A stretch of DNA of 64,000 nt from Oscillibacter sp. (GTDB taxonomy: Bacteria > Bacillota > Clostridia > Oscillospirales > Oscillospiraceae): contig JAFXQD010000090.1 of the NCBI GenBank assembly GCA_017527365.1, positions 1,568 through 65,567 of the forward strand. The letters are read 5' to 3'. Shown here in pieces: positions 1 through 64,000 of the stretch; within the stretch, counting starts at the first letter, position 1, and every line of letters starts with the position of its first letter. The translations under genes were made by a program, and so were the position numbers. The notes beneath the pieces were generated by a model. It did no database searches and had not been told where the DNA came from. It saw nothing but the letters and a program-made list of their open reading frames with translations.

Positions 1-281
1 ACCGTCAAAACGCGGGCTTCACCGACGAGGAGCGCGGCAAAATGACGGCGTTGCTTTCAAGCGGCTTCACGGATACTTTCCGCGCCCTGCACCCGGATTT
101 GCCGGGGGCGTACACGTGGTGGAGCTACCAGCACAACGCCCGCAACCGCAACATCGGATGGCGCATTGACTATTTCATCGTGTCCGACAGGCTCCGCCCG
201 CGCATCCGCGCCGCCGACATTTGGAGCGAGGTTCGCGGGAGCGACCATTGCCCCGTCATGCTGGAATTGGAGGATTTTTGA
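1..281 (+). CDS. xth: exodeoxyribonuclease III, C-terminal part (5' end lies outside the window)
   Basis: The reading frame is open to the window start (..[16 protein letters not shown]..). The [20 protein letters not shown] and GSDHCPV motifs are typical of the ExoIII/Xth C-terminus. Confidence 0.8.
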
Positions 282-284
282 CCT

Positions 285-1037
285 ATGAGGCAGTTTGAAC
301 AGCACTTGTATGAAGTCGGCTACTCCCGGCAAACGGAATTGAGCTTCCCGGACTGCGACCGCAACAAACAGGCAAGAATCGGCGCGTTGCTGAGTATTCT
401 TTCCGTCTGGGGCGGGTACGACTACGACGCAAGGGGCTTGACGCATGAAAAATTAACGGAACTGCGCCAAGTGTTCCTGCTTTCCCGCGCCGTCATGAAA
501 ATCCACAGGCGCCCGGTCAATCAGGAAGTCCTTACCGTTGACACGTGGGAGGACGGCGTTCGCGGGCCGTACTTCCGCCGCGTCTACCGCATGGCCGACG
601 ACGCCGGGCGTCTCTGCGTGAGCGCGAAGTGCGACTGGCTTCTGGTTGACCCCGTAAGCCGCAAGATTGAGCGCCCCGCCGCGTTTACGGCGCGGGCTGT
701 CCCGCAATCGAGCGGGCAGGAAATCGACTGTCCGGAACCGAAGAAAATCCGAATGCCGCCGGACGGCTTGGAGGCGCTCGGAGAGCGCGTCGTGCGCTGG
801 TCGGACTTGGACGGCAACGGGCATTTGTTCAGCGGCAACTACGGCGACATTGTCTGGGACTTCCTGCCCCCGGACTTGCAGTCGCGCCCCGCGGACACGT
901 TCGCAATCAACTACAGCCGGGAGGCGGCGCTCGGCGACCGCCTGACTTTGGCGGGCGCCCGCGCCGGGAACGCCTACCGCATGGAAGGGCGGGGTTCCGC
1001 CGAACTCTGCTTTGCCGCCGAATGCGTCTTTCTTTAA
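285..1037 (+). CDS. acyl-ACP thioesterase family protein
   Basis: 250-aa ORF starting 4 nt after the xth stop. WSDLDGNGHLFSGNY resembles the D.N.HVNN motif of two-hot-dog acyl-ACP thioesterases. Length fits the family. Confidence 0.6.
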   Translation: MRQFEQHLYEVGYSRQTELSFPDCDRNKQARIGALLSILSVWGGYDYDARGLTHEKLTELRQVFLLSRAVMKIHRRPVNQEVLTVDTWEDGVRGPYFRRVYRMADDAGRLCVSAKCDWLLVDPVSRKIERPAAFTARAVPQSSGQEIDCPEPKKIRMPPDGLEALGERVVRWSDLDGNGHLFSGNYGDIVWDFLPPDLQSRPADTFAINYSREAALGDRLTLAGARAGNAYRMEGRGSAELCFAAECVFL

Positions 1038-1083
1038 GGGCGGACGGACGCGCCGCCAATCCGATTGACATGGAGGCCGTTTT

Positions 1084-1761
1084 ATGCAACATTCGTACTC
1101 CCCCCTTTCGGAACAGGCTTCCGAAAAAATCATGGACATGATTTTTATCACGCACCGCTTCCGCCCCGGCGACAAGCTCCCGAACGAAATGGAGCTTTCC
1201 GAAGAGCTGGGAATCAGCCGGATTACGCTCCGGGAAGCGATTCGGATACTCTGCACCCGCGGGTTGGTGGAGATACGGCGCGGGCGCGGCACTTACGTCA
1301 TCTCCAACGACCCCGCCCTCCGCGTCGATTCCTACGGCGGAAGCAACCTTACCGACGCCTCCGACCGCAACCTCATGGAGTACCGTCTGGCGCTGGAGCC
1401 CGCCGCCGCCTACTACGCCGCCAAACGCGCCGACGAAAACGACCTCCGGCGCATGGAAGCCCTGTTGGAACAGATGGACAAGCTCTCGGCGCAAAGCCTC
1501 TCCGTGATAGAGGCCGAACGCGATTTTCATGCCGCTATCGCCGCCGCCGGGCACAATCCCCTCTTTGAACAGCTTGCGCCCGTCCTGCGCCATTCCATAC
1601 AGGAAAACAACAGCGCCTCAAGCGGGCGGATGGGCGTCTTTCTCCGCGACTACCGCGAAATCGTCCGCCACATCCGCAACCGCAACGCGGAAGCCGCCCG
1701 CGCCGCCATGTTCAGCCTCATCCTGCTGGCCTACCGCCTTTCCGGTTTGGAGATTGAATAG
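1084..1761 (+). CDS. GntR family transcriptional regulator (FadR/FCD type)
   Basis: N-terminal winged HTH (KLPNEMELSEELGISRITLREAIRILCTRGLVEIRRGRGTYV) followed by a helical FCD-like C-terminal domain. Confidence 0.8.
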   Translation: MQHSYSPLSEQASEKIMDMIFITHRFRPGDKLPNEMELSEELGISRITLREAIRILCTRGLVEIRRGRGTYVISNDPALRVDSYGGSNLTDASDRNLMEYRLALEPAAAYYAAKRADENDLRRMEALLEQMDKLSAQSLSVIEAERDFHAAIAAAGHNPLFEQLAPVLRHSIQENNSASSGRMGVFLRDYREIVRHIRNRNAEAARAAMFSLILLAYRLSGLEIE

Positions 1762-1763
1762 CG

Positions 1764-2240
1764 CTACGGTCCGCCGTCCGCCCATTGCTGGCGCTCCGGC
1801 GGGATGTTCAGCGCCTCCCGCAGCCATTCCGACAGCGCCGCGTTTCGCGGGGCGTCCAGCCTGACGCCCCACGGAAGCGGCGTCCCGTTTTCCGTGCGCG
1901 CCGTCACGACGGCGGATACCGTCAGGCCGAGTTCCTCCGCTTTGGCGCGAACCAGTTCCGCGCTCCGCGCCTCCACCTCCGCCCGGAACGCCTCCTCCCG
2001 CCTCCCGCCCAATTCCTCCGTGCGCTCCGCGATTGCGCTTTCATAGCGTTCCCAATCCCATTCGGGCCATTGCGGCTCCAGCCGCGCCAGCGGGCGCAGT
2101 ATCGCCGCCGTCAGGACGAGGCTTCCCGTAAACGCCCCGACTTTCCGGAGATTCCCTTCCGGCAAGAGGAGCCGCAAAAGCGAAATCAGGAACGAGAGCA
2201 TGACCACGGACAAGAGCCACTCCTTAACGGCGCGTATCAT
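1764..2240 (-). CDS. spoIIIAF: stage III sporulation protein AF
   Basis: 158 aa with two N-terminal TM helices and a soluble C-terminal domain. Its start overlaps the spoIIIAE stop (ATGA). Its position after AC-AD-AE matches the spoIIIA operon order. Confidence 0.7.
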   Translation of the reverse strand: MIRAVKEWLLSVVMLSFLISLLRLLLPEGNLRKVGAFTGSLVLTAAILRPLARLEPQWPEWDWERYESAIAERTEELGGRREEAFRAEVEARSAELVRAKAEELGLTVSAVVTARTENGTPLPWGVRLDAPRNAALSEWLREALNIPPERQQWADGGP

Positions 2241-3319
2241 GGCGCCGCCGCCGTCAGGAAGCTCAACAGCGACACGAAGAGCAGTAAGGCGGCGCTGCCC
2301 GTCATGCCCAGAACCAAGCCGAACGCCCCGCCGAGGCCGTCTATCAGGCGGCGGAGCTCCGGCATTCCCGCGACGGACGCCAAAACCGCGACCGCCTTAT
2401 AAAGCAGGTACTGCGCCCCCAGCTCCAAGAACGGGTACGCGCAGGCGGCGACAACCGCCAGCATTCCGAACACGCCGAGGCTGTTCTTCAACATCCCCGC
2501 GCCCGCAAGCACGGATTCCGACACTTGCGCCAGAATCCCGCCCACGACGGGCACCGTATTCGTAACGGCGGTTCGCACGGCGCGGACGGCCATTCCGTCG
2601 GCGGCGCCGGCGAGTATCCGGCACACGGACAAGTAGACCGTAAAGAGCAGAACCGCGTTTGTCAAGAGAGCCGCAATGAATTTTTTAAGGCCGTCGGCGA
2701 GGGCTTCCAGAAAGTTCCCCGACAACGCGCAGGAAGCGGTTAGAAGCCCGATATACAGGTACGTTAAGGGCATGAGAAAGCCGTCCATGAGGGAAAGCAG
2801 GGTTTCGACAAGGAAAAAGGTCGTGACCTGCTGGAACGTGGCGGTGTTGACGGAGCCCGTCGCCGCGACCGCCGCCGCCATCGCGGGCAGGATTGCCTTG
2901 GAAAACTCGTCCAGCTCCCCGATTGTTTTCCAGCCCAAGCCAATCAACTGCTCAAGGCTCCCGGCGGTCAGCGCCGTGACCGACAGCGCCCCCGCCATCG
3001 ACAGGCAAAGGCTTGTCTGTTCGGCGTCGCCGCACCCGCTCCGGACGGCTCCGCAGAGTATCGCGGACAACAGCACCGCCGCCGCGCCTTTCGTCCGGCG
3101 CCGCACGACGCCCCCGACTTTCGCCCGGACGCCCTCCAGAATCCGCGCCACGCCCCCCGCAAAGCCGCTCGCGCCGTACTCCGCGCCGTCGAGGTACTCC
3201 CCGGCGGCCTCCGGAAGCGCGTCCGACAGCTCCCGCGCCGCCGCGCCCGGCTCCCACGCCGCGCCCGCCGCGCCCGTCAGGCACAGCGCCGCCGCCAAAA
3301 CGCAGATAATCCGCCCCAT
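2237..3319 (-). CDS. spoIIIAE: stage III sporulation protein AE
   Basis: 360 aa with a signal-peptide-like N-terminus (MGRIICVLAAALCLTGAAGA) followed by a polytopic membrane domain. Operon context is with spoIIIAC/AD. Confidence 0.75.
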   Translation of the reverse strand: MGRIICVLAAALCLTGAAGAAWEPGAAARELSDALPEAAGEYLDGAEYGASGFAGGVARILEGVRAKVGGVVRRRTKGAAAVLLSAILCGAVRSGCGDAEQTSLCLSMAGALSVTALTAGSLEQLIGLGWKTIGELDEFSKAILPAMAAAVAATGSVNTATFQQVTTFFLVETLLSLMDGFLMPLTYLYIGLLTASCALSGNFLEALADGLKKFIAALLTNAVLLFTVYLSVCRILAGAADGMAVRAVRTAVTNTVPVVGGILAQVSESVLAGAGMLKNSLGVFGMLAVVAACAYPFLELGAQYLLYKAVAVLASVAGMPELRRLIDGLGGAFGLVLGMTGSAALLLFVSLLSFLTAAAP

Positions 3320-3360
3320 ACGCCCCCCTTAACCATACGCCGCAAACTCTTGAACGCGCC

Positions 3361-3750
3361 TTACGCCATCAGCTTTAAGAGCATATCCATGACTTCCCGC
3401 AACAGCGGCAGGGCGGTCAGCAACGCGCAGAGCGTCCCGGCGCCCTCCACGACGCCCGCCAGCGCCGTTTCCCCCGCGTCGCGGCACAACGCGCCGCCCG
3501 TCCGCACAACCAGCGCGATTCCCGCAGTCTTGTACAGCGGCGCCAAGAGCGCGGGCGACAGCCCGCTTTTGTCGCCGAGTTCCCGGAAGAAGTCGAACAG
3601 CTCTGCGGCGGGACGCGCCAGAAACAGCAGAACCGTGACCGCGACGCCCAGCGTTAAAAGCAGTCCCATGACCTGACTGCCCTGCCGGACGACCAGAGCC
3701 AGCGCCGCGCCCGTCACGCACAACAGCGCCGCCCGCGTTACAAGCTCCAT
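3361..3750 (-). CDS. spoIIIAD: stage III sporulation protein AD
   Basis: 129-aa hydrophobic protein. The ..YKTAGIALVVRTGGALCRDAGETALAGVVEGAG.. region resembles the conserved SpoIIIAD core. Confidence 0.8.
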   Translation of the reverse strand: MELVTRAALLCVTGAALALVVRQGSQVMGLLLTLGVAVTVLLFLARPAAELFDFFRELGDKSGLSPALLAPLYKTAGIALVVRTGGALCRDAGETALAGVVEGAGTLCALLTALPLLREVMDMLLKLMA

Positions 3751-3756
3751 CGCCTT

Positions 3757-3951
3757 TCAGAAGCGGAACAGCGACTTGATTAAATCGAACAAGTCGCTGA
3801 TTCTCTGCACCAGAATCATCAGCACGACCACGAGCCCCGCCAGCGTCGTCATCATGGCTTGCTCCTCCCGTCCGGAGCGGACAAGGAGCTGGTTTAAGAC
3901 CGCCACCAGAATCCCGATTGCCGCGATTTTGAAAATAAAGTCCACGTCCAA
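3757..3951 (-). CDS. spoIIIAC: stage III sporulation protein AC
   Basis: The ORF track gives 3757..4014. The conserved SpoIIIAC sequence starts at (L->M)DVDFIFKIAAIGILVAVLNQLL.., encoded by a TTG at 3951 preceded by a G-rich SD-like run. That gives about 65 aa, the usual size. Confidence 0.75.
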   Translation of the reverse strand: MDVDFIFKIAAIGILVAVLNQLLVRSGREEQAMMTTLAGLVVVLMILVQRISDLFDLIKSLFRF

Positions 3952-4057
3952 GCCGCATCCCCCCCGCTTCCCTTTGCCATATCCTATGAGGACAGGCCGT
4001 CGCTTATGACGCAAAAAAAATGGGATTCCCGAAAGTCCGGGAACCCCGCTTTTTCGA

Positions 4058-4759
4058 TTATCCGTCGTTCTTCGCGGAGAGCGCTTCCAGCGCGGCTTTG
4101 GCGGCGGCCTGTTCCGCCTCCTTCTTGCTCCGCCCCGTGCCCTGTCCGAGGGGCTTCCCGTCCACGAGCGCCTCCATTTTGAACATTTTCGCGTGGTCGG
4201 GGCCCCGCTCGTCCAGCAGGGCGTAAGTCAGAACCCGCTCCGGGTCGCGCTGAATCAGCTCCTGCAACACGGTCTTGTAGTCCTGATTGCGTTGCTCCGG
4301 GCGCGCCTCGCGCACGTTGTTGAGCAGACAGCGGCGAATCAGCGCGGACGCCTCCCCCATGCCGCCGTCAAGGTACACCGCCGCGATGACGGCCTCCACG
4401 GCGTCGGCTAAAATCGACGGGCGGTTCCGTCCGCCGCCGCTGTCCTCGCCGCGCCCCAGACGCAAATGCTTTCCGAGTTCCAGTTCCAGCGCGATTCCGT
4501 GCAAGCTCTTTTCGCACACCAGCGCCGCCCGACTGCGCGTCAGTTCGCCTTCCGGCCAGTCCGGGCGCTCGCGGTAGAGAAACTCCGCCGTGACAAGGCC
4601 GAGAATCGAATCGCCTAAGAACTCCAAGCGCTCGTTGCTCCGCGCATGTTGGGCGCGGCGCTCGTTGGCGTAGGAGCTGTGGCAAAGAGCCTGTTCCAGC
4701 AGGGACGGGTCGCGGAATGTGTAATGCAGTTTCTGTTCCAGTTCGTTGATAGCGGACAT
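4058..4759 (-). CDS. rnc: ribonuclease III
   Basis: Contains the RNase III signature NERLEFLGDSIL and a C-terminal dsRBD (..GQGTGRSKKEAEQAAAKAAL). Confidence 0.95.
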   Translation of the reverse strand: MSAINELEQKLHYTFRDPSLLEQALCHSSYANERRAQHARSNERLEFLGDSILGLVTAEFLYRERPDWPEGELTRSRAALVCEKSLHGIALELELGKHLRLGRGEDSGGGRNRPSILADAVEAVIAAVYLDGGMGEASALIRRCLLNNVREARPEQRNQDYKTVLQELIQRDPERVLTYALLDERGPDHAKMFKMEALVDGKPLGQGTGRSKKEAEQAAAKAALEALSAKNDG

Positions 4760-4812
4760 TTCCTCTGAACCTCCTTCGCGTCCGGGAAAATAGAGTTTGG
4801 CGGCGCGGCGGT

Positions 4813-5058
4813 TTATTTCAGGCGTTTGGCGAGAAGGCGCACGGCGTCGCCCACGGTTTTCAATCCGGCGAGTTCCTCTTCCGGGACTTCCTCAATCTCG
4901 AACCGCTCTTCCATCGCCATCGCCAGCTCCACCAAATCGACGGAATTGGCGCCCAAATCGTCCTCAAACGAGGTTTCCATGGTCACGCTCTCCGGATTCA
5001 TCACGAACTCCTCCGCGACAAGCGCCTGCATAATCTTAAAAATTTCCTCTGCCGACAT
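4813..5058 (-). CDS. acpP: acyl carrier protein
   Basis: 81-aa acidic protein. DLGANSVDLVEL matches the phosphopantetheine attachment motif (D-S-L/V-D). It sits between plsX and rnc, as in Bacillus. Confidence 0.9.
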   Translation of the reverse strand: MSAEEIFKIMQALVAEEFVMNPESVTMETSFEDDLGANSVDLVELAMAMEERFEIEEVPEEELAGLKTVGDAVRLLAKRLK

Positions 5059-5190
5059 GCTAAAATCCGCTCCTTACATTGGGAATATTCCGCCGCAGTC
5101 CGCGCCCGCGTCGGCGCGGCTGTGCCCGCGTCACATCATATGATAGTACGCCGCCGCTGTCAAGGGCTTTCGGCAAAAAATCGGCAATTA

Positions 5191-6213
5191 TTAGGGGCGC
5201 CCGATTTTCATCAGCCCGACGTTCTTTTCCACGTCGGCGATAAATCCGCTTTCGGCGTACTCCTTCGCCCGCAGGATTGCGTTGCAGACGGCGCGGGCGT
5301 TGGAGGAGCCGTGCGCCTTGATGACGGGCTTGGACACCCCTAAAAACGCCGTGCCCCCGATTTCCGACGGGTCAAGGGCTTTCTTCATGCCCGACAAGTC
5401 GCCTTTGAGCATGGCGGCGGCGATTTTCGTCTTGGGGTTCGTGAGGAACAGCTTTTTCAGCGATTTGAGGAAAAACTTCCCCGTGCCCTCCACGGCTATG
5501 AGCATGACGTTTCCGGAAAAGCCGTCGGAGACGACCACGTCCGCGCCGCCAAGCATGGCGTCGCTTGCCTCGATGTTGCCGACAAAGCGGACGCGCCCCG
5601 CCTCCCCGGCTTTCGTCAACAGCGCGTGGGCGTCGCGGCGCAACGGGTCGCCCTTCTCTTCCTCCGCGCCGATGTTGAGCAGTCCGACGCGGGGTTTTTC
5701 AACGCCTAACATGCGCTTGGAGTAGTAACTGCCCAGATAGGCGAACTGTAACAAGTCCTCGGCGTTGCAGACGGCGTTCGCGCCGCAGTCGCACAGAACC
5801 ATGCGCCCGGTCGCCGTGGGGAGCACGGGCCCCATGGCGGCGCGGCGGATTCCGCGAATCCGCTTGACGACCAGCGTCGCGCCCGACAGCAACGCGCCCG
5901 TGGAGCCCGCCGACACGAACGCGTCCCCCGCGCCGTCTTGCAGCAGGTTCAGCCCGATTGTTAGCGACGAGTTCTTTTTCTTCTTAAACGCCGTGGCGGG
6001 GGCGTCGGAGATTTCCACGACCTCCGGCGCGTCGCGGACTTCCACGCCGTCCGGCAACGTCTTTTCGCCGCATTCCTCCACGACGCGCAAAATATCCGCC
6101 GTCCTGCCGACAAGCAGAATCTCCACGCCGTGCGCCTTCCGCGCCTCCAAGGCGCCCCGCACGGTCGCGCCGGGGGCGTTGTCGCCGCCCATCGCGTCAA
6201 CGATAATCTTCAT
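5191..6213 (-). CDS. plsX: phosphate acyltransferase PlsX
   Basis: MKIIVDAMGGDNAP.. is the canonical PlsX N-terminus. The ATG at 6213 has GGAGGG 7 nt upstream. The ORF-track start at 6219 is a TTG too close to that SD. Confidence 0.9.
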   Translation of the reverse strand: MKIIVDAMGGDNAPGATVRGALEARKAHGVEILLVGRTADILRVVEECGEKTLPDGVEVRDAPEVVEISDAPATAFKKKKNSSLTIGLNLLQDGAGDAFVSAGSTGALLSGATLVVKRIRGIRRAAMGPVLPTATGRMVLCDCGANAVCNAEDLLQFAYLGSYYSKRMLGVEKPRVGLLNIGAEEEKGDPLRRDAHALLTKAGEAGRVRFVGNIEASDAMLGGADVVVSDGFSGNVMLIAVEGTGKFFLKSLKKLFLTNPKTKIAAAMLKGDLSGMKKALDPSEIGGTAFLGVSKPVIKAHGSSNARAVCNAILRAKEYAESGFIADVEKNVGLMKIGRP

Positions 6214-6232
6214 ACGCAAACCCTCCGCCTGT

Positions 6233-7567
6233 TTATGATATTCCGGACGCGTTTTCCTCTGCGTCCGTTCTTTTCCGTATGGCGTCGATGATTTCCAAGG
6301 AACGCCGCGAAATCGCCTCGTTCTTGTATTTCTTTCCCCTTACGCGCTTTTCAAGCGGCGGGATAATGCCAAAGTTGATGTTCATGGGCTGGAATACGGT
6401 CACCGACTGGTTGGAGACGTACAGCGCCAACGCGCCGATTGCGGTCTCTTGCGGGAAATCGACCGGGGGCAATCCGGAGAGGCGCCGCGCCGTTTCTATG
6501 CCCACTAACAGACCGCTGGCGGCGGATTCCACATAGCCTTCGACGCCCGTCATCTGTCCGGCGAACGATATGCGCGGCTCGCTCCGCAGACGGTAATACT
6601 TGTCCAACAGGCGCGGGGAATCCAAGAACGTGTTGCGGTGCATGACGCCGTAGCGCAGAAACTCGGCGTCATGGAGCGCGGGAATCATGGAGAACACGCG
6701 CTTCTGTTCGGGAAATTTCAAGTGCGTCTGGAACCCGACAAGGTTGTATATGGTGCCGTCGGCATTGTCGCGGCGCAGTTGTACGACGGCGAACGGCTCC
6801 TTTCCGGTGCGGGGGTCGCGCAGTCCGCGAGGCTTCAAGGGGCCGTAGGCAAGCGTGTCGCGCCCGCGCCGCGCCATCACTTCCACGGGCATACAGCCTT
6901 CAAATACTTTTCCATCCTCAAAGCCGTGCGCGTCCGCCTCCCGCGCCGTCGTCAGGGCGTCGCGGAACGCGCCGTACTCCGCCTCCGTCATGGGGCAGTT
7001 GACGTAATCCGCCCCGCCCTTATCGTAGCGCGAGCCCATCCACGCGAAATTCATGTCCACGCTCTCGGCGGAGACCAGCGGCGCGGAGGCGTCGTAAAAG
7101 GACAGCGGCGCGGCGCCGCCCAACAGCGTTTGCAGGCGTTCCGCGAGCGCGTCGGAAGTCAGGGGTCCCGTCGCTATCACGACTTCGCCGAAGGGGATTT
7201 CCGCGACTTCCCCCGGCGTCGCCGTAATGTTCGGATGTCCCATAATGCGGCGCGTCACGAGTTCGGCGAACCCGCGGCGGTCAACCGCCAACGCGCCGCC
7301 CGCCTCAACCCGCGTCGCGTCGGCGCAGGACAGGATAAGCGAATCAAGGCGGCGCATTTCCTCCTTGAGCAGTCCGACGGCGTTGCTCAACTGGTCGCTT
7401 CGGAGCGAATTGGAACAGCACAGTTCCGCGAAATCGTCGGTGACGTGGGCGGGGGTGCGCTTGACGGGCTTCATCTCGCGCAAATCGACCTTCACGCCGC
7501 GCCGCGCCAACTGCCACGCGCATTCGCTCCCCGCAAGCCCCGCGCCGATGACCGTTACTTGTTTCAT
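6233..7567 (-). CDS. trmFO: methylenetetrahydrofolate--tRNA-(uracil-5-)-methyltransferase TrmFO
   Basis: N-terminal FAD fold VTVIGAGLAGSECAWQLA. Full-length similarity to Gid/TrmFO. Synteny is dprA-topA-trmFO. Confidence 0.9.
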   Translation of the reverse strand: MKQVTVIGAGLAGSECAWQLARRGVKVDLREMKPVKRTPAHVTDDFAELCCSNSLRSDQLSNAVGLLKEEMRRLDSLILSCADATRVEAGGALAVDRRGFAELVTRRIMGHPNITATPGEVAEIPFGEVVIATGPLTSDALAERLQTLLGGAAPLSFYDASAPLVSAESVDMNFAWMGSRYDKGGADYVNCPMTEAEYGAFRDALTTAREADAHGFEDGKVFEGCMPVEVMARRGRDTLAYGPLKPRGLRDPRTGKEPFAVVQLRRDNADGTIYNLVGFQTHLKFPEQKRVFSMIPALHDAEFLRYGVMHRNTFLDSPRLLDKYYRLRSEPRISFAGQMTGVEGYVESAASGLLVGIETARRLSGLPPVDFPQETAIGALALYVSNQSVTVFQPMNINFGIIPPLEKRVRGKKYKNEAISRRSLEIIDAIRKRTDAEENASGIS

Positions 7568-10089
7568 GCGCCCTCCGTTTCCGCCGACTTCTTGCGCGCC
7601 ACGCGCTTTTTCGCCGCCGGCTCTTCCGCGCCTTCCGGCTTTTTGCGCGCCGCCCGTTTTTTCACGAGCGCGGCTTCGTCCGTATCGCTTGCCTTTTTGC
7701 GCGTCGTGCGCTTTGCTTTCGCGGGTTTCGCTTCGTCGGCGGGCTTTCCGGACTCGGCGGCTTCCCCGTCTTTCTCCGGCTTCTTATAATATCCGCGCTG
7801 ATCTTCCGGCAGGAAGTTCGGGCAGTCCGGGTTAATGCAGAACGGCTTCTTCCTGCCCTTCCCCGACAGTTTAAACATCGTCCAACCGCATACCGGGCAG
7901 TCGTCCTTGAGCGGGATGTCCCACGTGCGGAAATCGCAGGTGGCGGTTTTGTACTTGTTGGAAACCTGATTTTCGCAACAGTAATACGCGTAGGGCTTAT
8001 GCGTCGTCTGGCTGACGCCGCCGCGCTTCATGAGGCGCCCGCCGCACTTCGGGCAACGCCCCGGCATGACCTCCACCAACGGCATGGCGAACGCGCATTC
8101 CGGATAGCCGGGGCAGGACAGGAACGGCCCGAAACGCCCCGACTTTATCACCAGATTCCGCCCGCATACCGGGCAGACTTCCTCCGTGACCTGTTCCGGC
8201 ACTTTAATGCGCACGCCGTCCAATGCTTTTTCGGCGTCTTTCAGGCTCTGGTCGAACTTGCCGTAGAAGCCCCGCAGGACGGATTTTCCCGTCCGTTGCC
8301 CCTCCTCCACGGCGTCCAAGGCCTCTTCCATACGCGCCGTAAAGCCCACGTCGGCAATATCGGAAAAGCGCTCTTTCATGAGTTGCGTTACCACGCGCCC
8401 AAGGCTTGTGATATGCAGGTACTTGCCCTCTTTCATCACATATTGCCTGTCTAAAATCGTGGAGACGGTGGGGGCGTAGGTGGACGGGCGCCCGATTCCC
8501 TCCTCTTCCATGGCGCGGATAAGCGTGGCGTCGGTGTAATGGGCGGGGGGCTGGGTGAAATGCTGGGCGGCCTCGTATCCGCGCAGGCAAAGAACCTGCC
8601 CTTCCCGCAGGGACGGCAACGGGGAATTGCTTTCTTCCTTTTCGTCGTCGCGGCCTTCCTCGTAAACCGCCGTAAAGCCGTTGAATTTCAGCGCGGAGGA
8701 CGCGGCGCGGAAAATATGGGCGCCGGAAGTCTGGGCGGGCGTCAGGGCGGCAATGTCTGCGGACACGCTGTCATAGACGGCGGCGGACATCTGGCAGGCA
8801 AGAAAGCGGCTCCAAATGAGCTTATAAAGCTGGTACTGCTCCCTTGTCAAGCTGTCCTTGACGGTTTCGGGGGCGCGGTTTACGTCGCTGGGGCGTATGG
8901 CTTCGTGGGCGTCCTGCGCGTTGCCCTTGGCGCGGTAACGGCGCGGCTCGTCGGGGCAGTACGCCTTCCCGTAACGCCCGACGATGAACTCACGCGCTAC
9001 CGCTATCGCCTCTTCCGACAGCCGCAAGGAGTCCGTGCGCATATAGGTTATCAGCCCTACCGCGCCTTCGCCCTTGATTTCCACGCCCTCGTAGAGCTGT
9101 TGCGCGATTGCCATCGTGCGCCGGGGCGTCATGTTGAGCTTGCGCGAGGCGTCCTGCTGGAGCGTGGACGTGGTGAACGGCGGCGCGGGGTTGCGCCGCT
9201 TCTCGGCGCGCTTCACTTTCACTACTACGAAATCCTTGCCGACAGTCTCCCGGATTACCGCGTCCGCGTCGGCGCGGCTTCTGAGCTCGCCCTTTTTGCC
9301 GTCGATTCCGTGCCAACGCGCCAAGAAAGCGGAGGGGTCGCGTGGGGGCAAGGGCGTCGCGGGGGCGTCGGGGTCGTAGGGCGGCAAGGGCTCGGCGTGG
9401 GCGGGCGGCGCGTGTTGCCCGGACTCTCCCTCTTTGCCCGGTTCGGCGGACACGCGCACGTTGACGGGCGGCGCCATTCCCGCCGGGAGCGGGAGCTGTC
9501 CGACAGCCGCGTCAAGCGACCAGTATTCCTCCGGCTTGAAATCCTCAATTTCCTTGTCGCGGTCGTCCACCATGCGCGTGGCGACGGACTGCACCCGCCC
9601 CGCCGACAGCCCCCGGCGTATCTTCTGCCACAGCAACGGGCTTAGTTTGTAGCCCACCAGACGGTCAAGAATGCGCCGGGTCTGCTGGGCGTCCACGAGG
9701 GCAAGGTCAAGCTCGCGGGGGGATTGTATCGCGTCGCGCACGACTTTCTTTGTAATCTCGTTGAACGTGACGCGCCGCGCTTTGGCGTCGGGCAAGTCCA
9801 AGAGCTGTTTCAAATGCCACGAAATGGCCTCCCCTTCGCGGTCGGGGTCGGTGGCCAAATAGACGGTGTCGGCTTTCCCGGCGGCCTTCTTCAAGTCCCG
9901 GATGAGCTCCTCCTTGCCCTTGATGGGCTCGTAGGCGGGCTCAAAGTCCCGCTCCACGTCCACGCCCAACTTGCTTTTGGGCAAGTCGCGCAGGTGCCCC
10001 ATGCTGGCGCGGACTTCGTAATCCTTGCCTAAGTATTTCTCGATTGTTTTCGCCTTGGCCGGGGATTCCACGATGACCAGACTTCGCAT
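7564..10089 (-). CDS. topA: DNA topoisomerase I
   Basis: Toprim N-terminus (LVIVESPAKAKTIEKYLG), the PPFTTSTLQQ motif, the active-site region, three CxxC zinc ribbons and a Lys-rich tail. It also carries a Pro-rich insertion (see findings). Confidence 0.95.
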   Translation of the reverse strand: MRSLVIVESPAKAKTIEKYLGKDYEVRASMGHLRDLPKSKLGVDVERDFEPAYEPIKGKEELIRDLKKAAGKADTVYLATDPDREGEAISWHLKQLLDLPDAKARRVTFNEITKKVVRDAIQSPRELDLALVDAQQTRRILDRLVGYKLSPLLWQKIRRGLSAGRVQSVATRMVDDRDKEIEDFKPEEYWSLDAAVGQLPLPAGMAPPVNVRVSAEPGKEGESGQHAPPAHAEPLPPYDPDAPATPLPPRDPSAFLARWHGIDGKKGELRSRADADAVIRETVGKDFVVVKVKRAEKRRNPAPPFTTSTLQQDASRKLNMTPRRTMAIAQQLYEGVEIKGEGAVGLITYMRTDSLRLSEEAIAVAREFIVGRYGKAYCPDEPRRYRAKGNAQDAHEAIRPSDVNRAPETVKDSLTREQYQLYKLIWSRFLACQMSAAVYDSVSADIAALTPAQTSGAHIFRAASSALKFNGFTAVYEEGRDDEKEESNSPLPSLREGQVLCLRGYEAAQHFTQPPAHYTDATLIRAMEEEGIGRPSTYAPTVSTILDRQYVMKEGKYLHITSLGRVVTQLMKERFSDIADVGFTARMEEALDAVEEGQRTGKSVLRGFYGKFDQSLKDAEKALDGVRIKVPEQVTEEVCPVCGRNLVIKSGRFGPFLSCPGYPECAFAMPLVEVMPGRCPKCGGRLMKRGGVSQTTHKPYAYYCCENQVSNKYKTATCDFRTWDIPLKDDCPVCGWTMFKLSGKGRKKPFCINPDCPNFLPEDQRGYYKKPEKDGEAAESGKPADEAKPAKAKRTTRKKASDTDEAALVKKRAARKKPEGAEEPAAKKRVARKKSAETEGA

Positions 10090-10156
10090 TCGCTCTTACC
10101 TCCATGCCCTTCGCAAAGGGCGCGATTATCCGTAACTAAGGCGCGTCCGCCTGTTT

Positions 10157-11392
10157 TTACTCGTTCGTTCCGTCCTCCCGGACTTCCGCAAGGCGCGTGT
10201 AGCGCTTGCCGGGGTACTGCTTCACATAGCCGCCGATTTCCAGCATGGTCAAGTCCGCGAGGACTTGGCGCGTGGGAAGCCCGCTCAAGTCTATGAGGTC
10301 GTCCGCCTGCACGGGGTCTTCCGCGCTCATCAGGCGCAGGATGGCCGCCTGTTCGGGGGTAACGTCGCCGTCCGCGACGGACACGACGGGCAACGCGGGG
10401 GACGCCGGGGGCGCGTCCGGTTCGGGGGCGGCTTTCGCCTTCCGGACGGGCGGTTCTTCCGCGACGGGTTCGGGCAGTATGACGGGGATTTCTTTCGACT
10501 GCCTGAGTTTGTCCGGGAAGCGGGCGGCGTATGCCTCGAAAATGTCGTTGGCGTCGGCGACAAGCGCGGCGCCTTCCTGAATCAGGCGGTTGCAACCTTG
10601 GCTGGCAAAGGCACCAATCGGCCCCGGCACGGCGAACACGTCGCGCCCCTGTTCCAGAGCGCGGGACGCGGTAATCAAAGCCCCGCTCCTCAACGGCGCC
10701 TCCACGACCAGCGCGCCCACGGCGATACCGGACAGTATGCGGTTGCGGACGGGAAAATTACCCGGCAGGGGCTCCGCGCCGGGCGGGTACTCGGAAACCA
10801 GAGCCCCCGACGCCGCCACGTCGTCGTATAAGCCCGCGTTCTCACGCGGGTAAACCACGTCCAGACCGTTGCCCAATACGCCGATAGTAACGCCGCCGCC
10901 CAGCAACGCGCCGCGAATGGCGGCGGAGTCAATGCCCCGCGCCAGCCCGCTCGCCACAATCGCGCCGCCCGTCGCCAAGCCGTAACTAATGCTTTCGGCG
11001 CAGGCGACGCCGTAAGGCGTGCACTTGCGCGTCCCCACGACGCTGAGGACGATTTCCTCGTCAAGCGGCGGCAGGCGCCCCTTGACGTAGAGCAGACAGG
11101 GCGGGTCGTAGATATTCCGCAGGCGGTCGGGGTAATTCGCGTCCTGCAAGGTCACCAAATGCAAATTGAGCTTTTGGCAACGTTCCAAGACGCGCTCCGC
11201 CGCGTCAAGGGAACGGTTCGACAACAGCGCGGCCTGCCGGCGGTCGAGACCTTCCACAAGCGCGAACTCCGGCTCTTCCGCCAAGTAGACGTTTTCGGGC
11301 GTCCCGAAGCGGCGCAACAGCGAAAGCCGCGACTGGTTCGACAGCCCCGGCAGACGCGTCAGCCACAGCCAGTATTTCAACGCCGACCTCAT
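10157..11392 (-). CDS. dprA: DNA-processing protein DprA (Smf)
   Basis: Rossmann-like DprA core (..VVGTRKCTPYG..GLARGIDSAAIRGAL..) plus a C-terminal winged-helix extension. Confidence 0.9.
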   Translation of the reverse strand: MRSALKYWLWLTRLPGLSNQSRLSLLRRFGTPENVYLAEEPEFALVEGLDRRQAALLSNRSLDAAERVLERCQKLNLHLVTLQDANYPDRLRNIYDPPCLLYVKGRLPPLDEEIVLSVVGTRKCTPYGVACAESISYGLATGGAIVASGLARGIDSAAIRGALLGGGVTIGVLGNGLDVVYPRENAGLYDDVAASGALVSEYPPGAEPLPGNFPVRNRILSGIAVGALVVEAPLRSGALITASRALEQGRDVFAVPGPIGAFASQGCNRLIQEGAALVADANDIFEAYAARFPDKLRQSKEIPVILPEPVAEEPPVRKAKAAPEPDAPPASPALPVVSVADGDVTPEQAAILRLMSAEDPVQADDLIDLSGLPTRQVLADLTMLEIGGYVKQYPGKRYTRLAEVREDGTNE

Positions 11393-11485
11393 GCCGCCCC
11401 GCCCCTTTCCCGTTTTCGGTTGCTTGTTATATCCTGATTCCGCCCGTTTGTCAAACCTATTTTTTGACCTGTCAAATTTTGGCAG

Positions 11486-12253
11486 TCAGTCCCCGCGCCG
11501 ACGCGCCGCCTCCCACAGTATCACGGCGGCGGCTATCGAGGCGTTGAGCGATTCGCAATGCTCGCGCATGGGGATTTTGAACGCGCCGCCGCACATCGAC
11601 AGAACCTCTTCCGAAAGCCCGTTCCCCTCGCTTCCAATGGCGACGGCGAAGCGGGTAAAGTCCATGTCCCGCACGTCCTGCGCGTCGGGGCGCAACGCCG
11701 CGCCGTAGAGGGGCAACGCCGAGCGGCGCAACAGCGTTTTGAGCTCCGCCGCCGCGCATGTCCAAGCCGGGACGCGGAACGCCGCGCCCATGGTGGCGCG
11801 TATCGTTTTCGGGCGCCACAGCCCCGCGCAGCCGTTCAGGAGGAATACGCCGTCGGCGCCGAACGCGTCCGCCGTGCGCAACATCGCGCCGACGTTGCCG
11901 GGGTCCTGCACGCCGTCAAGGACGAGGTAACAGCGCCCGCCCAGACTTTCCGGAAGCGGGCGTTCCGGTATCGCGCACACGCCCAAGACGCCCTGCGGCG
12001 TTTTCGACGGCGAAACCGCGTCCATGATGTCGGGCGGCACGGAGACCGTGCGCACGTGCGGCGGCAACGGCGGAAGCTCCGCGCCGTCCGCGCAGAGAAC
12101 CGCCCGCACGTCAACGCCGTGCGCGAGCGCCTCCCGCAACAGCTTGAAGCCGTCGCACACGAACTCCCCCGCGCTCCGGGAGTACGGCGCGGAAGCGGCG
12201 AGTTTCCGCGCATGGGCAACGAGCGGATTGTTCCGGCTTGTGATTCGCTCCAT
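11486..12253 (-). CDS. TrmH/SpoU family RNA 2'-O-methyltransferase
   Basis: SpoU motifs LVLDGVQDPGNVGAMLRTADAFG, AIGSEGNGLS and IPM..ESLNASIAAAVILWE. The start is taken at the ATG at 12253 (MERITSRNNP), which has a G-rich SD. Confidence 0.85.
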   Translation of the reverse strand: MERITSRNNPLVAHARKLAASAPYSRSAGEFVCDGFKLLREALAHGVDVRAVLCADGAELPPLPPHVRTVSVPPDIMDAVSPSKTPQGVLGVCAIPERPLPESLGGRCYLVLDGVQDPGNVGAMLRTADAFGADGVFLLNGCAGLWRPKTIRATMGAAFRVPAWTCAAAELKTLLRRSALPLYGAALRPDAQDVRDMDFTRFAVAIGSEGNGLSEEVLSMCGGAFKIPMREHCESLNASIAAAVILWEAARRRGD

Positions 12254-12423
12254 ATCCCCGCCCCCTTCCAGACGCAACGCGCCAATCATAACACAGCCTT
12301 GAAGGGGAATGCAAGACGCTATGACAAATTTTTATTGCGCCGGGGGCGGAACTTTCAAGCGTCCGATTCTTTTGCCGACGGCAAAAAGCGCGAAACCGTT
12401 GCGGATTTTCGCGGAGATTTCCC

Positions 12424-12452
12424 TTGCAAAAGCCCGGAGACGGCGCTATAAT
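12424..12452 (+). promoter_or_regulatory. sigma-70/sigA-type promoter upstream of the atp operon
   Basis: TTGCAA, a 17-nt spacer, then TATAAT, about 200 nt upstream of the atpB start. Confidence 0.5.
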
Positions 12453-12648
12453 TTGCCTTGTTGCGTCGGCTTTTCGCGGGCGCCGCAATCCAAGGAGCGC
12501 AAATCTCCGAGAACGGGACGAGGTGGAACGTCATGAGGACTGAGAGAGAAAACGTCGGCGCGGAAGCGCGGTCGGGGCAACGCCTGACCGCGTTCGCCGC
12601 GCCGTGGGCGTCGCCCCCGCGCAGGGCTTCCGGAGGGGGGCGGCGCCC

Positions 12649-13698
12649 ATGGTCGTGACGGCGGGCATACTGGTTGCCGCGGCGGCTATCCGCCTGTTGG
12701 TTATCCCGAAATTCACCATTGTTCCGAGCGGTTTCCAGTTCCTGCTTGAACAGTGCGTGCGCGGAGTGGATTCTTTCGGCGCCGCGCTTGTCAAGTTGCG
12801 GCGTTCGTTATGCGCGGCGGCGGTCGGATTCGTGCGCGGGCTGTGGGGCGCGTTGCGCGCCGTCGGCGGCTTCTGCGGGCGGCACGCGAAAGAGCTTATC
12901 GCGTGGGGTTCGGTCATCGGCGTTTTGCTCCTTCTGTGCCTGATTGTGCCCGGCGCGCCGGAGCATGAGGAAATCACCGTCGCCATGCGCGACGCCGTCC
13001 TGCACGAGCACAACCAAATCAGCCTGTTCGGGTGGCGGAGCGTCAACCCCGCCCTTATCGCGGCTATGGCCGTAAGCGGCGCCCTGCTGTTCGGGGCGCT
13101 GTTAATCCGCGTCTTTGTGCTTCCGAAATTCTCCCTTGTTCCGGGACGCTTCCAGCTTGTCTTGGAAACTGTCGTCAACCTGTTGGACGGCCTCGCCGGG
13201 GTCGCGGACGGCAAAAGCGTCAAAATCCCCTTTATCGGGGCTTACGTGTTCGCGGCGGGCGTCTATATCTTCACGGGGACGCTTTTCGAGCTAATCGGCG
13301 TCCAAGCCGTCACGACGCACGGGGCTTCCGTCACGCTTCCCGCGCCTTTAAGCGATGTCAACGCCGCCATCTGCATGGGTTGCCTGAGCTATCTTGTGAT
13401 ACTGTGCGGCGGGGCGGTCAAGCGCGGCGGGAAAGGCATTGCCGCCGCCCTGAAGGAGTTCTCCCTGCCAATCTCCATGAGCTTCCGACTGTTCGGCGCC
13501 CTGTTGAGCGGCCTGCTGGTGACGGATTTGGTCTACCACTACGCCGCCCTCTGCTATGGAATCCCGGTTGTCGTGGGCGTGATATTCACCCTGCTTCACG
13601 CGATTGTCCAGACTTACGTGCTCACGATGCTTGTGGGGATGTACTACAAGGAAGTGACGGAGGAGCCGGAAAAGAAGCCCGACGAGTTTTCCGTCTGA
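12649..13698 (+). CDS. atpB: F0F1 ATP synthase subunit a with a long N-terminal extension
   Basis: C-terminal part has the a-subunit signature (..LPISMSFRLFGALLSG.. with the essential Arg, and ..HAIVQTYVLTML). The start is taken at the ATG at 12649, with GGAGGGGGG about 8 nt upstream. Start is uncertain. Confidence 0.85.
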   Translation: MVVTAGILVAAAAIRLLVIPKFTIVPSGFQFLLEQCVRGVDSFGAALVKLRRSLCAAAVGFVRGLWGALRAVGGFCGRHAKELIAWGSVIGVLLLLCLIVPGAPEHEEITVAMRDAVLHEHNQISLFGWRSVNPALIAAMAVSGALLFGALLIRVFVLPKFSLVPGRFQLVLETVVNLLDGLAGVADGKSVKIPFIGAYVFAAGVYIFTGTLFELIGVQAVTTHGASVTLPAPLSDVNAAICMGCLSYLVILCGGAVKRGGKGIAAALKEFSLPISMSFRLFGALLSGLLVTDLVYHYAALCYGIPVVVGVIFTLLHAIVQTYVLTMLVGMYYKEVTEEPEKKPDEFSV

Positions 13699-13781
13699 AA
13701 CGCCCGCGTTCGCCTCTCCAAGTCGAAAACGGTCGCAATATCCAAATAACTGCCATGAAACACAATGGGGGTAACAACGTC

Positions 13782-14144
13782 ATGAAACAAAGAAAAGTGT
13801 GCGCTATGCTTCTTCTGACCTTCCTGCTGTCGGCTCTGCTGGCGGTGCCCGCGCTCGCCGCGCCCGTCGCCGCGCCGGATATGGCGCCCGTCGCCGCCGC
13901 CGCGCAGGGCGAGGGGCAGATTGTCTCCGGCAAGGCTGTCGCCTGCGGAATCGCCATCGGGCTTGCCGCCGCCGGCGGCGCCGTCGCCATGGGCGTCGCC
14001 GTCGCCAAGGCCAACGGAAGCATTGCGCGCCAGCCGGAAGCCGTCGGCGACATCCGCTCCACGCTCATGCTGGGGCTTGTGTTCATTGAGACGGCTATCA
14101 TTTACGCCCTGCTGGTCGTCATCCTGATTATCTTTGTCCTGTAA
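13782..14144 (+). CDS. atpE: F0F1 ATP synthase subunit c with a signal-peptide-like N-terminal extension
   Basis: C-terminal hairpin ..GIAIGLAAAGGAVAMGVAVAKANGSIARQPEA..LMLGLVFIETAIIYALLV (RQPE loop, carboxylate Glu). The ATG at 13782 has GGGGGT upstream. The rest of the 370-aa ORF-track entry is not coding. Confidence 0.85.
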   Translation: MKQRKVCAMLLLTFLLSALLAVPALAAPVAAPDMAPVAAAAQGEGQIVSGKAVACGIAIGLAAAGGAVAMGVAVAKANGSIARQPEAVGDIRSTLMLGLVFIETAIIYALLVVILIIFVL

Positions 14145-14159
14145 AGGGGGCGCCGGGGA

Positions 14160-14651
14160 ATGCCTCTGAATATTGACTTTCAGCAGATTCTGTTGCACCT
14201 GTTCAATTTCGCCATTCTCGCGGCGGGGCTCTACTTCCTGCTTTACAAGCCCGTCAAGCAGTTCATGGCAAAGCGCATGAGCGTTTACGGCGAGCGGGAG
14301 GCGGAGGCCGCCAAGAACGAGAGCGAAGCCGAGCAACTGCGGCGGAAATACGAGCAGATGATTTTGGACGCCGACGAGGAAATACAGCGCCAGAAGGCGG
14401 AAGCCAGCGAGGAATTGGAAGCCGAAAAGCGCCTGCAACTCGACCAAGCGCGGGCGGAGGCGCGGAAGATTATCGGCACGGCGAGCAAAACGGCGGAAAT
14501 CCGCAGTCAGAAGGTTTTGCAGGACGCGAGCGAGGAAGTGCGGACAATGGCCGTGGAGATGGTGGAAAAGCTGGTCATGGAGTCGGGCGGGGAGGCCTTG
14601 GACGCCTTCCTGAACGCGGCGGAAAGGAAACAGGCGGCGGAGAATGGCTGA
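14160..14651 (+). CDS. atpF: F0F1 ATP synthase subunit b
   Basis: Single N-terminal TM helix followed by a long charged coiled coil. Position is between the c and alpha genes. Confidence 0.85.
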
Positions 14652-16433
14652 GAGAAAACATCGCGTTGTCCTGCAAAGCGACACGCCCCCCACGGAAGAA
14701 CAGAAACGGCGTCTCGGAGCCTTTGTCCGCCGGACTTATGATTTTGATGTCCCCATTGAGTGGGAGGAGACGCCGGAGCTTGTCGGCGGCTTCCGTCTGC
14801 ACGTTGACCGCGACCTGTACGACTGGAGCCTTGAGGGGCGCCTGCGGCAGTTCCGGGATAAAATGGCGAAACTTCCCGCCGGACCCAAGAACATTATGCC
14901 CCTGTTGCGCGATACCATGGAGAAGTTTTCGCCGGACGTGTTGCGCGAGGAGCGCGGCGAGGTCTCGTCGGTGGGCGACGGAATCGCCCGCGTGAAGGGT
15001 CTGCCCAACGCCGCATACGGCGAAGTGCTCGAATTTTCCAACGGCGTCCGGGGCATGGTTCAGGACTTGCGGGAGGATTCCATCGGCTGCGTGCTGTTCC
15101 ACGACGACGGGAGCGTGAAAGAAGGCAGTACGGCGCGTTGCACGGGCAATACGGCGGGAATGCCCGTGGGCATCCAGTTTTTGGGGCGCGTCGTGGACGC
15201 GCTCGGAACGCCCATTGACGGCAAGGGCGCGATTAAGTTCGACGGCTACCGCCCCATCGAGATTCCCGCGCCGGGCATTCTGGAGCGCCAGCCCGTGGAC
15301 AAGCCCCTTGAAACGGGTATTTTGTGCATTGACTCCATGTTTCCTATCGGGCGCGGACAGCGGGAATTGATAATCGGCGACCGCCAGACGGGCAAAACCG
15401 CCCTTGCAATCGACACGATTCTGAACCAGAAAAACGAAAAAGTCATTTGCATTTACGTCGCAATCGGGCAGAAATCCGGCTCCGTGGCGCAGTTGGCGGC
15501 GAGCCTCGAAAAGCAGGGCGCCATGGACTACACGATAATCATCAACGCCCCCGCCAGCGCCCCCGCCGCAGAACAGTATATCGCCCCTTACGCGGGTTGC
15601 GCCCTCGGCGAGCACTTCATGTATATGGGGCGCGACGTGCTGATTATCTACGACGACCTGAGCAAACACGCAATCGCCTACCGCGCCTTAAGCCTGCTCT
15701 TGGAACGCTCCCCCGGACGCGAAGCGTACCCCGGCGACGTGTTCTATCTGCACTCCCGCCTCTTGGAACGCTCCGCGCATTTGTGCGACGAGCTCGGCGG
15801 CGGGAGCCTGACGGCGTTGCCGATTATCGAGACGCAGGCGGGCGACGTGTCCGCTTATATCCCGACCAACGTCATTTCCATCACGGACGGGCAAATCTAC
15901 CTTGAAAGCAACCTGTTCTTCTCCGGACAGCGTCCAGCGGTGAACGTGGGCTTGTCGGTGTCCCGCGTGGGCGGCGACGCCCAGACCAAGGCTATGAAAC
16001 GCGCTTCCGGCTCTTTGCGCCTCGACTTGGCGCAGTACCGCGAAATGGAGGTCTTTACCCAGTTCTCCAGCGACCTTGACGACGCCACCAAACGGCAGTT
16101 GATTTACGGAAGCGGGCTCATGCTCCTGTTGCGCCAGAATCAGTATTCGCCGATGAGCCGCCACCGTCAAGTGGCTTTGCTTGTCGCGGCGCTGTCCCAC
16201 ACCATGGTTGACATTCCGCAGAACCGCCTCAACGAGTACCGCGAGGAGCTCTTGGCGGCGATTGAGCGCAACAACCGCAACGAGTGCCAGCGCATTGACC
16301 GCAACGGCAAGTTGGACGACGAGGACAGGGAGCGCATACTGAACACGGCGAAAAAGTTCGCCGAAGATTATTTGCGCCGCCTGCGCCGCAAGGAAGAGGA
16401 ACAGCCGCAGGGCAAACAGGGCGGTGAGGCTTA

Positions 16434-16434
<1 letters not shown>
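14644..16434 (+). CDS. atpA: F0F1 ATP synthase subunit alpha fused to an N-terminal delta (OSCP) C-terminal-domain-like segment
   Basis: Residues about 83-580 are canonical alpha ([17 protein letters not shown] Walker A, ..[28 protein letters not shown]..). Residues 1-75 (..[27 protein letters not shown]) resemble the C-terminal end of subunit delta. The start overlaps the atpF stop by 8 nt. Confidence 0.9.
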
Positions 16435-18730
<2,296 letters not shown>

Positions 18731-18731
18731 T

Positions 18732-19157
18732 ATGGCGGAAGAGTTTCGCGTTCATATTGTGGCGTCCGACCGCGATTTTTTCGACGGGATGTGCACGTCT
18801 ATCCGTCTGCCCACCGTGGACGGAGCCATAGGCATTATGGCGCGCCACATCAACCTTGTCACGGCGATAGTGCCGGGGGAGATGTGGTATCGTCTGCCGG
18901 ACGGGACGGAACGCACGGCGGCGCTTAGTCACGGGTTGCTCCGCGTGGAGAATAACGACATCCTGATTTTAGTGGACAGCGCGGAACATCCGGAGGAAAT
19001 CGACATGGCGCGGGCGAAACGCGCCGCCGAACGCGCCAAGGAAATCATGTTGCAGAGCAAGAGCTGGCAGGAATACTTGCAGACGCAAGCGAGCCTGTCA
19101 AGGGCGATGAACCGCCTGAAAGCGGCGCGCCGCGCCGATTCGCGGGAATTTGACTGA
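18732..19157 (+). CDS. atpC: F0F1 ATP synthase subunit epsilon
   Basis: 142 aa with a beta-sandwich followed by a helical hairpin. The ATG is 2 nt after the atpD stop. It is the last gene of the operon. Confidence 0.85.
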   Translation: MAEEFRVHIVASDRDFFDGMCTSIRLPTVDGAIGIMARHINLVTAIVPGEMWYRLPDGTERTAALSHGLLRVENNDILILVDSAEHPEEIDMARAKRAAERAKEIMLQSKSWQEYLQTQASLSRAMNRLKAARRADSREFD

Positions 19158-19166
19158 TAAAAACGG

Positions 19167-19217
19167 GGAAACTGTACGGAACGCGCCACGCGGTTTTCGT
19201 ACAGTTTCCGTTATTTG
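19167..19217 (+). terminator. intrinsic terminator after atpC
   Basis: 12-bp stem GGAAACTGTACG/CGTACAGTTTCC followed by a T-rich tail (TTATTTGG). Confidence 0.5.
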
Positions 19218-19231
19218 GCAAGGAGGATTTT

Positions 19232-20650
19232 ATGTCCGTTGACCGTTACGAATCGCCGTTGTCGTCGCGCTACGCGTCGGCGTTCATGCCGGAATTGTTC
19301 TCCCAGCGCCGGCGCATAGAGACTTGGCGGCGGCTATGGGTGGAGTTGGCGCGGGCGGAATCGCGCCTTGGGTTGCCGATTGCGCCCGAACAGGTCGCCG
19401 AACTGGAGGCGCACGTATCCGACATTGACTTTGACCTTGCCGCGAAACGCGAGGCGGAAGTGCGCCACGACGTGATGGCGCATATCTACGCCTACGGCAA
19501 AGCGGCGCCGTCCGCCGCCGGGATTCTTCATCTCGGCGCCACAAGCTGTTACGTCACCGACAACGCCGACCTGATTCTTTATCGGGAAGGATTGCGCTAT
19601 CTGCGCGGGGAACTGCTGGCGGTTCTAAAGAACCTGTCGGCGTTCGCGCACGAGTACCGCGCCGCGCCGACGCTCGGCTACACGCACTATCAGCCCGCCC
19701 AGCTTGTCACGGTGGGCAAACGAGCGACGCTCTGGATGCAGGACTTTTTGTCCGACTTGGAAGAGTTGGATTTCACGGCGTCGCGCATGAAATTCTTGGG
19801 CTGTCGGGGAACGACGGGCACGGAGGCGAGTTTCCTTGACCTGTTCGACGGCGACGGCGCGAAAATCGACGAAATGAACCGCATGATTTCCGCCGCGTTC
19901 GGGTTCGAGGCGTGTTACCCGGTGTCGGGGCAGACCTACCCCCGCAAGACGGACAGCGCGATTTTGAACGCCCTAAGCGCAATCGCGCAAAGCGCCTATC
20001 GCATGGCGAACGACATCCGCCTTTTGCAACATGACCGCCAACTGGAAGAGCCGTTCGAGAAACATCAAATCGGGTCGTCGGCTATGGCGTACAAGCGCAA
20101 CCCCATGCGCTGCGAGCGGATTTGTTCGCTTTCGCGCTATCTGATGGCGGACGCCGCCAACGCCCCTATGACCGCTTCCGTCCAATGGCTGGAGCGCACC
20201 CTTGACGATTCCGCGAACCGCCGCATATCCCTGCCGGAAGGCTTCCTGTGCGCCGACGCCGTGCTCCGCCTCTGCCGCAACGTCACGGACGGGCTCCGCG
20301 TCAACGAAAAGATTGTGGACAAAGCCTGCCGGGAGTACCTGCCCTTCATCGCCACGGAAAACCTAATGATGGAGGCGGTCAAGCGCGGCGGAGACCGCCA
20401 GCAGTTGCATGAAATCATCCGTACTTGTTCCATGGAGGCAACTTTGAGAATGCGCGAGGGCGGGGCGTGCGATTTGCTTGACAGGCTGTCGCGTGAGGCG
20501 GCGTTCGGCATGAGCCGCGAGGAGATGGAAGCCTTATTGGAGCCGTCGCGCTATATCGGGCGGTGCCCCGAACAGGTGGACGCGTTCCTAAAGCAAGTCG
20601 AGCCGCTGTTAGGCGGCGCGAGCGCCGGAGCCGCGGAAATCAACGTCTGA
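19232..20650 (+). CDS. purB: adenylosuccinate lyase
   Basis: Fumarate-lyase signature GSSAMAYKRNP. Length and N-terminus (YESPLSSRYAS..) are typical of PurB. Confidence 0.95.
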   Translation: MSVDRYESPLSSRYASAFMPELFSQRRRIETWRRLWVELARAESRLGLPIAPEQVAELEAHVSDIDFDLAAKREAEVRHDVMAHIYAYGKAAPSAAGILHLGATSCYVTDNADLILYREGLRYLRGELLAVLKNLSAFAHEYRAAPTLGYTHYQPAQLVTVGKRATLWMQDFLSDLEELDFTASRMKFLGCRGTTGTEASFLDLFDGDGAKIDEMNRMISAAFGFEACYPVSGQTYPRKTDSAILNALSAIAQSAYRMANDIRLLQHDRQLEEPFEKHQIGSSAMAYKRNPMRCERICSLSRYLMADAANAPMTASVQWLERTLDDSANRRISLPEGFLCADAVLRLCRNVTDGLRVNEKIVDKACREYLPFIATENLMMEAVKRGGDRQQLHEIIRTCSMEATLRMREGGACDLLDRLSREAAFGMSREEMEALLEPSRYIGRCPEQVDAFLKQVEPLLGGASAGAAEINV

Positions 20651-20720
20651 CGGCGCGGGCGCATAATACGGCGCGTTCGGGGCATGATGGCTTTACGCCT
20701 TACAAGGAGGATTGACCGCC

Positions 20721-21533
20721 ATGCCGCGAACCCGCCGATTATTTCTGCTCTGCCTTTTGCCGCTTCTATGCGTTCTGTTCTGCGCCGCGCTCTACCGCAA
20801 CGCCAGACAAAAAACGTTCGCCGCGTCGGGCGCCGCCGCCGTTCCGGCGTCCGCCGCCAACTGGGGGCTGTCGTTCCCCAAAGAGGGGGAATCGCCTATC
20901 GGCAACGCTACGCAAGAAGAGTTGTCGCGCTACGACGCGCATTTTTTAGGCGACACCGGAAAGAAAGTCCTGTATCTAACCTTCGACTGCGGCTATGAGA
21001 ACGGCTGCACGGAGCCGATTTTAGACGCGCTCAAGAAGCACAACGCGCCGGGGGCGTTTTTCGTCGTGGGGAACATGGTCGAGACCGCGCCGGACATCGT
21101 GCGGCGCATGGGCGACGAGGGGCACATCGTCGGCAACCACACCTACCACCACCCGGACATGTCGAAAATCGCCGCGCAGGAGGATTTCGAGCAGGAATTG
21201 GAAAGCCTCGCCGCGCTCTACCGGGAAACGACGGGGCGCGAGCTGTCGCACTACTACCGCCCGCCGCAGGGCAAATACAGCATAGAAAATCTCAAACAGG
21301 CGCAGGCGTTAGGCTATAAAACCATTTTCTGGAGCCTCGCATACGTGGACTGGTACCAAGACAACCAGCCGACGCACGAGGCGGCTTACGCGAAACTTCT
21401 GCCGCGCATCCACAACGGCGCGATTGTGCTTTTGCACTCCACCTCCCGCACGAACGCCGAGATTTTAGACGACCTTCTGACGCGCTGGGAATCCATGGGC
21501 TTTACGTTCGCCTCGCTGGACGACTTGCCGTAA
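20721..21533 (+). CDS. pdaA: polysaccharide deacetylase, PdaA-like (delta-lactam-biosynthetic de-N-acetylase type)
   Basis: NodB domain: LTFDCGYENGCT..ILDALKKHNAPGAFFVVG..GHIVGNHTYHHPDM. N-terminal signal/anchor. The ATG at 20721 lies 10 nt after AGGAGG. Confidence 0.75.
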   Translation: MPRTRRLFLLCLLPLLCVLFCAALYRNARQKTFAASGAAAVPASAANWGLSFPKEGESPIGNATQEELSRYDAHFLGDTGKKVLYLTFDCGYENGCTEPILDALKKHNAPGAFFVVGNMVETAPDIVRRMGDEGHIVGNHTYHHPDMSKIAAQEDFEQELESLAALYRETTGRELSHYYRPPQGKYSIENLKQAQALGYKTIFWSLAYVDWYQDNQPTHEAAYAKLLPRIHNGAIVLLHSTSRTNAEILDDLLTRWESMGFTFASLDDLP

Positions 21534-21570
21534 CGCAGAGGACGCGCAACCCGCCGACGGTTGCGCGTCC

Positions 21571-22269
21571 TTATTCGTCCGTTTCGATATAAAGCCAGTC
21601 GTAATACAACAGCAGGACGGAAACGCCCGCGCCGACAATCAGCGGCCCCGCCGCGAACCGCAGGGCGAACAGCGCCAACAGGCGCTGGGCATTCCATTCG
21701 CCCCAAAGCAGGGCTTGCAGGGCGGCGAAAACGAACAGCGCTTCCCGCGACAGTCCACGGTGGGCAAGCAGGAACAGTCGCGGGTCGTCGGGGAAGCGCA
21801 GGCGCGTTAGGGCGCAGAGCGCCGCCCCGGCGAACGCGGGCAACGCCGCCCGCACAATGTCCGCTATCGGAAACGGCATACGGGCGGTCAGCACGTTGAG
21901 CGGATGTATCAGCGCGAACGAACAGGCGGCGTAAATCAGGGCATAGAGCAGGCTTAACAGGAACGCGGCGCGGCGTTGGGCGGGCGTCTCCCGCGCCTTC
22001 GGACATAACGCTTCCCGGAACGTCATGTCCGCCAAGGACGCCTTTGTGATAATTTGCGGCTTTTGCTTTGTCCGTGTTGCCAACGGCGGATAGCGTCCGG
22101 GTTTGACGGGCGGGACATAGGGCGGGGGCGGCGTTTTGCCCCGCGCCGACTGGTAGGGCGATACGTAAGGGCGGGGGGGCGTCGTCGGGGGGCGGCGTTC
22201 CGGGGGCGGCGCGTTTCTTCTCGCGGCGTTGCGTCCCGGCGGACGGGCGCCTTGTCTTTCTTTCTCCAT
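21571..22269 (-). CDS. hypothetical membrane protein with a Pro-rich N-terminal region
   Basis: The start is taken at the internal ATG (MEKERQ..). A Pro/Arg-rich region of about 90 aa is followed by several hydrophobic helices. No recognised motif. Confidence 0.4.
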   Translation of the reverse strand: MEKERQGARPPGRNAARRNAPPPERRPPTTPPRPYVSPYQSARGKTPPPPYVPPVKPGRYPPLATRTKQKPQIITKASLADMTFREALCPKARETPAQRRAAFLLSLLYALIYAACSFALIHPLNVLTARMPFPIADIVRAALPAFAGAALCALTRLRFPDDPRLFLLAHRGLSREALFVFAALQALLWGEWNAQRLLALFALRFAAGPLIVGAGVSVLLLYYDWLYIETDE

Positions 22270-22487
22270 GCGCCCGTCTCCTCTCCCCGCTGTAATCCCG
22301 CCCGCCGTATCCGGCGGCGCGCATACGATTATAGACAGTTCCGCCGCCGCTGTCAATCTCCGTTTCGACAACCTTAGATTCCGCTTGCAAAGGCGCGGAA
22401 AATCTGATATACTGCCCGACGGTATGCGCGTCGGGCGCAAAACGTCCGGCCGCACGGTGTAAAGTTCACTTCTGCGGAGGTTTTACT

Positions 22488-23234
22488 ATGCCAAAGAACA
22501 AAAAAAGCGGCTCCGTCCGGGGCGGACGCCGCGCATCGTCGGAAGCTCTGGCCATGCGTTCGCTTGTGTGCGGCTGCGCGGCGGAAGTCTTTCTTTTCGT
22601 CGTGCGCCGCCACGCCAACGGAACCATGAATCAGGTGGTCATCTGGAACGAACGCTATCTTCCGATTCTGGCGGGCGCGGGGGTGGCTCTGCTGGCTGTC
22701 GGCGCAATATGGATTGGCTTACAGCGCGGAGACCGCTTCAAGCGGGCGCCCGGAGCATACGCGGCGGGCGCCGGGATTTTCGTGGCGCTGTCCGCCCTGT
22801 TGGCCATTCGCAACCTGACGTTTTTGGATTACCTGATTGTCCTTGTCCCCGCGACCGCGTTTATAGGGATTATCTGGGGGCTTTACGACAGGGAGTGCGC
22901 CTTGTCGCTGACGGCGCTGGGCGCGGGCGTTATGGCGACGTGGATTTTTTCCCGTTCCATGCAGCCGTTTTCCCCCTACCTGACCCTCTCGAAATGCTTC
23001 GCCGTCGTCCTGCTGGCGGCGCTGGCCGCGCTGTTCTACTTCTTATGGAGCGGCAGACTGAACCGCTTCCTCGCGCCAAAGTCGGACACGCTCCTGCTCT
23101 ACTTGTCGCTGGCTCTGGCGTTCGCCGGAATCTTGGCAAGCCTTGTCAGCGTGGGGGCGGCGGGCTACGCCATGTGGACGCTCGCGCTTGCGGCGTTCGG
23201 CCTTCTGGTTTACTATACAATGAAACAAATCTGA
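22488..23234 (+). CDS. hypothetical polytopic membrane protein
   Basis: GGAGG SD 8 nt upstream. At least 6 predicted hydrophobic helices. No recognised motif. Confidence 0.45.
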   Translation: MPKNKKSGSVRGGRRASSEALAMRSLVCGCAAEVFLFVVRRHANGTMNQVVIWNERYLPILAGAGVALLAVGAIWIGLQRGDRFKRAPGAYAAGAGIFVALSALLAIRNLTFLDYLIVLVPATAFIGIIWGLYDRECALSLTALGAGVMATWIFSRSMQPFSPYLTLSKCFAVVLLAALAALFYFLWSGRLNRFLAPKSDTLLLYLSLALAFAGILASLVSVGAAGYAMWTLALAAFGLLVYYTMKQI

Positions 23235-23282
23235 ACGCTACGGACGCCCCTGTGACCGAACGTCGCAGGGGCGTTTCGCGTG

Positions 23283-24752
23283 TCAGGCGGACGGATTCTC
23301 CGCCGCTTCCGGGCGAACTTTCGACGGCTCTTCCCTTTCTTTTCGGGAATTGGCTTCCCGTACCCCGCCGACAAAGCCGACGCAGAGATAACCTAAGAAC
23401 AGCAGGGCTTGCAACACTGCCATAACTTTGATGATTCCGCCCAGACCGGGAGCCTCATGCACGGCGGGAAGCAGTATGGGCACCTGATTGGAAAAGGCTG
23501 CCCTTTCGTAATACTCGTTCGCCGTCAAAGAAACGTTTTTCGCCAATTCGGTGATTTTTTGATTCAGCGATTCCAAATCCGCTTTTACGGCTTCCACGTC
23601 CTCCGGGTTGGACGCGCCGCCGTCGGCCTGACGGAAGCCCTCTATGACGGTCTCATAATAAGCAATCGAGCGGTTATAGGAAGCAATCTGGGCTTGCGCG
23701 TCCAGTTTCTCTTGAATCATGGCATCGTAGGCGGCGTTGAGGTTTTCCAAGCCCGGCGCCACGGAAGCGCCCTCCGCCCCCGCCAGAATGACGATGGAAT
23801 CTTTTTCATAAGCGTTGATGGAATCCGTCAGGGATTCGAGCCGGGTTCGCTGCACGGCTCTGCTCCGGGCGATGTTTTCAATCAGCCATTCGTAATAGGT
23901 AATCTGCACGTCCGGGGGGTTGGAGGAAACGCTGTGAATCACGATATAGGAAGTAACGCGGTCCAAGTCGATTCCTTTCAACGAGGAGGCGAGGTTTGAC
24001 AGGTCGGAAAACGTAAGGCCCGTCTGATTGGAGCGGAACGCGCCGGCGCCGCTCCCGCCGCTCACTTGGGAGATGTAGGACGATATGTCGCCGAGGGCGG
24101 TGTCAAAAATATTGGCGGCTTCGGCGTAATCGTACTCGCGGTAATCAATGGCGCCGAGCGGGTTTCGCAGGGTCGAATTGCTGTTGTAGACGGCGACGCA
24201 ATAGTCCTGATAAGCGCGCAATAAGGCGTTCAAGAAGTTGGCGCCGTCCTTTTGGCTCATGCCCGCCGAGGGATAATCAAAAGAGATAATATAATCCGAG
24301 ACTTGATAACTTGTGCTCAACAGCGCGTTGAGCGCGTCCAGTTTGTCCGTTTGCTTCGAGGCCGCGTTGTAATACATGGACATCCGCTCGCGGACGCTGT
24401 TGGGAATCAGGCCCTCGATGTTTATCGCTTTTCGGATACTCTCCAAAGCCGAGGTTTCCATTCCCGTCTCGTTAAGGGCGTCCTCTATCACGCCGGGGGA
24501 GCTGACTTTGGCAATGTCATACCCCGACGGAATTCGAACCGCCGCTTTGAGTTCTTTTCCCATGAGGTATCTCCGCGCAAGAAGCCCGCAAGCTCCCGAC
24601 AGGGAACCTAACGCAACCGCCAGACAAAGCCACACGGCAAACCAGCGCTTCAAATGCCGGAAAATCGCCCCAAAGTCTACGGTCAGCTCGCCGCCGTCGT
24701 TTTCGTCCTCCTCGCGGACAATCCGCAGAAACACGTTTTTTTCGTCGCCCAT
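23283..24752 (-). CDS. Wzz/PCP-like (polysaccharide chain-length determinant-like) membrane protein, paralogue 1
   Basis: Wzz-like N-terminus (..IFRHLKRWFAVWLCLAVALGSL + TM), a large extracytoplasmic region with coiled-coil character, and a C-terminal TM plus charged tail. Clear paralogue of 24776..26221. Confidence 0.5.
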   Translation of the reverse strand: MGDEKNVFLRIVREEDENDGGELTVDFGAIFRHLKRWFAVWLCLAVALGSLSGACGLLARRYLMGKELKAAVRIPSGYDIAKVSSPGVIEDALNETGMETSALESIRKAINIEGLIPNSVRERMSMYYNAASKQTDKLDALNALLSTSYQVSDYIISFDYPSAGMSQKDGANFLNALLRAYQDYCVAVYNSNSTLRNPLGAIDYREYDYAEAANIFDTALGDISSYISQVSGGSGAGAFRSNQTGLTFSDLSNLASSLKGIDLDRVTSYIVIHSVSSNPPDVQITYYEWLIENIARSRAVQRTRLESLTDSINAYEKDSIVILAGAEGASVAPGLENLNAAYDAMIQEKLDAQAQIASYNRSIAYYETVIEGFRQADGGASNPEDVEAVKADLESLNQKITELAKNVSLTANEYYERAAFSNQVPILLPAVHEAPGLGGIIKVMAVLQALLFLGYLCVGFVGGVREANSRKEREEPSKVRPEAAENPSA

Positions 24753-24775
24753 CCGAATTTTCGCTCCTTTCTTAG

Positions 24776-26221
24776 TTATTGCGCCGCCGCCGTCGCCCTT
24801 TCGCCGTCTTCCCGCGCAGAATCGGCGCCGCGCCGTTTTTTCCGGCTCGGAGCGAAAACGCTATTAAGAACACACAGGATATAAACGCCGAACAACAGAG
24901 CTTCCGTAATGATAATGTCCTTGGCGGCGCCCATAACGGCGGAGATACTCCACAACGAGGGTACTTCCGGCTCCTCAAGCGTCTGCACGGCGCGTTTCAG
25001 CTCCTCCGTCTTGAAAAACTCGTCCGCAGTGAGCCGGATGTCCTGCAAAAGCAGATTGATTTTTTCGTAAACAGCCCCCAAGCGGGTTTCCACGACCTCA
25101 AAGTTTCCGGTGGGCTGGCTTTCCTGAAGGCGCTCTATCCGGCGGGTGAAAAGGGCAATCTGCTCGCTCGTCTCGCTCATGTCGGTCTGACAGGCAATCT
25201 TTTGACTGACAAGGCTGTCGTACATGGCGGAAGGCTGGGTGTACTCGTAAGACGGAAGGGAGCCGTCTTCGGTTGCGCCCGCCACGTTGGGGAAGATTGC
25301 GCTCGTTTTGTTGTAGCTCTCAATCAATTCGTTGAGGGTGAACAGGCGGGCGTCCTGTTGGGCAAGCGCCCTTTCGGCGTCCTGAATCTTGTACCGATAG
25401 TAGTCAATCAGGTTGTCCTTATCTTTAGTCATATTGTTGCTGGTAATGTACGCGTCAAGCCATTGCAAGTCCTCGGAGCGGATAACGTCGATGGCGCCGA
25501 CGAGGTCGGAGAAGGAATAGCCCGTTTCCTTTGAGACAAACCTTGCCTTGTCCCTGTCGGACAGCCGCGCAACGTAGGCGCGAATCGAGGACAGGCGGTT
25601 CCGCAAAATTTCCACGGCGTCAACGTAGTCATAGGCTTGGTAGTCCATATCCGACCAAATCAGTTCCATGGCTTCGTTGTGTCCGTAGGTCTTATAGAAA
25701 CTCGCCCCATACGCGTCCAGAAGCGCGGTTAAGAACTCCGCGCCTTGCTTGGGGGAGAGCCCGGCGTCCTGATAGCGGAACGTCACCGTATACTGGGATG
25801 GGAAATAAGCCGATTCCTTGACTTCCTCCGTCTCCGCAATCTCGTCTTCCCCGTAAATGGAAGTATTCGTCAGCATTCGCTCCAGCGCGTCCTCCGGAAT
25901 CGCCCCCGCCACAATGAGCGCTTCCCGGACGCGTTCGGCGTCTTCGCCCTCCAAGGTTACGCCGACGGCTTGCGCCGCCTGCCGAACCAGTTCCTCGCTT
26001 TTCATTTCCGACGGGTCAAAGCGGTTTCCGTCCGGGTTGAGGCCTTGTTCCACGCCGTCGTAGCTGAAGCTCACGACCGCCGAACACACTCCTTTTTCCG
26101 TGAAAAAAAGCGTGCGCGCAAGCGTCACGAGGACAAGCGCGGCGACAAATAGGCCCAGCCATTGTATGAACGTGCCTTTCAAGCGGGATAAGATACGGCG
26201 CCCGAAAGAATCGGATTCCAT
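24776..26221 (-). CDS. Wzz/PCP-like membrane protein, paralogue 2
   Basis: Same architecture as the gene downstream. Blocks align by eye (e.g. YQAYDYVDAVEIL vs YREYDYAEAANIF; TGYSFSDL vs TGLTFSDL; IDYYRYKIQD vs ITYYEWLIEN). Confidence 0.5.
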   Translation of the reverse strand: MESDSFGRRILSRLKGTFIQWLGLFVAALVLVTLARTLFFTEKGVCSAVVSFSYDGVEQGLNPDGNRFDPSEMKSEELVRQAAQAVGVTLEGEDAERVREALIVAGAIPEDALERMLTNTSIYGEDEIAETEEVKESAYFPSQYTVTFRYQDAGLSPKQGAEFLTALLDAYGASFYKTYGHNEAMELIWSDMDYQAYDYVDAVEILRNRLSSIRAYVARLSDRDKARFVSKETGYSFSDLVGAIDVIRSEDLQWLDAYITSNNMTKDKDNLIDYYRYKIQDAERALAQQDARLFTLNELIESYNKTSAIFPNVAGATEDGSLPSYEYTQPSAMYDSLVSQKIACQTDMSETSEQIALFTRRIERLQESQPTGNFEVVETRLGAVYEKINLLLQDIRLTADEFFKTEELKRAVQTLEEPEVPSLWSISAVMGAAKDIIITEALLFGVYILCVLNSVFAPSRKKRRGADSAREDGERATAAAQ

Positions 26222-26522
26222 TGTTTCATCGCCCCTTTGTTAGATAAACTGCTCTTCCAAGCGCAACCCCGCATGAAAGCCGCGACGTTCGCGGGGGCGC
26301 GGACTGCGGAAGAATCGGGGGAATCGCGTCGGGAAACAAACGGCGGCGGATTTCCCCTAATTTTGTACTTTATCACATTCCCATTGCGCCGTCAAGGTCT
26401 GTTTATGGGATAGAGCCGGAAATTTTCATGGAAAAAAACGGCGGTCGGGGCAGAGCGGGACGCCCGGCGGCTGTGCCGTCGGGCGCCTGATGATACGGGC
26501 TTGCCGCAGTTATCGCGGACGG

Positions 26523-27653
26523 TCAAGCCCGCAAGCCGAGCGCGTCGCAGGCGCGCCGGAGCTCGTCGCGGATGGCGATATGCTGGGGGCAGACCTCCTC
26601 GCAGGCGCCGCATTGCACGCACTGCGCCGCGCTCTTGCGCCCGTGCCCGCCGACCAGCCAATTTTCCTGCCCGACCGCCTTTTCCTTGTCGCGGTAGAGC
26701 GTCAGGAGGTTCATGGCGGCGAACGTGCCGGAAATGCCGATGTCGTTGGGGCAGACTTTCGCGCAGTAGTTGCAGGTCGTGCACGGAATGAGCGGAATGG
26801 CGCGCAAAGCCTCCTGCGCCTTGCCCATAACGGCTTTCTGCGCGTCGGAGAGCCCGTGAAAGTCGCGCATGGCGGCAAGGTTGTCGTCCATCTGCCCCAA
26901 CGTGCTCATGCCGGAGAGCACGGTAATGACGCCGGGCAAACTCGCGGCGAAGCGCACCGCCCACGACGCCGGGGACGCGCCCGGTTCGGCGGCTTGCAAA
27001 ATTTTCCGCACGCTGTCGGGCGGGTTGGCGAGCATTCCGCCCTTGACGGGCTCCATAATCACGACGGGCTTGCCGTGCTTGCGGGCGACTTCATAACAGC
27101 CCCGCGACTGAATGGCGGGGTTTTCCCAGTCGGCGTAGTTGATTTGGAGCTGTACGAACTCCGCCTCCGGGTGGGCGGTCAGGATTGCGTCGAGCTCTTC
27201 CGGGGTGGAGTGGAACGAGAAGCCGACGTGCCGAATGAGCCCCTCCCGCTTCTTTTCCTGCGCGAAGTTCCACAGGTCGAAGTCGTCGAAGAAATGCGTC
27301 CGGTGTTCGCCGAGGTTGTGCAGAAGGTAGAAGTCGAAGTAGCCCGCGCCCGTGCGCCGCAGGGACGTTTCAAACTGCGCGATTGCGTCCCCGCGGGTCT
27401 TGCAGCCAATCCAAGCGGCGTTTTTCGTGGCAAGTTGGAACTTCTCGCGGGGATAGCGTTCCACCAGCGCCTGACGAATCGCCTCCTCGCTGCCCTCATA
27501 CGCCCACGCGGTGTCGAAGTACGTAAAGCCCGCCGCGAGGAAACGGTCAACCATTTCCTTAATTTGCCCCATGTCGAACGCGCCGTCCTTTTTCGGAAGG
27601 CGCATTAATCCGAAGCCCAGTTTCCGGATGTCCTCTCCAAGATACGCCGCCAT
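26523..27653 (-). CDS. aldo/keto reductase with a C-terminal 4Fe-4S ferredoxin-type domain
   Basis: AKR N-terminus (KLGFGLMRLP..FDTAWAYEGSEE..) and two Cys clusters (CTTCNYCAKVCP, CVQCGACEEVCP). The ATG at 27653 is preceded by GGAGGA. Confidence 0.8.
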   Translation of the reverse strand: MAAYLGEDIRKLGFGLMRLPKKDGAFDMGQIKEMVDRFLAAGFTYFDTAWAYEGSEEAIRQALVERYPREKFQLATKNAAWIGCKTRGDAIAQFETSLRRTGAGYFDFYLLHNLGEHRTHFFDDFDLWNFAQEKKREGLIRHVGFSFHSTPEELDAILTAHPEAEFVQLQINYADWENPAIQSRGCYEVARKHGKPVVIMEPVKGGMLANPPDSVRKILQAAEPGASPASWAVRFAASLPGVITVLSGMSTLGQMDDNLAAMRDFHGLSDAQKAVMGKAQEALRAIPLIPCTTCNYCAKVCPNDIGISGTFAAMNLLTLYRDKEKAVGQENWLVGGHGRKSAAQCVQCGACEEVCPQHIAIRDELRRACDALGLRA

Positions 27654-27928
27654 TTCCAATTCCTCCCCGCAGGGTTGATTTTGCGCCCGCCGTCGCACGG
27701 GCGGGCGCCGCCGCTATCATACCACGCTTTGCGGAAGGCTGTCAACGGCTTGCGGGAAATTCTTTCCCCTGCGTCCTATCGGGAGCCCCCCGGCAAAAAA
27801 ACAACCCCGCGTTCCGTTTGCTTCTTGACGCGGCGGGGCGGATTGTGGTATCATAGGATACGATATAGTATCGGGAACAGGGCGAAACCTGTCGAAACAT
27901 GCGGGGCTTCATTGAGGAGGCGGTGGGC

Positions 27929-28585
27929 ATGAAAACCATTATTACTATCGGGCGGCAGTTCGGAAGCGGCGGCAAGGAAGTGGGCATTCGTGTGGCGCGG
28001 GAACTGGGGATTCCCTGTTACGATAAGGAACTTTTGAAGGAAGCCGCGAGGCAGAGCGGGCTTTCCGAAAAGATTCTGGAGAGTTTCGACGAGCGCCCTA
28101 AAAGCCTGCTCTACTCCATCGCCATGGACTCGTATATTTTCTCCCTGCCCGGCACCGGCGCGGGCGATTCCCTCGAACAGCAAGTGTATTTAGCCACGTT
28201 TGACACCATCCGCAACCTTGCGGAAAAAGGTCCCTGCGTCATTATCGGGCGTTGCGCCGATTACGCGCTGTCGGAGAACCCGAACCTTCTGCGCCTGTTC
28301 GTCTACGCGCCCATGCCGGAGCGCGTCAAGCGCGTGGCGGAGCGCCAGAACCTTTCGCCGGAGAAGGCCAAGACGCTGATTCAAAAGACCGACCGCCGCC
28401 GCGCCTCTTATTACGAATACTATACCTCGCGGGGGTGGGGCGAACCGGAAAGCTACGACTTCTGCCTGAACTCCGGAAGCCTCGGACTGGGCGGAACCGT
28501 GGAGCTTGTGCGCTCCATCGTGGAGCAGAAGGAACACCCCGTGCCGAGCCCCACGGAGCAAGACCCTACGCGCACGGAAGCCTGA
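27929..28585 (+). CDS. cytidylate kinase-like family protein
   Basis: MKTIITIGRQFGSGGKEVGIRVARELGIPCYDKELL is the typical N-terminus of the AAA_28/cytidylate-kinase-like family. GAGGAGG SD upstream. Confidence 0.7.
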   Translation: MKTIITIGRQFGSGGKEVGIRVARELGIPCYDKELLKEAARQSGLSEKILESFDERPKSLLYSIAMDSYIFSLPGTGAGDSLEQQVYLATFDTIRNLAEKGPCVIIGRCADYALSENPNLLRLFVYAPMPERVKRVAERQNLSPEKAKTLIQKTDRRRASYYEYYTSRGWGEPESYDFCLNSGSLGLGGTVELVRSIVEQKEHPVPSPTEQDPTRTEA

Positions 28586-28662
28586 AAGGCGCGCCGCGCA
28601 CGGCAACAACCCGCGCCGAATCCGGGCGCGGATTGGAATAAACTTAGTAAGGAGCGGGGACT

Positions 28663-29703
28663 ATGAGCGAAAACGAAAACAGCCCGAAAACACTGCGCCG
28701 CATTGGCGTGTTGACCAGCGGCGGCGACGCCCCCGGCATGAACGCGGCGGTTCGCGCCGTCGTGCGGGAAGCCCTGACCAACGACGTGGAGTGCGTCGGA
28801 ATCCGGCGCGGCTACAACGGCCTGATTCGCGGCGACTACTACCTCATGCACGGGCAGGAAGTCAGCCACATCCTTTCTCGCGGCGGCACCGTGCTCTACA
28901 CCGCCCGCAGCGACGAGTTCATGACCCCGGAGGGGCGGCAGAAAGCCGTGGACGTGTGCCGCTTCTTGGGCTTGGACGGGCTTGTCACCATCGGCGGCGA
29001 CGGCACGTTCCGGGGCGCCTTGGAGCTCTCCCGGCTTGGCGTCCCCGTCGTCGGCGTCCCCGCCACCATTGACAACGACGTTGGGTGCTCCAATTACACA
29101 ATCGGCTTTGACACCGCCTGCAATACCGCCATCGAGTGCGTCGACCGCCTGCGCGACACCATGTCGTCCCACGAGCGCTGTTCCATTGTGGAAGTCATGG
29201 GGCGCCGCGCCGGGTTCCTCGCGCTGTACGTCGGCATTTCCGTCGGTGCGACGGCGGTTCTGATTCCCGAACGCGACCTTGACTTTGAGAAGGACGTAAT
29301 CGAGCCCATCCGGGAGGCGAAGTTCGTCGGCAACACGCACTTTATGCTGGTCGTCGCCGAGGGCGTGTGCATGGACGAGAAGTTCCCCGGCGTCCATACC
29401 GTTTTCGACTTGGGCAACAAAATTCAGCGGGAAATCGGCATGAAGCCCACCGTCACCGTATTGGGGCACCTCCAGCGCGGCGGCAAGCCCACCGCCCGCG
29501 ACCGCGAAACCGCCAGCCGCATGGGTTACCGCGCCGTCAAGGCTCTGGCGGAAGGCCGCTACAACCTCATCATTGGCACCCAGAAGGGCAAGATTGAGGA
29601 AATCCCCATCGAGGAAGCCTTGGAAATGAAAAAGACGGTTCAAATGGAGCGCTATTACATGCTCCACGACTTGCAGAACCGCGTCCCCCGGAATTTGCGG
29701 TAA
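28663..29703 (+). CDS. pfkA: ATP-dependent 6-phosphofructokinase
   Basis: Motifs IGVLTSGGDAPGMNAA, GGDGT and PATIDNDV, with MGR in the substrate-binding region. Confidence 0.95.
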   Translation: MSENENSPKTLRRIGVLTSGGDAPGMNAAVRAVVREALTNDVECVGIRRGYNGLIRGDYYLMHGQEVSHILSRGGTVLYTARSDEFMTPEGRQKAVDVCRFLGLDGLVTIGGDGTFRGALELSRLGVPVVGVPATIDNDVGCSNYTIGFDTACNTAIECVDRLRDTMSSHERCSIVEVMGRRAGFLALYVGISVGATAVLIPERDLDFEKDVIEPIREAKFVGNTHFMLVVAEGVCMDEKFPGVHTVFDLGNKIQREIGMKPTVTVLGHLQRGGKPTARDRETASRMGYRAVKALAEGRYNLIIGTQKGKIEEIPIEEALEMKKTVQMERYYMLHDLQNRVPRNLR

Positions 29704-29824
29704 GAACCGCGCTCTCTCCCGCCTCGCGGGGGAGGGCGTGAAAATTTTACATGCGTTCCGCCGTCCCCGCGCCCGCATGAGGCGCCGCTTTCCGGAGATA
29801 CTATGCGCGAAAGGGGGCGGACGT

Positions 29825-30004
29825 ATGAACGCAAGAACGGGCTTTATGGCGGGAATCGGCGCCGGGCTGATGGCGGGCGCGTTCGCGGGAGCCATGCTTC
29901 CCGCAGGACGCGACCCGATGAAAACGCAGGTTGGAAAGAGTATCCGGAAACTTGGCCGCGCCGTGGACAGGGCGGTTGACAACGTGATTTCCGAAATCAA
30001 GTAA
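29825..30004 (+). CDS. hypothetical small Gly-rich protein
   Basis: 59 aa (MNARTGFMAGIGAGLMAGAFAGAM..) with a G-rich SD upstream. No recognised family. Confidence 0.3.
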   Translation: MNARTGFMAGIGAGLMAGAFAGAMLPAGRDPMKTQVGKSIRKLGRAVDRAVDNVISEIK

Positions 30005-30052
30005 GTTTTCCGGGGGGCGCCGTTCCCCCGGAAAAAAATCTTTCTCCGGGGC

Positions 30053-30080
30053 TTGACTTTCTCCGAATCTCTGCTATAAT
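30053..30080 (+). promoter_or_regulatory. promoter for tRNA-Ser
   Basis: TTGACT, a 16-nt spacer, then TATAAT, about 38 nt upstream of the tRNA 5' end. Confidence 0.6.
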
Positions 30081-30118
30081 AGCGTTGTTGTCCGTCGGGA
30101 CAGCGGAATATTGCGCTT

Positions 30119-30210
30119 GGAGAAGTCGCCTAGTTGGTCGAGGGCGCATGATTGGAAATCATGTAGGCTCCTAAAGGGTCTCAGGGGTTCGAATCCCCTC
30201 TTCTCCGCCA
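30119..30210 (+). tRNA. tRNA-Ser (anticodon GGA)
   Basis: Folds by hand into a cloverleaf: 7-bp acceptor GGAGAAG/CTTCTCC, anticodon stem CATGA/TCATG with loop TTGGAAA, a long variable arm, TTCGAAT T-loop and an encoded CCA. Confidence 0.9.
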
Positions 30211-30211
30211 A

Positions 30212-30252
30212 AGCGTCCGGGTTTTCAGCGAGACCCGGACGCTTCTTTTCGT
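30212..30252 (+). terminator. intrinsic terminator after tRNA-Ser
   Basis: Perfect 11-bp stem AGCGTCCGGGT/ACCCGGACGCT followed by TCTTTTCGTTT. Confidence 0.7.
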
Positions 30253-30351
30253 TTCCCGCCCCGCGAAAAAATTCTTGCGGACGGCTCCGGAAGATGATAT
30301 ACTGGTAAAGACCGCCGGAGTCCGCGTTTGTCAGATTGGGAGGAACCGCGT

Positions 30352-32337
30352 ATGAAGCATAATCCGTCGTCACGGCTGTTGGAACCGAATATGCGGCTGT
30401 ACTTCCTATTCCTCCTGCTTTTCGCGGGGGCGGCGCTGTTCGTCAGTCCGGGGCTCGCCGCGCTGGAGCTGTCCGCTTCCGCCGCGCTCTACTTCTTCTT
30501 CCGGCGCAACAGCAAACAGCGCCGCGTCCGCGTCCTGCGCTACATCGACAGCCTGACCGGAAGCGTCGAGACCGCCGGGAAGTCGTCGCTGATTAACTCC
30601 CCCCTGCCGACGATGGTGCTCCGTCCCGACACCGAGGAAATCATATGGAGCAACGAGAGCTTCCTACAGTTGACGGGCGTCCGGGAAGGCCTCTTTGAAA
30701 CCAGCGTCCGCGACGCCGCGCCGGGATTCCCCGTGCAATGGCTTCTGGAAGGCAAGCGCGAATGCCCCGAACGCGTGGAGCTGAACGGGCGCCGCTTCCG
30801 GGTGTTCGGGAGCGTTGTCCGGGCGAAAGGCAAGGGCGAGCAAAACCTTGTCGCCACTACTTACTGGATTGACACGACCGACGCCGACGCCATGCGCAAG
30901 CTCTACGAGGACAACCGGACGGTCGTCGGGCTTCTTGTCCTTGACAACTACGAGGACTTGATGAAAGCCTGTCCGGAGGCGCAGAGGAGCGCGTTTCTGG
31001 CGAAGTTCGAGGAAAAGCTGAACGCGTGGGCGTCAAGCGGGCTTCTTGTCCGCACACAGCGCGACCGATACCTTTATATCTTTGAACAGGCGTGGTACGA
31101 GCGCCTTGTGGAGGAAAAGTTTTCCATTCTTGACAGCATTCATGAAGTCAAAGCCGCCGACAGCATTGCCGCCACGCTCTCTATCGGAATCGGCGTGGAC
31201 GCGGGGAACGTCGCCGAGCTCTACAAGAGCGCGAACGTGTCGCTTGAAATGGCGTTAAGCCGGGGCGGAGACCAAGCGGTCGTGCGGAACAAGGTGGATT
31301 TCGAGTTTTACGGCGGGCGCTCCAAGACCACTGAAAAGCGCACGAAAGTGAAATCCCGCGTGATGGCGACGGCGTTGAGCGAAATGATGTCGGACGCGAA
31401 GGAAGTCTATGTCATGGGGCACAGGTACTCCGACATGGACGCGGTCGGGGCGGCGGCGGGCATTTGCTGCGCCATACGCAAGCGCGGCAAGACGCCCCAT
31501 GTCGTCATCAACGCCGAGCAGACCGCCGCCAAGAGCCTCCTTGACAGGCTCCGCCCCCTGCCGGAATACGAGGGCGTGTTCATGAACCCCGACGAGGCGT
31601 TTTTGAAACTGCGCCCCGGCGCGTTGCTGGTCGTCGTGGACACCAACCGCCCGGAAATGGTCGAGAGCCCCGACATTCTGGAATCGTGCAACCGCGTCGC
31701 GGTTATCGACCACCACCGCCGCGCCGCCACGTACATCGAAAATCCTGCGTTCAGCTTCCATGAGCCCTACGCCTCCTCCGCATCCGAACTCGTCACGGAA
31801 CTGTTGCAGTACATGGTAAACCCCGACGACCTCTTGAAAGAGGAAGCGGAAGCCCTGTTAGCCGGAATCGTGCTGGACACCAAGCATTTCGCCCAGCGCA
31901 CGGGCGGGCGCACGTTCGAGGCGGCGGCGTTCCTGCGGCGTTCCGGCGCCGACACCGAGAACGTGCAGAAGCTGTTCCAGAGCGACTTGCAAGCCATGAT
32001 TGCCCGTTACGGCATTATCCGGCAGGCGGAGCTTTACCGGGGCAATATGGCGATAGCCGCCGTGGACGAGGACGGCGTTGACCGCGTGACGGCGGCTATG
32101 GCGGCGGACGAACTTATGACATTGAAAGGCGTGCAGGCGTCGTTCGTACTGTTCCGCGCCGGGGAGGGCGTGCAGATTTCGGCGCGCTCCATGGGCGAGG
32201 TCAACGTGCAGATGATATTAGAGCCGCTGGGCGGCGGCGGCAACTCGACGGTAGCCGGGTGCCGTATCGACAACGGGACTGTCCCCGTGACACAGGAGCG
32301 CTTGATGAACTCCATCGACGCCTATTTTGAGAAATGA
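30352..32337 (+). CDS. gdpP: DHH/DHHA1 family c-di-AMP phosphodiesterase, GdpP-like
   Basis: Two N-terminal TM helices, a PAS-like region and a degenerate GGDEF-like region, then DHH motifs (GHRYSDMDAVGAA, VIDHHRR) and DHHA1 (GGGGN..). It lies immediately upstream of rplI-dnaB, as in Bacillus. GGGAGGA SD before the ATG at 30352. Confidence 0.8.
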   Translation: MKHNPSSRLLEPNMRLYFLFLLLFAGAALFVSPGLAALELSASAALYFFFRRNSKQRRVRVLRYIDSLTGSVETAGKSSLINSPLPTMVLRPDTEEIIWSNESFLQLTGVREGLFETSVRDAAPGFPVQWLLEGKRECPERVELNGRRFRVFGSVVRAKGKGEQNLVATTYWIDTTDADAMRKLYEDNRTVVGLLVLDNYEDLMKACPEAQRSAFLAKFEEKLNAWASSGLLVRTQRDRYLYIFEQAWYERLVEEKFSILDSIHEVKAADSIAATLSIGIGVDAGNVAELYKSANVSLEMALSRGGDQAVVRNKVDFEFYGGRSKTTEKRTKVKSRVMATALSEMMSDAKEVYVMGHRYSDMDAVGAAAGICCAIRKRGKTPHVVINAEQTAAKSLLDRLRPLPEYEGVFMNPDEAFLKLRPGALLVVVDTNRPEMVESPDILESCNRVAVIDHHRRAATYIENPAFSFHEPYASSASELVTELLQYMVNPDDLLKEEAEALLAGIVLDTKHFAQRTGGRTFEAAAFLRRSGADTENVQKLFQSDLQAMIARYGIIRQAELYRGNMAIAAVDEDGVDRVTAAMAADELMTLKGVQASFVLFRAGEGVQISARSMGEVNVQMILEPLGGGGNSTVAGCRIDNGTVPVTQERLMNSIDAYFEK

Positions 32338-32346
32338 GGCTTTGCC

Positions 32347-33609
32347 GTGAAAACGAACGCGATAAAATTCCTCCCGCTGTGCGCGTTGCTCGTTCTGACG
32401 CTGGCGGCGTTCGCGTCCGCGGCGGGCGCGCAAGAGCCGGAGACGGCGCGGCTGTCGGCGGCGACGCTCGACGGCGGCGAATGCGGCTACGGCATGACAT
32501 GGCGGCTGGATACGGACGGCGTGTTTACCGTCAGCGGCAAGGGCGCCATGTCCGACTACCCCACGAAAGACATGGTTCCGTGGGTGCGCTACCGCATGGA
32601 CATTGAGAAACTCAACGTCGAGTACGGCGTGACGCGTATCGGCAACAACGCCTTCAACACCTTTCCCGACCTGATAGCCGTCACCATCCCGGAGACCGTG
32701 CGCGAAATCGGAAACTACGCTTTCGCCGACTGCGTTTCCCTGCATGACATCGTAATCGCCGACGGCCTGCAAACCATCGGCAACAGCGCCTTTACGGGAT
32801 GTTCCAAAATGACGGCGTTCCCCTTGCCGAAAACCGTCACGGAACTGGGGCAGGCGGCTTTTTCGCACTGCTCCGCCCTGTCGGAATTTCGCGTCGCGGG
32901 AATGCTCCGCGAAACGCGGGCTTCCCTCTTCGCCGATTGTACGTCCCTGCGAACCGTCTCGCTTCCCGCCTCCGTGCAAACCGTCGGACTGCGCACGTTT
33001 TCCGGTTGTACTTCGCTGTCGGCGATTGAGATTCCCGGCTGGGTGTCCGTCGTCGCCCCCTACGCGTTCGAGAAGTGCGCGTCGTTGCAGTCCGTTGACC
33101 TGCCGCCACGCCTTACCGACATTGAAAATGGCGTGTTTTCCGGTTGCGCCGCGCTGGAAAGCGTCGGCATTCCCGACAGCGTGCGCAATATCAAGGAGCG
33201 GGCGTTCGAGAACTGCGGCGCGTTGCGCACGGTCTACTACGGCGGCACGGCGGCGCAGTGGAAGGGCGTGAGCAAGTCCGATTTCGCCGACATGATTGAA
33301 CGCCGCTTCATCGACGTGCGTTACGGACAGGCGGAGGCGGCGTCGGATGTGGTGATAGAGCGTATCGACGTGGCGAACGGGCGGGTAACCGTGGAAATCG
33401 CGGGTCATCCGGCGGAGGGAAGCACGCTGTTTTTGGCGTCGTATGACAAGGACGGGCGTTTCCTCGCGCTGGACACGTACCCCATCGACGACCCCAACGC
33501 CTATACGGTCTACAGCCGCGACGCGCATACCCTGACGGCGTTTATGCTGGACGCCAACCGCCGCCCCGCCGCCAAGGCATTACAAAAAACCGTTCCAATA
33601 TCCGATTAA
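32347..33609 (+). CDS. secreted leucine-rich-repeat (BspA-type) protein
   Basis: Signal peptide (MKTNAIKFLPLCALLVLTLAAFASAAGA). Repeated 22-24-aa units with IGNNAF/IGNYAF/IGNSAF signatures. GTG start. Confidence 0.65.
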   Translation: MKTNAIKFLPLCALLVLTLAAFASAAGAQEPETARLSAATLDGGECGYGMTWRLDTDGVFTVSGKGAMSDYPTKDMVPWVRYRMDIEKLNVEYGVTRIGNNAFNTFPDLIAVTIPETVREIGNYAFADCVSLHDIVIADGLQTIGNSAFTGCSKMTAFPLPKTVTELGQAAFSHCSALSEFRVAGMLRETRASLFADCTSLRTVSLPASVQTVGLRTFSGCTSLSAIEIPGWVSVVAPYAFEKCASLQSVDLPPRLTDIENGVFSGCAALESVGIPDSVRNIKERAFENCGALRTVYYGGTAAQWKGVSKSDFADMIERRFIDVRYGQAEAASDVVIERIDVANGRVTVEIAGHPAEGSTLFLASYDKDGRFLALDTYPIDDPNAYTVYSRDAHTLTAFMLDANRRPAAKALQKTVPISD

Positions 33610-33660
33610 CTTCCCGGCAAACAGTCGGTATCTTTAATGAATCCATAAGGAGTAACAACC

Positions 33661-34110
33661 ATGAAAGTGATTTTGCAACAGGACGTGCGCGGCAAGGGCA
33701 AAAAGGGGCAGATGGTCGAAGTCGCCGAGGGATACGCCCGGAACTATCTGCTCCCGCGCAAGCTCGCGCTTCCCGCTACCGCCGACGCCATCAACACCAT
33801 GAAGATGCGGGAGAAGGCGAAAAAGGCGGAGGAAGCGCGGCTGAAAGCCGAAGCCGAGGCGACGGTCGAAAAGCTGAAAGGCTGTCAGGTGCGCATGACG
33901 GCGCGGGCGGGCAGTAACGGCAAGCTGTTCGGCTCCATCACCACGCAGGAAATCTCCGACGCGTTGAAGGAGCAGTACGGCGTGGAGATTCCGCGCCAGA
34001 AGCTGGTCTTGCCGGAGCCCATCAAGTCTTTCGGGAACTTTGAGGTCAAGGCGAAGCTGGGCTTTGAAGTCAGCGGCACGGTCTATGTCGCCGTGTACGA
34101 GAAGAAGTAA
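33661..34110 (+). CDS. rplI: 50S ribosomal protein L9
   Basis: [36 protein letters not shown] is the canonical L9 N-terminus. Confidence 0.95.
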
Positions 34111-34112
34111 CG

Positions 34113-34268
34113 CAATGTCATTGACTTTACGTAAAACCCCCTCTGTCGCTGCGTGACATCTCCCCCAAAGGGGGAGACACAGAGACGAAAACGCTATGAA
34201 AAATTCGTTCCCCCTCCCCTTTGGGGAGGGGGACAGGGGGAAGGGTTTTCCTAAGTTAATGACATTGG
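34113..34268 (+). repeat. structured intergenic repeat, copy 1 (full length, with outer inverted termini)
   Basis: Outer inverted repeat CAATGTCATTGACTT ... AAGTTAATGACATTG. Inner arms CCCCCTCTGTC ... GACAGGGGGAAGGG. Two perfect internal hairpins: TCTCCCCC-AAA-GGGGGAGA and CCCCCTCCCC-TTT-GGGGAGGGGG. Starts 3 nt after the rplI stop. Confidence 0.85.
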
Positions 34269-34329
34269 AAGTAACGCGCTTCCCGTTCGCGCCGTCTCCC
34301 GGAGGTGATTTCCCACGGCGAATGAAGAT

Positions 34330-35661
34330 TTGTTGTTACGGCAGGCGCCGCATTCGCTGGAGGCGGAACAGGCGGTGCTTGGCTCCATGCTCATTGACTC
34401 CGACTGCGTGAAGCTGGTCATGGACAAGCTCCGCCCGGACGATTTCTATCTGCGGCAGAACCGGGAGATTTTCGAGACCGTCTACGCGATGTTCTCCTAC
34501 TCGAAGCCCATAGACGGCATAACCGTCGCGGAGGAAATGCGCCGCAACGGGACGTATGACGAGGCGACGACGCGCAACTACCTTGCGCAACTCATGGAGA
34601 TTACGCCGACGAGCGCGAACGTCATGGAGTACGCCGCGATTGTGGCGGACAAGTCGCTGTTGCGGGCGGTGGCGTCGGCGGCGTCGGAGATTGCAACGCT
34701 GGTTCAGGAGGGCGCCGGGGAGGCGCGGGACATCCTCGAAGCCAGCGAACAGAAAATTTCCGCCATCCGCAAGGAGCAAAGCGTAAACAGCATGATTCCG
34801 CTCAAACAGGTCTTGCCGGAAGTGCTGGACCGTCTGGGCGAGATGACCGAGAACGAAAGCCATCTTCCGGGGCTGTCCACGGGGCTTTCGGCGATTGACC
34901 GCAAAATCATGGGGCTGAACCGTTCGGACTTAATCCTATTGGCGGCGCGTCCGGGCATGGGCAAAACGTCCATGGCGCTCAACATCGCGCTGAACGTGGC
35001 GAAGAGCGCGGAAAAGACGGTGGCGATATTTTCGCTGGAAATGTCAAGGGAGCAGTTGGCGTCAAGGATTTTGTCCGCGGAATCGCTGGTGGACAACTAC
35101 CGCCTCAAGACGGGCGAACTGAGCGAAAGCGACTGGGAGAAAATCGCCGCCGCCGTCGTGACGTTGAGCCGTATGGACATACTCCTCGACGACAACCCGC
35201 TTTTGAGCGTCGCCGACATGAACGCCAAATGCCGCCGGATTGATAACTTGGGGCTGGTCGTGATAGACTACCTGCAACTGATGAGTTCGAGCGGACGGAC
35301 GCGGGGCGGCGAGAACCGCCAGCAGGTCGTTTCGGACATGTCGCGCATGTTGAAAATCATGGCGAAAGAGCTGGACGTGCCCGTGATTTGCCTTAGCCAG
35401 TTGAGCCGCGCCAACGAGAAGCGCGACGACAAGCGCCCGCAGTTGTCGGACTTGCGCGAATCGGGCGCGATTGAGCAGGACGCCGATATAGTCATGTTCC
35501 TGTATCGTGACGACTACTACAATATAGACACGGACAAGCACAACATCGCCGAGTGCATTGTGGCGAAGAACCGCCACGGCGAGACGGGCACGGTCGAATT
35601 GCGCTGGATGCCGCAGTATACCATGTTCGCCACGATTGAGAATCGGCGCGAAAACGAGTGA
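34330..35661 (+). CDS. dnaB: replicative DNA helicase DnaB
   Basis: Motifs PHSLEAEQAVLGSML, Walker A ARPGMGKTS and ..SQLSRANEKR... The start codon is uncertain (TTG at 34330, no good SD). Confidence 0.9.
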   Translation: MLLRQAPHSLEAEQAVLGSMLIDSDCVKLVMDKLRPDDFYLRQNREIFETVYAMFSYSKPIDGITVAEEMRRNGTYDEATTRNYLAQLMEITPTSANVMEYAAIVADKSLLRAVASAASEIATLVQEGAGEARDILEASEQKISAIRKEQSVNSMIPLKQVLPEVLDRLGEMTENESHLPGLSTGLSAIDRKIMGLNRSDLILLAARPGMGKTSMALNIALNVAKSAEKTVAIFSLEMSREQLASRILSAESLVDNYRLKTGELSESDWEKIAAAVVTLSRMDILLDDNPLLSVADMNAKCRRIDNLGLVVIDYLQLMSSSGRTRGGENRQQVVSDMSRMLKIMAKELDVPVICLSQLSRANEKRDDKRPQLSDLRESGAIEQDADIVMFLYRDDYYNIDTDKHNIAECIVAKNRHGETGTVELRWMPQYTMFATIENRRENE

Positions 35662-35820
35662 CGGGGGCTGTCTTATGTTGGACTTTCTGGAGCCATACGC
35701 CATAACGTTTGTCGTCCTGTACGGAATCGGCAAGGCGGTCTTTATCGCCGCCCTGCTTGCGCTCGCCGCGCTTCTGTTTGTTCTGCCGGATACGGTTCTA
35801 TCTTGCGTTATGGGCGATTG

Positions 35821-35930
35821 ACCCCCTCTGTCGCTGCGCGACATCTCCCCCAAAGGGGGAGACGCAAAAACAAAAGGCTGTTAAAGGGTTAGTTCCCCGC
35901 CCCTTTGGGGAGGGGGACAGGGGGAAGGGT
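35821..35930 (+). repeat. structured intergenic repeat, copy 2 (core only)
   Basis: Same core as copy 1 (ACCCCCTCTGTCGCTGCGCGACATCTCCCCCAAAGGGGGAGAC ... CCCCGCCCCTTTGGGGAGGGGGACAGGGGGAAGGG). It ends 12 nt before the tilS ATG. Confidence 0.85.
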
Positions 35931-35942
35931 GAAAGCGACGTT

Positions 35943-37250
35943 ATGCGCGATATTTCCGAATGGCTTCCGAAAGCGGGCGAAACCGTGCTTTGCGGCGTGT
36001 CGGGCGGCGCGGATTCTATGGTTCTGCTTGACATCCTGCGGGCATGGTGCGCGGAGCGCGGCGGCGGGGTCGTCGCGGCGCATTACAACCACCATCTGCG
36101 CCCGACGGCAGACCGCGACGAAACCTTTGTGCGCGGCTGGTGCGAAAAGCACAATATTCCGTTCGCAAGCGGCGGCGGGGACGTGAAAACCTACGCCGCC
36201 TGCGAGGGGCTGTCAGTCGAGGAGGCGGCGCGGAAACTGCGTTACGCGTTCCTGCGGCGCGAGGCGGCGTCGCGTGGGATTGCGCGAATTTATGTCGCCC
36301 ACCACGCCGACGACAACGCCGAAACCGTCCTGTGGAACCTGATTCGCGGCGCGGGCTTGCGGGGATTGTCGGGCATGAGCCGCGAGCGCGGCGGGATTGT
36401 CCGCCCGCTGTTGGACGTGACGCGCCGGGAAATCGAGGAGTACGCGCAGGCGCACGGCGTCCCGCACGTCGAGGACGAGACCAACGCCGACCCGGACGCC
36501 GCGACGCGCAACCTGTTGCGGCTGGAAGTCATGCCGCTGTTGCGGCGGCTCAACCCGAAAGCCGGGGAGCGCTTGCGCGAGGCGGCGCGGCAGTCCGCCG
36601 CGCTCTGCGCGTTCGCGGAAAACGCGGCGCGGCGGCATACGGGGCGCATGGAGGCGCGGGACGGCTTCGCGGCGATTCCGGCGCGTGACCTGCGCGCCGC
36701 CCCGCCCGAACTGCGCCCGCTGATTCTGCTGTCCATGCTGGACGCGTCGGGCGTCGGGCGCAAGGATTTCGGCGCCGCGCACTTGCAAGCGGCGTTGCGG
36801 CTGTTGGACGGCGGCGAACGCGTCGATTTGCCGCACGGCGTCGCGGCGTCCGTGCGCGACGGCTGGCTTACGCTGGAAACGCGCCAAGCGTTAGAGGAAC
36901 GCGAGCTTGTGCCGGGCGCCACGCTCCGCTGGGGGCGCTATGAGCTTACGTTAGAGGACGGCGCGAGCGGCGCGGACGGCGGCGGGCTGGCGCTCCGTGC
37001 GGGAGGCGGACGCGTGACCGTGCGCCCGATTGCGGCAAACGCCCGCCTGACGTTGCCGGGGGCGAACGGCGCCCGCACGCTTAAACGCCTTTGCATGGAT
37101 AATCGTATCTCCTTGGCGGAACGCGACGCGCTCCCGGCGTTCTACGTCGGCGGAGAGCTTGCCGCCGTATGGAAAATCGGCGTTGACGCCGCTTTTGTCC
37201 CGGACGGCGCAAAATTCCGCCTTATCCGGGCGCGGGAAAGCAACTTGTGA
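35943..37250 (+). CDS. tilS: tRNA(Ile)-lysidine synthase
   Basis: PP-loop VLCGVSGGADSMVLL. The start is taken at the ATG at 35943. The ORF-track N-terminus (35709..) reads through repeat copy 2 and is rejected. Confidence 0.9.
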   Translation: MRDISEWLPKAGETVLCGVSGGADSMVLLDILRAWCAERGGGVVAAHYNHHLRPTADRDETFVRGWCEKHNIPFASGGGDVKTYAACEGLSVEEAARKLRYAFLRREAASRGIARIYVAHHADDNAETVLWNLIRGAGLRGLSGMSRERGGIVRPLLDVTRREIEEYAQAHGVPHVEDETNADPDAATRNLLRLEVMPLLRRLNPKAGERLREAARQSAALCAFAENAARRHTGRMEARDGFAAIPARDLRAAPPELRPLILLSMLDASGVGRKDFGAAHLQAALRLLDGGERVDLPHGVAASVRDGWLTLETRQALEERELVPGATLRWGRYELTLEDGASGADGGGLALRAGGGRVTVRPIAANARLTLPGANGARTLKRLCMDNRISLAERDALPAFYVGGELAAVWKIGVDAAFVPDGAKFRLIRARESNL

Positions 37251-37301
37251 TTCCAGTTTGTGGGAAATGACGGAAAATTTCAGAAAGAGGGGTTGTTATT
37301 T

Positions 37302-37865
37302 ATGAAAAATGAGTTGACAAATGACATTTTAAAGGTACTATATACGGAGGAGCAAATCCGGGAGCGCGTGAAGGAACTCGGCGCGGCTATCGCGGAGAAG
37401 TTCGCCGGACAACGCCCGCTGTTTGTCGGAATCCTGAAAGGCTCCGTCCTGTTTCTCGCCGACCTCATCCGCGCCTGCCCGCTCCGCGCCGACCTTGAGA
37501 TGATGGCGGTCAGCTCCTACGGCAACGCCGCCGTCTCTTCCGGGCGCGTCCGCATTACTTACGACATTCCCACCGATGTCCGCGACCGCGATTTGATTAT
37601 TGTGGAAGATATTCTCGACTCCGGGAACACGCTCTCTTTCCTGAAAGAGTACCTGAACGCCAAGGGCGCGGCGTCCGTCACTATCGTTACCCTGTTGGAC
37701 AAGCCGTCGGGGCGGCAGAAAGCCGTGACCGCCGATTACGTGGGCTTCCCCGTCCCCGACGCCTTTGTCGTGGGCTATGGGCTCGACTACGCCCAGCTCT
37801 ACCGCAACCTGCCCTGTATCGGGATTCTGAAACCGGAGGTCTACGAAAAGCCCGACGGGGATTAA
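37302..37865 (+). CDS. hpt: hypoxanthine phosphoribosyltransferase
   Basis: PRPP-binding motif [14 protein letters not shown]. tilS-hpt-ftsH synteny. Confidence 0.9.
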
Positions 37866-37885
37866 CATATAAAGGGGGATTTTCT

Positions 37886-40230
37886 TTGACGCAACGAAGC
37901 AATAATTTCGGCGCGCTGTTTCTCGCCCTGCTCGCCACTCTGCTTCTAAGTTGGGTCTGGCAGTTGAACAACGCCAAGCCGGAAGTGGAGTATTCCCGTA
38001 TCCGACAGCTTTTCATGCAGGAAAAAGTCGTCTCCTTCACCGTGGAGGACAACACGCTGACCTTGCGCCTGCGGGAGGAAATCAACGGAAGCGAAGTCGT
38101 GCGCTACGACCTCTACGACTTCAACCTGTTCTACGACGACATGAACCCGCTGATTGAGGAGCAGTACGCCAAAGGCATCATCCTGAGCTATAACTACCAC
38201 CAGAACCACTCCGCCGACTGGCTCCAAATGCTTCTCCCGTGGATACTGGCGGCGGTCATGATAGCGGCGATGTGGTACTTTATGGCGGGGCGCGGGCAGA
38301 TGATGGGCGGGGGCGCCGACCGCATGGCGCGTTTCGGCGCCGCCCGCGTGCGGACGCTCTCGGAGAACGACAAGCGCGTGACGTTTGAGGATGTCGCGGG
38401 CGCCGACGAGGAAAAGGAAGAGCTGGCGGAAATCGTGGACTTCCTGAAAGACCCGGAAAAGTACGCGGAAATCGGCGCCCGCATTCCGAAAGGCGTGTTG
38501 CTGGTGGGGCCTCCGGGCACGGGCAAGACGCTGTTGGCGAAAGCCGTCGCGGGAGAGGCGCAGGTCGGCTTCCTCTCGATTTCCGGTTCCGATTTCGTGG
38601 AGCTTTACGTAGGCGTGGGCGCAAGCCGCGTGCGCGACCTCTTTGAACAGGCGAAAAAGACTTCCCCCGCCATTGTGTTCATTGACGAAATCGACGCGGT
38701 GGGGCGCCAGCGCGGCGCCGGATTGGGCGGCGGCCACGACGAGCGCGAACAAACGCTGAATCAGTTGCTTGTGGAGATGGACGGCTTTTCCTCGAATGAG
38801 GGCGTTGTCGTGCTTGCCGCCACGAACCGCGCCGACGTTCTCGACCCCGCCCTGCTCCGCCCCGGACGCTTCGACCGTCAAATCTACGTCGGGCTGCCCG
38901 ACATCCGGGGGCGGGAGGAAATTTTGCAGGTGCATTCCAAAGGGAAGCCGCTTTCGGAGGACGTGGACTTGCACAAGCTCGCGCAGGGCACGGCGGGATT
39001 CACGGGCGCGGACTTGGAGAACCTTGTGAACGAAGGCGCGTTGCTGGCGGCGCGGCAGAACCACCCTTCATTACCATGGACGACTTGAAGAGCGCGGAAA
39101 TCAAGGTTATCGCGGGGCCTGAAAAGCGTAGCCGCGTCATCCCCCAGCACGAGCGCGAGCTGACCGCGTGGCACGAGGCGGGGCACGCCGTCGTGATGTA
39201 CAGCCTGCCCGGACAGGACCCCGTGAGCCAGATTAGCATTGTCCCGCGAGGGACGGCGGGCGGCATGACGATTTCGCTTCCGGAGGAGGACCGCTCTTTC
39301 CTCTCCCGCCGCTACATGGAAGACAAGATAGTTTCCCTCTTAGGCGGGCGCGTCGCCGAACAGCTCTGCATTGGCGACATATCCACCGGAGCCAGCAACG
39401 ACCTGCAACGGGCGACCGAAATCGCCCGGAAAATGGTGGCGTCCTACGGCATGAGCGACCGCCTCGGCGCGGTGGCGTTCGACACCGGGCACGACGAGGT
39501 TTTCATAGGGCGGAGCATGGCGCAGGGGCGCGTTTATTCGGAATCCGTCGCGGCGGAGATTGACCAAGAGATTAAGTCTGTGCTCTCCAACGCTTATGCG
39601 CGTTGCGAATCCATCTTGAAGGAACACCGGGAACAACTGGACGCCGTGGCGAAGTACCTGTTGGAGCACGAGACCATGGAGCGCGAAGCCTTTGTAAGCG
39701 TCATGCAGGGCGCGGAGCCGCCCCCGGCGCCGCCGAAAGCCGCCGTCAAGCTGGAAAAGGAGGCGGCGAAAACAGAGAAAACGGAATCGGCGCAAGAGAA
39801 GCCGCAGGCGTCCGACAACAGCCGCAAAATGACCCCGGCGCTGTCGCGGATACTGAGCCGCAACGGGAAGAAACCGGATTCGGGCAAGCGCGGCGGGAAG
39901 GCTCCGGAAGGCGCGGAAAAGAAATCCGACACCCCCCCGCAGTCCGACGCGCCGGAGCCGCGAAAGGACGCCAAATCGGAGAAAGGTCAAGCCGCCCCCG
40001 CGAAGCCGCAGAAGGACGCCAAGAACGCGCCTTCCGCCGGGGCGAAGAATCCCGTAATGAACGGCAACGGAGCCGTGATTTCCAAGGGCAAGCCCGAAAA
40101 AGACGCTTCCCAAAACGCGGAGCCGCCCCAAAACGGCAAGGGCGCTTCCGCAAAGGCGGGCAAGGCGAAGGAAACCGCGTCCCGCGAACAAACGGACGCC
40201 GGGAAGGAATCCGCAACGGCGAAAAAGTGA
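37886..40230 (+). CDS. ftsH: ATP-dependent zinc metalloprotease FtsH, reading frame broken by a 1-nt shift near 39065-39067
   Basis: ORF 37886..39088 carries the TM helices, Walker [14 protein letters not shown], Walker [11 protein letters not shown] and the SRH. ORF 39076..40230 continues with ..[20 protein letters not shown] (zinc site). The two join as ..ARQNHP|FITMDDL.. only if one base is added in the CCC/TT run. TTG start with AAAGGGGGA SD. Confidence 0.9.
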
Positions 40231-40315
40231 CGAACCGCAGACGGCGCCAACCGCTCGGACGGAGGATTTTCCGCCCGAACGGTTGTATTTTTTTGCAAAA
40301 ACGCGAAATTCCCTC

Positions 40316-40346
40316 TTGACACTCCCCTTGGGGCAGGGCTTATACT
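40316..40346 (+). promoter_or_regulatory. MerR-type promoter with a 19-bp spacer
   Basis: TTGACA, then CTCCCCTTGGGGCAGGGCT (19 nt, containing a CCCC-TT-GGGG dyad), then TATACT. It lies 40 nt upstream of the MerR-family gene. Confidence 0.55.
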
Positions 40347-40385
40347 GTGCTCACATCCGGATGAGACAGGAAAGGGGGCGGGCGC

Positions 40386-41189
40386 GTGTACCAAATCGGC
40401 GAGTTCTCTAAAATCTGCCAAGTGAGCGTCAAGACGTTGCGCTACTATGACGGCATAGGGTTGCTCAAGCCGTCGTCGGTGGACCGCTTCACGGGCTACC
40501 GCTATTACGACCGCTCCCAACTGGAAAGAATGCTCCTGATTCAGAAGTTGAAGCGCTACGGTTTCCCGCTGGAAGAAATCGGGGCGTTGCTGTCGGGCGG
40601 CGAGGGCGCCTTCCGCCGCGCATTGCGGCGCCAGCGCGACAAGTTGGAAGCCCAGCGCGTGGAACTGGAAACCATCCTGCAGGAGCTGGACGCGCAAGCG
40701 CAAGCGTTTGAAAGGACGGGCAATATCATGGACATTTCCAACGGATACGAAATCAAACTGACGGAGACGGAGCCTGTCGCGGTGTTCTCCCTGCGAAAGC
40801 GCATGGGCGCGGAGGACTACGGCAAATACTTCTCCGAGCTCTACGAGCGCATTGCCAAAGAGGGCTTGACCCCCGGCGGCGTCACGGGCGCGATGTACCA
40901 CGAGGAGGAGTACGACCGCGAATCGTCGGAGATTGAGCTGTTTGTGAGCGTGCGGGAGACGGAGCGCGCCGACAAGACGCTGGAGCCGCGCCTGTGCGCG
41001 ACGACCGTCCACAAGGGCGCGTACTCCACGCTCAACGAGGCTTACGCCGCGCTCGTGTCGTGGATTGAGGAGAACGGCTACGAGCGCGACGGGGCGCCTT
41101 ATGACGTTTACAGGCAGGGCGCGTGGAGCAACCTTGCCCCCAAGGACTGGGAGACGGAAATTTATTTTCCCGTCCGCAAAAAGGCGTAA
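40386..41189 (+). CDS. MerR family transcriptional regulator with a GyrI-like effector-binding domain (BmrR-like)
   Basis: N-terminal MerR HTH (YQIGEFSKICQVSVKTLRYYDGIGLLKP..TGYRYY), a coiled-coil linker and a C-terminal GyrI-like domain. GTG start. Confidence 0.8.
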   Translation: MYQIGEFSKICQVSVKTLRYYDGIGLLKPSSVDRFTGYRYYDRSQLERMLLIQKLKRYGFPLEEIGALLSGGEGAFRRALRRQRDKLEAQRVELETILQELDAQAQAFERTGNIMDISNGYEIKLTETEPVAVFSLRKRMGAEDYGKYFSELYERIAKEGLTPGGVTGAMYHEEEYDRESSEIELFVSVRETERADKTLEPRLCATTVHKGAYSTLNEAYAALVSWIEENGYERDGAPYDVYRQGAWSNLAPKDWETEIYFPVRKKA

Positions 41190-41243
41190 TCGGCGTTACG
41201 ACGCGCTTTCGGAGGGCAGTCTAAAACCTTGCGACACGGAACA

Positions 41244-41277
41244 AGCCGCCCGGATTTCTCCGGGCGGCTCCCTTTTA
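41244..41277 (+). terminator. intrinsic terminator after the MerR-family gene
   Basis: Stem AGCCGCCCGGA/TCCGGGCGGCT with loop TTTC, followed by CCCTTTTAG. Confidence 0.6.
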
Positions 41278-41342
41278 GTCTCGAATGGCGGAGTTTGTCG
41301 AACGGCGTCAAAAAAAATTCGGGAAAATTTCCCCGGAAAGGC

Positions 41343-41371
41343 TTGCAAAACGTCGGAAGGCGTGGTATGAT
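41343..41371 (+). promoter_or_regulatory. extended -10 promoter
   Basis: TTGCAA, a 17-nt spacer, then TGgTATGAT. It precedes a leader of about 350 nt upstream of the ORF at 41721. Confidence 0.45.
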
Positions 41372-41720
41372 AAGGGAAAGAAGCGCAAAAGCGGCAAGCC
41401 GTGAAGTGTGACCAGCACCCCACGGCTCCATGAAGAGTGAAGAGAGCACTCAACACGGCATTAAATTGCGCCACGCCCTATTATACCCGTTTCCCGCGCT
41501 TATACAAGCGGGGGATGGGTTAAGAAGTCGTGTGTTCGCCGTTGATTTTATCAAGGCGGTGTTGGGTTCAGAACTCAACGCCGCCTTTTGCGCTTCTGAG
41601 GGAGGCTTGCGGGGCGCGGGCTTTTTGAACGCGTCCCCGCACGGCCTGCCCGTCAGAAGCATTGGAAACTGGAAGGAAAGGAGGATTTGCTTTATCCCTA
41701 TCACTGGAAGTGAGAATAAA

Positions 41721-42119
41721 ATGAACATAGAAACGACAAACGCGCCGAAGCTCCATTGTCCCTATTGTGGCGGGCGTCAGCTTCAAGCGGTGACAAACAT
41801 CACGCGTTACTGGTGCTGTGCGGACTGTGGAAATACGTTTCCGTTCCCGCAAGACCTGCAAGAGCGGGCAAACTTCTTTGAACAAAACGCGAAGGATGCC
41901 AAAAAGGTAGCTAATCTCTGTTGGATTTTGGGCGCAGTTCTTTTCACGTTATGCACTGCCAGCAATAACATAGCTATCCTTTTGATAACGGGGGTGCCAA
42001 TAGCATTGTTATGGCTGATAGCCGCTCTTTACACTTTTTGGCTGTCGCCTTCTCAACTGAAGGACGCTGAAAAACTCCGCGTGGAATACGAGGACTTGAT
42101 TTCCAAGTGCATGGAATAG
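41721..42119 (+). CDS. hypothetical zinc-ribbon membrane protein
   Basis: CPYCG..17 aa..CADCG zinc ribbon, then two hydrophobic helices. Codon usage is visibly A/T-richer than the surrounding core genes. The start is the ATG at 41721 (weak SD). Confidence 0.45.
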   Translation: MNIETTNAPKLHCPYCGGRQLQAVTNITRYWCCADCGNTFPFPQDLQERANFFEQNAKDAKKVANLCWILGAVLFTLCTASNNIAILLITGVPIALLWLIAALYTFWLSPSQLKDAEKLRVEYEDLISKCME

Positions 42120-42147
42120 CGGCGCCGTTTCCGAGAAACAGCGAACC

Positions 42148-42180
42148 AAAACAGGACGGGAAACCCCGTCCTGTTTTTTA
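42148..42180 (+). terminator. intrinsic terminator
   Basis: Stem ACAGGACGGG/CCCGTCCTGT with loop AAAC, followed by TTTTTT. Confidence 0.75.
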
Positions 42181-42240
42181 ATAGCGCGTATCGTCAGAGA
42201 GGGGCGGGAAAGCCGTCCCGCGCTTGCGTTTTGTTGCGGA

Positions 42241-42415
42241 TTATTCCCGGTCGGCGCGGGCTTCGTAGCAGTCGATAACCTCGTCGGTCATGTTGCCGTC
42301 GCCGCCCATGCGCCCGTCAAGGCGCATGGGCGCCATTGCGATTCGGTTCTTGATTTTGCACCTTCCAATCTGGAAAGGCTTGAACAGTTCGGGGTAGCGC
42401 GCCGCCGTTTTACAT
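42241..42415 (-). pseudogene. remnant of an Old Yellow Enzyme / NADH:flavin oxidoreductase gene (N-terminal ~55 codons only)
   Basis: The minus-strand frame reads ..KTAARYPELFKPFQIGRCKIKNRIAMAPMRLDG..MTDEVIDCYEARADRE*. LFxPxxIGxxxLKNRIxMAPM is the OYE N-terminal signature. The SD-linked ATG (42415) is out of frame by 1 nt (ATG-T-AAA). The remaining ~300 codons are absent. Confidence 0.6.
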
Positions 42416-42556
42416 GCCTCCTCAGTTCCGCAAGACAGTTCCTGTTTCCTTCGGAAAACATGCCTTTTTCACTATAGCATAGCGAAAGCGGCGGCGCAAT
42501 ATACAGAATTTGGTTTTTGGCAAAAATCATTACAAAAAGATAATATGTATAAGGTA

Positions 42557-42585
42557 TTGACGAAATTTCGCGGTTGCGCTATACT
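42557..42585 (+). promoter_or_regulatory. promoter of the TetR-family gene
   Basis: TTGACG, a 17-nt spacer, then TATACT, about 22 nt upstream of the ATG at 42607. Confidence 0.5.
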
Positions 42586-42606
42586 GCCGGGAAGGGAGAT
42601 GATACT

Positions 42607-43170
42607 ATGGGGTTACGGGACTATACGAAAAAAATCTTTGCCGACACCATGCAGGACATGATGCGCACGACGCCGCTTCAAAAGATACGGGTGAAGGACT
42701 TGTGCCGGAACTGCGGCGCGGAGCGTCAGAGTTTCTATTATCATTTCAAGGACAAGTACGATTTGGTCGCGTGGATTTTCATGCAGGATTATCAAACCGC
42801 GCTGGCAGGCGAAAACGGCGCGTATGGCGTCGAACACGCCGCCCGTATGCTGCGCCGCATGAAGGAAAAGAGCGGATTTTACAAAAAGGCGTTCGCGGAC
42901 TGCTCGCAAAACGCGGTTTGGCAATATATTGTGTAGTATTTCACCAAGACGGGGGAAGAGTTTGTTGTCCGGGAACTTGGGGAAACCGCGCTGACCGTTG
43001 AGGCCAAGTTCGCAATCAAAAGCCACTCCTTCGCGTGCATGGGGCACACGGCGGAATGGCTGGAAGGGAAATCCGATTACACGCTGGAAGAGTTCGCCCG
43101 CTTGCAGTATCAGATTATGCCGGAACTTCTGAAACGCGCCTACGGCATTCCGACAAGCGCCGACGACTGA
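42607..43170 (+). pseudogene. TetR family transcriptional regulator interrupted by an in-frame TAG at 42934-42936
   Basis: N-terminal TetR HTH (IRVKDLCRNCGAERQSFYYHFKDKYDLVAWIF). After the TAG the same frame stays open for 77 more codons (YFTKTGEEFVVRELGE...AYGIPTSADD*) to the TGA at 43168-43170. Total length is typical for TetR. Confidence 0.65.
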
Positions 43171-43570
43171 TTATAACGTCCTCTTGTTCCGGCGTATCGC
43201 CGCGTTCAATCTCGTCGTCCAACGCCGCGAGGATTCCGCTTTTCTGTTTCAGGAAATTCGACCCCGTCAGATTGGCGGCTACAGCAATGTCGCAATCGCG
43301 CAGGAAAAGGCCAGTCCCGCCGAAACCGAAGTCTTCCTGAAGCAAAAGGCGCAAACCGTCAACGCGCTCAAAGTGACCCGCCAAAAGCAAGCCCTCACGA
43401 ACAGTCAAACCGCGCTCAAATCGGCGCAAGCCGAGTTTTTTTCTTTGCTTTGCAATTTCAACTCCACAGGTCAAAAAAATTTTTTCGCAATCCGTATTTT
43501 CCGCTTTTGTTTTTCCCGCCCTTGTGGTATAATGCGGGAAACGACAGTCCGGAGAAAGGAACGCAACCCC

Positions 43571-45502
43571 ATGGAAAGCAATCAAACCGCGCCCGCGTCC
43601 GCTTACGACGCGTCGGAAATTCAAGTCTTGGAAGGGCTGGAAGCCGTCCGCAAGCGCCCCGGCATGTATATCGGCACCACGTCCTCCGCCGGCCTGCACC
43701 ATCTGGTCTATGAAATCGTGGACAACTGCGTGGACGAAGCCCTCGCCGGGTTCTGCACCGACATCCGCGTGCAAATCAACGAGGGCGACACGATTACCGT
43801 CGCCGACAACGGGCGCGGGATACCCGTGGACATCCAAGCCCAGACAGGCCGCCCCGCGCTGGAAGTCGTGTACACCGTGCTCCATGCGGGCGGGAAGTTC
43901 GGCGGCGGCGGCTACAAGGTCTCCGGAGGGCTCCACGGCGTCGGCGCGTCCGTCGTCAACGCCCTCTCCGAGTGGCTCACCGTGCAAGTCCGCCGCGATG
44001 GGAAAATCTATGAAATGAAATTCGCCAGAGGCGAAGTCACGGAGCCCATGACGGTCGTCGGCGACGCCGACGACACCGGGACGACCGTCACTTTCAAGCC
44101 CGACCCGCTCATTTTCGAGGACACCGCATACGACTACGACACGCTCCGCACGCGCCTGCGCGAGGAGGCGTTCCTGACCGCCGGGCTTCACATCACCGTC
44201 GCCGACGCCCGCCCCGGACAGGAGCGGGAACGCTCCATGCAGTACGACGGCGGAATCCGCGAGTTCGTCGCGTGGCTGAACAAGAACCGCGAGCCCATCC
44301 ACCCCGAAGTCATCTACATGACCGCACGGCGCGGGGATTCCGTCGCGGAAATCGCCATGCAGTACAACGACGGCTACAACGAGACTATCTTTTCGTTCGC
44401 CAACAACGTGCACACCCCCGAAGGCGGTATGCACGAGGAGGGCTTCAAGCGCGCTTTAACGTCCGTCCTGAACGCCTACGGGCACAAGATGAAGCTCTTG
44501 AAGGACGACGAGAAAGTGTCCGGCGAGGACTGCCGCGAGGGTTTGACTTGCGTCATCTCCGTGAAGCTCACGGAAGCGCAGTTCGAGGGGCAGACCAAAG
44601 CCAAACTGGGCAACTCCGAAATCAGAACGTTAGTGAACGCCATGGTTTCCGAAAAGCTGGAGACGTTCCTTGAGGAAAACCCCCAGACCGCCCGCGCCAT
44701 CGTCGACAAAGCCATGACCGCCAGCCGCGCCCGCGAAGCCGCCAAGAAAGCCCGCGAATCCATCCGCCGCAAGACCGGGCTTGAATCCGGGCAAATGCCC
44801 GACAAGCTCCAAGACTGCAACGAGCGCGACCCGTCCCTGTGCGAAATCTATATTGTCGAGGGCGATTCCGCCGCCGGCTCCGCCATTCAGGGGCGCGACT
44901 CCCGCTTTCAGGCGATTTTGTCCATGTGGGGCAAAATGCTCAACGTCGAGAAAGCCCGCGCCGACAAAATCTACGGCAACGACAAGCTATACCCCATGAT
45001 TGTCGCCCTCGGCGCGGGTATCGGCAACGAGTTCAACATTGACAAGCTCCGCTACCACAAAATCATCATCATGGCGGACGCCGACGTGGACGGCGCCCAC
45101 ATCCGCACCTTGCTTTTGACCTTCTTCTTCCGCTACATGCGCCCGCTTATCGAGCGCGGCTACGTCTACTCCGCCGTGCCGCCGCTCTACAAGCTCACAC
45201 GCGGAAAAACCGTGCGCGTCGCCTACTCCGACGCCGAGCGCGACCGCGTTTCCGCCGAAATGCGCGGCGGCAACCCCAACGTCAAAGTGGAAATCAACCG
45301 CTTCAAGGGGCTGGGCGAAATGGACCCCCACGAGCTCTGGGAAACCACCATGGACCCGTCCAAGCGCTCCCTGCGCCGCATTACCCTTGACGACGCCGTC
45401 CGCGCCGACGAGGTGTTTACCATCCTCATGGGCGAGCAGGTCGAGCCGCGCAAGGAGTGGATTGAGCGCAACGCCATGTACGCCGTCAACATCGACATCT
45501 GA
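43571..45502 (+). CDS. gyrB: DNA gyrase subunit B
   Basis: Motifs YDASEIQVLEGLEAVRKRPGMYIG, GHKL ATPase, Toprim EIYIVEGDSAGGS-type and PLKGKMLNV-like. The ATG at 43571 has a GGAGAAAGGA SD. An extended -10 (TGgTATAAT, 43525-43533) lies upstream. Confidence 0.95.
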   Translation: MESNQTAPASAYDASEIQVLEGLEAVRKRPGMYIGTTSSAGLHHLVYEIVDNCVDEALAGFCTDIRVQINEGDTITVADNGRGIPVDIQAQTGRPALEVVYTVLHAGGKFGGGGYKVSGGLHGVGASVVNALSEWLTVQVRRDGKIYEMKFARGEVTEPMTVVGDADDTGTTVTFKPDPLIFEDTAYDYDTLRTRLREEAFLTAGLHITVADARPGQERERSMQYDGGIREFVAWLNKNREPIHPEVIYMTARRGDSVAEIAMQYNDGYNETIFSFANNVHTPEGGMHEEGFKRALTSVLNAYGHKMKLLKDDEKVSGEDCREGLTCVISVKLTEAQFEGQTKAKLGNSEIRTLVNAMVSEKLETFLEENPQTARAIVDKAMTASRAREAAKKARESIRRKTGLESGQMPDKLQDCNERDPSLCEIYIVEGDSAAGSAIQGRDSRFQAILSMWGKMLNVEKARADKIYGNDKLYPMIVALGAGIGNEFNIDKLRYHKIIIMADADVDGAHIRTLLLTFFFRYMRPLIERGYVYSAVPPLYKLTRGKTVRVAYSDAERDRVSAEMRGGNPNVKVEINRFKGLGEMDPHELWETTMDPSKRSLRRITLDDAVRADEVFTILMGEQVEPRKEWIERNAMYAVNIDI

Positions 45503-45640
45503 GCCAATGCCGCAAACTTTAGCGAAAAACCCCCTTTGTCGTTGCGCGACATCTCCCCCAAAGGGGGAGACACAGAGACGAAAAGCTCACAAAAAAGCGT
45601 TCCCCCTCCCCTTTGGGGGTGGGGGCAGGGGGAGGGGTTT
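45503..45640 (+). repeat. structured intergenic repeat, copy 3
   Basis: Starts at the base after the gyrB stop. Degenerate left terminus (GCCAATGCCGCAAACTTTAGCGAAAAACCCCC) plus the conserved core with both hairpins. Confidence 0.85.
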
Positions 45641-45740
45641 CAGCAAACCATATCTCCGCGGTGTTTGGAACGTTCGCGGGGACGCGCCCGCATTCCGCGC
45701 CCCGGCGCGGTTCGCATATTCTTTTCGGGAGGTTTTTACC

Positions 45741-46103
45741 ATGAAAATCAATCTTTCCTTGTCGCACATCCTCTGCGGAATTTTCGGCTTCCTGCTGGGG
45801 AGCGCCGGAGGCGGCGCCGCCGCTTACGGAGCCAAAAAGCGCAAACCGCTTTCGTTCTGCTTGGGGCTGTTCTTCTCCCTGATTGGCGCCGCCGTCGTGT
45901 TCATGTCCCTGATTGACGCCGCCGTCGAGGAGGAGGGCGAGGAGGGCGACGAAGAATCCGGAGAGGGCGCCGCCGAAGCCGCCGAAGTCGTGAAAGAAGC
46001 CGTCAAGGAAGTCAAAGAGGCGGTGGCGGACGCCGCCGAAGCCGCCGAGGAAGCCGTCGAAGGCGCGGAAGAGGAATCCGGCAAGCCGAAGGAGGAGGCG
46101 TGA
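45741..46103 (+). CDS. hypothetical small membrane protein with an acidic Glu/Ala-rich tail
   Basis: GGGAGG SD. Two hydrophobic segments followed by ..EEEGEEGDEESGEGAAEAAEVVKEAVKEVKEAV... Confidence 0.4.
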   Translation: MKINLSLSHILCGIFGFLLGSAGGGAAAYGAKKRKPLSFCLGLFFSLIGAAVVFMSLIDAAVEEEGEEGDEESGEGAAEAAEVVKEAVKEVKEAVADAAEAAEEAVEGAEEESGKPKEEA

Positions 46104-46405
46104 TGAATCTCGTGAAAGTGCCGCTGGAGGCGTCGCGGGATTTCGTCGGGCGGATGTTCCGAACCGCCGCCAACGCCGAGCGGGAGCGCGTCAAGGTCGA
46201 AGTCGCCCGGAGAATCCGCCCGGCGGCGGCGTTCGGCGTCGCGGAGGGCGTTTTGGGCGTCGCCACGCTCTGTTCCGCGATTTCCCGCAAAAGCTGGCTG
46301 TCCTACGCCATGGGCGCGACGCTCTTTGCCGTCGCCTGCGGCCACGCCTACCTCGACATCCGCGAACAAAAAATCTTGGATTTGCTGTCGGAAAAATTAT
46401 CCTGA
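46100..46405 (+). CDS. hypothetical small membrane protein
   Basis: ATGA overlap with the preceding ORF. 101 aa with two hydrophobic segments. Confidence 0.4.
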   Translation: MMNLVKVPLEASRDFVGRMFRTAANAERERVKVEVARRIRPAAAFGVAEGVLGVATLCSAISRKSWLSYAMGATLFAVACGHAYLDIREQKILDLLSEKLS

Positions 46406-46465
46406 CGCGCCGCCCCTCCCCGGCGGGGAGGGCGGGAATCGGAATCATCGTAAGGAGCAAACGCA

Positions 46466-48982
46466 ATGGCGCATAACAGAGACTACCAACCGCAAGACAT
46501 CGCGTTCCCCGACCAGATAATCACGGAATCCCGGCTCGTGGACGAGATGGAAAAATCCTACATCGAATACGCCATGAGCGTCATTGTGGGCCGCGCCCTG
46601 CCCGACGTGCGCGACGGCTTGAAGCCCGTGCACCGCCGCATCCTCTACGCCATGTACGAGGACGGGCTGACCTCCGACAAGCCGTTCCGCAAGTCCGCGA
46701 CCACCGTCGGCGAGGTGCTGGGCAAGTACCACCCCCACGGCGACGCCTCCGTGTACGACGCCATGGTGCGCTTGGCGCAGGATTTTTCCATGAGGTATAT
46801 GCTCGTGGACGGCCACGGGAACTTTGGCTCCGTGGACGGAGACCCCCCCGCCGCCTACCGCTACACCGAGGCGCGGCTTTCCAAAATCTCCGGCGAAATG
46901 CTCCGCGACATCGACCGCGACACCGTGGACTGGGACCCCAACTTTGACGAGAACCGCAAGGAGCCCCGCGTGTTGCCCGCCAGATTCCCGAACCTGCTTG
47001 TCAACGGCTCTTCCGGAATCGCCGTGGGCATGGCGACCAACATCCCCCCGCACAACCTGCGGGAGGTTATCGGCGCCTGCGTCTGCGTCCTCGACAACCC
47101 CGACGCGACGCTCTCCGACTTAATGCAGCACGTCAAGGGGCCCGACTTCCCCACGCGGGGCATTATCATGGGGCGTTCCGGAATCCGCGCCGCCTACGCC
47201 ACCGGGCGCGGGAAAATCCTTGTCCGCGCCCGCCACGAGTTCGAGGAGTTCGGGCGCGACAGAACGCGAATTGTGATAACCGAGTTGCCCTATCAGGTCA
47301 ACAAGCGGCAGTTGATACGCAACATCGCCGAGCAGGTCAAGGACAAGCGGCTGGATGGCATTTCCGACCTGCGCGACGAGACCGACCGCAACGGAATGCG
47401 GATTGTTATCGAGCTCAAGAAGGACGCCAACCCGCAAGTAGTCCTGAACCGCCTGTTCGCCCAGACGGCGTTGCAGACCAGTTTCGCCGTCATCATGCTT
47501 GCGCTGGTCGACAACCAGAAACAGCCGAAAATCCTGTCCCTGCGGCGCATCATCGACGAGTACCTGACGTTCCAAGAGGGCGTGATTGTCCGCCGCACCC
47601 GCCACGATTTGGCGAAAGCCCAAGAGCGGGCGCATTTGCTGGAAGGCTTGCTAATCGCTCAGGACAACATCGACGAGGCGATACAAATCATCCGTTCCAG
47701 TTACGACAACGCCAAGGACAACCTGATGGGGCGTTTCGGGCTGGACGACACCCAAGCCCAAGCCATTTGCGACATGCGCCTGATAGCGTTGCAGGGCTTG
47801 AACCGCGAGAAGTTGCAGACCGAATACGACGAGCTGGAAAAGCAAATCGAATACTTCTGGCGCGTGCTGTCCGACCCCGCCCTTGTGCGCCAAATCCTCA
47901 AGGAAGAGCTTATCGCCATTTCCGGGCGGTTCGGCGACGACCGCCTGACCGAGATTCAAGACGTTGAGGACGATTTGGACATTGAGGACTTAATCGAAGA
48001 GGAAGAGTGCGTGTTCGCGCTCACGGAGGCGGGCTATATCAAGCGGACGCCCGTGAGCGAATACGCGGGGCAGTCGCGGGGCGGCATGGGGCGGCGCGGA
48101 ATCACCACCCGCGAGGAGGACGTTGTGACCGACGTTTTCACCGCCTCCACCCACGATTTCATTTTCTTCTTTACCGACGCCGGGAAGGTCTACCGCAAGA
48201 AGGGCTACCAGATACCGGAATCCGGCAAGGCCGCCAAGGGCGCCGCCGTCGTGAATATCCTGCCCGTGGAGCCCGGCGAGCGCGTCCAGACCATGATTCA
48301 CACCCGCAACGTCGCCGACCCCGAAAGCCGCTTCCTTGTCATGGTCACGCGCAACGGCGCCGTGAAGCGTATGCCCGCCGAGGCTCTGCGCAACGTCCGC
48401 AACCGGGGAATCCGCGCCATCGTGCTTGACGAGGGCGACTCGCTTGTAGCCGTGCGCGAGACCGACGGCACGAAAAATATCCTTATCGCCTCCCACGACG
48501 GGCAGGCGGTCTGTTTCCCGGAGACGGAGGCGCGCCCCATGGGGCGGACAGCCGTCGGCGTGCGCGGAATCCGTCTGCGCGAGGGCGATTACGTCGTCGG
48601 CGCGGACGTGGCCGCCCCCGGCGCGACCGTCCTTTCCGTCACGGAAAACGGGTTCGGCAAGCGTTCGCCGATTGAGGACTACCGCCTGACCGCCCGCGGC
48701 GGCTACGGCGTCCGCAACTACGCCGTGACCGAGAGAACCGGCAAAATTATCGGCGTGCGCGTCGTTGACGGCTCCGAGGACGTTCTGCTCATGACCCGCA
48801 ACGGAAACTTGTTGCGCACGGCGGTTCAGCGTATCAAGACCGCCGGGCGCTCTACCCAAGGCGTCATCGTCATCCGCTTCCGCGAGGACGGCGACCAGTT
48901 GATTTCCATGGCGCTGGCGTCGTCGGAGCTCGACCCGCCCGAAGAACTCCCGCCCGTCGTCTCCGACGCCCCGGCGCAGTGA
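46466..48982 (+). CDS. gyrA: DNA gyrase subunit A
   Basis: Motifs [35 protein letters not shown], the active-site Tyr region AYRYTEARL and a C-terminal beta-pinwheel. Confidence 0.95.
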
Positions 48983-49006
48983 AATCTATAAAAGCGGGCG
49001 AATGGA

Positions 49007-49237
49007 ATGGAAACTAACCTGACGGCGGACAGCCTACGCTTTATCATTGCCCGCCTGATTGCCAACGCGGACGAATCCATCCGGGAAAGCCGCGAAAACA
49101 GGGGGGATTTGTTCAAGTCGGGGCGGAGCGAGGCGTATTACGAAATGCTCGACACGCTCAAATCGGAACTGGGCGTCCGGGGCGAAGACCTTGCCCAATA
49201 CGGGCTGAACGTCAATCTGGAACAGCGGTATATCTGA
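49007..49237 (+). CDS. hypothetical small protein
   Basis: 76-aa ORF followed by a terminator. No recognised motif. Confidence 0.3.
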   Translation: METNLTADSLRFIIARLIANADESIRESRENRGDLFKSGRSEAYYEMLDTLKSELGVRGEDLAQYGLNVNLEQRYI

Positions 49238-49267
49238 ACAGGACGGACGCCCCGCGCAACAAAGCCC

Positions 49268-49300
49268 GCCTCCCCCGCCTTCCGGGGGAGGCTTTTAAAA
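49268..49300 (+). terminator. intrinsic terminator
   Basis: Stem GCCTCCCCC/GGGGGAGGC followed by TTTTAAAAAATTTT. Confidence 0.65.
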
Positions 49301-49316
49301 AATTTTCGCAAAGCCC

Positions 49317-49345
49317 TTTACAGGCGCGAAAAAGTGTGTTATACT
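49317..49345 (+). promoter_or_regulatory. promoter for tRNA-Arg
   Basis: TTTACA, a 17-nt spacer, then TATACT, about 38 nt upstream of the tRNA. Confidence 0.55.
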
Positions 49346-49383
49346 CTTTCGCGTCCCCGGCGGACGGCTCCGCCTCCCGGCAC

Positions 49384-49460
49384 GCGCCCGTAGCTCAGTT
49401 GGATAGAGTGTCAGACTCCGACTCTGAAGGTCGTGCGTTCAAATCGCATCGGGCGTACCA
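49384..49460 (+). tRNA. tRNA-Arg (anticodon CCG)
   Basis: Hand-folded cloverleaf: acceptor GCGCCCG/CGGGCGT (G-U at pair 1-72), D arm GCTC AGTTGGATA GAGT, anticodon stem TCAGA/TCTGA with loop CTCCGAC, TTCAAAT T-loop and an encoded CCA. Confidence 0.9.
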
Positions 49461-49468
49461 ACGCGCCA

Positions 49469-49506
49469 ATTTTTCCCCGGCGGAAACCGGGGAAAAATTG
49501 TTTTTC
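49469..49506 (+). terminator. intrinsic terminator after tRNA-Arg
   Basis: Stem ATTTTTCCCCGG/CCGGGGAAAAAT followed by TGTTTTT. Confidence 0.6.
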
Positions 49507-49540
49507 CCCGCAAAACGTACTTAACCACGGAGGAACGCCA

Positions 49541-50551
49541 ATGAAATTCAAACAATTCGCCGCCGTCGCCGCGGCGACCGCCCTTTTCGCCGCCACGGGC
49601 TACTTGGGCGTCAAATCCGCCGCAAACGTCGAAATCGCCGCAGGCGCGGATTCCTTCGGCGCCCTGTCCTCTTTTATCGGCGGCGGAGCCGCCGCCGTCA
49701 TCGACCTGCCGTCAGACCCCTACCTCGCCCGCCTTGACATCGTGGGCTCTATCGGCCCCTCCTCCGCCGACCCCCTCTACGGCGCCTCCTACGGCTACGA
49801 CCACAGCCTGTATATGGAGCTGGCGGACGCGATTATGGACGACGAAAACAACAAGGGAATCCTGCTCTACGTCGATTCCCCCGGCGGCACCGTCTACGAA
49901 TCCGACGAGCTCTATTTGAAGCTCATGGAGTACCGCGAAAAAACCGGGCGCCCGATTTACGCCTATTTCGCGGCGGAAGCCTGCTCCGGCGGCTATTACG
50001 TCGCCATGGCCGCGAACGAGATTTACGCCAACCGCAACGCGTGGACGGGCTCTATCGGCGTCATTATGTCGCTCTACAACTACGAGGGGCTCGCGGAGAA
50101 AATCGGCGTGAAGGAAATCAATATCACTTCCGGGCGCAACAAGTCCATGGGCTCGGCGTGGGAGACGCTCACCGACGAACAGCGCGGAATCCTGCAAAGC
50201 CTCGTGGACGAATCCTACGGGCAGTTCGCGGACATCGTGGCGGCGGGGCGCAAGCTGGAGCGCGGGCGCGTCTTGGAGCTCGCCGACGGCAGAATCTACT
50301 CCGCCTCGCAAGCCCTCGAACTCGGACTGATTGACCACGTTCTCGGCGAACAGGACGCCCTCAAAGCGATTATAGAGAAAGCGGGGCTGGAATCGGAGGA
50401 CGACATCTACGCCCCCGAACGCCCGCAAACCCTCGGCTGGCTGAACCTCCTGTCCCGCGCAAACGCGGCGCGTCCGAAAAGCGAGCTGGAAATCTTCCGG
50501 GAAATCCTTTCCGACAAAAGAAACGGGGCGTTGATGTACTATGCGGGATAA
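49541..50551 (+). CDS. sppA: signal peptide peptidase SppA (36K type)
   Basis: N-terminal anchor, ..GILLYVDSPGGTVYES.. and the catalytic-Ser region CSGGYYVAMAANEIYA. GGAGGA SD before the ATG at 49541. Confidence 0.85.
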   Translation: MKFKQFAAVAAATALFAATGYLGVKSAANVEIAAGADSFGALSSFIGGGAAAVIDLPSDPYLARLDIVGSIGPSSADPLYGASYGYDHSLYMELADAIMDDENNKGILLYVDSPGGTVYESDELYLKLMEYREKTGRPIYAYFAAEACSGGYYVAMAANEIYANRNAWTGSIGVIMSLYNYEGLAEKIGVKEINITSGRNKSMGSAWETLTDEQRGILQSLVDESYGQFADIVAAGRKLERGRVLELADGRIYSASQALELGLIDHVLGEQDALKAIIEKAGLESEDDIYAPERPQTLGWLNLLSRANAARPKSELEIFREILSDKRNGALMYYAG

Positions 50552-51059
50552 TGTCTGTTACGCCGGGTTCGCCGTGCGCTTTTTCGCTTGGCTGGTCGAC
50601 ATGATTGTCATGTTCGTCCCGCTGGCGGTTCTCCGCTCCCTCAAGTTCGCCGCCGCCCTCGCCGACCCCTACGCGCCCCTTGTCCGCCCCGTACTCTTCC
50701 GCTATTGCCCCCTCGACATCGCCCTCTACCTCCTCCCCGCCCTCTACTTCGTGTTCATGACGTGGAGCCAAGGCGCCACGCTGGGCAAAATGCTGTTGAA
50801 ACTGGAAGTCGTCAGCGCGGAAAGCGGGCGTTTGACCTTTTGGCAAATCGTCCTCCGGGAGACTTTCGGGCGGTACCTGTCCGGGGCGTTGCTCATGATT
50901 GGCTACTTCATAATGATTCCCGACCGCGAAAAACGCGCCCTCCACGACATCTTTTCGGATACCCGCGTTGTCTACGCCGTCAAGCCGCAAACCGTCCGCG
51001 CCGTCAGACCGCAAGCCGTCGCGGAGGACGGCGGCGCGTCGGGGGAGACGCCCGCATGA
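50541..51059 (+). CDS. RDD family membrane protein
   Basis: YAGFAVRFFAWLVDMIV.. N-terminus, three hydrophobic helices and ..REKRALHDIFSDTRVV, typical of the RDD family. Confidence 0.6.
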   Translation: MRDNVCYAGFAVRFFAWLVDMIVMFVPLAVLRSLKFAAALADPYAPLVRPVLFRYCPLDIALYLLPALYFVFMTWSQGATLGKMLLKLEVVSAESGRLTFWQIVLRETFGRYLSGALLMIGYFIMIPDREKRALHDIFSDTRVVYAVKPQTVRAVRPQAVAEDGGASGETPA

Positions 51060-51493
51060 AATCCGTTGCTGTCTACACGGACGGCGCCTGTTCGGGCAAC
51101 CCCGGCCCCGGCGGCTGGGGCGCTATCCTGATTTACGGCGAACGCAGGCGCGAAATGTCCGGCGGGGAGCCGTCCACGACCAACAACCGCATGGAAATGA
51201 CCGCGATTATCTCCGCGCTGTCCGCCTTGAAGGAGCCCTGCGCCGTCGATTTGTATTCCGACAGCCGCTATGTGCTGGACGCTATCGACAAGGGCTGGGC
51301 GGCGCGTTGGCGGCGCAACGGCTGGATGAGGAACAAAAAGGAACCCGCTTTGAATCCGGACTTGTGGGAAACCCTGCTCAACCTGCTGGAAGTCCACGAC
51401 GTGCGCTGTCACTGGGTCAAGGGGCACGCCGACAACCCCCACAACAACCGTTGCGACGCGCTCGCCGTCGCCGAAAGCAAGAAGTTCCGATGA
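51056..51493 (+). CDS. rnhA: ribonuclease HI
   Basis: Motifs VYTDGACSGNPGPGGWG, TNNRMEM and WVKGHADNPHNNRCDALA. ATGA overlap with the RDD gene. Confidence 0.9.
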   Translation: MKSVAVYTDGACSGNPGPGGWGAILIYGERRREMSGGEPSTTNNRMEMTAIISALSALKEPCAVDLYSDSRYVLDAIDKGWAARWRRNGWMRNKKEPALNPDLWETLLNLLEVHDVRCHWVKGHADNPHNNRCDALAVAESKKFR

Positions 51494-51528
51494 AACAACA
51501 GTCCGCGGACGGGCGCATACCGCCACCG

Positions 51529-51613
51529 TTCACGGATTGTTTACATTTTCGGGCGGATGTTTACAGTTTGTTCACAACCCCTTCACACTTTCGCAAAATT
51601 CGCCCGCTATAAT
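51529..51613 (+). promoter_or_regulatory. array of direct TT(C/T)AC(A/G) hexamers (response-regulator/Pho-box-like) upstream of a TATAAT
   Basis: Hexamers at 51529 (TTCACG), 51540 (TTTACA), 51560 (TTTACA), 51571 (TTCACA) and 51582 (TTCACA). Spacing is 11, 20, 11 and 11 bp. TATAAT at 51608-51613. Confidence 0.35.
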
Positions 51614-51734
51614 ACGAACCATGCAAAGGGTCACTCCCAGCCCGATGCGTTTTCTCCCTCCTTCTACAATACAGACGGACGGAATCCGGTCTCCCGCCGG
51701 GTTCCGTCCGCCGCATTTGCGGGAAGTTTTTTTG

Positions 51735-51858
51735 GCAATCGCAAACTTCCCGCCCCCTCTGTCGCTGCGCGACATCTCCCCCAAAGGGGGAGAACGGAGA
51801 CAAAACGCCCGTCGTTCCCCCCTCCCCTATGGGGAGGGGGACAGGGGGAGGGGTTCTT
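51735..51858 (+). repeat. structured intergenic repeat, copy 4
   Basis: GCAATCGCAAACTTCCCGCCCCCTCTGTCGCTGCGCGACATCTCCCCCAAAGGGGGAGA...CCCCCCTCCCCTATGGGGAGGGGGACAGGGGGAGGGG. Confidence 0.85.
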
Positions 51859-52132
51859 GTTTATCCGCTCAAATATAAAAAAATTTTTCCCGCGTACCCC
51901 AAAATTCCGGAGCCCTTGCGCGAATACTATACCAGAACGCAAGAGCGGACGCGCCGCAAGCCAAAGCGAACCCGTCGGGGGCGGCGCGGGCGCGGGACGC
52001 CAAGCGGGAAAGCCGAATACCGTCCGGAAGGGTAAAACCGCGAGGCGTTGCCCGACGGCTTGAAGGTTTTGGCATATAAAAACCCATTATATCATACATG
52101 ATTTTCCCAAGAAGTCAAGGAGGAATTTTACC

Positions 52133-54649
52133 ATGAAAAAGCTGTCTTTCAAGCGGACGGTGGTTTCCGCTATCGCGCTTACCACGCTCCTGAACGCCGC
52201 GCCCGTGATTGCGAGCGCGTCTTATACGGGCGGCGTCACGCGCACGGCGGCGAACGCGAACGCGGTCAGCGTCCCCGACAGCGCGACAACCTTCACATTC
52301 TCCGACGGCGGCGTGACCGTCTCCGGAGCCGAAAGCGGCTACGCAATCGAGGGAACCGCCCTTACGATTCACGCGCCGGGCGTCTATACGATTACCGGAA
52401 CCTGCGCGGACGGCTCCGTCACGGTCAAGAAGGGCACGACGGGCGTTTCTCTGGTTCTGAAAGACCTGTCCCTTGCCTCTGCGACGACCGCGCCGCTGTC
52501 CTGCAACAAGGAAACGGGCGTCACGCTCTACGCCGTCGGCGCGGTCACGCTGTCCGACAAGGAAAGCCTCGCCGACGAGGACAGCGGCGAGTTTGAGGGC
52601 GCGGCGATTAAGGTCAAGTCCGGCGCGTCGCTCACGATTACGGGAACGGGGACGCTCAACGCCGACGGCTCCGCCTGCAAGAACGGCGTCAAGGGCGCGG
52701 CGGAATCGACCATCACGGTAGAGGGCGGCGTGACGCTCAACATCAAAGCCGCCAACAACGGGCTCGCCGACGACAACGCGCTTGTGATTAACGGCGGCAC
52801 GGTGAATATCGAAGCGGGCGGCGACGGTATCAAAGCCGAACCCGACGAGGGCGACACCGCCTCCAAGGGCGTAATCAACATCAACGGCGGAAGCGTCACG
52901 ATTCAGGCGCAAGGCGACGGAATCCAAGCGGCGGGCGACGTGACCATTACCGGGGGAACGTTCGACATCAAAACGCACGGCGGCGCGTCTTATGCGAAGC
53001 AGTTGACCGCCGACGACAGCGCCAAGGGAATCAAGTCCGACAGCAAAGTGATTATCAGCGGCGGCACGTTCGCCCTTGACAGCGCCGACGACGCCCTCCA
53101 CGCCAACGGCAACGTGACCGTCACGGGCGGAAGCTACACGATTCAGGCGGGCGACGACGCGCTCCACGCCGACTATGATTTGACCCTCGGCGAAAACGGC
53201 TCCGGGCCCGAAATCAACGTCAAGGGCAGTTACGAGGGGCTGGAAGGCGCGAGAATCTATCTCAACGGCGGCAAGGGCTCCATCACCGCGTCCGACGACG
53301 GCGTCAACGCCGCCAGCGACGTGGCCGCGAACGAAATCGCGCTCTATGTCAACGGCGGCGAGTGGGCGATTGACGCGGGCGGCGACGGGCTCGACGCCGG
53401 CGGCGACTCCCGCAACAACAGCGGCGGCAACATCTATGTCAACGGCGGCGTGACGAAAGTTTTCGGCTCCGCCAACGGCGGCAACGCCGCCCTCGACTAC
53501 GACGGAACCTGCGAATATAACGGCGGCACGCTCCTGACCGTCGACGTTAGCGGCATGAACATGCAGCCGCGCACGGGAACTTATGTCCTGTTCGGCTCCG
53601 CCTCCGGCATGGGCGGCGGCATGATGGGACGGCAAGGCATGGGCGGCATGACGGGACAGCAGACCATGGGCGGACAGCAGACCATGGGGCAAACGCCCGG
53701 CAGTATGGGCGGCGGGCGGCAGTCCGGCAACCAGCGCACAGCCGTTTTCACCGCCAACGTTAGCGCGCAAGACAGCATGGCTCGCATGGGCGGCATGACG
53801 GGACAGCAGACCATGGGGCAAATGCCCGGCAATATGGGCGGACAGCAAGCCATGGGACAGCAGAGCGGCAACATGGGACAGCAGACCATGGGGCAAGCCC
53901 CCGGCGCCATGGGCGGACAGCAGGCGGCGGCTTCTATGGGAAGCGTCTCTATCAGCAAGGGCAGTGCGATTGAGGTCAAGGACGCCGACGGCAATACGAT
54001 TATCTCCGCGACCGCAACCAAAACCGCCAACGTGGTCATGCTCTGCGACGACAGCATTGCCTCCGGCGAAACTTATACGCTCTACGTCAACGGCTCCGCC
54101 GTGGCGACGGCGGCGGCGACCTCCGGGGCGCAGGGCGGCGGCATGACGGGACAGCCCGCACAGCAAGAACAAACCTTCAACCCGGAGCAATCCTTCAACC
54201 CGGAGCAAACCGCCAATCCGGAACAGTCCTTCAACCCGGAGCAGTCCGCGCCGACAGCCCAACAGCCCCAACAGAACCAAGCCTTCAACCCCGAACAGGC
54301 GCAACCTTCCGAACAACTCCCCGGACAGCCCGCGAATAACGGCGGCATGAATCAGGCTCCCAACATGGGCGGCGCCATGCAACAAGCCCCGAACATGGGC
54401 GGCATGAATCAGGCTCCCGGCATGGGTAACGCTATGGGACAGCAGGGCATGGGCAACGCCCCTGCGGGACAGCAGAATCAGGGCTTCAACCCCGAACAGC
54501 CCATGAACAACGCCGCCATGCAACAAGCCCCGAACATGGGCGGCATGAATCAGGCTCCCGGCATGGGCGGCATGATGGAGCAAGCCCCCGGCATGGGCAT
54601 GGACGGCGAAATGCTCCCCTTGTGGATGGCTATGCTTTCCCGCCGTTAA
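52133..54649 (+). CDS. secreted beta-helix protein of the Cthe_2159-like (DUF4353, carbohydrate-binding) type with Met/Gly/Gln-rich C-terminal repeats
   Basis: AAGGAGG SD and a signal peptide. Repeated ..GG.VTI.A.GDGI.A.. turns (e.g. VINGGTVNIEAGGDGIKA, NINGGSVTIQAQGDGIQA, VTGGSYTIQAGDDALHA) are typical of the Cthe_2159 family. The low-complexity C-terminal third is described in the findings. Confidence 0.55.
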   Translation: MKKLSFKRTVVSAIALTTLLNAAPVIASASYTGGVTRTAANANAVSVPDSATTFTFSDGGVTVSGAESGYAIEGTALTIHAPGVYTITGTCADGSVTVKKGTTGVSLVLKDLSLASATTAPLSCNKETGVTLYAVGAVTLSDKESLADEDSGEFEGAAIKVKSGASLTITGTGTLNADGSACKNGVKGAAESTITVEGGVTLNIKAANNGLADDNALVINGGTVNIEAGGDGIKAEPDEGDTASKGVININGGSVTIQAQGDGIQAAGDVTITGGTFDIKTHGGASYAKQLTADDSAKGIKSDSKVIISGGTFALDSADDALHANGNVTVTGGSYTIQAGDDALHADYDLTLGENGSGPEINVKGSYEGLEGARIYLNGGKGSITASDDGVNAASDVAANEIALYVNGGEWAIDAGGDGLDAGGDSRNNSGGNIYVNGGVTKVFGSANGGNAALDYDGTCEYNGGTLLTVDVSGMNMQPRTGTYVLFGSASGMGGGMMGRQGMGGMTGQQTMGGQQTMGQTPGSMGGGRQSGNQRTAVFTANVSAQDSMARMGGMTGQQTMGQMPGNMGGQQAMGQQSGNMGQQTMGQAPGAMGGQQAAASMGSVSISKGSAIEVKDADGNTIISATATKTANVVMLCDDSIASGETYTLYVNGSAVATAAATSGAQGGGMTGQPAQQEQTFNPEQSFNPEQTANPEQSFNPEQSAPTAQQPQQNQAFNPEQAQPSEQLPGQPANNGGMNQAPNMGGAMQQAPNMGGMNQAPGMGNAMGQQGMGNAPAGQQNQGFNPEQPMNNAAMQQAPNMGGMNQAPGMGGMMEQAPGMGMDGEMLPLWMAMLSRR

Positions 54650-54683
54650 GGACGGCTGAGGAATACAATCAGAGGACGCGCAC

Positions 54684-54717
54684 AGGCGGCGGGATTTCCC
54701 GTCGCCTGACGCTTTTT
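54684..54717 (+). terminator. intrinsic terminator
   Basis: Stem AGGCGGCGGG/CCCGTCGCCT (one mismatch) followed by GACGCTTTTT. Confidence 0.5.
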
Positions 54718-54733
54718 CCATGTCGAAATTTTG

Positions 54734-54762
54734 TTGCCAAGGGGGGAAAAACGTGGTATAAT
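54734..54762 (+). promoter_or_regulatory. extended -10 promoter of the TIR-Sel1 gene
   Basis: TTGCCA, a 17-nt spacer, then TGgTATAAT, about 30 nt upstream of the ATG at 54792. Confidence 0.6.
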
Positions 54763-54791
54763 AGAAAATACGAAAGAAAGGGGCGGTCGGC

Positions 54792-56051
54792 ATGGAGCGG
54801 CGCGATTTCTTTGTCAGCTATACCAACCGGGATAGGGTTTGGGCGCAGTGGGTTGCTAACGTCCTGCGCAATAATGGCTATACTGTGTATATGCAAGCGA
54901 CGGACATCAAGCCCGGAGACGATTTTCTGGAGAAGATGGAGGAATTTCTGGAGAACTCCGGGAATTTTATCGCGGTGTGGTCGGAAGGCTATTCCAAATC
55001 GAAATACTGCATGAACGAACTCCGCGCCGCGTATCATCAGTGGCACAACGGGCGTATGGAATGCCTTTTGCCTGTCCGAATTGAAAATCACCCTATGAAA
55101 GCACTATATGCCGCCTTGGTTCATGTGGATTTGTTTGACATTGATAAGGTAGCGGCAGGAAAGACGCTCATGGACGCTGTACGAGAGAAAGTTCCGCGCC
55201 TTGTCCCAGTACCAGACAATGAGCAAGAAGAGTATGCGAAGATGCTCTATCAGCGCGGAGAGGACTATTATCATGGCAGAAACGGTGTCCAACGGGATTA
55301 CGCCAAAGCGCGGGACTATTACGAACGGGCGGCGGTAAAGGGCAACGCAGACGCGTTATGTGGCTTAGGCGTTCTCTATGACAACGGAAACGGTGTCCAA
55401 CGGGATTACGCCAAAGCGCGGGACTATTACGAACGGGCGGCGGTAAAAGGCAATGCGAACGCACTATTTGAATTGGGCGTTCTCTATTACGGTGGAAATG
55501 GCGTCCAACAGGATTACGCCAAGGCACGGAACTACTGGGAAGAAGCGGCGGCGAAAGGCAAGACGATTGCGTTATATAGGCTGGGTCGGATATATCAAGA
55601 GGGGACAGGCGTGAGAGTGGACTACGCCAAGGCGCGGGACTATTATGAACAGGCGGTAGCGAATGGCGACACGCTCGCATTATATCACTTGGGTCAAATA
55701 TATTATTCTGGCAGAAACGGCGTCCAACAGGATTATGCTAAGTCGAGGGATTATTACGAACGAGCGGCGGAGGACGGTGACATGGCCGCACTATGTCATT
55801 TGGGCTATCTCTATCTCAGTGGCGCAGGCGGCGTGGATGTAGATTACGCTAAGGCGTGGAAATATTACAAATGGGCGGCGGATATGGGTCATGAGTTTGC
55901 AATTCATATGTTGGGGGAATTTTACGAAAACGGCTTAGGCGTAAGCATAGACTATGCCAAGGCACTCGGATATTATCAAGAAGCCTATGACGCCGGATAT
56001 GGAAACGCCCCCGCAGATATAGAGAGACTTCGCAAAAAACTGTATGGCTAA
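54792..56051 (+). CDS. TIR domain protein fused to seven Sel1-like repeats
   Basis: N-terminal ~135 aa: RDFFVSYTNRDRVWAQWVANVLRNNGYTVYMQATDIKPGDDF...NFIAVWSEGYSKSKYCMNELRAA, a bacterial TIR pattern including the conserved Glu. This is followed by 7 units of ~36 aa with the G.GV..DYAKA..YY..AA..G...A...LG..Y Sel1/SLR signature. Confidence 0.75.
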   Translation: MERRDFFVSYTNRDRVWAQWVANVLRNNGYTVYMQATDIKPGDDFLEKMEEFLENSGNFIAVWSEGYSKSKYCMNELRAAYHQWHNGRMECLLPVRIENHPMKALYAALVHVDLFDIDKVAAGKTLMDAVREKVPRLVPVPDNEQEEYAKMLYQRGEDYYHGRNGVQRDYAKARDYYERAAVKGNADALCGLGVLYDNGNGVQRDYAKARDYYERAAVKGNANALFELGVLYYGGNGVQQDYAKARNYWEEAAAKGKTIALYRLGRIYQEGTGVRVDYAKARDYYEQAVANGDTLALYHLGQIYYSGRNGVQQDYAKSRDYYERAAEDGDMAALCHLGYLYLSGAGGVDVDYAKAWKYYKWAADMGHEFAIHMLGEFYENGLGVSIDYAKALGYYQEAYDAGYGNAPADIERLRKKLYG

Positions 56052-56101
56052 TTTCATGTCCATGGCGGCTGTTTACAAACAGACATAGAGGAGGGGCGGG
56101 T

Positions 56102-57040
56102 ATGCTGTTACTGGACTTCATCAACGTGGGAAACGGCGACGCGATACTGATACGCGAGCCGGAGGCGGATTTCGCCATGCTTGCGGACTGCGGGCACTAC
56201 GCCTTGCAACGCGACGACCATCCCGCCGAACCCGACCCCCGGTCGCAACGCGTTTTCGCCGGGGACTTCCTCCGCGAAAACGGCGTGTCCCGTCTGGATT
56301 TGCTCCTGCTCACCCACTTCCACCGCGACCACGTCGGCGGGCTTTCCCGCGTCCTCGACGCCGCGTCCGTTGACAAGCTCGCCGCCACTTACGTCCCCCC
56401 CGACGGCTTCGGCGACCTGCGCCCCGACGACAACGACCTCAATCCCACCGCCCGCAACGTCCTGCGCTGTATGAACCTCTACGCTATGGCGCTCCGCAAT
56501 CATCCGGGGCGCGTCCGCGAGCTGGCAGAGCTCTCCGGGGCGCGCACGGAATGTTTTCAGTTGACCGGCGCGCTGTCCATGGAAGTCTACTGCGCGACCC
56601 CCGGCCTCTACCGCGACCAGAAGGAGGTTTTCGACGCCGCCTACCGGGGCGCCCGCGACCGCTACGCCCTCATGCGCTGGGGCAAGTTCATGAACGCAAG
56701 CAGTTTGCGCCAGAGGCTCCGCTACCACGGCGCGGAAATCGTGCTCGGCGGCGACATGTACGGCGCCCTCTGGGACAGGGACACTACCGCCCCCTGCGAC
56801 ATCCTCAAATTGCCCCACCACGGCTCCCTGTCCTCCGCCAACCGGAAATTCTTGTCGCAACTCCAACCGAAAACTGTGGTTGTGTCCGTGGCGGCGGGGC
56901 GCCCCGACGAGCGCCCCCACCCCTACATTGTGCGACTGCTCCGCGAGTTTACCGACGACATACGCTTTACCGACGCCGTAAGCATTCCGGGGCTTGTCGA
57001 GCCCGCTTACCACAAGTCCGTGCGTATCGAGATACCGTAA
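56102..57040 (+). CDS. MBL-fold metallo-hydrolase (ComEC C-terminal-domain-like)
   Basis: Motifs FINVGNGDAILI, LLLLTHFHRDHVGGL (HxHxDH) and ..LKLPHHGS.., as in ComEC/Rec2-related beta-lactamase-fold proteins. GGAGGGG SD. Confidence 0.7.
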   Translation: MLLLDFINVGNGDAILIREPEADFAMLADCGHYALQRDDHPAEPDPRSQRVFAGDFLRENGVSRLDLLLLTHFHRDHVGGLSRVLDAASVDKLAATYVPPDGFGDLRPDDNDLNPTARNVLRCMNLYAMALRNHPGRVRELAELSGARTECFQLTGALSMEVYCATPGLYRDQKEVFDAAYRGARDRYALMRWGKFMNASSLRQRLRYHGAEIVLGGDMYGALWDRDTTAPCDILKLPHHGSLSSANRKFLSQLQPKTVVVSVAAGRPDERPHPYIVRLLREFTDDIRFTDAVSIPGLVEPAYHKSVRIEIP

Positions 57041-57086
57041 AGCGCAAAACCGGACGGCACGCGCCGCCCGGTTCGCTTATGGAAGC

Positions 57087-57359
57087 CTACATCGCAAGGC
57101 ACGTAGTCAGGAGCCACGCCGCCCCCACGAACCCGCCCCCGATTCCCGCCGTTATCCACGGCAGGAAGCGGTTCCACAGGCTCTCCGCCCTGCGCTCCTC
57201 CGTGCAGTTCCGCGCCACGCGCCGCGCCTCCTGCACCAGCGCCCGCGCCGTCACGCCCTCCCGGAACGCGTCGTTGCGCACGATGAATATCGCCTGCTCG
57301 AAGAATTTCGGGTCGGGCGCGTCAATCACGACCACCTGTCTGGAAATGCCCTTTACCAT
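57087..57359 (-). CDS. hypothetical small protein with a C-terminal hydrophobic anchor
   Basis: 90 aa (MVKGISRQVVVIDAPDPKFFEQAIFIVRNDAF...WITAGIGGGFVGAAWLL). No recognised motif. Confidence 0.4.
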   Translation of the reverse strand: MVKGISRQVVVIDAPDPKFFEQAIFIVRNDAFREGVTARALVQEARRVARNCTEERRAESLWNRFLPWITAGIGGGFVGAAWLLTTCLAM

Positions 57360-57462
57360 GCCGTTCCGTCCTCCCGTTCCGCGGATTCCCCCCTATTATG
57401 CCCGGCGTCGCGGGGAATTATGCCTCCCGCGCCAATTTCTAACGCGCACGGAAAAATTTTTC

Positions 57463-57491
57463 TTGCATTTTGTCGGAATATGCGCTATAAT
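57463..57491 (+). promoter_or_regulatory. promoter of the GLUG-motif gene
   Basis: TTGCAT, a 17-nt spacer, then TATAAT. AAGGAGG SD at 57524-57530. Confidence 0.6.
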
Positions 57492-57537
57492 TTTACAACC
57501 TTGGATTAAGCTATTATTAAAACAAGGAGGCGGTAGA

Positions 57538-58657
57538 ATGAACGAGGCGAAAGCCGCGATAATCGCGGCACTTATTACTGCAATCGCAACTCTGTTGGCC
57601 ACCTTTATTACGGTGTATCAGCCGATGAAAGCGCGATTTGCCGCGTTGGAAAACAAACTTGCGGACAACGAGGAAGAGACTGGCGCGTATACAGCCTCTT
57701 CCAATACGCAAGCAGAGATTACCTTGCAGAACGCCGTTATTTTAGTTGTCTTAGCTTTAGCGATTTTTTATGGTTGCTTCTATCGACCGGTCAGGAAGGA
57801 ACTCACTGAATTGCAAAAGAAGCTCGCGGGCGAACTGCCAGCGCACGACCCCAAGGGGTGTAAGATTTCCTCTATTGATGAATTGTACAACAATATCATC
57901 ATGAATATGGCTGGTTCGTTTTATCTGAGCAACGATATTGACGTAGCGGCGGAGCAAGGGACATGGACACCTTTAGGGTGGCAGAACGACGGAGACCATA
58001 TCCCTTTTACAGGTACGCTTGACGGACAGGGGTACACGATTCGGGGGCTTAAGAATGCGAATGATTCCATGGGGCTGTTTCAAGTCCTTTCCGGAACGGT
58101 GAGAAACCTGCATGTTGACGTGAATTTCAGCGGCGGAAACGGCGGTGCGTTTGCTGTCTCCATGACAAACAACGGACTCATTGAATGCTGTGAAGCGTCT
58201 GGAAACATTCAAACAAACGTTGGATGTCTTATAGGCGGTTTTGTGGGGAGCCGATAAGGGAATTATTAAGAACTGCCTTTCACTCGTAAGCCTGAATGCG
58301 CCGCAACTGCTTAAGGGAGGAATCATCGGAAAGGCAACAGAAAGCAGTGTCATCCATTGCTTTTTTAAAGGCAAGTTCCTGCCGCTAAATTTAAACCATA
58401 GTTCGACGACATACGTTACACCCACTTCCGCTGTGATGGTGGGAAATAGCCTTAACTGTACGGTTGATGGCTGTCACTATTATTGTGGAGAAGATTTTCA
58501 TAGCGAGATTGGGGCAAATTTGCGGCGAGAAGGGATGTATAAGAACGAGAAATGGGATTGGACAGTATGGAAAATGGATGAGCAAAAGGAAGTCAATGAC
58601 GGTTTCCCGTATTTGCGTATCTTTAAGCGGGAATATGAAACGACGCCCGCTCAATAG
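57538..58657 (+). CDS. membrane-anchored GLUG-motif protein, frame broken at the GGGG run 58245-58248
   Basis: The first part ends ..VGCLIGGFVGSR* (58257). The +1 frame continues ..GADKGIIKNCLSLVSLNAPQLLKGGIIGKATESSVIHCFFKG... Removing one G gives GGFVGADKGIIKNC, which is a GLUG motif. Visibly low-GC codon usage. Confidence 0.6.
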
Positions 58658-58756
58658 GCAAACGCCCCCGCCGTTTCGGGCGGGGGATTTTTTTCTTTCC
58701 TTTTCCGGAAAACTGTGGTAAACTATGGGCACTACGCAGGAAAGGCGGCGGTTGGG

Positions 58757-60277
58757 ATGGGGGTAGTGACAGTGCGGTCGCTGGGCTTGCGGGGCATATC
58801 GGGCTATGAAGTGGGCGTGGAGTGCTACCTGTCGGGCGGGCTGCCGTCGTTTGACCTCGTGGGGCTGCCCGACGCCGCCGTGCGGGAGGCGCGGGAGCGC
58901 GTCCGCGCCGCCGTCAAGAACTGCGGCGCCCAGTTTCCCGTAAGCCGTATCACCGTGAATTTAGCCCCGGCGGGGGAGCGCAAGGCGGGCACGGTCTACG
59001 ACCTGCCGATACTCGTGGGGCTTCTGGCTTGCGGGAACGAAATCCCGCCGCCGCCCGACGACGCCGCGTTTATCGGCGAACTGTCGCTTACGGGCGCGGT
59101 GCGGCGGGTTTCGGGCGTGTTGCCCATGGCGCTGGCGGCGAAGGCGCGGGGCGTCCGGGAGCTGTACGTCCCGGCGGAGAACGCCGCCGAGGCGACGCTG
59201 GCGGGCGGGCTGACGGTGTACGGCATAGGGAACGCCCGGCAACTCGCCGACGCCCTGCGGGGGCGTTCGCGCCTGACGCCCGCGCCGCCGTGGGAGCCCC
59301 GCCCCGATACGACGCCCCTGCCCGACCTGCGCGACGTGATGGGGCAGGAGCAGGTGCGCCGCGCCTTGGAAATCGCGGCGGCGGGCGCGCACAATATTTT
59401 GCTGATAGGCAGTCCGGGCGCGGGGAAGTCCATGCTGGCGAAGCGCCTGCCGTCGATACTGCCCGACTTGACGCGCACGGAAGCCCTTGAAGCCACGGCG
59501 ATATGGTCTGTGGCTGGGCTGACCGACGCCGAACGCCCCATGCTTACGCGCCGCCCGTTCCGTAACCCCCACCATACCGCGTCCACGGCGGCGTTCGTGG
59601 GCGGCGGCGCGACGGTCAAGCCGGGGGAAATCTCCCTTGCCCACTGCGGCGTATTGTTCTTGGACGAGCTTCCGGAGTTCCGCCGCGACGCCCTCGAAGC
59701 CATGCGCCAGCCCTTGGAGGACGGCGAAGTGACGATAGCCCGCGCAAGCGGCACCGTGCGCCTGCCCGCCAGCTTCCAACTGGTCTGCGCCATGAACCCC
59801 TGCCCGTGCGGGTGGCGCGGGCACCCGTCGGGGCGTTGCCGCTGTACGGCGCGGGCGGTCGAGCGGTACGTGGAAAAAATCTCCGGCCCCCTGCTGGACA
59901 GAATCGACCTTCATGTAAGCGTCCCGTCGGTGGAGTACGAAGCCATGCGGCGGCGGGAGGCGGCGGAGGATTCCGCGAGCGTCAAGAAGCGCGTGGGCGC
60001 GGCGCGGGAACGCCAGCTCAAGCGTTTTGAGGGCGCGGGAATCGCGTCGAACGCACGGATTCCGCCGTCCGCGCTTGCGCAATACTGCCCGCTGGGCGCC
60101 GACGCCGAAATACTGATGGAAAACGCGTTCCGCACGATGGGGCTTACGGCGCGTTCGCACGACCGCATACTGCGCGTGGCGCGGACAATCGCCGACTTGG
60201 AGGGCGCGGAGAATATCGAGGCGGCGCACTTGGCCGAGGCGATACAGTACCGGAATACCGAACTGCTGAAAGGATAG
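58757..60277 (+). CDS. comM: YifB/ComM family Mg-chelatase-like AAA+ ATPase
   Basis: Lon-like N-terminal domain, Walker A LLIGSPGAGKSMLA, GVLFLDELPEF, a Cys cluster and a C-terminal ..RSHDRILRVARTIADLEG.. region. Confidence 0.9.
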   Translation: MGVVTVRSLGLRGISGYEVGVECYLSGGLPSFDLVGLPDAAVREARERVRAAVKNCGAQFPVSRITVNLAPAGERKAGTVYDLPILVGLLACGNEIPPPPDDAAFIGELSLTGAVRRVSGVLPMALAAKARGVRELYVPAENAAEATLAGGLTVYGIGNARQLADALRGRSRLTPAPPWEPRPDTTPLPDLRDVMGQEQVRRALEIAAAGAHNILLIGSPGAGKSMLAKRLPSILPDLTRTEALEATAIWSVAGLTDAERPMLTRRPFRNPHHTASTAAFVGGGATVKPGEISLAHCGVLFLDELPEFRRDALEAMRQPLEDGEVTIARASGTVRLPASFQLVCAMNPCPCGWRGHPSGRCRCTARAVERYVEKISGPLLDRIDLHVSVPSVEYEAMRRREAAEDSASVKKRVGAARERQLKRFEGAGIASNARIPPSALAQYCPLGADAEILMENAFRTMGLTARSHDRILRVARTIADLEGAENIEAAHLAEAIQYRNTELLKG

Positions 60278-60280
60278 CGG

Positions 60281-60416
60281 GAAACCCCCTCTGTCACTGC
60301 GCGGCATCTCCCCCATAGGGGGAGACGCAAAGACGAAAACGCTATCAAAAGTTCGTTCCCCCGCCCTTTTGGGAAGGGGGACAGGGGGAAGGGTTTCCCT
60401 AAGTTAATGACATTGG
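60281..60416 (+). repeat. structured intergenic repeat, copy 5 (core plus right outer terminus)
   Basis: Starts 4 nt after the comM stop. Ends with ..GACAGGGGGAAGGGTTTCCCTAAGTTAATGACATTGG, matching the right end of copy 1. Confidence 0.85.
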
Positions 60417-60484
60417 CTTGAGCGCCGCGCCGCAGGGTCGGGCGCGGGGACTGCGCCCGCGAAGAAAAGGAAGTTCGAGCAAAC

Positions 60485-61294
60485 ATGACGGAAGAAAGAC
60501 GAACGAAACCGGGGCGCTGTATCCTGTGCGGGACGGAAGCCGCGTCCTTTGGCAGTCGGACGGTCGCGGAAGGCTGGCTGTGCGGCGGCTGTATTGAAAA
60601 AATGTCGCCGTGGTATCGGCTCCGTCAAGACGCCGCGCCGGAAGAACTCCGCGCTCATCTGGCTTACCGGGAGGAGAACAGGGCGCGCCTGCCCGATTTC
60701 CGCCCCGGCGTGCGGCTGTGGAGAAATCCGACGCTGTATCTGGACGACGCCCGCCGACAGTTTGCGGTGTCGGACGCCCTGACGAAAGATTTCCCGACGG
60801 AAAATCCGGATATTCTGGAATACGGTCAAATTTTGCAATGCGACGCGGAGATTGAGGAACGCAAAACCGAATTGAAACGATTTTCGCCCGGTTTGGGGCG
60901 GATTAGCTATCGCCCCAAGCGCTATCAGTACCGTTTTCATGTCTGGGTTCGGATATTGGTAGACCACCCGTTTTTCCGCGAAATGCGCTTCCGGCTGAAT
61001 CCAAGGCCGCTTGAGGTGAGCGGCCTTGACGTGGCGGCTTCCGTGCTGGGAAAGGTCGTGAAAGACCGGGACTATCAGTCGTGCGCGCAAACGGCGGAGA
61101 AAATGCGGGAAGCCCTGCTCAAAGCGCGGGACGCGGTTCCAAACGGCGGAGAAAATGCGGGAAGCCCTGCTCAAAGCGCGGGACGCGGTTCTGAAAGAAC
61201 TGGCGGACGAGGAAACTTGCGCGGCGGAAGCGGAGCAAGGGCGGGAATAACGATAGAAAACGTTTCAGCCGGGAATCGAAAGATTCTCGGCTGA
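60485..61294 (+). CDS. zinc-ribbon (DUF4428-like) protein whose C-terminus is altered by an internal 52-bp tandem duplication
   Basis: N-terminal CILCG..17 aa..CGGC zinc ribbon. The family assignment is from memory of DUF4428-type N-termini. See the repeat feature at 61088-61191. Confidence 0.5.
   Translation: MTEERRTKPGRCILCGTEAASFGSRTVAEGWLCGGCIEKMSPWYRLRQDAAPEELRAHLAYREENRARLPDFRPGVRLWRNPTLYLDDARRQFAVSDALTKDFPTENPDILEYGQILQCDAEIEERKTELKRFSPGLGRISYRPKRYQYRFHVWVRILVDHPFFREMRFRLNPRPLEVSGLDVAASVLGKVVKDRDYQSCAQTAEKMREALLKARDAVPNGGENAGSPAQSAGRGSERTGGRGNLRGGSGARAGITIENVSAGNRKILG
61088..61191 (+). repeat. perfect 52-bp tandem duplication inside a CDS
   Basis: CAAACGGCGGAGAAAATGCGGGAAGCCCTGCTCAAAGCGCGGGACGCGGTTC occurs twice back to back (61088-61139 and 61140-61191). 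Confidence 0.95.
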
Positions 61295-61306
61295 AATTCT
61301 TATTTT
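61263..61306. terminator. bidirectional intrinsic terminator between convergent genes
   Basis: 15-bp stem TTTCAGCCGGGAATC/GATTCTCGGCTGAAA (one G-U pair) with loop GAAA. T-runs lie on both sides (TTCTTATTTTT downstream; CGTTTTC on the other strand). Confidence 0.65.
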
Positions 61307-61377
61307 TCAGAACGTTTTGCGGACGGCAGCGCGTCGGAACAAACCAGCGCGGGCGCCTTCCGCTTGCGCAAGCCGCG

Positions 61378-62874
61378 CTACGCCATAAAGCAGGCCATGC
61401 TTACGGAGTCCTCGCCGTCCTCCGACTGGAACTGGGTGTAGTCCGCGTGGGCAAAAATGAACTCCGCCGCGTTTTCCGCCGTCATGTCGTCCGTGTTTTC
61501 CAGCGGGTTGCGCCCGCCCATGTCCGCCGACATGCGGATATTCACGCTGTCCCCGTTCGGCGCGACCGCGCACTCCGTGCGGATAAGCCCGTTGCTGTAG
61601 CGACAGCACAGGGCGAACAGCTCCTCCGTCATCACCGACAGGCGGGTGTAGTTGCGCCCCCGCACCCCGTTTTCCTCGCACTGCTTCCGCAGGAACTCCG
61701 TCAGTTGCGGCACGGATTCCGGGGCGCTTGGCAGGTCGCAACTTGGAAGGTCGGTTCTGCTCCGCAGGTACTCCAACAACACGGCGGCAAATCCGGGCAG
61801 GGGGGATTGCGGGCCGACCCACGAGGCGGCGGCGTCAACGATACGGCGCAGGATTTCCGAAGGCTCGCCGCCGCGTTTCGCGCTCCGGTTCAAAGCCGTG
61901 CGCAAGCCTTGCTCGCCAAACGAAACGCCCGCCGCATTTTTCGCCCCGCCCAAGCCAGATGTCTCAAAAAACAGGCGGTCGCCCTGCCTGAGCCGCACTT
62001 CCACCGTGCGGTAGGAAACCTGTTGAATCAGCCCCATTGGCTCGTAGGCGGGGTATTCCAGAAGCGAGTACCGCCCTTGATTGCGCCGCATGACCATAGT
62101 CTGAGGGGCGCCCGCGTTGACGTAGACAAACCGCCCGCTCTTCAAGTCCAGCGTCCCGACAAGGGCCCGCAAGCTCCGCCGCCCGCCCAAGTCGAACAAC
62201 TGCGCGTTGGCACTGTTGACCGCCGCCTCCAAAGAATTGTCCGAGCGCAGACAGTTTCGGAGTATAGTTTGGGCGGACGTGAGGAAAAGCGCGTCGGCGA
62301 TTTCCTCTCCGGGGACTTCGCAGAGCATGAGGCACAAGAGCTCCGGTTGCAAAAAGAAATAGTCGTAGAGGCAACAGGCCGAACGCCCCGGAGATTCCAG
62401 CGCGCCGGAGACGGCGAAAGCGGGCGCCCCGTCCGGCTGCGCCGGAATGCGCGGAAGCGCGGAGCGACAAATATCCGCCAGCAGTCCGGAGCGGATATGG
62501 GTTTCCGTGCGTTCCGTGTCGGTTCTTTGCAGGGCGGCGGCGCGCCTGTCCAACTCCTCCATGCGCCCCTCGACGGATTTCGCCACGCCGCCAATCATGC
62601 CCGGCAACGCCAGCGCCTCCGCCACCGGGTCTTCCATTTCCGTCCAATGTTCCGTAAGCCTCGCCAGTTTTTGCAAGGGGCTGTAGACGTTCTTCCACAT
62701 GTACCAGAAGCCGAAAATCAAATAGCACGCCGTCAGAAGCATGACGCCAATCAATATGACGGGCGTAATCGCCCGCTGTCCCGTCGCGTAATCCAGCACA
62801 ATGCCCAGAATGGAAACCGCAATCAGGATTTGGAACAGGAGATAGAGCGCGAGGCTCATATTATCTTCTTTCAT
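61378..62874 (-). CDS. membrane protein with a degenerate SpoIIE/PP2C-like domain and a degenerate RsbW/SpoIIAB-like (GHKL) C-terminal domain
   Basis: Two or three N-terminal TM helices and a coiled-coil linker. The central region aligns by eye to the SpoIIE phosphatase domain (..YDYFFL..LCLMLCEVPGEEIADALFLTS..FVYVNAGAP..GDRLFFETSGL..), but most metal-binding Asp positions are substituted. The C-terminal ~120 aa resemble anti-sigma factor kinases. Confidence 0.5.
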   Translation of the reverse strand: MKEDNMSLALYLLFQILIAVSILGIVLDYATGQRAITPVILIGVMLLTACYLIFGFWYMWKNVYSPLQKLARLTEHWTEMEDPVAEALALPGMIGGVAKSVEGRMEELDRRAAALQRTDTERTETHIRSGLLADICRSALPRIPAQPDGAPAFAVSGALESPGRSACCLYDYFFLQPELLCLMLCEVPGEEIADALFLTSAQTILRNCLRSDNSLEAAVNSANAQLFDLGGRRSLRALVGTLDLKSGRFVYVNAGAPQTMVMRRNQGRYSLLEYPAYEPMGLIQQVSYRTVEVRLRQGDRLFFETSGLGGAKNAAGVSFGEQGLRTALNRSAKRGGEPSEILRRIVDAAASWVGPQSPLPGFAAVLLEYLRSRTDLPSCDLPSAPESVPQLTEFLRKQCEENGVRGRNYTRLSVMTEELFALCCRYSNGLIRTECAVAPNGDSVNIRMSADMGGRNPLENTDDMTAENAAEFIFAHADYTQFQSEDGEDSVSMACFMA

Positions 62875-62895
62875 AGCCTTCCTCCCGTCGGATTG

Positions 62896-64000
62896 TCAGT
62901 CGTCGAGCAAATCCGCGTATTCGCGGAGCTGTTCCCGCACCACGACAATTTCATTCTTTTTCAGTTCGTTGACCGCCGCCCGGAGCATGTGCCGCATGGA
63001 AATAGGGACGCCCTCCCCGGCGGCGAGGAACGCGGCGGACAGCGCGATATTCTTGATATACCCGCCGGAAAGCTCAAAGGTTTTCGCCAGAAACGCCCAG
63101 TCTATGTCGTCCTCTACGGGCGCGGACGCCGGAACCATGCGCCGATAGATTTCCTCCCGCGTGGGCGGGTCGGGGAACGGGAAGCGGACGACGTAAGTCA
63201 TACGGCGCATAAACGCCTCGTCGATGTTCCCTATCAGGTTCGTGGCAAGCAGACAGACGCCGTCGTACTCCTCGATTTGCTGGAGCAGGTAGGCAACCTC
63301 CACGTTGGCGTTGCGGTCGTGGGCGTCCTTGACCTCGCTCCGCTTGCCAAAGAGCGCGTCGCACTCGTCAAAGAACAGGATGCCGTTCGCCCGCCGCGCC
63401 TCCTGAAAGACCGCCCGGAGATTCTTTTCCGTCTCCCCGATGTACTTGCTTACAATCTGCGACAGGTTGATTTTGTACATCTCCATGTTCAACTGGTTGG
63501 CGATGACTTGGGCGCACATGGTTTTTCCGGTGCCGGGGGAGCCCGCCATCAGAATCGCCAGCCCGCGCCCATACGTAACCCGTTTGCCAAACCCCCACTG
63601 ATAATAGACCTTATGCCGATAGCGGATATGGTCGCAAGCCTCCCGCAGAAGCCGCTTTTGCGTTTCGGGCAAAACCACGTCGTCCCAAGTGTACGCGGGC
63701 GGAACCGCGCTGGCAAGGTCGCCCAGACGGTGGACGGCTTGCGCGTAGCAACAGCGGTGAAGGAGCGGGCTTGGAATCGCCTCCTTGCCTTCCAGCCGCG
63801 CCAGCCCCGCCGCCTGAGCGCAGGCGAGGCGGATTTGCGCGGGCTGGAAGCGGAATTTCGCCGCCAGCTCTTCGGGCGTGCAGCCGTCGATTTCGTAGCC
63901 GGAGAGCGCGCCGCGAAAGAGCTCCGCCCGCTCCTCCTCCTCCGGGGGCGGGATTTCCAGCTCGACCGCCAGCCTCCGCAGGGAGCCCCGGATTGGATTC
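62896..64000 (-). CDS. AAA+ ATPase (CDC48/FtsH-lineage single AAA module, Afp15-like), 5' end outside the window
   Basis: Walker A GSPGTGKTM, ..SKYIGETEKNL.., Walker B ILFFDECDALFGKR and ..DRNANVEVAYLLQQIE... My own translation of 63679-63999 shows the frame stays open upstream of the ORF-track GTG (..ELEIPPPEEEERAELFRGALSGYEIDGCTPEELAAKF..), so the gene continues past 64000. Confidence 0.8.
   Translation of the reverse strand, partial: NPIRGSLRRLAVELEIPPPEEEERAELFRGALSGYEIDGCTPEELAAKFRFQPAQIRLACAQAAGLARLEGKEAIPSPLLHRCCYAQAVHRLGDLASAVPPAYTWDDVVLPETQKRLLREACDHIRYRHKVYYQWGFGKRVTYGRGLAILMAGSPGTGKTMCAQVIANQLNMEMYKINLSQIVSKYIGETEKNLRAVFQEARRANGILFFDECDALFGKRSEVKDAHDRNANVEVAYLLQQIEEYDGVCLLATNLIGNIDEAFMRRMTYVVRFPFPDPPTREEIYRRMVPASAPVEDDIDWAFLAKTFELSGGYIKNIALSAAFLAAGEGVPISMRHMLRAAVNELKKNEIVVVREQLREYADLLDD

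Follow-up and report, generated by a model that had tools for sequence, protein, structure and literature searches.

A delta C-terminal domain fused to subunit alpha in the sole F-type ATP synthase operon of an Oscillibacter genome

The window analysed here, a 64,000-nucleotide stretch of an Oscillibacter sp. draft assembly, contains the sole F-type ATP synthase operon of its genome, with the gene order a-c-b-[dCTD::alpha]-gamma-beta-epsilon. In canonical enzymes the N-terminal domain of subunit delta (delta-NTD) occupies the alpha3beta3 three-fold axis and keeps delta on F1, and in solved F1Fo structures the C-terminal domain is the docking module for the C-termini of the b dimer (b2). In the window enzyme the N-terminal cap appears to be gone, and the b2-binding C-domain and alpha would be translated as one chain. 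We conclude, with a rough probability of 0.78, that the operon encodes a natural deltaDeltaN-alpha subunit, in which a peptide bond would take over the delta-NTD/alpha contact as the anchor of the stator and, since each enzyme contains three alpha chains, a b2 docking site would be found on all three. The delta C-domain::alpha design is already known in print (2025-2026) and is widespread, and the window provides a further case; what is new here is the placement of this lineage in an alpha+beta tree and the order of events that it suggests.

The fused gene (P0001) occupies positions 14644..16434 of the plus strand, between b and gamma, and encodes 596 aa in one uninterrupted frame without an internal stop; the observation in the initial annotation that no stop codon separates delta from alpha is therefore upheld. 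Residues 5-74 (14656..14865, +) align with positions 102-172 of the 172 in the OSCP profile PF00213 at 29.8 bits (E 7.6e-7; curated cut-off 22.3 bits), and the delta segment searched on its own reaches 34.5 bits, which agrees with the earlier view of residues ~1-75 as resembling the delta C-terminus. The linker (residues 75-83, AKLPAGPKN) and the N-terminal helix of alpha (residues 84-94 in the AF2 model) follow at 14866..14925 (+). The alpha core at 14926..16434 (+) comprises the beta-barrel, nucleotide-binding domain and C-terminal domain, with PF02874 at residues 103-168, PF00006 at 225-440 and PF00306 at 447-572, in that order. The F-type alpha model TIGR00962 (atpA equivalog) covers residues 82-576 from model position 5 onwards (722 bits, cut-off 484), and Met74 aligns with Met1 of mycobacterial alpha in a sequence alignment. 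Thus, the end of delta adjoins the start of alpha with almost no gap; alpha had been placed some 8 residues past delta, and while it does follow directly, that distance was slightly overstated. In the AF2 model of the fused chain, a monomer of moderate quality (mean pLDDT 70.6) to which the packing of the delta domain in the complex is out of reach, the delta segment adopts a strand-helix-three strands-helix fold with a pLDDT of about 75-83.

The order atpB-atpE-atpF, 596-aa ORF, atpG-atpD-atpC, initially read from the sequence, is recovered from Pfam matches, with all genes on the plus strand. These are atpB (Fo subunit a, PF00119; 12649..13698), atpE (subunit c preprotein, PF00137; 13782..14144), atpF (subunit b, PF00430 at residues 10-138; 14160..14651), atpG (gamma, PF00231, E 6e-85; 16434..17336), atpD (beta, PF00006 and PF02874; 17333..18730) and atpC (epsilon with a C-terminal helical domain, PF02823 and PF00401; 18732..19157). 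The single b gene of the operon encodes a protein of normal length (163 aa). The start of atpE at ATG 13782 has a Shine-Dalgarno (SD) energy of -9.8 kcal/mol, and TTG 17333 is the likely start of atpD (-14.6 kcal/mol). The start of the fused ORF at 14644 overlaps the stop of atpF by 8 nt, as noticed before; of 73 related loci, 67 retain such an overlap, which spans 4-26 nt and is most often 8 nt.

The fused C-domain is the single OSCP match in the 2.07-Mb, 96.4%-complete genome. Nothing precedes it in the fused ORF, and a search for the delta N-terminal domain (OSCP positions 1-100) gave no match genome-wide, even at E <= 10. In genus-mates (95-97% complete) the fused match likewise stands alone. 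The genome thus probably has no separate delta gene, although a draft assembly in 107 contigs cannot fully exclude one, and both the lack of a stand-alone atpH and the missing N-terminal domain, first proposed from the window, hold at the level of the genome. For annotation, this means that an operon without atpH need not be incomplete. The genome also carries two rnfD loci and a V/A-type ATPase locus; alongside the latter, the F-type enzyme may work in either direction.

Comparison with the PDB points to an engineered counterpart. The best sequence match of residues 1-130 is 9jc1_I (query 9-130 to chain 7-132, E 8e-12), the best fold matches of the fused chain are 9jc1_I/K/J (572-574 aligned columns), and the junction stretch aligns to the GSGG linker and alpha N-terminus of 9jc1_I. 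This entry is the engineered Bacillus PS3 deltaDeltaN-alpha fused FoF1 (Ueno et al., Nat Commun 2025;16:5410, PMC12229609), in which the fused delta C-domain contacts b2 canonically. As in the PS3 design, the delta C-domain alone (PS3 residues 105-178) is placed N-terminally on alpha, the delta-NTD and a free delta are absent, and the two proteins are collinear. In contrast, the window protein is natural and has a native linker of 9 residues where the design has GSGG; it comes from a strictly anaerobic member of the Oscillospiraceae, whose c subunit is synthesised with an extension resembling a signal peptide. Natural delta-alpha fusions are named in the Discussion of the same paper (Acidaminococcus fermentans, UniProt G4Q3K6 and A0A1I2C5T3; PMC12229609); going by their published description, these share with the window the gene architecture and the missing delta-NTD. 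Delta-alpha fusions of like architecture, again lacking the delta-NTD, also appear in the survey by Mulkidjanian, Kuchevskiy, and Dibrova (bioRxiv 10.64898/2026.10.01.756066); a term search of that preprint turned up neither Clostridia nor Oscillospiraceae. Mycobacteria, too, join parts of the peripheral stalk covalently, but there delta is attached to b rather than alpha and is retained at full length.

The branching pattern of the alpha+beta tree (FastTree, LG+gamma, SH-like supports, midpoint rooting, no named outgroup) provides clues on how the fusion arose. Full-length delta::alpha fusions and the window clade form one group, to which the family's canonical operons are sister. This suggests that delta was fused before it lost its N-terminal domain, which became dispensable once the fusion existed. 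Within one order we find canonical operons, full delta::alpha, dCTD::alpha, tandem dCTD::alpha, b::dCTD::alpha and a free dCTD minigene, a graded series of stalk designs that offers material for studying stalk evolution. In the b::dCTD::alpha relatives (737-787 aa) subunit b is also part of the fusion, so that one b arm is forced per alpha, giving three. A related clade encodes the delta C-domain as a free minigene of 72-91 aa; thus, the covalent link is not required for an enzyme devoid of the delta-NTD. In the window lineage, the earlier proposal that such a link may replace the delta-NTD/alpha contact is supported by the sole fused C-domain, the 9JC1 match and the tree.

With the symmetry-breaking cap absent, F1 itself would set no one-stalk limit. 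The initial annotation had pointed to a stoichiometry problem, alpha3 versus delta1, which is real; no conserved start for unfused alpha was found. It did not raise the reading that an enzyme with three docking sites might bind more than one stalk. To our knowledge, the known multi-stalk F-type enzymes are one native, from Chloroflexus, and one engineered. The PS3 fusion reaches up to three stalks and a-subunits, with an H+/ATP of 5.8, and carries two stalks on average with a/b expression not retuned; its authors judged natural multi-stalk enzymes likely (Ueno et al. 2025, PMC12229609). The native F1Fo of Chloroflexus aurantiacus (alpha3beta3 gamma epsilon delta2 a2 b4 c10) has a shortened delta-N, and its stalk and a-subunit each occur in two copies (Zhang et al., PNAS 2025, PMC12002316). 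Like the window enzyme, it is a native F-type enzyme with a reduced delta-N, and more than one stalk is seen there. However, its delta is free and has a four-helix N-domain that dimerises atop F1, whereas the window protein has no N-domain and carries the C-domain on alpha. Taken with the three b arms forced in the b::dCTD::alpha relatives, these cases lead us to lean towards more than one bound b2-a stalk over exactly one, a reading that we nevertheless hold at less than even odds.

In an alternative scenario, to which we give a lower probability, the enzyme would have exactly one stalk: one of the three delta C-domains would hold b2-a, the other two would be idle, and the ion/ATP ratio would be ordinary, the limit coming from the supply of a and b, the geometry of the c-ring or packing in the membrane. 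In the full-length delta::alpha fusions that group with the window clade, three N-domains cannot share the single axial site, so surplus delta parts and idle fused copies are evidently tolerated, and an enzyme with three docking sites need not bind as many stalks. Moreover, the operon has one a and one b gene, like those of single-stalk enzymes, and most cryo-EM particles of the engineered enzyme had fewer than three stalks (PMC12229609). Set against this scenario are the average of two stalks in that same enzyme, the native two-stalk Chloroflexus enzyme and the b::dCTD::alpha relatives.

The multi-stalk reading can be extended into a fuller scenario, more tentative than either stalk number by itself. 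The native enzyme of this lineage would normally carry 2-3 b2-a stalks and serve as a low-voltage ATP synthase for Rnf-driven energy conservation; fusion would have come first and cap loss second in one family, with the cap lost independently at least two more times in relatives of the same order. What ATP costs in ions is set by how many peripheral stalks and a-subunits the enzyme has. With additional stalks the ion/ATP ratio would rise, which would allow ATP synthesis at the low ion-motive force that an Rnf-dependent anaerobe is expected to have. If the multi-stalk reading is true, 2-3 times as many ions would be spent per ATP as in a single-stalk enzyme with an equal c-ring. The lineage offers counterparts of the engineered design, itself slower than its wild type (PMC12229609), that arose naturally and have a long evolution behind them, in abundant gut and rumen anaerobes. 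Since some carriers are cultured, the natural use of multi-stalk F-ATPases in fermenters is directly testable.

A mixed pool of alpha subunits would also restore a canonical single stalk, with about one fused and two plain copies per enzyme, the plain form arising from an internal start or from proteolysis of the linker. Residues 75-83 are indeed the most variable stretch of the fusions, and the exact alignment of Met74 to canonical alpha Met1 suggests that this residue is probably a relic initiator. Nevertheless, we regard a mixed pool as improbable. Plain alpha starting from Met74 had been suggested at the outset, but the comparative evidence speaks against it: of 81 loci, 59 have Leu in the Met74 column and only 17 a start-like codon, and none (0/81) pairs a start codon there with an SD energy of -8 kcal/mol or below. 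At the window site the SD energy is -4.1 kcal/mol, within the in-gene background, and median values are -3.8 kcal/mol at the junction, compared with -10.9 for true starts and -3.0 within genes. No conserved start was found at any other junction position among the loci compared. An internal start at Met74 or nearby is thus considered unlikely on comparative grounds, as the codon is not conserved and the SD stays at background.

It is very unlikely that the operon encodes an N-ATPase, a laterally transferred Na+ pump with a long b subunit ending in a delta C-domain. Some resemblance exists: residues 2-72 match the C-terminal end of the subunit b model TIGR03321 (173-243/246, E 4.6e-6), the window b matches its N-terminal part, and the delta-NTD is missing in both systems. 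The N-ATPase subunit b (AtpF_N, TIGR03321) similarly joins stalk parts and keeps only the C-terminal part of delta (PMC2881411), but there delta is joined to b and in the window to alpha. Furthermore, N-ATPase operons have the order atpDCQRBEFAG, with AtpQ and AtpR (Dibrova et al. 2010, PMC2881411), as opposed to a-c-b-alpha-gamma-beta-epsilon in the window. Alpha scores 602.7 bits on TIGR03324 (alternate-F1F0 alpha), under the cut-off of 750.5, and passes the atpA model, and the c subunit, with sequences read by eye, lacks the full Na+ ligand set. We therefore reject N-ATPase membership on operon order and the TIGR03324 score.

Conservation of the deltaDeltaN-alpha frame was assessed by a survey of related Clostridia, as the initial annotation had proposed. 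A search with one strict junction pattern recovered this fused frame from 132 species-level genomes, isolate genomes among them; cultured carriers include Dysosmobacter segnis, Flintibacter faecis, Lawsonibacter, Anaeromassilibacillus senegalensis and Hominicoprocola fusiformis. A phylum-wide search with the junction alignment reads through stops and returns mostly canonical delta-stop-alpha pairs, and only stop-free frames were counted. The fusion is intact in 77 complete ORFs of other species (median length 584 aa). The delta/alpha junction is gapless in alignments of 22 and of 66 fusions, and nine residues of the delta domain (P16, G49, Y59, D60, W61, S62, G65, R66 and Q69) are invariant in the latter. 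The delta domain shows a dN/dS of 0.03-0.22, similar to that of the alpha core, which indicates that the fusion is under purifying selection. Although the assembly behind the window is a draft in 107 contigs, the recurrence, intact ORFs, purifying selection and invariant residues effectively refute an assembly artefact or decaying gene, in which an error or recent mutation would have removed the stop between a functionless delta remnant and atpA.

Two further subunits of the operon have extended N-termini. The 364-aa atpB frame, with PF00119 at residues 155-348, opens at GTG 12604, where the SD energy is +0.7 kcal/mol versus -13.6 at ATG 12649, the likely start. Its N-terminus contains an additional ~95 aa repeating TM1 and a 'PKFxxVPGRFQxxLE' module (local score 92, z 11.3 against shuffled sequences). 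We considered this module as a conserved fusion partner that might supply a further helix for binding b. Although genuine, the repeat occurs only in the window and the L034-L041 subclade and is absent in the remainder of the clade; limited to close relatives, it does not account for the fusion design. A minus-strand ORF lies upstream of the a gene. The atpE product has a signal-peptide-like N-terminus (MKQRKV..LAVPALAA) and an Ala/Pro-rich linker ahead of the c hairpin, whose ion site reads ..LVFIETAIIYAL.., and this N-terminal extension is present in 45/45 of the main-clade c ORFs listed.

The forward strand of the window carries a complete F-type ATP synthase operon, as revealed by ORF and Pfam analysis: subunit a (12649..13698, with the frame open from 12604), subunit c (13782..14144), subunit b (14160..14651), a fused ORF of 596 aa (14644..16434), gamma (16434..17336), beta (17333..18730) and epsilon (18732..19157). 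The ORF calls and Pfam thus confirm the order atpB-atpE-atpF, 596-aa ORF, atpG-atpD-atpC; subunit b is of normal size, and every ORF within the operon is assigned. The atpF stop and the ATG of the fused ORF share an 8-nt overlap, and translation shows no internal stop, the frame being open throughout the delta segment and alpha. Residues 5-74 match the OSCP/delta profile (PF00213) at positions 102-172 of 172 only (29.8 bits against a cut-off of 22.3; 34.5 bits for the segment alone). Three alpha domains follow, the NCBIfam atpA model covering residues 82-576 (722 bits, cut-off 484). The sequence statements of the initial annotation, namely the ORF, the 8-nt overlap, the delta C-terminal-domain (dCTD)-like segment and the absence of a stop between this segment and alpha, are all borne out. 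Furthermore, Met74 aligns to Met1 of mycobacterial alpha, and so delta's last helix joins alpha's first residues almost directly.

We surveyed related Clostridia and found that 132 species-level genomes (one per species, single junction pattern) encode the same fusion. Most of the carriers are MAGs of Oscillibacter or Oscillospiraceae recovered from gut and rumen, but there are also the isolates Dysosmobacter segnis BX15, Flintibacter faecis BX5, Lawsonibacter sp., Anaeromassilibacillus senegalensis An867 and Hominicoprocola fusiformis. Among 81 loci, 77 are complete ORFs with an intact frame (median 584 aa; 3 outliers). The 66 aligned full-length fusions show no gap at the junction, and all have the same nine delta-domain residues (P16, G49, Y59, D60, W61, S62, G65, R66 and Q69). 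Pairwise dN/dS is 0.03-0.22 for the delta domain and 0.015-0.11 for the alpha core. The fusion is a conserved gene under selection; the breadth of species, isolates included, the intact ORFs and the delta-domain dN/dS rule out a sequencing or assembly error. In 67 of 73 loci the b stop still overlaps the fused start, an arrangement indicative of translational coupling, as had been suggested. A six-frame search (E <= 10) of the window's own assembly (2.07 Mb, 107 contigs, 96.4% complete) returned one OSCP match, the fused ORF, in line with the proposed lack of a stand-alone atpH. The sole delta-derived sequence is the b2-docking C-domain, encoded as part of every alpha chain and under selection.

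In a PDB sequence search, residues 1-130 score best against 9JC1 chain I, which is titled 'ATP synthase delta subunit, ATP synthase subunit alpha'. Query 9-130 aligns collinearly with chain 7-132 (E 8e-12), and the linker holds the one gap, of 3 residues. This entry is an engineered Bacillus PS3 enzyme in which delta residues 2-104 were deleted and residues 105-178 fused to alpha (Ueno et al., Nat Commun 2025, PMC12229609). In an AlphaFold2 model built on the 66-fusion alignment (mean pLDDT 70.6), the delta domain forms strand-helix-three strands-helix (pLDDT about 75-83), after which come a short linker, the N-terminal helix of alpha and the barrel. The top Foldseek matches are three chains of 9JC1 (572-574 aligned columns, at most 535 for ordinary alpha chains). 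In sequence and fold, the fused protein resembles the engineered chain, with the dCTD directly ahead of alpha. Natural fusions were also named by Ueno et al. (Acidaminococcus fermentans and two UniProt entries; Discussion, PMC12229609), and a 2026 preprint by Mulkidjanian, Kuchevskiy and Dibrova describes delta-alpha and b-delta fusions with a shortened delta. The kind being already in print, the window's fusion is not a new one; it is a further real, conserved, sole-copy example.

A survey of 301 genomes of the Oscillospirales, mostly at least 90% complete and with each architecture checked by Pfam, disclosed six stalk designs: canonical delta; full delta::alpha (670-714 aa); dCTD::alpha (579-640 aa); tandem dCTD-dCTD::alpha; b::dCTD::alpha (737-787 aa, with a free b gene retained); and free dCTD minigenes, some with a single stop before atpA. 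Canonical operons and operons lacking the delta N-terminal domain (delta-NTD) coexist in several genomes (e.g., G040). Alpha and beta were concatenated (924 columns, 71 taxa) for a FastTree phylogeny, with midpoint rooting as an assumption. In this tree all delta-to-alpha fused forms of the window's lineage constitute one clade (support 1.0). Within it the dCTD::alpha forms are monophyletic (0.88), full-length fusions lying beside or below them, and the sister group comprises six canonical operons of the Oscillospiraceae (0.996). The b::dCTD::alpha and free-dCTD clades are separate (1.0 each), and a 55-taxon tree agrees. Under the assumed root, the simplest reading of this branching, with moderate support, is that fusion came first and delta-NTD loss second in the window's lineage, and that at least two further independent losses probably took place in the order. 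This evolutionary reading is new here.

Several loci illustrate these designs. In a family-mate (L136, G227:C17, 3523..5565), two delta C-domains, both matching OSCP, stand in tandem before alpha in a 681-aa frame. Five loci (L124-L128) have a full-length delta in frame with alpha (670-678 aa; the OSCP match starts at about profile position 10-24 and ends at 172), posing a stoichiometry puzzle of their own, with three complete delta copies per enzyme. Minigenes of 72-91 aa occupy the atpF-atpA gap in seven others (L129-L135), in some cases one stop codon away from atpA; these form their own alpha+beta clade, with one fused member, L022, nested inside. At L033 (G046:C15, reverse complement 2660..4978), b (174-aa frame) and a 598-aa dCTD::alpha share a reading frame with one TAG between them, which the OSCP match (positions 19-168) crosses; this may reflect a b-delta-alpha gene that was split or joined not long ago, or else an error in sequencing. 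In the canonical operon of a genus-mate (L030, G020:C7, 3000..4572), alpha lies in two overlapping frames (143 and 440 aa), a frameshift or assembly error.

What remains of interest is the native stalk number and ion/ATP ratio, and carriers in culture exist. The engineered PS3 enzyme has up to three b2 stalks, about two on average, each with its own a-subunit, and an H+/ATP of 5.8; its authors concluded that delta's N-domain is what restricts stalks to one, and considered a multi-stalk structure 'highly likely' in natural fusions (PMC12229609). Judging from solved structures and this enzyme, the anchoring role of the delta-NTD would pass to a peptide bond, each alpha would offer one docking site, and stalk number would no longer be limited by F1. 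We put the probability that the native enzyme bears more than one stalk at roughly 40%. Exactly one stalk is only slightly less likely: the sister-group full-length delta::alpha fusions tolerate surplus fused parts, another clade functions with a free delta C-domain, and the multi-stalk engineered enzyme is slower than wild type (PMC12229609). However, the latter became multi-stalk without retuned expression (PMC12229609), and native Chloroflexus aurantiacus F1Fo, with a reduced delta-N, has two stalks and two a-subunits (PMC12002316). Moreover, the b::dCTD::alpha relatives, which keep a free b gene, carry b and dCTD on alpha, thus forcing one b arm per alpha.

The initial annotation had also put forward Met74 as a start for unfused alpha. 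At its alignment column, 59 of the 81 loci carry CTG, CTC or CTT; ATG stands there in 15 loci and TTG in 2. None of the 81 pairs a start codon with a Shine-Dalgarno duplex at or below -8 kcal/mol, which speaks against this proposal. A mixed population, with plain alpha made beside fused alpha, is improbable, since the median duplex energy at this column is -3.8 kcal/mol versus -3.0 kcal/mol for the in-gene background (-10.9 kcal/mol at annotated fused starts; -4.1 kcal/mol at the window's own site) and no other junction position has a conserved start in the 81 loci compared. Met74 looks like a relic initiator of a formerly separate atpA.

Elsewhere in the window's own genome, the I and A subunits of a V/A-type ATPase lie at the end of contig C93, and two rnfD-containing loci occur (contigs of the V/A-type and rnfD loci together: C93, C30, C84). 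The window's subunit c is encoded as a preprotein: an N-terminus resembling a signal peptide, with basic residues, a hydrophobic stretch and an AxA-type site such as VPALAA, leads through an Ala/Thr/acidic linker of 20-40 aa to the hairpin. This layout recurs upstream of the fusion in 45/45 main-clade c ORFs listed (L034-L081, out of L034-L113); in the canonical operons L028-L030 the c frame is shorter, at 76-112 aa. The ion site, ..LVFIETAIIYAL.., hardly varies among the c ORFs listed. It has Met and Ala at what we take to be the Gln32 and Thr67 positions of Na+-binding c (Ilyobacter numbering), and the Na+ ligand set of c would therefore be incomplete. Subunit a has an extra N-terminal extension of ~95 aa (12649..12950) that duplicates the first transmembrane helix and the 'PKFxxVPGRFQxxLE' motif (local score 92, z 11.3 versus shuffles). 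As a guess only, it may be a second b-contact helix; its open frame is conserved in the close relatives L034-L041 and absent elsewhere in the clade.

What the first reader, a model, noticed from the sequence alone, without database searches (positions are those of the whole stretch)
54684..57040. Lower-GC TIR-Sel1-repeat gene with its own promoter, directly followed by a ComEC-type MBL-fold hydrolase: candidate NADase/defence-like two-gene module
Seen in the sequence:
- 54792-56051 encodes an N-terminal ~135-aa domain with the bacterial TIR pattern (DFFVSY..., ..IAVWSEGYSKSKYCMNELRAA). Its Glu sits where TIR NADases carry their catalytic Glu.
- Seven ~36-aa Sel1-like repeats follow (..DYAKA.DYY..AA..G..).
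- The gene is bracketed by a hairpin/T-run terminator (54684-54717) and a TTGCCA-17-TGgTATAAT promoter.
- By eye, its codons are clearly more A/T-rich than the flanking core genes (rnhA, comM).
- 50 nt downstream, with no terminator in between, lies an MBL-fold gene (HFHRDH, ..PHHGS) of host-like GC.

Established knowledge: bacterial TIR domains act as NAD+ hydrolases or signal-nucleotide synthases in Thoeris and other anti-phage systems and in some effectors. Sel1/TPR-like arrays are typical protein-binding sensor scaffolds.

Inference: the TIR-SLR protein may be a sensor-NADase, and the MBL-fold protein may be a partner or effector (possibly a nuclease). I do not know of a described system with this pairing. 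The different GC of the two genes argues that the linkage could be fortuitous.
Basis: partly seen in the sequence, partly recalled or inferred. Interest (0 to 1): 0.7.

Follow-up and report, generated by a model that had tools for sequence, protein, structure and literature searches.

The report
Stand-alone TIR–Sel1-repeat gene beside unrelated hydrolase
The window holds a real, lower-GC gene for a TIR (probable NAD-cleaving) domain fused to seven Sel1 repeats with its own promoter, but the metallo-hydrolase gene next to it is a conserved gene of the host lineage (Oscillibacter/Dysosmobacter), not a partner, so the proposed two-gene defence module does not hold.

Summary
Observation confirmed. 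54792-56051(+) encodes a 419-aa TIR_2 domain plus seven Sel1 repeats. It is flanked by the predicted terminator and extended -10 promoter, and its GC3 is 0.56 against 0.81-0.84 in the neighbours. A ComEC-type MBL gene follows 50 nt downstream.

Interpretation only partly supported. The TIR fold is solid. Glu76 is invariant in 31 family members and aligns with the catalytic Glu of the NADase BtTir (E230). The SLR array is a confident superhelix.

The TIR-SLR/MBL pairing is not a conserved module:
- In 8 distinct genomic contexts of close TIR-SLR homologues, an MBL gene follows in only 2 (the window and one related Oscillibacter).
- MBL orthologues from 25 species-representative Oscillibacter/Dysosmobacter genomes, plus one metagenomic relative (two near-identical contigs), have no TIR or Sel1 gene nearby.
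- In relatives the MBL has its own promoter.
- In one sister genome the same upstream slot holds an Mrr-type restriction endonuclease.

The TIR-SLR gene carries its own conserved promoter and 5'UTR wherever it sits. It is always lower in GC than its flanks, and its repeat number changes fast (231-441 aa).

Best reading: an autonomous, uncharacterised single-gene TIR-SLR unit, probably a ligand-regulated NADase of the conflict/immunity type. It was inserted upstream of, and probably reads through into, an unrelated host-lineage gene. Function is untested.

The parts
54683..54718 (+). Intrinsic-terminator-like hairpin plus T-run that ends the upstream Cthe_2159-like surface-protein gene (52133-54649). 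It marks the left edge of the inserted unit.
   Evidence: 11-pair stem with 9 GC pairs, followed by ACGCTTTTTC. DNA homology with the related locus L002 begins just after it, at 54721.
54721..54791 (+). The TIR-SLR gene's own promoter and 5'UTR. Elements: GTCGAAATTTTG; -35 TTGCCA at 54734-54739; spacer GGAAAAACG; extended -10 TGgTATAAT at 54754-54762; GGGGCGG ribosome-binding region.
   Evidence: 11 of 12 matches to the consensus, with the upstream TG; the same promoter and 5'UTR is conserved upstream of family members in 7 loci representing 6 unrelated genomic contexts. GGAAAAACGTGGTAT matches without mismatch only here in the window (its one other hit carries 3 mismatches).
54792..55196 (+). 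TIR domain, residues 1-135. The candidate catalytic Glu76 is codon 55017-55019. The BB-loop is D38-D44 with invariant G42.
   Evidence: - Pfam TIR_2 1.7e-29.
- AF2 pLDDT 93.3 with the canonical beta/alpha order.
- Foldseek TM 0.82-0.84 to SPARTA TIR-APAZ TIR and 0.76 to AbTir.
- E76 invariant in 26 and in 31 family members.
- E76 aligns with BtTir chain position 114, which is E230.
55215..56051 (+). Sel1-like repeat (SLR) array, residues 142-419. It has seven DYAKA-type 36-aa repeats plus capping helices. Near-identical 108-bp tandem units lie at 55279-55821.
   Evidence: - Pfam Sel1, 7 stretches, 3.8e-51.
- Tandem Repeats Finder: 108-bp period, 2.4 copies, 86% matches.
- Repeat family D1: 5 copies.
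- AF2 pLDDT 96-98.
- Foldseek top hits LpnE, LceB, Oxalobacter Sel1 proteins and HcpC.
56052..56101 (+). 50-nt spacer with the MBL ribosome-binding site (AGGAGGGGCGGGT). It has no terminator and no strong promoter, so read-through from the TIR-SLR promoter is likely.
   Evidence: The only promoter-like site nearby is a weak 9-of-12 match inside the SLR 3' end (55948-55976). Relatives have TTGACT-17-TATAAT at this position.
56102..57040 (+). Stand-alone ComEC-type MBL-fold metallo-hydrolase, 312 aa, with HFHRDH and PHHGS. It is conserved across the host lineage (Oscillibacter/Dysosmobacter) and is not a partner of the TIR-SLR gene.
   Evidence: - Family and PDB matches.
- 557 protein clusters of about 316 aa, named 'MBL fold metallo-hydrolase' or 'ComEC/Rec2 family' by their sources.
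- 25 species-representative orthologues without TIR.
- GC3 0.84, like the host.
57087..57359 (-). Conserved 90-aa gene convergent to the MBL gene, with a hydrophobic C-terminus. It travels with the MBL gene, not with the TIR-SLR gene.
   Evidence: It is 62-83% identical and at the same position in L002, L013, L017 and L155, two of which lack TIR-SLR. No Pfam, PADLOC or NCBIfam family matches. GC3 0.89.

Best explanation
The window carries an autonomous single-gene unit. It consists of a conserved promoter and 5'UTR followed by a cytosolic 419-aa protein with an N-terminal TIR domain and a C-terminal seven-repeat Sel1 superhelix.

The unit belongs to a small, fast-evolving family of Oscillibacter-type gut Firmicutes. 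The family is always lower in GC than its flanks, sits at many different chromosomal sites, and gains or loses Sel1 repeats quickly.

In this genome, and in one related genome, the unit sits immediately upstream of a ComEC-type MBL hydrolase gene conserved across that lineage. It has displaced that gene's own promoter, so the two genes are probably co-transcribed. The pairing is an accident of insertion, not a functional module.

Inferred mechanism (not shown):
- The TIR domain is an NAD+-cleaving enzyme that uses Glu76.
- Like other enzymatic TIRs, it is active only when TIR domains assemble head-to-tail.
- The SLR array is the protein-binding part that holds the enzyme off or drives assembly when it binds a ligand, most plausibly a phage or other invader protein.
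- No signal-receiving effector gene is conserved next to it, so the likely output is NAD+ depletion (abortive infection) rather than a cADPR-type signal.
For: SHOWN
- Domain identity.
- E76 is invariant. It aligns with BtTir E230, the equivalent of AbTir E208, whose E208A mutant is inactive.
- The closest structural neighbours of the TIR model are NADase TIRs of SPARTA (TM 0.82-0.84), whose catalytic residue is E77 and whose BB-loop is D40-W46. This is nearly collinear with E76 and D38-F45 here.
- No signal peptide or transmembrane segment is apparent by eye in the sequence (no predictor was run).
- Autonomy: the same promoter and 5'UTR precede family members in 7 loci (6 unrelated contexts). 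In contexts 6-8 the gene stands alone between oppositely oriented housekeeping genes.
- Lower GC and GC3 than the flanks in 10 of 10 loci.
- Repeat dynamics: a 108-bp tandem repeat at 86% identity. At one and the same locus, with flanks 92-97% identical, two relatives carry 243-aa and 441-aa versions.
- No module: MBL follows in 2 of 8 TIR-SLR contexts. No TIR or Sel1 lies near 25 species-representative MBL orthologues, nor in contigs L155/L156. MBL relatives have their own promoter.

SUGGESTIVE of a conflict or immunity role
- In the sister genome L013 the slot upstream of the MBL is filled by an Mrr_cat restriction endonuclease.
- Similar Sel1 arrays elsewhere are fused to caspase, protein kinase, trypsin, AAA and TPR-S 'sensor' modules.
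- PADLOC matches at the level of the TIR domain are to defence TIRs: SPARTA-type TIR-APAZ, SAVED-TIR and ThsB.
Against: - No enzymatic or phenotypic data exist for any family member. I found no paper on a TIR-Sel1 system in the held library.
- No PADLOC or NCBIfam defence model matches the whole protein.
- The gene is not in a defence island. Its window neighbours are gyrB, gyrA, an S49 peptidase, an RDD protein, rnhA, a surface protein, comM and a SpoIIE-type gene. Most other contexts are housekeeping too.
- By sequence, the best PDB matches of the TIR profile are scaffolding TLR TIR domains, which also keep this Glu. The Glu alone therefore does not prove catalysis.
- The residue four positions before the Glu is Tyr or Phe rather than the Trp of AbTir (W204).
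- The window and L002 do share the TIR-SLR/MBL/p90 arrangement, with gaps of 50 and 13 nt. A lineage-specific functional coupling cannot be excluded.
Confidence: 0.6

Rival explanations
1. TIR-SLR and the ComEC-type MBL hydrolase form a two-gene defence module, with TIR-SLR as sensor/NADase and the MBL as partner or nuclease effector.
For: - The genes are adjacent on the same strand with a 50-nt gap and no terminator. The MBL promoter seen in relatives is absent here.
- The related locus L002/L003 has the same order with only a 13-nt gap.
- The truncated contig L154, whose MBL is 88% identical, ends an upstream ORF with ...ELRAKLDGESGA*. This resembles the TIR-SLR C-terminus.
- MBL-fold proteins do occur in defence systems. 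There are weak partial matches to PADLOC LmuA-type and RTasMBL models, Avs1a, and the NCBIfam 6A-MBL model.
Against: - 6 of 8 TIR-SLR contexts lack any MBL.
- None of 25 species-representative MBL orthologues, nor contigs L155/L156, has TIR or Sel1 nearby.
- The MBL family has at least 557 clusters against about 31 for TIR-SLR.
- The MBL has its own promoter in relatives.
- In L013 the same slot holds an Mrr endonuclease instead.
- GC3 is 0.56 for TIR-SLR against 0.84 for the MBL.
- Between the window and L002 the MBL and p90 are 83% identical, but the TIR domain is only 64% identical.
- All defence-model matches of the MBL fall far below family cut-offs.
Confidence: 0.08
2. Non-enzymatic adaptor. 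The TIR domain acts as a protein-protein assembly module, as in TLR/MyD88-type TIRs. With the SLR scaffold it would serve a housekeeping or regulatory role in the cell, with no NAD+ cleavage and no immune role.
For: - The best sequence matches of the TIR profile in the PDB are scaffolding TLR15/2/6/1 TIR domains (1e-11 to 2e-9), ahead of the bacterial NADases.
- The BB-loop has the TLR-like D-x-x-P-G motif.
- The gene is surrounded by housekeeping genes.
- The conserved promoter across paralogous sites could mark a regulon.
Against: - Structural neighbours rank NADase TIRs of SPARTA first.
- The Glu and the BB-loop Gly are invariant across a family that otherwise diverges to 39% identity.
- The patchy distribution, lower GC and rapid repeat turnover are unusual for a housekeeping adaptor.
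Confidence: 0.17
3. Host-directed Tcp-like effector. A gut commensal TIR protein that mimics or interferes with animal TLR signalling or host NAD metabolism, with the SLR array binding a host protein as in Legionella LpnE or Helicobacter Hcp proteins.
For: - The organism is an Oscillibacter from animal-gut or rumen metagenomes.
- The TIR is most similar in sequence to vertebrate TLR TIRs.
- The closest SLR structures are host-interaction proteins LpnE, LceB and HcpC.
Against: - No signal peptide or secretion motif is apparent by eye, and the protein looks cytosolic (no predictor was run).
- No secretion-system genes lie nearby in any context.
- Sel1 structural matches are generic to the repeat class.
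Confidence: 0.08

Closest known systems
TIR domain of SPARTA TIR-APAZ (short pAgo systems; MapSPARTA, CrtSPARTA, BabSPARTA)
   Same: It is the best structural neighbour of the TIR model (TM 0.82-0.84, rmsd 2.2-2.8 Å) and the best PADLOC domain-level match (Aga_TIR-PNTD, 5.6e-11). The catalytic Glu and BB-loop are nearly collinear: E77 and D40-W46 there, E76 and D38-F45 here.
   Different: This protein has no APAZ domain, and no Argonaute gene lies next door in any context. The C-terminal part is a Sel1 array. Sequence identity is only 21-24%.
Bacterial TIR NADases AbTir / BtTir / TcpB(BtpA) / PdTir
   Same: The same TIR fold. E76 aligns residue for residue with BtTir E230, the equivalent of AbTir E208. 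Like them it is a single-gene, cytosolic bacterial TIR protein.
   Different: Those proteins carry an N-terminal coiled coil with a C-terminal TIR. Here the TIR is N-terminal and is followed by Sel1 repeats. The Trp four residues before the Glu (AbTir W204) is Tyr or Phe here. Activity is untested.
Sel1-like repeat proteins (LpnE, LceB, HcpC, Oxalobacter Sel1 proteins, SEL1L)
   Same: The C-terminal 278 residues form the same SLR superhelix (Foldseek E about 1e-15, 27-35% identity).
   Different: Most of the bacterial examples are generally regarded as secreted or periplasmic and have no enzymatic domain (my own knowledge, not tested here). This protein has no apparent signal peptide and carries a TIR domain.
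Effector-plus-repeat-sensor immune proteins (Avs5 SIR2-STAND-TPR/Sel1; BcTir/Tpr)
   Same: The logic is the same: an NAD+-consuming domain joined to a TPR/Sel1-type repeat region that senses a trigger and controls activity (PMC12931631; bioRxiv 10.1101/2023.05.26.542521).
   Different: There is no STAND/AAA NTPase between the effector and the repeats. It is a single gene rather than the two-gene BcTir/BcTpr operon. It is also much smaller (231-441 aa).
ComEC/Rec2 C-terminal MBL domain (for the neighbouring gene)
   Same: The profile of the 312-aa protein matches the ComEC MBL domain (1.7e-16, 5.3e-14) and the CbpE/Pce esterase. The HxHxDH and HH motifs are invariant.
   Different: The match covers only the MBL domain of ComEC. 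At 312 aa, with Lactamase_B as its only Pfam domain, the protein has no room for ComEC's competence channel or OB-fold. It is conserved as a stand-alone gene throughout Oscillibacter/Dysosmobacter.

Membership tests
Enzymatic TIR domains (NADases: SARM1, AbTir/BtTir, SPARTA TIR-APAZ, plant TIRs) | Flavodoxin-like TIR fold (betaA-betaE, alphaA-alphaE) | tested here: met
   Pfam TIR_2 1.7e-29. AF2 pLDDT 93.3 with the expected element order. Foldseek TM 0.76-0.84 to solved TIRs.
Enzymatic TIR domains (NADases: SARM1, AbTir/BtTir, SPARTA TIR-APAZ, plant TIRs) | Conserved catalytic glutamate at the start of alphaC | tested here: met
   E76 lies in helix 71-85 and is invariant in 26 and in 31 sequences. 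It aligns with chain position 114 of 7uxr, which is BtTir E230, the equivalent of AbTir E208. Caveat: non-enzymatic TLR TIRs keep this Glu too.
Enzymatic TIR domains (NADases: SARM1, AbTir/BtTir, SPARTA TIR-APAZ, plant TIRs) | Intact BB-loop with a conserved Gly, needed for the composite active site | tested here: met
   The loop D38-D44 lies between betaB and alphaB. G42 is invariant, and D38 and F45 are at least 90% conserved. The AbTir G174A mutant is inactive.
Enzymatic TIR domains (NADases: SARM1, AbTir/BtTir, SPARTA TIR-APAZ, plant TIRs) | NAD+ cleavage that depends on the Glu and on oligomerisation | not testable with these tools
   Requires a biochemical assay.
Thoeris (ThsB TIR + ThsA effector) | A ThsA-type effector gene (SIR2/Macro/TM fused to SLOG) next to the TIR gene | tested here: not met
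   No such gene lies within the flanks held (up to 6 kb) in any of the 8 contexts (precomputed Pfam lists; window neighbours scanned). ThsB models match only weakly and only over the TIR domain (5.6e-4).
SPARTA (short pAgo + TIR-APAZ) | An APAZ domain fused to the TIR, and an adjacent short Argonaute gene | tested here: not met
   The PADLOC match covers model positions 1-116 of 430 only. The C-terminus is Sel1. No Argonaute gene appears in any context.
Sel1-like repeat (SLR) proteins | Tandem repeats of about 36 aa, each a helix pair, with the Sel1 consensus, forming a superhelix | tested here: met
   Seven Pfam Sel1 stretches. 16 helices with pLDDT 96-98. Foldseek hits to LpnE, LceB and HcpC.
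Proposed TIR-SLR + MBL two-gene module | Conserved adjacency of the two gene families across genomes | tested here: not met
   MBL follows in 2 of 8 TIR-SLR contexts. None of 25 species-representative MBL orthologues, nor contigs L155/L156, has TIR or Sel1 nearby. None of 53 loci with more distant TIR relatives has this MBL.
Proposed TIR-SLR + MBL two-gene module | A shared transcription unit | tested here: inconclusive
   In the window and L002 there is no terminator and no MBL promoter between the genes, with gaps of 50 and 13 nt. Co-transcription is therefore likely there. In other genomes the MBL has its own promoter.
ComEC/Rec2 competence protein (neighbouring gene) | MBL domain with HxHxDH plus downstream His ligands | tested here: met
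   H72, H74, D76, H77, H239 and H240 are invariant. ComEC MBL domain in the PDB at 1.7e-16.
ComEC/Rec2 competence protein (neighbouring gene) | Polytopic competence (DNA channel) domain | tested here: not met
   The protein is 312 aa. It matches only positions 443-520 of the 663-position TIGR00361 model, at 54.8 bits against a cut-off of 190.
PADLOC / NCBIfam catalogued defence systems (any) | A full-length match to a system protein model | tested here: not met
   For all 31 family members, the matches listed are to models of TIR-bearing defence proteins (plus a few short PtuA/ATPase repeat hits); for the window protein they cover only residues 1-113. All NCBIfam matches fall far below the cut-offs.

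The most novel reading that the evidence does not exclude
The small TIR-Sel1 proteins of Oscillospiraceae may be a new single-gene immune sensor family. In this reading, a rapidly expanding and contracting Sel1 array acts as a variable receptor for phage proteins and switches on a TIR NADase with no NTPase module in between. Several paralogues per genome could then share one conserved promoter and form a small receptor repertoire. A still bolder variant is that, in the window's lineage, the unit has captured the ComEC-type MBL hydrolase as a co-transcribed effector.
Probability: 0.22. Interest if true: 0.55.

Novelty: new member of a known kind. Interest (0 to 1): 0.3.

Why it matters
If the TIR-SLR protein is an active, ligand-gated NADase, it would be one of the most compact effector-plus-sensor immune proteins known. 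It has a TIR joined directly to a repeat array, with no STAND ATPase, Argonaute or second gene. It would also come from abundant but poorly studied gut Firmicutes.

The rapid change in repeat number at a fixed locus would give a simple natural system for studying how repeat sensors diversify.

The practical lesson for the scan is negative. Close spacing and likely co-transcription with an MBL hydrolase does not make a module. The hydrolase is a conserved lineage gene, and its upstream slot is merely a place where variable genes land (TIR-SLR here, an Mrr endonuclease in a sister genome).

Tried and rejected
- Two-gene module: rejected by the neighbourhood surveys in both directions.
- Membership in Thoeris, SPARTA, CBASS-TIR/SAVED, RT-TIR or Avs: only domain-level TIR matches and no partner genes.
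- Phage origin: a scan of IMG/VR with the TIR profile found no relative.
- A structured RNA or riboswitch in the conserved 5'UTR or in the ORF-poor stretch 51.5-52.1 kb: no Rfam match at gathering threshold in 50-61 kb.
- Flanking direct repeats as a sign of a mobile cassette:
  - The roughly 100-nt repeats at 51753-51855 and 60285-60395 are copies of a dispersed intergenic element with 5 copies in the window. They are not insertion boundaries.
  - The hairpin that flanks TIR-SLR in L004, L010 and L143 is absent from the window.
- The metagenome scan with the TIR profile returned only more distant TIRs (32-57% identity) with other, mostly long, architectures. It gave little information on the TIR-SLR family itself.
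- The look-up of P0010 found no record.
- The full-length Foldseek search was dominated by the SLR part, so the TIR domain was modelled and searched separately.
- One search failed because the start coordinate was off by one base. It was repeated.
- The GC3 of the 90-aa gene was read on the wrong strand. The correct value is 0.89.
- Whether L154 carries TIR-SLR cannot be settled, because only 47 nt of the upstream ORF are present.


Full report
1. WHAT IS THERE

The ORF 54792-56051(+) encodes 419 aa.
- Pfam places TIR_2 on residues 6-117 (E 1.7e-29) and seven Sel1 repeats after it (E 3.8e-51).
- An AlphaFold2 model built on 31 family members has mean pLDDT 94.6. It shows a canonical TIR (residues 1-133), a short linker, and a 16-helix SLR superhelix (142-418).
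- Foldseek on the whole model returns Sel1 proteins: LpnE, LceB, Oxalobacter Sel1 proteins and HcpC, at E about 1e-15.
- The TIR domain modelled alone (pLDDT 93.3) is closest to the NADase TIR of SPARTA TIR-APAZ (TM 0.82-0.84). AbTir, MyD88, RUN1 and others follow.

The gene is lower in GC (0.508; GC3 0.555) than the Cthe_2159-like gene upstream (GC3 0.81), the MBL gene (0.84) and comM (0.84).

Fifty nucleotides downstream, behind an AGGAGG ribosome-binding site and with no terminator, starts a 312-aa MBL-fold protein with HFHRDH and PHHGS.
- Its profile matches the ComEC MBL domain in the PDB (1.7e-16).
- It matches part of the TIGR00361 ComEC/Rec2 model.

2. THE GLU

- E76 (codon 55017-55019) is invariant in the TIR alignment of 26 family members and in the 31-member full-length alignment. 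So are R4, D5, F6, F7, S9, Y10, G42, W63, S64, Y67 and S70.
- In the phmmer alignment to PDB 7uxr (the BtTir TIR domain), E76 pairs with chain position 114.
- The construct is residues 156-287 behind a 39-residue tag (total 177 residues), so position 114 is E230. The authors give E230 as the equivalent of AbTir E208, whose E208A mutant is inactive.
- SPARTA's catalytic E77 and BB-loop D40-W46 are nearly collinear with E76 and D38-F45 here.
- Caveat: TLR TIR domains, which are scaffolds, are the best sequence matches of the family profile and keep the same Glu. Catalysis is inferred, not shown.

3. THE FAMILY AND WHERE IT SITS

The exact protein is recorded from an Oscillibacter MAG. About 31 protein clusters share the N-terminal TIR at 39-73% identity. 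They are 231-441 aa long, which corresponds to two to eight Sel1 repeats.

Contigs for nine of these clusters, plus the window, give eight distinct neighbourhoods:
1. The window: surface protein | TIR-SLR | MBL | 90-aa gene (reverse strand).
2. L002/L003: ABC transporter | TIR-SLR | 13 nt | MBL | 90-aa gene (reverse strand).
3. L001 and L145/146: TIR-SLR | 160-aa unknown | shikimate-pathway genes.
4. L004: unknown gene | TIR-SLR | ThrRS.
5. L006-9: SCIFF radical-SAM maturase | TIR-SLR | 74-aa ORF | decarboxylase.
6. L010-12 and L143/144: LRR_5 (reverse) | TIR-SLR | citrate synthase (reverse).
7. L148-151: unknown (reverse) | TIR-SLR | flavoprotein (reverse).
8. L152: methyltransferase (reverse) | TIR-SLR | PtsI (reverse).

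An MBL gene follows in only two of the eight. In contexts 6-8 the gene stands alone between oppositely oriented housekeeping genes.

Features shared across the contexts:
- In all ten loci the gene is lower in GC and GC3 than its flanks.
- Upstream of the start codon, seven loci from six different contexts share a promoter and 5'UTR: TTGCG-type -35, GGAAAAACG spacer, TGGTATnAT, and a GGCGG-rich ribosome-binding region.
- TGGTATNAT is the organism's general extended -10 (5 copies in the window against 0.3 expected). The longer motif matches without mismatch only at this gene in the window.
- The gene is thus a self-contained transcription unit wherever it occurs.

4. REPEAT DYNAMICS

- The SLR region contains 108-bp tandem units. 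Two of them are 86-87% identical at the DNA level.
- At the LRR_5/citrate-synthase site, two relatives have flanks 92-97% identical and TIR DNA about 87% identical. Yet they carry a 243-aa and a 441-aa protein.
- Repeat number therefore changes on a short evolutionary time scale.

5. THE MBL GENE IS NOT A PARTNER

- The MBL family has at least 557 protein clusters of about 316 aa. Where the sources name an organism it is Oscillibacter. The names given are 'MBL fold metallo-hydrolase' or 'ComEC/Rec2 family'.
- A scan of one genome per species found orthologues at 59-80% identity in 25 Oscillibacter/Dysosmobacter/Oscillospiraceae genomes. None has a TIR or Sel1 gene within the flanks held (up to 6 kb), by tblastn or by family HMMs. 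23 of the 25 have at least 1.3 kb upstream.
- A further relative, represented by the near-identical contigs L155/L156 (81% identity), also lacks TIR and Sel1.
- Synteny around the MBL is poor everywhere.
- In L014, L015, L016, L035 and L155 the MBL is preceded by its own TTGACT-17-TATAAT promoter. In the window and L002 that promoter is replaced by the TIR-SLR gene.
- In L013, whose MBL is 88% identical to that of L002, the same slot holds a 320-aa Mrr_cat restriction endonuclease.
- The 90-aa convergent gene travels with the MBL whether or not TIR-SLR is present.
- DNA homology between the window and L002 covers 54721-55141 (71%) and 56077-57383 (81%) and nothing beyond. The MBL and p90 proteins are 83% identical, but the TIR domain is only 64% identical.
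- The truncated contig L154 (MBL 88% identical) ends an upstream ORF with ...ELRAKLDGESGA*. This resembles the family C-terminus, so a third case of the arrangement is possible.

Taken together, the arrangement is a lineage-restricted insertion in a variable slot upstream of a conserved gene. Read-through transcription into the MBL is probable, but there is no evidence of functional coupling.

6. SURROUNDINGS

- The window neighbours are gyrB, gyrA, an S49 peptidase, an RDD protein, rnhA, the surface protein, then TIR-SLR, MBL, p90, a low-GC disrupted gene, comM, a DUF4428 protein, a SpoIIE-type phosphatase and an AAA protein.
- None of the flanking proteins I scanned is an integrase, a transposase or a defence protein.
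- No homologue was found in IMG/VR viral contigs.
- No Rfam RNA was found in 50-61 kb.

7. HOW IT MOST LIKELY WORKS

Shown:
- A TIR domain with all sequence hallmarks of enzymatic TIRs.
- An SLR protein-binding array.
- An autonomous promoter.
- Patchy, low-GC, fast-changing genes.
- A protein with no apparent signal peptide, so presumably cytosolic.

Inferred:
- The protein is an NAD+ hydrolase whose activity needs head-to-tail TIR assembly. That requirement is established for AbTir, SARM1 and SPARTA.
- The SLR array either holds the TIR in an inactive state or nucleates assembly when it binds a protein ligand.
- No conserved neighbouring effector exists, so NAD+ depletion is the likeliest output.

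Points that favour a role in conflict with phages or other mobile elements:
- The swap with an Mrr endonuclease at the same slot.
- The occurrence of similar Sel1 arrays fused to caspase, kinase, trypsin, AAA and TPR-S modules.
- The defence-type affinities of the TIR domain.

Points against such a role:
- The absence of defence-island context.
- The absence of any catalogued system match.

I put about 0.8 on 'stand-alone unit, MBL adjacency incidental' and about 0.45 on 'NADase with an immune role'.

8. COMPARISON WITH KNOWN SYSTEMS AND NOVELTY

- It works like the effector-plus-repeat-sensor immune proteins. Examples are Avs5, with SIR2, STAND and TPR/Sel1 repeats (PMC12931631), and the two-gene BcTir/BcTpr system (bioRxiv 10.1101/2023.05.26.542521).
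- It lacks their NTPase or second gene, and it is not a member of Thoeris, SPARTA, CBASS or Avs (see the membership table).
- TIR_2 + Sel1 as an architecture already exists in databases, where it is annotated only as 'TIR domain-containing protein'.
- I found no paper describing such a system.
- It is a new, uncharacterised member of a known kind. The two-gene module that made the finding look unusual is not real.
- Interest is modest.

Noticed in passing
window 57538-58257 and 58241-58657 (+); promoter about 57464-57492; terminator 58665-58686: This is a second low-GC patch (GC 0.44-0.50). It encodes a membrane-anchored protein with weak, sub-threshold GLUG / Peptidase_M26_N-like matches. The reading frame breaks at GTGGGGAGCC (58247-58257): ...GGFVGSR* continues in another frame as ADKGIIKNC.... 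This is either a frameshifted pseudogene or an assembly error. Low-GC genes thus flank the high-GC MBL/p90 pair on both sides.
   Followed up: partly
window 57087-57359 (-); also L002 7820-8092, L013 2063-2338, L155 7019-7294: A 90-aa protein with a hydrophobic C-terminus is conserved at 62-83% identity, convergent to the MBL gene, in several Oscillibacter genomes. It matches no Pfam, PADLOC or NCBIfam family. It may be the real functional neighbour of the MBL.
   Followed up: partly
L013 66-1028 (+): In a goat-rumen Oscillibacter MAG the slot directly upstream of the orthologous MBL gene holds a 320-aa Mrr_cat (type IV restriction-like) endonuclease whose stop codon lies 17 nt before the MBL start. 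This suggests the site is a small hotspot for variable or defence genes.
   Followed up: partly
L155 5833-5967 (+) and the equivalent stretch of L035: A 44-aa ORF (MPETDDTERIPNQETLEAIEDVNQKRGLSGPYRTTEELWAALEN) lies between the MBL promoter and the MBL gene in some relatives. By eye it resembles a RelB/DinJ-type antitoxin tail. No Pfam match.
   Followed up: no
window 34137, 35822, 45530, 51753-51855, 60285-60395 (all + strand): A dispersed intergenic repeat of about 40-100 nt (CCCCCTCTGTCGCTGCGCGACATCTCCCCCAAAGGGGGAGA...) has five copies in 64 kb against none expected by chance. Two copies bracket the 8.5-kb segment that holds the finding, but the element is general and not an insertion boundary.
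   Followed up: partly
L004 (both sides of the gene), L010 and L143 (downstream): A 34-nt hairpin, CCCCGCCTGAACCGTTTTTCCGGTACGGGCGGGG, follows the TIR-SLR stop codon in three loci and also precedes the promoter in L004. It could be a shared terminator or a cassette boundary. It is absent from the window.
   Followed up: partly
window 61088-61191 (+): A perfect 52-bp tandem duplication lies inside the DUF4428 gene (60485-61294). 52 is not a multiple of 3, so if the duplication is real it shifts the reading frame. It may be an assembly artefact.
   Followed up: no
loci L143/L144, L145/L146, L152/L153 (samples ERZ28019070 and ERZ28653813): Three different TIR-SLR loci (contexts 3, 6 and 8) come from the same two metagenome samples. 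One genome may therefore carry several paralogues that share the conserved promoter. This could not be tested without the binned genomes.
   Followed up: no
window 52133-54649 (+): The 838-aa upstream protein has a Cthe_2159 carbohydrate-binding/beta-helix domain followed by a long low-complexity tail rich in Gly, Met, Gln, Pro and Asn. The tail holds many short DNA repeats (families D3-D6).
   Followed up: no
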